This document shows, one piece after another, positions 1 to 30,886 of a stretch of 30,886 nt of DNA. Within the stretch, counting starts at the first letter, position 1, and each line of letters begins with the position of its first letter. A program made the position numbers and the translations under genes. The DNA lies in the NCBI RefSeq assembly GCF_003334765.1, contig NZ_QOWT01000042.1. The stretch is one strand, 5' to 3'. The stretch comes from Escherichia coli. GTDB taxonomy: Bacteria > Pseudomonadota > Gammaproteobacteria > Enterobacterales > Enterobacteriaceae. The notes below the pieces were generated by a model. That model searched no databases. It was not told the origin of the DNA and saw only the letters and a list, made by a program, of their open reading frames with translations.

Positions 1-11245: not shown

Positions 11246-11913
11246 AATAAAGAAAACCTTTTAACGCCAAAACAAAAAAAGTATTTCGTCGCGTAGTGTA
11301 AGCGATCACTTATTATATTTCCACAAAATTTAATCTATTTACAGTCCTGCGCGAGATTATTTCAGCTGTTATTTTCTGAAACTCTCAGAATAATTTCAAG
11401 ATTATATATTAGCCATTTTGATGAGTAATTTAGATTATTGGTGAACAGAGCGGCGCTCTCTGCTCGCTAATTCCGCAAGCCTGACAAAATCAAAGTGAAT
11501 AAAAATGCAATATAACAGAATAAAAGAAAACATCCATCACTGGTGCTTTCTGCTGTTAATGTACATTGTCTGGCATAAAAAATGCTGAAAATGACCCAGC
11601 TACTACATACACCGAATTCTCTACGCTTATAGCGTTACCTCACCCCCAAACTTTCATTAGTGATATTAAAGGTAAGGCCATATCTAATTGATTTAATTAA
11701 AAATAAATCATATCGGCATGTAAAAATCCACAATGTACAAAAAACGAGCCGTTACGGAATATTTTATCTACAAAAACTGACTAAATAAAAATTTTTCACT
11801 AATTGATTAGTCATAGCCAGCGATATACGCTATGCGAAAATGCAGATGGCAATGAGATCCACTGCTTTCATCTCCATTAACATCCCATTACGCTTTTATT
11901 AAGGAGCATTAGC

Positions 11914-12363
11914 ATGTTCTCACCGCAGTCACGCTTGCGTCATGCAGTTGCAGATACGTTCGCGATGGTTGTTTACTGTTCTGTCGTGAACATGTGTATT
12001 GAAGTTTTCCTCTCCGGAATGAGCTTCGAACAGTCTTTTTATTCCAGATTGGTAGCGATTCCGGTGAACATCTTAATTGCATGGCCATACGGTATGTACC
12101 GTGATCTGTTTATGCGCGCGGCACGCAAAGTTAGCCCGTCGGGCTGGATAAAAAATCTGGCGGATATCCTGGCTTATGTGACGTTCCAGTCACCGGTGTA
12201 TGTGGCGATCTTGTTAGTGGTGGGCGCAGACTGGCATCAGATTATGGCGGCGGTCAGTTCAAACATCGTTGTTTCGATGTTGATGGGGGCGGTTTATGGC
12301 TACTTCCTCGATTATTGCCGCCGACTGTTTAAAGTCAGCCGTTACCAGCAGGTAAAAGCCTGA
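11914..12363 (+). CDS. alaE: L-alanine exporter, small inner-membrane protein, 149 aa
   Basis: Track ORF with aaggag SD at 11901-11906; hydrophobic protein recognised as AlaE (YgaW). Confidence 0.85.
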
Positions 12364-12373
12364 CTCTTCTTTT

Positions 12374-12400
12374 CGCGACTGGCATCGCCAGTCGCGTCTT
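12374..12400 (+). terminator. Putative hairpin terminator after alaE
   Basis: 10-bp perfect inverted repeat cgcgactggc / gccagtcgcg (12374-12383 / 12387-12396) with loop atc, followed by tcttt. No U-tract on the opposite strand, so it probably does not serve ygaC. Confidence 0.4.
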
Positions 12401-12744
12401 TAACTGGCTTCGCCAAATAAACCATTCAAATAACGTTCAAGCGCAACACGCGAACTAAAGCCATGCGGGATACCGTAATGCTCGTGTCGCTCGCCTGCTA
12501 AATAGAGCGGAAATTGCTGGTAATGATCGCAAGTTTTAATATCGGAAGCGGGTTCAGCCAGTGTCGAACTGCGTTCTTTTAATGTTGGATGAATTACCAG
12601 AGCGGTACGTCCCATTCGCGCTTCGCGATTAACATAGACATAATTTTCCCCACGGCGGTAACCATACGCTTTCTGGGTTACCACATCGACAGTAAAACCG
12701 ACTTTTTCAAGTACGCGCGCCACCTCGTCTGGTCGTAAATACAT
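12400..12744 (-). CDS. ygaC: DUF2002-family cytoplasmic protein, 114 aa
   Basis: Track ORF; ATG (reverse complement) at 12742-12744; recognised as YgaC. Confidence 0.8.
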
Positions 12745-12895
12745 ATTTGATCCTCGTTATTATCAACCGCGGGCCTACCTTACCTGATTGCGCATTCACA
12801 ACGCTTTCAGAAAAGTCCATAAAGCCGCGATGAACCTCAGTTAAGAAAATTATGGTCTACACTGAAAATTACATCGAATTCTAATGGGGGATCAT

Positions 12896-13225
12896 ATGTT
12901 TAACCGACCGAACCGCAACGACGTTGATGATGGCGTGCAGGATATCCAGAATGATGTCAATCAATTAGCTGACAGCCTCGAATCTGTATTGAAGTCCTGG
13001 GGCAGCGACGCCAAAGGGGAAGCTGAAGCCGCACGCAGTAAAGCTCAGGCATTGCTGAAAGAAACCAGGGCGCGAATGCATGGTCGTACTCGCGTCCAGC
13101 AAGCCGCGCGCGATGCCGTTGGCTGCGCGGATTCTTTTGTTCGTGAAAGACCCTGGTGTAGCGTGGGTACAGCAGCTGCGGTAGGTATTTTTATCGGCGC
13201 ACTGTTAAGCATGCGCAAATCGTAG
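12896..13225 (+). CDS. ygaM: DUF883 (ElaB/YqjD-family) membrane-anchored protein, 109 aa
   Basis: Track ORF 12884..13225; ATG 12896 (MFNRPNRNDVDD...) matches the form I recall, ATG 12884 is an in-frame alternative; C-terminal TM segment WCSVGTAAAVGIFIGALL. Confidence 0.8.
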   Translation: MFNRPNRNDVDDGVQDIQNDVNQLADSLESVLKSWGSDAKGEAEAARSKAQALLKETRARMHGRTRVQQAARDAVGCADSFVRERPWCSVGTAAAVGIFIGALLSMRKS

Positions 13226-13255
13226 TGCAAAAATGATAATAAATACGCGTCTTTG

Positions 13256-13286
13256 ACCCCGAAGCCTGTCTTCGGGGTTTCTTTTT
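13256..13286 (+). terminator. Rho-independent terminator of ygaM
   Basis: GC-rich stem ccccgaag / cttcgggg (13257-13264 / 13270-13277), loop cctgt, followed by tttcttttt. Confidence 0.7.
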
Positions 13287-13289
13287 GCC

Positions 13290-13472
13290 TGGTGAATCAC
13301 AAAAATCCCCCTACCCCGTCACGCTCATATCCAGGGTAATTTCGACCACTATTTGCTATATATTGTGTGGTTGAATCTTTTTTCAACTACATCTAGTATC
13401 TCTGTATCAACAGAGAGACAACCCGACGCGTATCATCGCGCCGTATCTTCATTTTAAACGGAAATACGAATC
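13290..13472 (+). promoter_or_regulatory. nrdHIEF promoter region with candidate tandem NrdR-box-like elements and an AT-rich -10 (tatatatt 13357-13364)
   Basis: Located between the ygaM terminator and nrdH. ttgctatatattgtgt (about 13353-13368) and ctacatctagtatctc (about 13385-13400) lie about 32 bp apart, resembling the paired NrdR boxes of RNR operons; assignment is inference. Confidence 0.35.
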
Positions 13473-13718
13473 ATGCGCATTACTATTTACACTCGTAACG
13501 ATTGCGTTCAGTGCCACGCCACCAAACGGGCGATGGAAAACCGGGGCTTTGATTTTGAAATGATTAATGTCGATCGCGTTCCTGAAGCGGCAGAAGCGTT
13601 GCGTGCTCAGGGCTTTCGTCAGTTGCCGGTAGTGATTGCTGGCGATCTTAGCTGGTCTGGTTTCCGTCCGGACATGATTAACCGTCTGCATCCAGCGCCA
13701 CACGCGGCCAGTGCATGA
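13473..13718 (+). CDS. nrdH: Glutaredoxin-like protein NrdH (electron donor for class Ib RNR), 81 aa
   Basis: CVQC redox motif near the N-terminus; stop overlaps the nrdI start (ATGA at 13715-13718). Confidence 0.95.
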
Positions 13719-14125
13719 GCCAGCTCGTCTACTTCTCCAGCAGCTCCGAAAACACGCAGCGTTTTATCGAACGTTTAGGTCTGCCCGCGGTGCGCATCCC
13801 GCTCAATGAGCGGGAACGGATTCAGGTAGACGAGCCTTACATCCTGATCGTGCCCTCTTACGGCGGCGGCGGTACGGCTGGCGCGGTGCCACGACAGGTA
13901 ATTCGCTTTTTAAACGACGAGCACAACCGGGCGTTGCTTCGCGGCGTTATTGCTTCTGGTAATCGCAACTTTGGTGAGGCGTATGGCCGCGCCGGAGATG
14001 TGATTGCCCGGAAATGCGGCGTGCCGTGGCTGTACCGTTTTGAACTCATGGGTACGCAAAGCGATATCGAAAACGTTCGTAAAGGAGTAACCGAATTTTG
14101 GCAACGACAACCGCAGAATGCCTGA
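13715..14125 (+). CDS. nrdI: Flavodoxin-like protein NrdI (class Ib RNR maturation), 136 aa
   Basis: Track ORF; recognised NrdI sequence; translationally coupled to nrdH. Confidence 0.95.
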
Positions 14126-16242
14126 CGCAGGAAACGATGGATTACCACGCGCTGAATGCGATGCTTAACCTCTACGATAGCGCAGGTCGCATTCAGTTCG
14201 ATAAAGACCGCCAGGCCGTTGACGCCTTTATTGCGACGCATGTGCGTCCGAACAGTGTGACCTTCAGTAGCCAGCAGCAGCGCCTGAACTGGCTGGTCAA
14301 CGAAGGTTACTATGATGAAAGCGTTCTTAATCGCTACTCTCGCGACTTTGTCATTACGCTGTTTGCCCACGCACACACCAGCGGTTTTCGTTTCCAGACA
14401 TTCCTCGGGGCATGGAAGTTTTACACCAGCTATACGTTGAAGACATTCGACGGTAAACGTTATCTGGAAGATTTTGCCGATCGAGTAACGATGGTGGCGC
14501 TGACGCTGGCACAAGGCGATGAGACGCTGGCGTTGCAACTGACCGATGAAATGCTGTCAGGACGCTTTCAGCCAGCCACGCCAACATTCCTCAACTGCGG
14601 TAAGCAGCAGCGCGGCGAACTGGTTTCCTGTTTTTTGCTGCGTATTGAAGACAATATGGAGTCGATTGGTCGGGCGGTAAATTCCGCACTGCAGCTGTCG
14701 AAACGCGGCGGCGGCGTAGCATTTTTGCTGTCGAATCTGCGAGAAGCGGGCGCGCCAATTAAACGTATTGAAAATCAATCTTCTGGCGTAATTCCGGTGA
14801 TGAAAATGCTGGAAGACGCATTTTCCTATGCCAACCAACTCGGCGCTCGTCAGGGGGCTGGTGCAGTCTATTTACATGCTCATCATCCCGATATTCTGCG
14901 TTTTCTCGACACGAAACGGGAAAATGCCGACGAAAAAATCCGCATTAAAACACTGTCGCTTGGCGTGGTGATCCCGGATATCACTTTCCATCTGGCAAAA
15001 GAGAATGCGCAGATGGCGCTGTTTTCGCCTTATGACGTAGAGCGAGTTTATGGCAAGCCGTTTGCCGATGTGGCCATCAGCCAACACTATGACGAACTGG
15101 TTGCCGATGAACGCATTCGCAAAAAATACCTCAACGCCCGTGATTTCTTCCAGCGACTGGCAGAAATCCAGTTTGAGTCCGGCTATCCCTACATCATGTA
15201 TGAAGACACGGTAAACCGTGCTAACCCTATCGCCGGGCGCATAAATATGAGTAATCTCTGCTCAGAAATTTTGCAGGTTAACAGCGCCTCAGAGTATGAC
15301 GAGAATCTCGACTATACCCGCACAGGCCATGATATTTCCTGCAATTTAGGTTCGTTGAATATTGCGCACACCATGGATTCCCCCGATTTTGCCCGCACGG
15401 TAGAGACTGCCGTGCGCGGTTTAACGGCAGTATCAGATATGAGTCATATCCGCAGCGTGCCGTCCATCGAAGCCGGAAATGCCGCCTCGCACGCCATCGG
15501 ACTGGGGCAGATGAATTTACACGGCTATCTGGCGCGAGAAGGCATCGCTTATGGTTCGCCGGAAGCACTGGATTTCACCAATCTCTATTTCTATGCCATC
15601 ACCTGGCATGCACTGCGTACCTCGATGTTGCTGGCACGCGAACGCGGTGAAACCTTCGCCGGGTTCAAACAGTCACGCTATGCCAGTGGTGAATATTTTA
15701 GCCAATATCTGCAAGGGAACTGGCAGCCGAAAACGGCGAAAGTTGGCGAACTGTTTACCCGTAGCGGTATTACGTTACCTACCCGTGAGATGTGGGCGCA
15801 GCTGCGCGACGACGTGATGCGCTACGGCATATACAACCAGAATCTTCAGGCGGTGCCGCCAACCGGTTCTATCTCTTATATCAACCATGCTACGTCGAGT
15901 ATTCATCCGATTGTGGCGAAAGTAGAGATACGCAAAGAGGGCAAAACAGGACGCGTTTACTACCCTGCCCCGTTTATGACTAACGAGAATCTGGCGCTGT
16001 ATCAGGACGCTTACGAAATTGGCGCAGAAAAGATCATCGACACCTACGCGGAAGCGACTCGCCATGTCGATCAGGGGCTGTCGCTGACGCTTTTTTTCCC
16101 CGATACCGCCACCACTCGCGATATCAACAAAGCGCAGATTTACGCCTGGCGCAAGGGTATCAAAACGCTCTATTACATCCGCCTGCGTCAGATGGCGCTG
16201 GAAGGCACTGAAATTGAAGGCTGCGTCTCCTGTGCACTTTAA
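14098..16242 (+). CDS. nrdE: Class Ib ribonucleotide reductase alpha subunit, 714 aa, apparent TTG start
   Basis: Start as on the track (TTG 14098-14100, [20 protein letters not shown]...), overlapping the nrdI 3' end by 28 nt; aggag at 14082-14086; alternative in-frame ATG at 14137. Confidence 0.9.
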
Positions 16243-17211
<969 letters not shown>

Positions 17212-17325
17212 GGGTGTTATTTTCAAAAATATCACTACCCGCAGCAGGGAAATAATTCCCGCCAAATAGCTTTTTATCACGCAAATAATTTGTGGTGATC
17301 TACACTGATACTCTGTTGCATTATT

Positions 17326-17357
17326 CGCCTGAAACCACAATATTCAGGCGTTTTTTC
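17326..17357 (+). terminator. Rho-independent terminator downstream of nrdF
   Basis: Stem cgcctgaa / ttcaggcg (17326-17333 / 17343-17350), loop accacaata, then tttttt (17351-17356). Confidence 0.6.
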
Positions 17358-17469
17358 GCTATCTTTGACAAAAAATATCAACTTTCTCGATTTGCTCTCA
17401 GCCCTTATATCACGGGAAATTCCGGCGATTTGCTCGCATCAATATTCATGCCACATTTGCCATCAGGGG

Positions 17470-17497
17470 TTGCCTCAGATTCTCAGTATGTTAGGGT
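17470..17497 (+). promoter_or_regulatory. proU P2 (sigma-70) osmoregulated promoter: -35 ttgcct (17470-17475), 16-bp spacer, -10 tagggt (17492-17497)
   Basis: Hexamers read directly; they match the proU P2 promoter as I recall it (non-canonical TAGGGT -10), roughly 60-70 nt upstream of the proV ATG. Confidence 0.7.
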
Positions 17498-17564
17498 AGA
17501 AAAAAGTGACTATTTCCATTGGGTAATATATCGACATAGACAAATAAAGGAATCTTTCTATTGC

Positions 17565-18767
17565 ATGGCAATTAAATTAGAAATTAAAAATCTTTATAAA
17601 ATATTTGGCGAGCATCCACAGCGAGCGTTCAAATATATCGAACAAGGACTTTCAAAAGAACAAATTCTGGAAAAAACTGGGCTATCGCTTGGCGTAAAAG
17701 ACGCCAGTCTGGCCATTGAAGAAGGCGAGATATTTGTCATCATGGGATTATCCGGCTCGGGTAAATCCACAATGGTACGCCTTCTCAATCGCCTGATTGA
17801 ACCCACCCGCGGGCAAGTGCTGATTGATGGTGTGGATATTGCCAAAATATCCGACGCCGAACTCCGTGAGGTGCGCAGAAAAAAGATTGCGATGGTCTTC
17901 CAGTCCTTTGCCTTAATGCCGCATATGACCGTGCTGGACAATACTGCGTTCGGTATGGAATTGGCCGGAATTAATGCCGAAGAACGCCGGGAAAAAGCCC
18001 TTGATGCACTGCGTCAGGTCGGGCTGGAAAATTATGCCCACAGCTACCCGGATGAACTCTCTGGCGGGATGCGTCAACGTGTGGGATTAGCCCGCGCGTT
18101 AGCGATTAATCCGGATATATTATTAATGGACGAAGCCTTCTCGGCGCTCGATCCATTAATTCGCACCGAGATGCAGGATGAGCTGGTAAAATTACAGGCG
18201 AAACATCAGCGCACCATTGTCTTTATTTCCCACGATCTTGATGAAGCCATGCGTATTGGCGACCGAATTGCCATTATGCAAAATGGTGAAGTGGTACAGG
18301 TCGGCACACCGGATGAAATTCTCAATAATCCGGCGAATGATTATGTCCGTACCTTCTTCCGTGGCGTTGATATTAGTCAGGTATTCAGTGCGAAAGATAT
18401 TGCCCGCCGGACACCGAATGGCTTAATTCGTAAAACCCCTGGCTTCGGCCCACGTTCGGCACTGAAATTATTGCAGGATGAAGATCGCGAATATGGCTAC
18501 GTTATCGAACGCGGTAATAAGTTTGTCGGCGCAGTCTCCATCGATTCGCTTAAAACCGCGTTAACGCAGCAGCAAGGTCTTGATGCGGCGCTGATTGATG
18601 CGCCGTTAGCAGTCGATGCACAAACGCCTCTTAGCGAGTTGCTCTCTCATGTCGGACAGGCACCCTGTGCGGTGCCCGTGGTCGACGAGGACCAACAGTA
18701 TGTCGGCATCATTTCGAAAGGAATGCTGCTGCGCGCTTTAGATCGTGAGGGGGTAAATAATGGCTGA
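17565..18767 (+). CDS. proV: Glycine betaine/proline ABC transporter ATP-binding subunit, 400 aa
   Basis: Track ORF 17292..18767 trimmed to ATG 17565 ([22 protein letters not shown]...); Walker [10 protein letters not shown]; C-terminal tandem CBS-like region. Confidence 0.93.
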
Positions 18768-19824
18768 TCAAAATAATCCGTGGGATACCACGCCAGCGGC
18801 GGACAGTGCCGCGCAATCCGCAGACGCCTGGGGTACACCGACGACTGCACCGACTGACGGCGGTGGTGCTGACTGGCTGACCAGTACGCCTGCGCCAAAC
18901 GTCGAGCATTTTAATATTCTCGATCCGTTCCATAAAACGCTGATCCCGCTCGACAGTTGGGTCACTGAAGGGATCGACTGGGTCGTTACCCATTTCCGTC
19001 CCGTCTTCCAGGGCGTGCGCGTTCCGGTTGATTATATCCTCAACGGTTTCCAGCAATTGCTGCTGGGTATGCCCGCACCGGTGGCGATTATCGTTTTCGC
19101 TCTCATCGCCTGGCAGATTTCCGGGGTCGGAATGGGTGTGGCGACGCTGGTTTCGCTGATTGCCATCGGCGCAATCGGTGCCTGGTCGCAGGCAATGGTG
19201 ACTCTGGCGCTGGTGTTAACCGCCCTGCTGTTCTGTATCGTCATCGGTTTGCCGTTGGGGATATGGCTGGCGAGAAGTCCGCGAGCGGCGAAAATTATTC
19301 GTCCACTGCTTGATGCCATGCAGACCACGCCAGCGTTTGTTTATCTGGTGCCAATCGTCATGCTATTTGGTATCGGTAACGTGCCGGGCGTGGTGGTGAC
19401 GATCATCTTTGCTCTGCCGCCGATTATCCGTCTGACCATTCTGGGGATTAACCAGGTTCCGGCGGATCTGATTGAAGCCTCGCGCTCATTCGGTGCCAGC
19501 CCGCGCCAGATGCTGTTCAAAGTTCAGTTACCGCTGGCGATGCCGACCATTATGGCGGGCGTTAACCAGACGCTGATGCTGGCCCTTTCTATGGTGGTCA
19601 TCGCCTCGATGATTGCCGTCGGCGGGTTGGGTCAGATGGTACTTCGCGGTATCGGTCGTCTGGATATGGGGCTTGCCACCGTTGGCGGCGTCGGGATTGT
19701 GATCCTCGCCATTATCCTCGATCGTCTGACGCAGGCCGTTGGGCGCGACTCACGCAGTCGCGGCAACCGTCGCTGGTACACCACTGGCCCTGTTGGTCTG
19801 CTGACCCGCCCATTCATTAAGTAA
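18760..19824 (+). CDS. proW: Glycine betaine/proline ABC transporter permease, 354 aa
   Basis: ATG 18760 overlaps the proV stop by 8 nt; polytopic permease with long N-terminal periplasmic extension. Confidence 0.93.
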
Positions 19825-19881
19825 CTCTGCACTTGCCCGGTGACGCCGGGCATTATCACCCTGCCAAAAAAAGGAATAACA

Positions 19882-20874
19882 ATGCGACATAGCGTACTTT
19901 TTGCGACAGCGTTTGCCACGCTTATCTCTACACAAACTTTTGCTGCCGATCTGCCGGGCAAAGGCATTACTGTTAATCCAGTTCAGAGCACCATCACTGA
20001 AGAAACCTTCCAGACGCTGCTGGTCAGTCGTGCGCTGGAGAAATTAGGTTATACCGTCAACAAACCCAGCGAAGTAGATTACAACGTTGGCTACACCTCG
20101 CTTGCTTCCGGCGATGCAACCTTCACCGCCGTGAACTGGACGCCACTGCATGACAACATGTACGAAGCTGCCGGTGGCGATAAGAAATTTTATCGTGAAG
20201 GGGTATTTGTTAACGGCGCGGCACAGGGTTACCTGATCGATAAGAAAACCGCCGACCAGTACAAAATCACCAACATCGCACAACTGAAAGATCCGAAGAT
20301 CGCCAAACTGTTCGATACCAACGGCGACGGAAAAGCGGATTTAACCGGTTGTAACCCTGGCTGGGGCTGCGAAGGTGCGATCAACCACCAGCTTGCCGCG
20401 TATGAACTGACCAACACCGTGACGCATAATCAGGGGAACTACGCAGCGATGATGGCCGACACCATCAGTCGCTACAAAGAGGGCAAACCGGTGTTTTATT
20501 ACACCTGGACGCCGTACTGGGTGAGTAACGAACTGAAGCCGGGCAAAGATGTCGTCTGGTTGCAGGTGCCGTTCTCCGCACTGCCGGGCGATAAAAACGC
20601 CGATACCAAACTGCCGAATGGTGCGAATTATGGCTTCCCGGTCAGCACCATGCATATCGTTGCCAACAAAGCCTGGGCCGAGAAAAACCCGGCAGCAGCG
20701 AAACTGTTTGCCATTATGCAGTTGCCAGTGGCAGATATTAACGCCCAGAACGCCATTATGCATGACGGCAAAGCCTCAGAAGGCGATATTCAGGGACACG
20801 TTGATGGTTGGATCAAAGCCCACCAGCAGCAGTTCGATGGCTGGGTGAATGAGGCGCTGGCAGCGCAGAAGTAA
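19882..20874 (+). CDS. proX: Periplasmic glycine betaine-binding protein, 330 aa precursor
   Basis: Track ORF 19840..20874 trimmed to ATG 19882 ([21 protein letters not shown] signal peptide) with aaggaa SD at 19871-19876. Confidence 0.93.
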
Positions 20875-20883
20875 TTTTTATTC

Positions 20884-20964
20884 GGGCGGATAAGGCGTTT
20901 TTGCCGCATCCGCCGTTCTGTGCACAATGCCTGATGCGACGCTGGCGCGTCTTATCATGCCTAC
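20884..20964. repeat. REP/BIME pair downstream of proX
   Basis: gggcggataaggcgtttttgccgcatccgcc (20884-20913) and gcctgatgcgacgctggcgcgtcttatcatgcctac (20929-20964) are typical REP palindromes. Confidence 0.65.
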
Positions 20965-21065
20965 AAACCACATCGCACATTTCAACAATCTATCTTTCAT
21001 CCCATATTCATCAACATCCGCTATTATTGATTTCCAGCTTAATCATCACCTGATGAACAAAAATA

Positions 21066-22250
21066 ATGACTAAACCTAATCATGAGCTTAGCCCGGCGCT
21101 GATCGTGCTGATGTCTATCGCCACCGGTCTGGCGGTAGCCAGTAACTATTACGCCCAGCCATTGCTCGACACCATCGCGCGTAACTTTTCCCTTTCCGCC
21201 AGTTCGGCAGGCTTTATTGTTACCGCCGCGCAGTTGGGCTATGCCGCAGGTCTACTGTTTCTTGTTCCCCTCGGTGATATGTTTGAACGCCGCCGCCTGA
21301 TTGTCTCGATGACCTTACTGGCGGCATGCGGCATGTTGATTACCGCCAGCAGTCAGTCGCTGGCGATGATGATCCTCGGTACGGCATTAACCGGTTTATT
21401 CTCAGTCGTGGCACAAATTCTGGTTCCGCTGGCAGCGACGCTGGCTTCACCGGATAAACGCGGCAAAGTGGTTGGCACTATTATGAGCGGTCTGCTGTTG
21501 GGGATCTTGCTGGCACGGACAGTTGCCGGATTGCTGGCGAATCTCGGCGGCTGGCGCACCGTCTTTTGGGTTGCTTCGGTGTTAATGGCACTGATGGCGC
21601 TGGCATTATGGCGTGGTCTGCCACAAATGAAATCAGAAACCCACCTCAACTACCCACAGTTGTTGGGTTCCGTTTTCAGTATGTTTATCAGCGATAAAAT
21701 TCTGCGTACCCGCGCGTTGCTGGGCTGCCTGACCTTTGCCAATTTCAGCATTCTCTGGACCTCAATGGCCTTTTTGCTTGCCGCTCCACCTTTTAACTAC
21801 AGCGATGGTGTCATTGGTCTGTTTGGACTTGCGGGAGCTGCCGGAGCGTTGGGCGCTCGTCCGGCGGGCGGTTTTGCCGATAAGGGCAAATCGCACCACA
21901 CCACAACTTTCGGTCTGCTGCTGCTATTACTTTCATGGCTGGCGATCTGGTTTGGTCACACTTCCGTACTGGCGTTGATTATCGGAATCCTGGTGCTGGA
22001 TCTCACCGTGCAGGGCGTGCATATCACTAACCAGACGGTAATTTATCGGATACATCCTGATGCGCGCAATCGCCTGACCGCAGGTTACATGACTAGCTAC
22101 TTTATTGGCGGTGCCGCCGGTTCGCTAATTTCAGCCTCAGCCTGGCAACATGGCGGTTGGGCTGGCGTTTGTCTGGCTGGCGCGACGATTGCCCTGGTTA
22201 ACTTACTGGTCTGGTGGCGAGGTTTTCATCGTCAGGAAGCCGCAAATTAA
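21066..22250 (+). CDS. ygaY: Major-facilitator-superfamily transporter, 394 aa, intact
   Basis: Uninterrupted track ORF with MFS-like hydrophobic profile; position between proX and ygaZ corresponds to ygaY. Confidence 0.8.
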   Translation: MTKPNHELSPALIVLMSIATGLAVASNYYAQPLLDTIARNFSLSASSAGFIVTAAQLGYAAGLLFLVPLGDMFERRRLIVSMTLLAACGMLITASSQSLAMMILGTALTGLFSVVAQILVPLAATLASPDKRGKVVGTIMSGLLLGILLARTVAGLLANLGGWRTVFWVASVLMALMALALWRGLPQMKSETHLNYPQLLGSVFSMFISDKILRTRALLGCLTFANFSILWTSMAFLLAAPPFNYSDGVIGLFGLAGAAGALGARPAGGFADKGKSHHTTTFGLLLLLLSWLAIWFGHTSVLALIIGILVLDLTVQGVHITNQTVIYRIHPDARNRLTAGYMTSYFIGGAAGSLISASAWQHGGWAGVCLAGATIALVNLLVWWRGFHRQEAAN

Positions 22251-22373
22251 GCAATCAGCAACCGTTTTCGTGGCTTTACACTTATAAGGGTGTTAAGAAG
22301 CCCATCAGTCTGATAAGGTTAAGATATTCATTCAGTCTATTTATAATATTAACAATCGTTAAGCGTACACTCT

Positions 22374-23111
22374 ATGGAAAGCCCTACTCCACAGCCTGCT
22401 CCTGGTTCGGCGACCTTCATGGAAGGATGCAAAGACAGTTTACCGATTGTTATTAGTTATATTCCGGTGGCCTTTGCGTTCGGTCTGAATGCGACCCGTC
22501 TGGGATTCTCTCCTCTCGAAAGCGTTTTTTTCTCCTGCATCATTTATGCAGGCGCGAGCCAGTTCGTCATTACCGCGATGCTGGCAGCCGGGAGTAGTTT
22601 GTGGATTGCTGCACTGACCGTCATGGCAATGGATGTTCGCCATGTGTTGTATGGCCCGTCACTGCGTAGCCGTATTATTCAGCGTCTGCAAAAATCGAAA
22701 ACCGCCCTGTGGGCGTTTGGCCTGACGGATGAGGTTTTTGCCGCCGCAACCGCAAAACTGGTACGCAATAATCGCCGCTGGAGCGAGAACTGGATGATCG
22801 GCATTGCCTTCAGTTCATGGTCATCGTGGGTATTTGGTACGGTAATAGGGGCATTCTCCGGCAGCGGCTTGCTGCAAGGTTATCCCGCCGTTGAAGCTGC
22901 ATTAGGTTTTATGCTTCCGGCACTCTTTATGAGTTTCCTGCTCGCCTCTTTCCAGCGCAAACAATCTCTTTGCGTTACCGCAGCGTTAGTTGGTGCCCTT
23001 GCAGGCGTAACGCTATTTTCTATTCCCGTCGCCATTCTGGCAGGCATTGTCTGTGGCTGCCTCACTGCGTTAATCCAGGCATTCTGGCAAGGAGCGCCCG
23101 ATGAGCTATGA
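22374..23111 (+). CDS. ygaZ: AzlC-family branched-chain amino-acid (valine) exporter large subunit, 245 aa
   Basis: Track ORF; polytopic membrane protein; overlaps ygaH by 11 nt. Confidence 0.85.

Positions 23112-30886: not shown

Follow-up and report, generated by a model that had tools for sequence, protein, structure and literature searches.

The long AT-rich spacer between stpA and alaE of Escherichia coli as a probable divergent control region

The stpA–alaE locus and its spacer

The window considered here is a stretch of 30,886 nucleotides of Escherichia coli DNA (NZ_QOWT01000042.1), which from base 75 on shows 99.96% identity with MG1655 (K-12-like E. coli); around the locus of interest, window positions correspond to genome positions minus 2,787,250. 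Two genes stand back to back in this window, stpA (10841–11245, minus strand, 134 aa) and alaE (11914–12363, plus strand, 149 aa). An earlier note, drawn up from the bare sequence, had designated the 668 bp separating them as the longest intergenic region of the window, strongly AT-rich and with many A/T tracts. Indeed, no other gap between annotated features is as long, the next ones being those between nrdF and proV (approx. 353 bp) and between ygaQ and glaH (approx. 335 bp), and no other 668-bp stretch of the window has so low a GC content (33.8% versus 51.1% for the window as a whole). A/T tracts of at least four bases number 22, versus 11.0 ± 2.9 in 2000 composition-matched shuffles, none of which reached 22, and those of at least five bases number 9, versus 3.7 ± 1.8. 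The spacer is thus twice as rich in A/T tracts as expected, an observation beyond chance, and the description given in the earlier note stands.

Of 5426 complete E. coli genomes, 5420 contain the spacer, in one copy each, and across these 5420 genomes no annotated feature lies on it except IS1 insertions. These insertions occur in two natural isolates, in one of which both genes are annotated as intact. For a repeat or mobile element (REP, MITE or IS remnant), several copies per genome were looked for, and the spacer and the GC-rich island that it contains each proved single-copy in about 5420 genomes.

Beyond E. coli, AlaE was used as bait and yielded 80 loci from other species. A divergent stpA/alaE pair with an AT-rich spacer of 475–789 bp occurs in more than 20 genera, including Escherichia, Citrobacter, Salmonella, Enterobacter, Lelliottia, Leclercia, Klebsiella, Raoultella, Yokenella, Trabulsiella and others, and the GC content of the spacer is well under the local value at every divergent stpA/alaE locus surveyed. 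Because it is present in all surveyed genera possessing the pair, the long AT-rich spacer is a property of the gene pair rather than an accident of K-12. Inside Escherichia, its length is confined to 661–669 bp, with hardly any indels. The alignment divides it into three parts, namely a conserved block on the stpA side, an unconserved middle and a conserved module on the alaE side (table 1).

Table 1. Features of the stpA–alaE spacer, in window positions (approximate limits are marked ~).
Feature	Position	Strand	Length	Description or basis
stpA–alaE divergent intergenic control region	11246–11913		668 bp	33.8% GC
stpA-proximal block	11246 to ~11330		85 bp	93–99% identity within Escherichia; recognisable across genera
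stpA 5' leader	11246–11306	−	61 nt	published start site to start codon
Candidate SdsR pairing site GCGTTAAAAG	11258–11267	−		−22 to −13 from the stpA start codon; homology to Salmonella only
Hexamer pair TGGAAA (11323–11318), 17 bp, TACACT (11300–11295)	11295–11323	−		conservation, 28 aligned species
stpA −10 hexamer TATAAT, without a good −35	11312–11317	−		published promoter, sequence checked
AT-rich middle	11331–11680		~350 bp	no sequence constraint; composition and approximate length kept
GC-rich near-palindrome AGAGCGGCGCTCT	11447–11459			inside a GC-rich island, ~11440–11485
alaE module	~11684–11913	+	~235 bp	conserved in 37 Enterobacteriaceae species
Distal blocks of the alaE module: TTGAT 11689–11692, A-run 11722–11725, CAAAAAAC near 11740	11684–11756	+		conservation
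Lrp-like site, family consensus CAGAGTATTTTATCGAC	11755–11773	+		centre ~−72 from the inferred alaE start; conservation
A/T block AAATAAAAATTT	11783–11794	+		~−55 to −44; conservation
Inferred alaE core promoter: −35 TTGATT (11803–11808), 17-bp spacer, −10 TACGCT (11826–11831)	11803–11831	+		conservation
Inferred alaE leader	11838–11913	+	~76 nt	Shine–Dalgarno AGGAG at 11902–11906
Upstream open reading frame (uORF)	11840–11902	+	20 codons	ends at the TAA of TAAGGAG, just before the alaE Shine–Dalgarno

Promoters and protein binding on either side

On the stpA side, a study combining in vitro run-off transcription with RNA-seq placed the transcription start at genome position 2,798,556, downstream of a perfect sigma70-like −10 hexamer, a position said there to match Thomason et al. 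and RegulonDB (PMC10301672). According to the same study, this promoter is silent in the wild type and active once hns is deleted, as well as in vitro with E-sigma70 alone (PMC10301672). Once its coordinates were checked on the sequence, the published start was found to correspond to window position 11306, and the stpA leader therefore measures 61 nt. This leader is kept in Escherichia, Citrobacter and Salmonella, and its folding is ordinary (z = −1.4).

A second pair of hexamers, TGGAAA-17-TACACT, overlaps the mapped stpA promoter and start site and is conserved more widely across genera: T11323, T11300, A11299 and T11295 are each identical in 28/28 aligned species and G11321 in 27/28. This pair may represent an additional or an ancestral promoter of stpA, or else a conserved element of the leader; as the promoter of stpA in E. 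coli it was dropped, the published start being 11306 with TATAAT. Enterobacter and Klebsiella have no such TATAAT. At stpA, the most conserved hexamer pair is not the mapped promoter, and comparative logic has been misleading once at this locus.

The stpA leader could also be a target for a small RNA. In Salmonella, a reporter fusion of stpA begins at −83 (versus −61 in the E. coli start-site mapping), and the sRNA SdsR protects positions −22 to −13 of the stpA mRNA (PMC5137417). The sequence GCGTTAAAAGG is common to the E. coli and Salmonella leaders in our alignment, and SdsR probably pairs with the E. coli stpA leader at the site listed in table 1.

On the alaE side, the core of the module is near-invariant in the 37 species aligned, including genera in which stpA is not the upstream neighbour. 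Because it is conserved even where stpA is absent upstream, the module belongs to alaE. Its most constrained positions outline a promoter: the TTG at 11803–11805 is found in 37/37 species, as are T11826, A11827, C11830 and T11831 (TAnnCT). From this pattern, we infer that alaE is transcribed from TTGATT-17-TACGCT, with a start near 11838 and a leader of approximately 76 nt, at the end of which the Shine–Dalgarno AGGAG is itself invariant (37/37). Upstream of the core, nine positions of the A/T block are kept in 35–37 of the 37 species (A11784–A11789 and A11791 in 37/37, A11783 in 36/37, A11790 in 35/37), and this block would act either as an UP-like element or as an Lrp contact. The columns of the Lrp-like site are retained in 29–36 of the 37 species, and its family consensus shows a 12/15 match to the Lrp SELEX consensus YAGHAWATTWTDCTR. 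Further out, the distal blocks (T11689 in 36/37, G11690 in 35/37, A11722 in 36/37), which are also kept in genera without an upstream stpA, are candidates for additional Lrp contacts reaching to about −150. Upstream of alaE, Ihara et al. (2017) reportedly located the binding of Lrp between −161 and −83. Counted from the ATG, if that is the reference, these figures translate to 11753–11831 and would coincide with the conserved Lrp-like block.

Two short repeats were seen in the spacer: CTAATTGATT has copies at 11684 and 11799, and two 23-nt segments (11484/11770) are 78% identical; the second copies of both fall in the alaE core or in its upstream elements. They could mark recurring protein contacts, but a short repeat in two copies is weak evidence in DNA this rich in A and T.

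The purely computational best matches of Shimada et al. lie at other positions, namely GTGATA-17-TCTAAT for alaE (11660–11688, with a leader of approx. 220 nt) and TTTACA-17-TTTAAT for the leftward, stpA-directed promoter (11724–11696) (PMC3946193). Our own promoter scan returned five promoter-like sites versus 3.8 expected and missed both the stpA promoter, because it lacks a −35, and the inferred alaE promoter, because its −10 is weak.

Protein binding at the locus is documented by published experiments. By genomic SELEX, the spacer is a type-A divergent spacer that binds the RpoD holoenzyme in vitro and contains H-NS sites (PMC3946193). ChIP-seq of Lrp gave a double peak, one part over the promoter region and the other inside ygaP, more than 1 kb off; removal of the ygaP peak caused a more than fivefold loss of the Lrp activation of stpA (PMC10127797). 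In the same work, in which Lrp-dependent expression was measured by lacZ fusions and qRT-PCR in lrp mutants, alaE was mildly repressed by Lrp in minimal medium and strongly activated by it in the presence of Leu/Ile/Val, and atomic force microscopy revealed that Lrp bridges the stpA–alaE fragment and that leucine abolishes this bridging (PMC10127797). Activation of alaE by Lrp is likewise obtained with L-Ala or L-Leu (PMC6801825), and the Lrp dependence and H-NS silencing of stpA have been summarised with its physiology (PMC4668568).

Consensus scans were less telling. The Lrp consensus gave three matches with three mismatches in the spacer (11386, 11769–11783 and 11818–11832), its total over the window (43 versus 40.9 expected) being that of chance. 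For the high-affinity H-NS motif tCGATAAATT, the spacer held a single match with two mismatches (11761–11770), and the 44 matches of the window (34.7 expected) were not enriched in it. Because such scans run close to chance across the window, individual Lrp and H-NS sites could not be placed by sequence; and because only one two-mismatch motif match was found, H-NS binding in the spacer looks driven by composition. The H-NS motif is not obligatory for H-NS binding. StpA is reported in older literature to bind at its own promoter.

Taken with their published counterparts, these data agree with what the earlier note had proposed for this DNA: the stpA promoter lies in it on the minus strand (published start 11306), an alaE promoter very probably does so on the plus strand to judge by the TTG-17-TAnnCT pattern of all 37 species, and H-NS binds it. 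Lrp also acts on it, as attested by the ChIP peak, the bridging and the regulation of both genes (PMC10127797). The spacer displays the low GC content and A-tract richness of the H-NS/StpA-silenced class, and it has the layout of a divergent sigma70 promoter region, the start being published for stpA and deduced from conservation for alaE.

The variable middle and the search for a hidden gene

Between these two conserved flanks, the middle shares 58% identity with that of E. albertii, a value within the range of the four-fold sites of six neighbouring genes (49–76%; 56–76% for the flanking genes), whereas the neighbouring intergenic regions reach 88–95%. Among E. coli strains, its identity is 89–99%, versus approximately 99% for the coding flanks; in 19 other species its GC content is 31–50%, and across genera its length ranges from 155 to 469 bp. 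The middle thus appears to drift roughly as fast as neutral DNA, yet its AT-richness is kept, and the extra length of the spacer would consist of this sequence-unconstrained, AT-rich DNA. A previous reading of ours, based on third codon positions, according to which the middle evolves faster than neutral, was withdrawn once four-fold sites gave an approximately neutral rate. The GC-rich island around AGAGCGGCGCTCT was present as a single copy per genome in 5419 genomes, and a mobile-element origin was rejected on this ground. The near-palindrome is kept in E. coli strains (with one base differing in an O157:H7 strain) and diverged in other Escherichia lineages and genera, so that the island appears restricted to E. 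coli and the lineages nearest to it.

We consider it very likely that the spacer as a whole is a divergent transcriptional control region and not a gene, consisting of two independent promoter modules with AT-rich filler between them, and we propose that the middle serves as a platform for a nucleoprotein complex of H-NS, StpA and Lrp. The alternative that fares best grants the middle no function at all: it would be neutral filler, AT-rich by mutation bias, on which H-NS and Lrp bind incidentally, and only the flanking modules (approx. 85 and 235 bp) would matter. The identity of the middle with E. albertii, like that of four-fold sites, its variation in length between genera and the IS1 insertions in two natural isolates all speak for this view, and neutral drift under AT-biased mutation would yield the same middle. 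However, a spacer of 475–789 bp persists in every genus with the gene pair despite the deletion bias of bacteria, the Escherichia length is held within narrow limits and almost free of indels despite approximately 40% substitutions, A/T tracts are twice as numerous as composition predicts, and long-range Lrp bridging demonstrably affects stpA (PMC10127797). Persistence, rarity of indels and A-tract excess count mildly against functionless filler, which we regard as unlikely.

A more speculative view, in which we place little confidence, is that the middle is kept for its physical properties (AT-richness, A-tracts and length) and not for its sequence. It would then form a nucleoprotein spacer or insulator, by which stpA and alaE could be set independently through filaments of H-NS/StpA and through Lrp bridges that respond to leucine. 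If this were true, the fast drift of the middle would lead to differing stpA set-points among E. coli lineages, and possibly to lineage-specific, H-NS-silenced cryptic transcripts such as a K-12 minus-strand hairpin RNA at 11690–11577.

The length of the spacer had also led the earlier note to suggest that it leaves room for long 5' UTRs, an unannotated sRNA or a small protein, while stating that neither a known sRNA nor a convincing ORF with a ribosome-binding site could be seen in it. The second statement holds, and the suggestion is not supported. Searched against Rfam at the gathering threshold, the spacer gave no match, and a permissive search gave best E-values of 0.2–9 with bit scores far under threshold; the MG1655 annotation places no ncRNA in it, though micA is annotated elsewhere in the window. 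Adams et al. (2021) tabulated 3' ends from Term-seq together with their Rho dependence; these tables, like the annotation, are blind to transcripts silenced by H-NS under laboratory conditions, and in them no 3' end falls within genome positions 2,798,496–2,799,163, that is, inside 11246–11913, the nearest ones being located inside stpA and downstream of alaE.

The only segment reminiscent of an sRNA gene lies on the minus strand. In a sliding fold scan of K-12, 11580–11679 was the best of 50 folding windows with z = −3.1, which is borderline for the best of 50; the 121 nt from 11690 to 11570 fold at −33.7 kcal/mol (z = −2.7, 0/200 shuffles as good) and include the sole terminator-like site of the spacer, a hairpin at 11600–11584 followed by a U-run to 11577. 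A conserved sRNA at 11690–11577 was rejected, its long stem and its terminator stem both being broken by SNPs in O157:H7, phylogroup B2 and CH10508, with a covariation term of zero. What could be maintained is an unannotated sRNA that is silenced by H-NS or restricted to some lineages, running from about 11690 to the hairpin and U-run, and for which the leftward promoter of Shimada et al., directly upstream, could be invoked alongside the fold and the terminator-like end. Yet the TTTAAT hexamer of that promoter lacks the critical A at position 2, nowhere in the spacer is conservation lower than in the 11690–11570 region, its stems do not survive in other E. coli, and neither Rfam nor Term-seq records any such transcript; we therefore hold such an sRNA to be very improbable.

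As for small proteins, all ORFs of at least 20 codons in the spacer lose their start or gain a stop within E. coli or Escherichia, and none is conserved across relatives. The uORF preceding alaE is the only one of them that stays intact across E. coli strains. Escherichia sp. MOD1 and E. albertii carry it uninterrupted as well, and no equivalent was found in other genera in the alignment; three of the four sampled Escherichia lineages that are neither E. coli nor E. albertii carry an in-frame stop at codon 6. It has no Shine–Dalgarno, its ATG lies 2 nt from the inferred alaE start site, and it is probably fortuitous. A riboswitch or an attenuator in the leaders finds no more support. In the alaE leader, whose single-sequence fold is ordinary (z = −1.0), the alignment gave five invariant pairs around the Shine–Dalgarno and no covariation, and Term-seq shows no premature 3' ends in either leader. 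The long, structured, covarying leader and the premature termination expected of a riboswitch or attenuator were not found, the leaders measuring 61 nt (published start) for stpA and approximately 76 nt (inferred) for alaE. That the uORF is a translated leader peptide coupling ribosome behaviour to alaE expression appears very improbable: it keeps an equal length in E. albertii despite 78% nucleotide identity there, and its stop abuts the alaE Shine–Dalgarno, the TAA being the first part of TAAGGAG, but it is interrupted in other Escherichia, would start behind a 2-nt leader and lacks the series of Ala or Leu codons that marks classical attenuators, with neither a conserved leader structure nor a premature 3' end to accompany it. 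In any case, a hidden sRNA, a small protein and long UTRs in the spacer are not supported.

Proposed mechanism and comparison with known systems

As a control region with two promoter modules, the spacer could function as follows. The stpA promoter, a −10-only sigma70 promoter (TATAAT, 11317–11312) starting at 11306 according to published mapping, is intrinsically active and, in the wild type, silenced by H-NS bound to the AT-rich DNA upstream, as published work has shown. Lrp occupies this promoter and activates it in minimal medium, aided by the ygaP site through DNA bridging that leucine dissolves, which published work has likewise shown. The alaE promoter, with its weak hexamers TTGATT/TACGCT, would depend on the A/T block near −50 and on an array of Lrp sites from about −72 outwards, these assignments being our own; octameric Lrp, prevailing in the presence of leucine or alanine, would activate it, a regulation that is published and to which we tentatively assign the sites above. 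The middle would contribute composition and distance only, offering H-NS, StpA and Lrp a platform of low specificity and holding the two promoters approximately 530 bp apart.

The stpA–alaE control region and its regulators are already described, and the region is an ordinary, characterised divergent one. Free & Dorman in 1997, Sondén & Uhlin in 1996 and Ihara et al. in 2017 are all said to have described it. The locus treated by Shimada et al. (2014) and by Ziegler & Freddolino (2023) is identical to the present one, and nothing essential differs. For stpA–alaE itself, it has already been published that H-NS silences stpA, that Lrp activates stpA and induces alaE, and that Lrp gives a double peak and bridges the DNA. 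The locus already serves in the literature as a model of DNA bridging by Lrp and is a textbook example of how H-NS cross-regulates its paralogue, with little discovery value, and the extra length of its spacer is not to be mined for a hidden gene. The present analysis contributes the division into three parts by conservation, an inferred core promoter for alaE, and searches for an sRNA, a small ORF and an attenuator that came out negative. Defined by comparison through TTG-17-TAnnCT, the invariant block AAATAAAAA and an Lrp-like site, the alaE module offers precise bases to mutate. Since the middle appears neutral in rate yet stays AT-rich, it would also lend itself to a clean natural test of what proteins that silence or bridge DNA require, sequence or composition only.

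Several well-known regions of E. coli offer points of comparison. The csgD–csgBAC spacer (approx. 750 bp) is likewise long, AT-rich and divergent, with H-NS-silenced promoters of constitutive type and several regulators. The csgD gene has a leader of approximately 150 nt targeted by many sRNAs, and it receives about 20 transcription-factor inputs. Unlike csgD, stpA and alaE have short leaders, and the inputs known for them come chiefly from H-NS, StpA and Lrp. Both spacers appear in the same type-A table (PMC3946193).

Closer at hand, proU (proVWX) lies in the same window, with a promoter near 17400–17565 that is also AT-rich and curved, and at which high-affinity H-NS sites nucleate a repressive bridged filament. 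The H-NS consensus TCGATATATT has matches there at 17525 and 17632. In proU, the high-affinity H-NS motifs are defined and a further regulatory element lies downstream, in proV, whereas the stpA–alaE spacer has one match with two mismatches.

The multi-site Lrp promoters of ilvIH, dadAX and oppA resemble that of alaE, in that Lrp contacts extend over 100–250 bp upstream of a weak promoter. Leucine or alanine likewise modulates their response, and secondary peaks are found together with bridging; two of these systems, dadAX and oppA, were treated alongside stpA–alaE (PMC10127797). Two traits set the present locus apart from these systems. At alaE, leucine turns Lrp from a mild repressor into a strong activator, and the partner Lrp peak is situated across the whole stpA gene, inside ygaP.

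Sequence elements within the stpA–alaE spacer and elsewhere in the window

Two elements stand out in the 668-bp AT-rich region that separates the divergent stpA and alaE genes, and they are listed below together with the RNA elements detected elsewhere in the window. The first, a GC-rich island carrying the near-palindrome AGAGCGGCGCTCT, occurs in one copy only; it is retained across E. coli strains, with a one-base change in the O157:H7 strain, whereas its sequence has drifted apart both in E. albertii and among the cryptic Escherichia clades. This island could be a binding site for some regulator. The second is the direct repeat CTAATTGATT, whose downstream copy includes the putative −35 element of alaE and whose upstream copy shares bases with the distal conserved TTGAT block. 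Another pair, of 23 nt, at window positions 11484 and 11770, is 78% identical. In addition, tRNA-Arg genes lie at the window's right edge.

Positions in the window of the short spacer elements and of the RNA elements matched in Rfam
Feature	Position	Location	Source	Remarks
GC-rich island	~11440-11485	middle of the AT-rich spacer		contains near-palindrome at 11447-11459
Direct repeat	11684-11693 and 11799-11808			exact, 10 bp; two copies, 115 bp apart
naRNA4/REP-type element	20884-20961	directly after proX	Rfam
MicA	27559-27630	between luxS and gshA	Rfam	known sRNA

Transcript 3′ ends of stpA and alaE

In published Term-seq data (Adams et al. 2021, supplement), the principal stpA 3′ end lies antisense to the end of ygaP, at genome position 2,798,048 (window 10798), and a strong internal 3′ end is located at 2,798,243 (window 10993, − strand), approximately 250 nt into the open reading frame. 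On the other side of the spacer, a 3′ end downstream of alaE and antisense to ygaC is found at 2,799,705 (+ strand; window 12455), in a supplementary table which we took as reporting Rho-dependence (bicyclomycin). We read this position as the terminus of an alaE transcript extending into the convergent ygaC gene.

Variation of the region among natural isolates and related species

An IS1 element is inserted within the stpA–alaE spacer of two natural E. coli isolates (NZ_AP027759, at 1789-2486 of the compared locus, and NZ_CP172108, at 2898-3595). Both stpA and alaE are annotated as intact in one of these isolates; the other lacks the spacer's right half along with the 5′ end of alaE, a gene annotated there as a pseudogene. 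In Citrobacter amalonaticus, a GC-rich insertion of approximately 130 bp (~2870-2995 of the compared locus) separates the conserved alaE promoter from the Shine-Dalgarno sequence, and the alaE leader is thus longer in this species. This insertion may be a small repeat element.

In the four loci from E. albertii and the cryptic Escherichia clades (L002, L004, L005 and L008), the alignment to K-12 breaks down downstream of ygaM, the ygaM–nrdH spacer and nrdHIE displaying only 36-52% identity, which suggests that gene content differs there or that an insertion is present.

Relationship of the window to MG1655

Compared with MG1655, the initial 74 bases of the window (1-74), located inside the ygaQ pseudogene, are non-MG1655 sequence; they resemble a terminal sequence of IS5 (reverse complement GGAAGGTGCGAATAAGCGGGG...). 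Hence, the window derives from a K-12-like strain distinct from MG1655 and carrying a putative IS5 in ygaQ. The ygaY pseudogene (21066-22243) also differs from its MG1655 counterpart, by 7 bp in length and by four mismatches downstream of ~21300, so that the offset between window and MG1655 coordinates changes by 7 beyond that point.

Follow-up and report, generated by a model that had tools for sequence, protein, structure and literature searches.

The pair of NrdR boxes in front of nrdHIEF, the class Ib ribonucleotide reductase operon of Escherichia coli, is reportedly to be credited to Rodionov and Gelfand (2005) and Torrents et al. (2007), and it has also been described by Rozman Grinberg et al. 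(2025; PMC12176259). An NrdR site consists of two partially palindromic boxes of 16 bp, which are separated by a linker of 15-16 bp and share the conserved positions C4, A6, A8, T9, T11, and G13 (bioRxiv 10.64898/2026.05.11.724285). Isolated single boxes are not bound by NrdR, and it is the length of the linker, not its sequence, that matters for binding (bioRxiv 10.64898/2026.05.11.724285). In the cryo-EM structure of NrdR on nrdHIEF DNA (EMD-50819), each box carries one zinc-ribbon pair, and the DNA is sharply bent at both boxes. A published genome-wide FIMO search in K-12 recovers the nrdHIEF box pair, and NrdR boxes are described in the literature as overlapping the RNA polymerase site. 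The nrdHIEF operator is among the best characterised NrdR operators, and binding, mutational, and cryo-EM work has been done on it. Here, we have analysed a stretch of 30,886 bp (hereafter, the window), in which the DNA upstream of nrdH is, base for base, that of the published E. coli pair, with the published box positions, 15-bp linker, and overlap of the promoter (PMC12176259). Motif, conservation, a position weight matrix, and the published binding of NrdR to identical DNA all agree with the operator that a preliminary description had proposed, and we are nearly certain that positions 13353-13399 are the NrdR operator of nrdHIEF. This operator is already known and has been dissected experimentally, and its recovery brings no new biology. 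The re-finding shows that a real operator can be recognised from sequence alone.

The open reading frames of the window, together with the annotation of MG1655, give the gene order stpA, alaE, ygaC, ygaM, nrdH, nrdI, nrdE, nrdF, and proVWX. Positions 13200-13480 are 100% identical to positions 2800450-2800730 of K-12 MG1655 (NC_000913.3), and a single difference from MG1655 is found across window positions 10001-18000. The window is not MG1655 throughout, since the first ~60 nt do not match and the register is lost beyond ~21 kb. The boxes sit in the 247-bp spacer between ygaM and nrdH, 3' of the ygaM terminator (13255-13281), and the site that they form lies 74-120 nt 5' of the nrdH ATG. The coordinates of the features are collected in Table 1.

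Table 1. Features of the nrdH promoter region and of the operon that it controls, in window coordinates.
Feature	Position	Strand	Basis
Fur ChIP-exo peak P87 (2798593-2798627, NC_000913.2), assigned to nrdH	~13321..13355		published; best consensus match 11/19
NrdR box 1, TTGCTATATATTGTGT	13353..13368		core positions, matrix, published probe
Extended -10-like TGcTATATA, within box 1	13354..13362	+	putative promoter; start 13369 (SMRT-Cappable-seq 2800619)
15-bp linker between the boxes, GGTTGAATCTTTTTT	13369..13383		orthologue comparison
-35 hexamer TTGAAT, within the linker (predicted)	13371..13376	+	sequence and mapped start
NrdR box 2, CAACTACATCTAGTAT	13384..13399		core positions, matrix, orthologues
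-10 hexamer TAGTAT, within box 2	13394..13399	+	invariant in 78 sites; 6 nt 5' of the mapped end
Main nrdHIEF transcription start	13405..13406	+	SMRT-Cappable-seq 2800655, +/-1 nt
Fur ChIP-exo peak P88 (2798743-2798772, NC_000913.2), over the nrdH start codon	~13471..13500		published; best consensus match 11/19
nrdH	13473-13718	+	
nrdH-nrdI-nrdE-nrdF, regulated operon	13473..17211	+	open reading frames, MG1655 annotation

Each of the two boxes carries six of the six conserved NrdR positions. The layout of the operator is 16 + 15 + 16 bp, so that the boxes are 31 bp apart from start to start, within the range of described sites (linker of 15-16 bp, periodicity of 31-32 bp), and the 15-bp linker therefore puts both boxes on the same face of the helix. 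The location is that of a ribonucleotide reductase promoter, whose -10 is overlapped by box 2 and whose -35 is overlapped by the linker. This is the sole pair in the 30,886 bp with six plus six core positions and a linker of 15-16 bp; first-order Markov sequences lead one to expect 0.02 such pairs, and dinucleotide shuffles 0.07 even when one mismatch is allowed. When the Rodionov-Gelfand consensus ACACWATATATWGTGT is searched with up to 3 mismatches, its only match in the window is box 1 (13 of 16 positions). The preliminary description had suggested a scan with an NrdR matrix, and we built an independent one, for which the nrdAB and nrdDG probes in PMC12176259 supplied four E. coli boxes and no nrdHIEF sequence was used. 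Among 30,871 positions, this matrix ranks box 1 first and box 2 third, and it gives the pair a score of 24.2 bits; the best of 300 random sequences reaches 19.4.

The same description had outlined two boxes about 32 bp apart and overlapping the -10 region. Its first box, ttgctatatattgtgt, occurs once, at 13353-13368, and is exactly the published box 1 of nrdHIEF. The second, ctacatctagtatctc (CTACATCTAGTATCTC), is indeed present at 13387-13402, but its register is off by 3 bp and the true box 2 starts at 13384. In the frame 13387-13402, only 2 of the 6 conserved positions are found, 4 of 16 positions are self-complementary, and the nrdAB/nrdDG matrix score is -7.55 bits (rank 5375 of 30871); the frame 13384-13399 has 6 of 6 conserved positions and 10 of 16 self-complementary ones. 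The distance of about three helical turns stands, but its correct value is 31 bp and the boxes as first drawn would give 34 bp. The overlap with the -10 is borne out for box 2, which ends in TAGTAT, 6 nt 5' of the transcript end mapped at 13405.

The site is widely conserved. A search for NrdI with one genome per species yielded 80 Enterobacteriaceae loci, and in 75 of the 80 nrdH upstream regions the best pair has 12 of 12 core positions, a linker of 15 bp, and a start 118-122 nt 5' of the ATG. Of the five exceptions, four belong to the Klebsiella oxytoca group, where the cytosine of box 1 is found one position leftward, and NrdR tolerates such a shift of the cytosine in one box (bioRxiv 10.64898/2026.05.11.724285). 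The fifth is a Citrobacter locus (L042) with G, not A, at position 6 of box 2. Across the 78 distinct orthologous sites, both boxes show little or no variation at the six core positions; those of box 1 are found in 74-78 of the 78 sites, and its positions 1, 2, 3, 5, 10, and 15 are free to vary. Positions 2-16 of box 2 are almost invariant, as is GGTTGAA in the linker, whose remaining bases are variable, and outside 13350-13399 conservation drops off at once. The conservation of box 2 and GGTTGAA is stronger than NrdR binding requires because the -10 and -35 overlap there. Hence, part of the near-total invariance of box 2 reflects the -10 element.

Within E. coli, 251 bases around the boxes were matched in 5422 of 5426 complete genomes. 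There are two haplotypes at this locus: the K-12 type, with TTGCTATATATTGTGT as box 1 and ygaM directly upstream, is found in ~4032 of 5398 complete genomes, and the other type, in ~1366 of 5398, aligns only from inside box 1 onward. Two E. coli genomes of this other type (L082 and L083; CP082824 and OX030728) have TTCCCATATCTTGT(A/G)T as box 1 and a gene of the carboxymuconolactone decarboxylase family upstream. It is within box 1 that the two haplotypes pass from divergent to identical, and neither type has lost any of the six core positions. The allele of L001 had no match in a megablast search against the complete E. coli genomes, so this GTDB representative is atypical for E. coli at the nrdH locus.

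Published experiments bear on this very DNA. The 57-nt probe nrdEF_Cy5_sense, used for MST in PMC12176259, is identical to window positions 13348-13404 with zero mismatches. E. coli NrdR binds this 57-mer with a KD of 138 +/- 32 nM in the presence of ATP-dATP and of 187 nM with ADP-dATP, and it does not bind with ATP alone (PMC12176259). Binding is abolished by G44C (window position 13396) and also by T12G plus G13T together (window positions 13364 and 13365) (bioRxiv 10.64898/2026.05.11.724285). In Salmonella, mutation of the NrdR1 box raised nrdHIEF expression up to the level of an nrdR deletion (PMC2892513). Against the operator reading, mutation of the Salmonella NrdR2 box alone did not derepress nrdHIEF; this box overlaps the -10, and the authors suspected that the mutant was affected by interference with the -10 (PMC2892513). 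Also against it, the proteomics of an E. coli nrdR deletion revealed no clear rise of NrdHIEF, which the authors explained by continued repression by Fur. No footprint or in vitro transcription on the nrdH promoter was found in the accessible literature, where the published transcription assays used PnrdD.

How could NrdR act at this promoter? SMRT-Cappable-seq has mapped two starts of the nrdHIEF operon, at 2800655 and 2800619 of NC_000913.3, i.e., at window positions 13405 and 13369. Relative to the start at 13405, the centres of the boxes lie at about -44.5 and -13.5. The -35 TTGAAT, of which TTGAA is invariant in the orthologues, is separated from the -10 TAGTAT by a spacer of 17 bp. This main nrdH promoter scores 8/12 against the consensus and was thus missed by the promoter scanner, whose threshold is 9/12. 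The scanner's only call, TCAACA-18-TATCAT at 13407-13436, is 3' of the mapped start and was not relied on. With the -10 inside box 2, the -35 inside the linker, and box 1 immediately next to the -35, NrdR on its operator is expected to keep sigma-70 RNA polymerase off the promoter; we infer from this geometry that the repressor acts at nrdH by blocking the polymerase sterically. The NrdR tetramer loaded with ATP (or ADP) and dATP sets one zinc-ribbon pair on each box and kinks the DNA. It spans both boxes, covers the promoter from -35 to -10, and would shut down nrdHIEF at high dATP. In the presence of ATP only, NrdR assembles into filaments or higher oligomers in which the DNA-binding residues are hidden; these cannot bind DNA, which would release the operon. 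Fur and IscR act on the nrdH promoter via other sites, partly flanking or overlapping the operator. The operator ties the supply of dNTPs, sensed by NrdR as the dATP/ATP ratio, to the expression of a backup ribonucleotide reductase that depends on manganese and that E. coli requires when iron is limiting and during oxidative stress.

The second start, at 13369, lies 7 nt 3' of TGcTATATA in box 1, which is the right placement for an extended -10. We tentatively suggest, with more doubt than confidence, that the K-12-type box 1 carries an extended -10 promoter firing at 13369, and that a single NrdR tetramer could occlude two tandem promoters, one per box. Such a second promoter would be lineage-specific, because about one-quarter of E. 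coli and most other Enterobacteriaceae have a box 1 of the type TTCCCATATCTTGT(A/G)T, which lacks the TGcTATATA promoter. The supplement of the Cappable-seq study has no entry near the nrdH locus.

Other elements were observed around the promoter. The linker holds a dyad, GTTGAA-N6-TTCAAC (13370-13387), whose left arm is the -35 and whose right arm enters box 2; it gives no sign of a separate function, because the intervening bases and those of the right arm in the linker are not conserved. An inverted repeat, GTATCTCTGT / ACAGAGAGAC (13396-13419), spans the main start, could form a hairpin only in transcripts starting at 13369, and is conserved within Escherichia, not across genera. On the minus strand, SMRT-Cappable-seq gives a start at 13444 (2800694) that was assigned to ygaC, with a good -10 upstream, TAAAAT, which is the reverse complement of 13451-13456; the transcript would run antisense across the nrdH promoter, the NrdR boxes, and ygaM. 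In the 5' UTR of nrdH, at about +20 to +38, a GC-rich dyad, GACGCG-N6-CGCGCC (13425-13442), is conserved in Enterobacteriaceae with a variable loop. Folded as a hairpin, it has 90.8% of its cells paired and a few compensatory changes (CG to UA). The nrdH leader overall is not unusually stable (z = -0.14), and an Rfam scan of 13150-13800 returned only sub-threshold chance matches, with no family that fits.

The part of other regulators at the boxes themselves must be weighed. Box 1 and the linker could double as a type II activator site of IscR, for which NrdR and IscR would then compete. The literature reports that IscR activates the promoter through a type II site in which the -35 is embedded; such a site would cover the linker together with some or all of box 1. 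Yet, there is no match to the type II consensus with up to 2 mismatches in 13280-13420, and the left half-site CCxYA is missing from the K-12 box 1. The pattern AxxxCCxxAxxxxxxxTAxGGxxxT is uninformative here, with 74 matches in the window against 66 expected in shuffles. We regard a site shared by the two regulators as a possibility, and a rather unlikely one.

Much less probable is that the paired boxes are a Fur operator through which iron-dependent repression would take place. The operon is indeed repressed by Fur and is a core member of its regulon in the literature, and ChIP-exo peak P87 reaches 3 bp into box 1. However, the ChIP-exo peaks flank the boxes and do not cover them, and the functional Fur box of Salmonella is 309 bp upstream of the start (PMC2892513). 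We scanned with the 19-bp consensus GATAATGATAATCATTATC, a 7-1-7 motif, and the ChIP-exo motif, and included the 80 orthologous upstream regions. None of the three motifs places a confident Fur box in 13340-13410, where the best match to the 19-bp consensus is 10/19, a level reached by 1.9% of the window positions, which justifies the earlier caution about locating such a box. The best intergenic Fur-like sequence, at 13229-13247 (13/19), is outside the boxes. The window positions of the ChIP-exo peaks are approximate because they rest on an offset of +1978 between NC_000913.2 and NC_000913.3.

Some of the Fur-like sequences deserve a description of their own. The intergenic one, AAAAATGATAATAAATACG, starts 4 nt past the ygaM stop codon; it is absent from the listed ChIP-exo peaks, and its part of the spacer is unalignable across genera. 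The 19-mer AATCATGCGCATTACTATT (13469-13487) overlaps the nrdH start codon and matches the consensus at 11/19 here and at 11-14/19 in the orthologues. It coincides with ChIP-exo peaks P88 and P89 and is the only positionally consistent Fur-like sequence in the orthologues, a conservation that is confounded by coding and ribosome-binding constraints. The strongest match to the Fur consensus in the whole window is GATATTGATTAACATTAAC (775-793, 16/19), within the ygaQ pseudogene.

Least probable of all, and already contradicted by published binding data, is that the conserved blocks are a core promoter only (UP-like AT tract, -35, and -10) whose likeness to NrdR boxes is coincidental, with no role for NrdR: box 2 does end in the invariant TAGTAT and is conserved beyond the needs of NrdR, and the invariant GGTTGAA does hold the -35, but box 1, 5' of the -35, keeps exactly C4, A6, A8, T9, T11, and G13 and has drifted elsewhere, both boxes are selected by a matrix that was built from other operons, and NrdR binds identical DNA and ceases to do so upon single-base changes.

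An NrdR operator thus remains by far the best reading of the paired boxes, and it can be set beside the other described ones. In Salmonella Typhimurium, nrdHIEF has orthologous boxes, and box 2 likewise overlaps the -10 (PMC2892513). In the Salmonella orthologue among our loci (L078), the pair is 12/12 and its linker is 15 bp long, as in the E. coli window. Box 1 of Salmonella Typhimurium is TTCCCATATCTTGTAT, of the type that is seen in about one-quarter of the E. coli genomes but not in the window. In E. coli itself, nrdDG and nrdAB (boxes 1 and 2) share the layout of 16 + 15 + 16 bp and all six conserved positions, and the affinities of NrdR are similar (113-160 nM; PMC12176259). Box 2 of nrdHIEF differs by having C at positions 7 and 10, which gives a CATCT core where nrdDG and nrdAB have TATAT. 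The three operons also differ in the regulators that accompany NrdR, which are Fur and IscR at nrdHIEF, FNR at nrdDG, and DnaA at nrdAB.

Follow-up and report, generated by a model that had tools for sequence, protein, structure and literature searches.

The segment between positions 17465 and 17681 of the window, the 30,886-nt stretch of Escherichia coli DNA analyzed here, constitutes, with a probability of roughly 96%, the core regulatory region of the proVWX (proU) operon, comprising the P2 promoter and an AT-rich H-NS silencer. This is an already known locus that has been mapped experimentally for decades. The promoter and silencer are identified because sequence, positions and conservation match the mapped K-12 locus, while the start sites, footprints and effects of H-NS and potassium come from published experiments; for the start sites, the H-NS footprints and the osmotic response, the basis is the map and supplement of Rashid et al. 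(2023; PMC10656529) and, as represented there, the papers of 1989-2001 that it cites. K-12-derived E. coli chromosomes match the window at 100% identity over a segment of 601 nt around P2 and the start of proV; this segment is carried by 5421 of the 5426 complete E. coli genomes, and the 51 nt around P2 recur unchanged in 4598 genomes. RefSeq annotation of the identical DNA gives the gene order nrdH-nrdI-nrdE-nrdF followed by proV-proW-proX, with nrdF at 16252-17211 and the proV open reading frame, which encodes the ATP-binding subunit of the ProU glycine betaine/proline ABC transporter, at 17565-18767 on the plus strand. The P2 region hence occupies the nrdF-proV intergenic region and the beginning of proV, directly 5′ of proVWX; an Rfam search of the nrdF-proV region returned no RNA family. 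proU is the model for how osmolarity controls transcription and how H-NS silences genes, and the correct call shows that a real promoter of non-consensus sequence can be picked from raw sequence, while adding no new biology.

The initial annotation had read a TTGCCT/16 bp/TAGGGT arrangement at this position and assigned it to the osmoregulated proU P2 promoter. TTGCCT is present at 17470-17475 and TAGGGT at 17492-17497 (plus strand), separated by a spacer (CAGATTCTCAGTATGT, 17476-17491) of exactly 16 nt, and both hexamers agree base for base with the published -35 and -10 boxes. Comparison with published proU maps, proposed at the time as a check, was made by converting Supplementary Data 1A of Rashid et al. 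(2023) to window coordinates through the addition of 15610, an offset checked against the start of proV (map position 1955, here 17565) and against the printed DRE sequence, which begins AGGGGTTGCCT at 17465. After conversion the -35 and -10 boxes, both start sites, the URE and DRE, the footprints and the IHF site all fall onto elements observed here. The σ70 start (P2) is mapped between 17504 and 17505 and the σS start (P1) between 17314 and 17315 (map 1704/1705), in keeping with the placement of P2 and P1 at 60 and 250 bp 5′ of proV (PMC10656529), and the NRE extends over 17253-18685. An IHF binding region that overlaps P2 (17472-17529, unstranded) is also marked on the map, which cites Khodr (2015) for it; the IHF consensus has only weak matches within this interval (2 mismatches), and no IHF site is claimed from the sequence by itself. 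The supplements of Adams et al. (2021; PMC7815308), which list 3′ ends and not start sites, hold no entry at MG1655 28047xx, the region of the P2 start, and a literature search on proU together with TAGGGT returned unrelated papers only.

The hexamers are poor ones, TTGCCT matching TTGACA at four of six positions and TAGGGT matching TATAAT at three of six, and a generic promoter consensus scan of 16900-18100 reported nothing. The scan missed P2 because TAGGGT has only these three matches, a matter of thresholds and not of absence. Both observations could nevertheless be taken to mean that TTGCCT/TAGGGT is a chance match and that the true osmoregulated promoter stands elsewhere in the intergenic region, the more so as TGNTAGGGT alone is not rare, being present in 32 of 100 shuffled sequences. 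Such a coincidence is extremely improbable: 100 shuffles never produced the full 28-nt composite, of which the window has a single copy, its placement agrees with the published -35, -10 and start site, and no other non-coding part of the region is conserved as well across a whole bacterial order.

P2 has a further feature that had gone unremarked in the initial annotation, a TG at 17489-17490 (-15/-14) that yields the extended -10 motif TGTTAGGGT at 17489-17497 (plus strand). In promoters of this kind the TG compensates for weak hexamers. The conservation of these elements was followed in 80 Enterobacterales proV loci (ProV identity 73-99%) obtained from a single scan of representative genomes. 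The pattern TTGnCn-N16-TAnnnT lies within 200 nt 5′ of the ATG in 79/81 sequences; every one of these 79 promoters carries TG at -15/-14, and P2 is for this reason regarded as an extended -10 promoter. TAGGGT itself is found in 68 of the 79 scorable promoters, and the 11 variants (TACGGT, TAGGTT and TAGTGT) are no closer to TATAAT; the first T, the A at the second position and the final T of the -10 box are invariant (79/79), so that only the three central positions vary. At the -35 box, TTGCCT as found in E. coli is a minority form, TTGTCT and TTGTCA being dominant in other genera. When the 81 sequences are aligned, no non-coding stretch between nrdF and proV is better conserved than 17466-17499, spacer included. 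The order-wide retention of the TG together with a G+C-rich -10 argues that the 'defective' -10 is a selected feature and not the product of decay. Taken with the synonymous-site data given below, these comparisons show that purifying selection acts order-wide on the DNA of both the G+C-rich -10 and the AT-rich start of proV; the -10 box would, we infer, be selected as part of the osmotic switch. That TGnTAGGGT is kept throughout the order is a small, modest new point of this analysis. In published work the three G:C pairs of the non-consensus P2 -10 hinder melting, and K-glutamate stimulates the promoter in vitro (PMC10656529).

With P2 +1 at A17505, as on the published map, the transcript begins with an AT-rich 5′ UTR of 60 nt (17505-17564, plus strand) containing the Shine-Dalgarno sequence AGGA at 17548-17551; the ATG at 17565 minus 60 gives 17505, equal to the mapped start. 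This 60-nt leader represents an allele that lacks a C before the Shine-Dalgarno sequence and is shared with K-12 and at least 3104 of the 5426 E. coli genomes, while a 61-nt leader is found in the other E. coli locus examined (L002), E. albertii, the aligned Salmonella, Citrobacter and Enterobacter sequences, a Klebsiella sp. and Kosakonia. An in-frame open reading frame of 491 aa (17292-18767) was considered as a possible N-terminally extended ProV or upstream open reading frame and rejected: the frame is open only in the allele without the one C in the leader, and the large majority of other loci have an in-frame stop close 5′ of the ATG, typically after 6 codons.

A conspicuously AT-rich stretch had been noted in the first part of the proV coding sequence and ascribed to the H-NS-bound downstream silencer. 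The tract is real, 17565-17700 having 33.8% GC against 51.1% for the window (within the lowest 2.7% of 136-nt segments) and the first 49 nt of proV having 22.4% (lowest 0.6%), but its onset is at about the P2 start site, upstream of the ATG, and not at the ATG itself. The 60-nt 5′ UTR is likewise low in GC (31.7%), and the lowest-GC 100 nt of the entire 30.9-kb window are those at 17507-17606 (23%). The silencer assignment is upheld by the correspondence of the tract with the published DRE (17465-17681, unstranded), the H-NS silencer that covers P2, the 5′ UTR and the first 39 proV codons, and whose GC content of 33.6% equals the 66.4% AT stated for it (PMC10656529). Within it, the 'strong' H-NS DNase I footprint attributed on that map to Lucht (1994) occupies 17568-17613, precisely the AT-rich beginning of proV singled out in the initial annotation, and further downstream footprints are drawn at 17624-17645 and 17653-17685.

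The tract also contains two exact copies of the high-affinity H-NS nucleation sequence TCGATATATT, both on the minus strand and separated by 107 nt; the window as a whole would be expected to contain 0.08 copies. The first, at 17525-17534 (P2 +21 to +30), and the second, at 17632-17641 (P2 +128 to +137, proV codons 23-26), correspond to 'proV 1' and 'proV 2' in Table 1 of Lang et al. (2007), the sites from which the H-NS motif (tCGATAAATT family) was derived, and the second lies inside the footprint at 17624-17645 as the map renders it from Lucht (1994). Lang et al. (2007) place the second site at +130 relative to the translation start; in the present coordinates this figure is counted from the transcription start. 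Exact TCGATATATT is not conserved beyond a few genera, site 2 being mostly TCAATATATT and site 1 often absent or mismatched, and the nucleation sites defined in K-12 are for this reason best regarded as lineage-specific and the AT-richness as the general feature.

AT-richness at the beginning of proV extends to synonymous positions. Codons 2-14 have A/T at 81% of third positions, with a synonymous-codon entropy of 0.81 bits, compared with 46% and 1.28 bits for codons 80-400, and in almost every locus, GC-rich genomes included, GC3 of the first 45 codons is lower than that of the rest of proV (0.44 vs 0.76 in L065). The persistence of the A/T bias of codons 2-14 in GC-rich genera is a second small and modest new point. 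Since the bias is strongest only in codons 2-14, the stretch over which such effects on translation usually act, the AT-rich first ∼15 codons might be kept mainly for an unstructured start-codon mRNA and efficient initiation, with H-NS binding as a by-product. Folding is in agreement with this: an RNA made up of the P2 leader and the initial 136 nt of proV is less stable than its shuffled counterparts (z = +1.73; 194/200 of them fold at least as well), and a structured 5′ leader RNA from P2, sought in the same comparison, was not found. The tract, however, runs from 17498 to about 17685, far exceeding a ribosome footprint; both exact high-affinity H-NS sites lie inside it, and it agrees with the DNase I footprints as drawn on the map; and recoding of the DRE from 66.4 to 51.6% AT (NT644 DRE mutant) raised transcripts up to ∼6.5-fold at low salt (PMC10656529). 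A primarily translational explanation therefore appears rather unlikely. A role in translation is compatible with the H-NS explanation, which it does not replace, and part of the AT-richness could serve initiation.

Downstream of the DRE, a conserved RNA hairpin is located inside proV (17705-17799, plus strand; fold -40 kcal/mol, z = -3.55), at the published site of RNase III processing, mapped as a conserved degradation site at 17710-17799 (Rashid et al., 2023). It displays the strongest synonymous-site constraint in the gene. A Term-seq 3′ end reported at 17785 (Adams et al., 2021; PMC7815308) lies within the hairpin and fits an RNase III cut in its 3′ arm. The hairpin is outside the range covered by the initial annotation, yet it is part of the same regulatory region.

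Upstream of P2, the map places the URE, H-NS-bound and intrinsically curved, at 17276-17458 (1666-1848 + 15610; unstranded), together with H-NS footprints that it credits to Lucht (1994); the GC content of this interval is 38.8%. Inside the URE is a block of 23 nt, TCAGCCCTTATATCACGGGAAAT (17398-17420, unstranded; P2 -107 to -85), that is found in 39/81 sequences, representing nearly all of the sampled Enterobacteriaceae genera, always 71-72 nt 5′ of the start of the -35 box and embedded in variable flanking DNA. A consensus RNA structure around the block was sought on both strands and amounted to a trivial 3-bp stem, and a literature search for its sequence returned nothing relevant. Tentatively, TCAGCCCTTATATCAYGGGAAAT (17398-17420) may be a discrete, uncharacterized cis-element of proU regulation, a suggestion that we put forward as possible and not as probable; it could be the site of a specific protein, or a fixed anchor on which the helical phasing of the URE-DRE bridge formed by H-NS depends. 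To our knowledge, no operon-specific regulator of proU has emerged from decades of genetics, and for that reason a specific-protein site or phase anchor would, if real, be of consequence. The conserved block is the third small and modest new point of this analysis.

The region further upstream contains the second promoter and, immediately behind it, an intrinsic terminator 3′ of nrdF. The terminator (17326-17356, plus strand) is composed of an 8-bp stem with 5 G:C pairs (CGCCUGAA, 17326-17333, pairing with UUCAGGCG, 17343-17350), a 9-nt loop and a tract of six U residues (17351-17356), and the hairpin folds at -12.6 kcal/mol (z = -3.2). A generic terminator scan of 16900-18100 reported nothing; it missed this hairpin because the loop is 9 nt and the maximum of the scan is 8. 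Experimental support comes from a Term-seq 3′ end at MG1655 2804606, which corresponds to window position 17356, the last U, and was detected in M63 only and classed as 'orphan' (Adams et al., 2021; PMC7815308). The offset between MG1655 and window coordinates (2787250) was checked with another 3′ end, which is given as position 220 within proV. The claim of the initial annotation that the nrdF terminator lies within the leader of P1 transcripts holds good, the hairpin occupying +12 to +42 of the P1 transcript and the Term-seq end falling 42 nt after the P1 start. A candidate -10 for P1, CTACACT with C at -13, is present at 17300-17306 (plus strand), 8 nt before the published start, from which position the assignment is inferred. 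The form CTA[CT]A[CT]T at about -265 from the ATG is restricted to the Escherichia/Salmonella/Citrobacter/Enterobacter group (∼21/81 sequences). P1 is σS-dependent and is cryptic through Rho-dependent termination (PMC10656529).

The position of the hairpin invites the idea that it is not simply the nrdHIEF terminator and that it mainly attenuates the P1 transcript, adding to the crypticity of P1. Apart from its location at the very beginning of the P1 RNA, the hairpin stands 237-239 nt from the proV ATG, at a fixed distance from the P1 -10, in all 21 loci with that box, and its stem has been kept with both-sided compensatory changes in 6 + 2 of 19 relatives. Such changes occur even in genera without the U-tract: in Enterobacter-like genera the U-tract has been lost and the hairpin kept, and in those genera it is therefore not a canonical terminator. 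The classification of the 3′ end as an orphan, and not as the end of nrdF, also suits attenuation. Against this, the crypticity of P1 has been credited to Rho-dependent termination, the 3′ end appears only in minimal medium, which makes nrdHIEF its likelier origin, and is missing from LB cultures in stationary phase, when σS is active, and the hairpin also persists in a few loci that lack the P1 -10 box. In Salmonella, work by Rajkumari and colleagues in 1997 reportedly located an attenuation region at +63 to +84, with P1 transcripts detectable up to +60; transcripts of that length run past the hairpin and so count against attenuation by it. On balance, attenuation of P1 as the main function of 17326-17356 is improbable.

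The mechanism that best explains these elements is, as a whole, the published one; the elements, their positions and their conservation are reported here, and binding, starts and the osmotic response are taken from the literature. In this scheme σ70 RNA polymerase would start at A17505 from P2, with its TTGCCT, 16-nt spacer, TG and a deliberately poor, G+C-rich TAGGGT. At low osmolarity H-NS would nucleate at the two identical TCGATATATT sites and spread over the AT-rich DNA that begins at the start site and reaches some 40 codons into proV, and bridging of the DRE to the upstream element at 17276-17458 would then block initiation and promoter escape. Upon hyperosmotic shock the influx of potassium (K-glutamate) would loosen the H-NS bridges and would also directly help the hard-to-melt -10 to open, so that transcription would rise. 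The cryptic σS promoter P1, with its start at 17315, would read straight into the nrdF-distal terminator at 17326-17356. Nothing in the present data contradicts the identification of proU P2.

Among known systems, the closest is E. coli K-12 proU P2 with its URE and DRE (NRE), which is the same locus: the -35, the -10, the start, the two H-NS sites, the footprints and the limits of the DRE coincide, and no difference was found, the 60-nt-leader allele of the window also being that of K-12. Salmonella Typhimurium proU and its downstream silencer (Overdier and Csonka, 1992, and Fletcher and Csonka, 1995, as cited in later work) share this architecture. In an S. enterica locus of the present set (L009) the promoter reads TTGTCT-N16-TAGGGT, again with TG; the leader is 61 nt long, the first codons are AT-rich in the same way, and both the P1 box CTACACT and the hairpin are present. 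This locus differs from E. coli in having TTGTCT and not TTGCCT as its -35 and in H-NS sites that are each one base off (AACATATCGA and AATATATTGA). P2 resembles extended -10 (TGn) σ70 promoters in carrying TG one base 5′ of the -10 hexamer, although the G+C-rich center of that hexamer (GGG) is unusual for this class, and P2 also has a recognizable -35 in which TTG is conserved. Finally, in the E. coli bgl operon, as outlined by Nagarajavel et al. (2007), H-NS likewise binds both 5′ of the promoter and inside the first gene, and the two elements cooperate as they do in proU; bgl is a different operon that responds to a different signal, and its likeness to proU is one of function only.

Within proV lies a long RNA hairpin (17705-17799; fold of -40 kcal/mol, z = -3.55) that coincides with the strongest synonymous-site constraint of the gene, at codons 48-79, where synonymous-site entropy is 0.63 bits as against 1.28 bits. 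In the predicted fold, 17721 pairs with 17784, and the 5′ arm is reportedly cut by RNase III at +217/+218, which corresponds to 17721/17722 in the window. A cut by RNase III at this position should, under the 2-nt 3′-overhang rule, leave a 3′ end at 17785. This is the exact position of a 3′ end mapped by Term-seq in all three growth conditions and classified as Rho-independent (Adams 2021, PMC7815308).

The hairpin downstream of nrdF (CCTGAA-N8-10-TTCAGG; 17326-17350), which together with its U-tract forms a terminator inside the leader of the cryptic P1 promoter, is kept in a series of the Enterobacterales proV loci aligned (L004-L022, L026, L033, L034, L036, and L073). Its distance to the proV ATG is 225-239 nt, and 236-239 nt in all loci except L020. 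Because the hairpin is also kept in genera in which AAATTTC replaces the U-tract, as well as in a few loci that do not have the P1 -10 box, it may have a role beyond ending nrdF transcripts.

Further toward P2, the sigma70 promoter of proU, is a 23-nt block (17398-17420; TCAGCCCTTATATCAYGGGAAAT) that is present in 39 of the 81 proV loci, drawn from nearly all genera sampled in the family Enterobacteriaceae, and absent from loci of Yersinia, Serratia, Erwinia, Pectobacterium, and Photorhabdus. Its distance from the P2 -35 box, which lies downstream, is always 71-72 nt, and the DNA flanking the block varies across loci. Read on the minus strand (TGATATAAG), its sequence resembles an extended -10 box; a literature search by block sequence and an RNA structure search of both strands found no function for it. 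A second small conserved block, ACAAAAAATATCA (17367-17380), is found ∼20-30 nt further upstream, and the two share the sequence ATATCA (17375-17380 and 17407-17412) at a spacing of 32 nt, or about three helical turns.

The P2 leader of the window is missing one C at 17547-17548 (CAAATAA-AGGA vs. CAAATAACAGGA elsewhere) and is therefore 60 nt rather than 61 nt in length. A leader with the extra C is carried by the second E. coli locus in the comparison (L002), by E. albertii, and by the five other genera aligned. The 60-nt allele is common among E. coli, being carried by at least 3104 of 5426 genomes; an in-frame ORF of 491 aa (17292-18767) that it creates was rejected as spurious.

Directly after the proX stop codon, between proX and ygaY, is an Rfam match (72 bits; 20884-20961) to naRNA4, a nucleoid-associated non-coding RNA derived from REP repeats. 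The ygaY gene is the partner in a published bridge with the proU DRE (Rashid 2023, PMC10656529). The intergenic region upstream of the minus-strand stpA gene (10841-11245) is likely to be another region bound by H-NS/StpA; at 11312-11790 it contains three 100-nt stretches (25-29% GC) that rank among the ten lowest in GC of the whole window. Other features detected include the MicA small RNA adjoining luxS (27559-27630; Rfam, 84 bits) and, at the right end, two tRNA genes (30544-30617 and 30819-30886), the match to the second extending to the window end.

Counted from the P2 transcription start, the second H-NS site of proV (17632-17641) occupies +128 to +137; counted from the proV ATG, it occupies +68 to +77. 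It has been described as lying at +130 from the translation start (Lang 2007), a figure that, by window coordinates, agrees with a count from the P2 transcription start.

Follow-up and report, generated by a model that had tools for sequence, protein, structure and literature searches.

The ygaY locus of Escherichia coli: an intact gene for a probable YnfM-family transporter and its disrupted allele in K-12

The gene ygaY (b2681) is annotated in the K-12 genome NC_000913.3 as a pseudogene of 1178 bp, and an earlier note on the E. coli DNA studied here had read the same gene as intact. The locus raises the question which of the two alleles is the original one, what the intact gene encodes and how the K-12 allele came about. 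The window, i.e. the whole stretch of DNA that was analysed, comprises 30,886 nucleotides of contig NZ_QOWT01000042.1 (RefSeq assembly GCF_003334765.1). Its positions 21066-22250 very probably represent the wild-type, functional ygaY, coding for a 12-helix secondary transporter of the major facilitator superfamily (MFS) that belongs to the YnfM family (TC 2.A.1.36), and the K-12 pseudogene is very probably derived from this state. The pseudogene status of K-12 ygaY is already known from the reference annotation and is widely relied on, and annotations of other genomes routinely list the intact gene as 'MFS transporter'; the finding is correct, not new. Minor additions made here are the nature of the lesion as a repeat unit, the G88C pre-mutation, the deletion in isolate S115 and the almost clean division of the protein into residues 1-88 and 90-394. 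These details concern molecular evolution and do not describe a new kind of system.

The intact gene and its protein

The position of the gene in the window is as follows.

21066..22250, plus strand: ygaY coding sequence, single open reading frame (ORF) with ATG start, 394 amino acids plus stop, no internal stop codons

The earlier note had claimed an uninterrupted, full-length gene of 394 codons for an MFS transporter, and both parts of this claim were borne out. The ORF listing shows one open frame on the plus strand (1185 bp), and the Pfam profile MFS_1 (PF07690) matches both halves of the product, at residues 17-273 (E = 8.5e-32) and 218-385 (E = 3.2e-11). The protein shows no amino acid difference from RefSeq WP_000165680.1, the 'MFS transporter' of non-K-12 E. 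coli encoded by the CDS of strain SW070919. Orthologs of 394 amino acids each and 93-98% identity occur in E. fergusonii, E. marmotae, Citrobacter and Salmonella; those of E. albertii have 391-393 amino acids and 95-96% identity. Within the species, the gene of BL21 differs from that of the window in 12 nucleotides and one amino acid (C88G; WP_000165699.1 in BL21(DE3)), and the gene of ST131 in 46 nucleotides and two amino acids (WP_000165701.1). Against four outgroups, dN/dS is 0.040-0.042 at dS values from 0.28 to 1.12. Judged by these ratios, ygaY is under strong purifying selection, which argues that the gene is functional in nature. The Pfam matches, the orthologs and the low dN/dS together establish the ORF as real and exclude a chance frame.

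A family search yielded 1,152 clusters at 50% identity (E <= 1e-30), from which 104 diverse members were aligned. The AlphaFold2 model based on this alignment (mean pLDDT 95.4, pTM 0.93) is all-helical and consistent with 12 transmembrane helices. Membership in the MFS is indicated by the MFS_1 profile in both halves, by the twelve helices and by the superposition of the model on solved 12-helix MFS proteins with TM-scores of 0.84-0.90. The best solved folds found with Foldseek were the proton-coupled exporters SotB (6kkl, 6kkk; TM-score 0.84-0.90), MdfA (6euq, 4zp0; 0.81-0.86) and NorA (8ttf; about 0.80-0.85), with an rmsd of 2.4-4.3 Å over approximately 380-394 columns and a sequence identity of 15-17%. 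A sequence search of the PDB gave weak matches only (GlcP, EmrD and SotB), the best of them (E = 6e-9) in the N-terminal half. Motif A (G-x-x-x-D-R/K-x-G-R-R/K-like), expected in the helix 2-3 loop, is found at residues 68-78 as PLGDMFERRRL, a variant spelling judged by eye. All 104 aligned family members have P68, at least 90% of them have G70 and D71, and R75/R76 are shared by at least 75%.

A specific NCBIfam family name was unassignable, since none of the 27 weak matches to YgaY came near its curated cut-off. The top match, to the aromatic acid/H+ symporter subfamily, reached 78.5 bits (cut-off 418.55) and covered only the N-terminal half. The sugar efflux model NF002921 scored 64 bits (cut-off 401), and the DHA1 models TIGR00710 (Bcr/CflA) and NF008314 scored 52.0 bits (cut-off 200.9) and 52 bits (cut-off 303), respectively. 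The antiporter motif C has the form G-x8-G-x3-G-P-x2-G-G. YgaY residues 129-160 (PDKRGKVVGTIMSGLLLGILLARTVAGLLANL), which include helix 5, do not contain the GP dipeptide of this motif, and the identity of YgaY to the DHA1 antiporters is 15-17%. An assignment to DHA1 (TC 2.A.1.2) was dropped, because the models stayed below their cut-offs and motif C is absent.

The placement in the YnfM family is based on TCDB and on full-length homology. In the TCDB listing, as cited in PMC5417439, YgaY (P76628) is entered as 2.A.1.36.3, YnfM family, with the function 'Unknown'; the earlier statement that function and substrate of YgaY are uncharacterised agrees with this listing and holds as far as checked. 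BLASTP of YgaY against YnfM of MG1655 gave 26% identity over 409 columns, covering the full length (E = 6e-21). YnfM (b1596), the name-giver of TC 2.A.1.36, is likewise a 12-helix MFS protein and is too distant for substrate transfer. The ynfM gene is paired with the LysR regulator gene ynfL, whereas ygaY has no adjacent regulator.

A 596-aa predicted protein on a 5,428-bp ENA contig (P0001) scored 1089 bits at 73% identity, and the 100% identical 394-aa protein (P0002) 837 bits. The longer protein suggests a partial tandem duplication or fusion of ygaY on this single metagenomic contig, or an assembly artefact.

Neighbourhood, regulation and transport

The features surrounding ygaY and those at the far end of the window are listed below.

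20884..20961, plus strand: REP-type palindromic element (REP/BIME) in the spacer between proX and ygaY, matching Rfam naRNA4 (RF02564) with 72.2 bits (gathering score 59.5)
21006..21035, plus strand: conserved upstream block ATTCATCAACATCCGCTATTATTGATTTCC, 31-60 nt before the ygaY ATG, from a five-taxon alignment
22319..22347, plus strand: sigma-70 promoter of ygaZH, TTAAGA-17-TATAAT, from a scan, 10/12 matches
22374-23111: ygaZ, downstream of ygaY
23101-23436: ygaH, downstream of ygaZ
23527-24057: mprA, followed by emrAB
27559-27630: MicA sRNA
30544-30617 and 30819-30886, minus strand: tRNA genes of the argQ/Z/Y/V array, the second cut by the window end

The gene order is that of MG1655. The operon proVWX lies upstream of ygaY, and ygaZH and mprA-emrAB, rightly named as neighbours in the earlier note, are all present. 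On a contig of Salmonella serovar Saintpaul (7186-7681), ygaY is followed by mprA-emrAB after a gap of approximately 500 bp and ygaZH is missing; the adjacency of ygaY and ygaZH is thus not universal, whereas that of proVWX and ygaY is. The ygaZH genes have their own promoter at 22319..22347, the hexamers of which are the same as those of an experimental constitutive RpoD promoter upstream of ygaZ (PMC3946193).

The REP element marks the boundary between proVWX and ygaY and leads to several match places per genome in a database search. E. albertii has an extra copy of a naRNA4-type REP element in this spacer. Of the conserved block, the core CATCCGCTAT(T/G)ATTG is kept as far as Salmonella, in a spacer that is otherwise diverged and AT-rich (34% GC), and the block may be a promoter or operator of ygaY. 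A scan for sigma-70 promoters in the 100 nt upstream of ygaY gave no consensus promoter, and no clear Shine-Dalgarno sequence was seen upstream of the gene. Terminator-like matches inside ygaY are at chance level (three found, 1.9 expected). A 6-codon upstream ORF (ATGAACAAAAATAATGACTAA, 21053-21073) that overlaps the ygaY start was rejected as a chance frame; its ATG is ATA in E. albertii, and the sequences of Citrobacter and Salmonella have diverged.

An IS5-family element has inserted in ygaQ, and its final 74 bases make up window positions 1-74, with TTAA directly after them (junction 74/75). MG1655 has no insertion at that position of ygaQ, which is also a pseudogene in K-12, and in the wastewater isolate SW070919 an IS5-like transposase of the ISKpn26 family is annotated at the same site. 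The IS5 end and the tRNA array suggest that an entire contig, delimited by repeats, makes up the window.

Published work on K-12 shows a low level of ygaY transcripts with a moderate increase after salt shock, an increase that the authors attributed to read-through from proVWX or to local decompaction; an H-NS-mediated bridge connects the downstream regulatory element of proVWX with ygaY (10.1101/2023.07.10.548347; 10.64898/2026.02.10.705075). At steady state the proVWX and ygaY transcripts indicate insulation (10.1101/2023.07.10.548347). Expression of the intact ygaY would be weak and would start from the gene's own AT-rich upstream region, which H-NS contacts; some proVWX read-through would be added after osmotic upshift.

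The transport activity associated with the YnfM family is dicarboxylate/glutarate efflux, together with an acriflavine phenotype. YnfM itself was described as a proton-coupled exporter of glutarate in E. coli BL21(DE3) and C. glutamicum, and in BL21(DE3) glutarate export was no longer detectable once ynfM alone had been deleted (PMC12622518). Since ygaY is intact in this strain, YgaY is unlikely to be a major glutarate exporter in BL21(DE3) under those conditions. The Salmonella ortholog of YnfM has been claimed as a copper importer (PMC13101709), so the YnfM family is not uniformly composed of exporters. YgaY would operate by proton-gradient-driven alternating access of the rocker-switch type, with a small organic metabolite as the putative substrate. 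That it exports such a metabolite has about an even chance of being correct, and export is considered likelier than import. Genomic context gave no hint at the substrate: the four distant homologs considered (46-57% identity) share no conserved neighbour, being flanked by an AraC-type regulator and an FMN-binding protein, by housekeeping genes, or by flagellar genes. No experiment on intact YgaY was found in the literature, nor did the examined papers that mention ygaY report a function; searches under b2681, b2680 and ygaX returned almost only unrelated papers.

YgaY might instead be an importer or symporter, e.g. of an osmoprotectant-related or an aromatic/organic acid solute, functionally tied to uptake by proVWX; this is possible and rather doubtful. 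Escherichia, Citrobacter and Salmonella all keep proVWX next to ygaY, also at loci that lack ygaZH, although among closely related enterics this adjacency may reflect shared ancestry. The rise of ygaY transcripts after salt shock fits a tie to proVWX and is attributed to read-through, but the REP element lies between proX and ygaY and the steady-state transcripts indicate insulation. The best NCBIfam match, far below its cut-off, is to the aromatic acid/H+ symporter subfamily, and a YnfM-family protein is claimed to import copper; against this, the closest solved folds are those of the exporters SotB, MdfA and NorA, and YnfM of E. coli and C. glutamicum exports.

A more specific proposal is that YgaY takes part in osmoadaptation together with ProU, e.g. 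by releasing or exchanging compatible solutes or a metabolite related to them. The proposal was raised because proVWX is conserved immediately upstream, is joined to ygaY by the same H-NS bridge and is co-induced with it through read-through after salt shock, and it is regarded as a long shot. If it were true, the role would have been missed, as nearly all work on osmoregulation was done in K-12, a lineage with a broken ygaY.

Quite apart from substrate and direction, the gene could be intact yet effectively silent, i.e. cryptic and drifting towards loss, with K-12 as the first sampled lineage to lose it. The lack of a consensus promoter and of a Shine-Dalgarno sequence upstream would fit such a state, as would the low transcripts and the H-NS contact in K-12 and the occurrence of two independent frameshift deletions at one site (in K-12 and S115, see below). 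The loss is also tolerated in the laboratory, where K-12 ygaY serves as a neutral control and integration locus: it was deleted as a pseudogene control (10.1101/072470), the wording 'crypticity of ygaY' has been used (10.1101/2023.07.10.548347), and several metabolic-engineering papers mention the K-12 gene. However, a dN/dS of about 0.04 over dS values of up to 1.1 is incompatible with neutral drift, 44 of the 46 nucleotide differences between ST131 and the window are synonymous, and the seven bases absent from K-12 are kept in more than 5,000 genomes. A silent gene is considered very improbable, and the preferred reading remains that of a gene in use in nature.

The K-12 lesion and its origin

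Two features within ygaY are needed to describe the lesion.

21288..21347, plus strand: transmembrane helix 3, codons 75-94, from DSSP on the model; site of the K-12 break (behind residue 88) and of the S115 deletion
21321..21334, plus strand: perfect 7-bp tandem doublet GCGGCAT GCGGCAT, codons 86-90 (A-A-C-G-M), from the MG1655 alignment, a base walk and lineage comparison

Alignment of the window with MG1655 located the lesion in the same locus between the same neighbours. All 1178 of the 1178 shared bases of ygaY are identical, and the sole difference is one gap of 7 bp; the K-12 gene is not intact over this interval. The earlier note had described K-12 ygaY as a split pseudogene, and this was accurate: the gene is annotated as a pseudogene, and the loss of 7 bp breaks its frame into two ORFs. 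The former designation ygaX/ygaY (b2680/b2681) and the older name '(ygaXY)', still used in PMC3946193, fit the description as two fragments.

K-12 ygaY keeps one GCGGCAT unit (gene nucleotides 256-262) and reads into a TGA after codon 88, whereas the window has two units and one frame of 394 codons and does not carry the single-unit allele. The first K-12 ORF (88 aa) is the same as residues 1-88 of the intact protein. The second (305 aa) runs from Met90 to the native stop and equals residues 90-394, leaving Gly89 alone missing; its ATG overlaps the stop of the first ORF (ATGTTGA). The hydropathy peak of YgaY at residues 78-96 coincides with helix 3, and columns 84-96 of the family alignment hold hydrophobic or small residues. 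Programmed frameshifting to restore the K-12 frame was set aside, as the sequence GGC GGC ATG TTG A contains no slippery sequence.

From the lactose permease literature it is known that split MFS permeases can complement each other when cut in loops, and that cuts within helices abolish function. The K-12 allele would still be alive if its 88-aa and 305-aa ORFs were both translated into a two-piece transporter that lacks only Gly89. The exact correspondence to residues 1-88 and 90-394 speaks for this, and the overlap of ATG and TGA within 7 nt could permit translational coupling. The cut falls inside helix 3, however, and not in a loop, no Shine-Dalgarno sequence precedes the ATG of the second ORF, and both the public annotation and the users of the locus treat K-12 ygaY as a pseudogene. 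A living two-piece allele is scarcely credible, and the K-12 gene is best regarded as a pseudogene.

The distribution of the two alleles was determined with a probe of 101 nt centred on the K-12 junction, which was searched in 5,426 complete E. coli genomes. A match was obtained in 5,418 of them, at an identity of at least 99% in 353 genomes, of 95-99% in none and of 80-95% in 5,065. In the sampled rows of the last group the match spans 108 nt instead of 101 in all but one, i.e. the seven bases are present. A 38-mer seeding solely on the K-12 junction retrieved the same 353 genomes. All 60 carriers sampled evenly from these 353 were K-12 derivatives by name or K-12-sized, the names including MG1655, BW25113, C600, J53, JM109, TG1, MC4100, S17-1 and EPI300. 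By this survey the 7-bp deletion lies on one haplotype and is private to the K-12 lineage. Practically all E. coli outside K-12 (5,065 of the 5,418 genomes with a match), like the outgroups, have an intact ygaY. BL21(DE3) carries the intact gene of 1185 bp as an ordinary CDS, and the gene is intact and so annotated in ST131, O157, ST69 and other strains. The suggestion of the earlier note that the window comes from a lineage retaining the functional allele stands insofar as the allele is intact; the lineage itself is not special, the intact state being near-universal and K-12 the exception.

Apart from the ygaY indel, window and MG1655 differ by four substitutions in 30,812 aligned bases, given here as window/MG1655.

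2841: G/C, lhgD
7593: A/C, gabP
14365: G/A, nrdE
30362: C/G, yqaB-argQ spacer

The window bases at 2841, 7593 and 14365 are common to natural isolates, and K-12 probably carries the derived bases at these three positions. Many natural isolates, among them ML35, NCTC9100 and poultry and human strains, match window positions 75-25000 at 100% identity. The possibility that the window represents a repaired or engineered K-12 was ruled out by this identity, by the four substitutions outside ygaY and by the IS5-family end in ygaQ.

The steps leading to the lesion can be followed by comparing codons 86-90 among lineages.

O157, ST131, 2013C-3250: GCA GCG GGC GGT ATG (AAGGM), nucleotide-identical to E. 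fergusonii at the site
BL21, ST69: GCG GCA GGC GGC ATG (AAGGM), 6 of 7 bases of the repeat
Window, SW070919, MSHS133: GCG GCA TGC GGC ATG (AACGM), G88C giving the perfect repeat
K-12: one repeat unit lost, frameshift

E. fergusonii, E. albertii, Citrobacter and Salmonella have the full-length frame and the same gene order, and the repeat at the site is imperfect in all four. A 44-mer seeding only on the perfect doublet found a match in 790 genomes. On these comparisons the perfect GCGGCAT repeat is a minority allele of E. coli, and the K-12 deletion arose on that background. The Cys88 of the window, set against the Gly88 of BL21-type proteins, belongs to this minority allele and completes the DNA repeat; it entails nothing else substantial. 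In the proposed sequence of events, G88C (GGC to TGC), present in part of E. coli, would have made a perfect 7-bp tandem doublet out of an imperfect repeat. One unit would then have been lost in the ancestor of all K-12 laboratory strains, most likely by replication slippage, a mechanism that sequence can suggest and not prove, and the loss would have brought a TGA into frame behind codon 88, halfway through helix 3. The reverse reading, in which the single copy of K-12 is ancestral and the lineage of the window gained 7 bp by duplication, has the formal symmetry of an insertion/deletion difference in its favour but is refuted by comparison with the outgroups and is given practically no chance: the frame is full-length in each of the four outgroups and in every non-K-12 E. 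coli sampled, and the deletion is confined to one haplotype.

The urine isolate S115 (NZ_CP158441.1) has a 19-bp out-of-frame deletion in ygaY, equivalent to window positions 21317-21335 and annotated as 'frameshifted'. It is bounded by TTA microhomology and is independent of the K-12 lesion at the same site in helix 3. With two such independent events inside 20 bp, the site may be a small hotspot of mutation.

Significance of the loss in K-12

K-12 is without a transporter that is retained, under strong purifying selection, in practically all other E. coli. As its ygaY is broken, the knockout collections, fitness screens and transporter surveys made in K-12 cannot reveal the function of YgaY, and the K-12 locus is in use as a neutral control or integration site. 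In BL21(DE3), with its intact ygaY, a direct study of the gene is possible.
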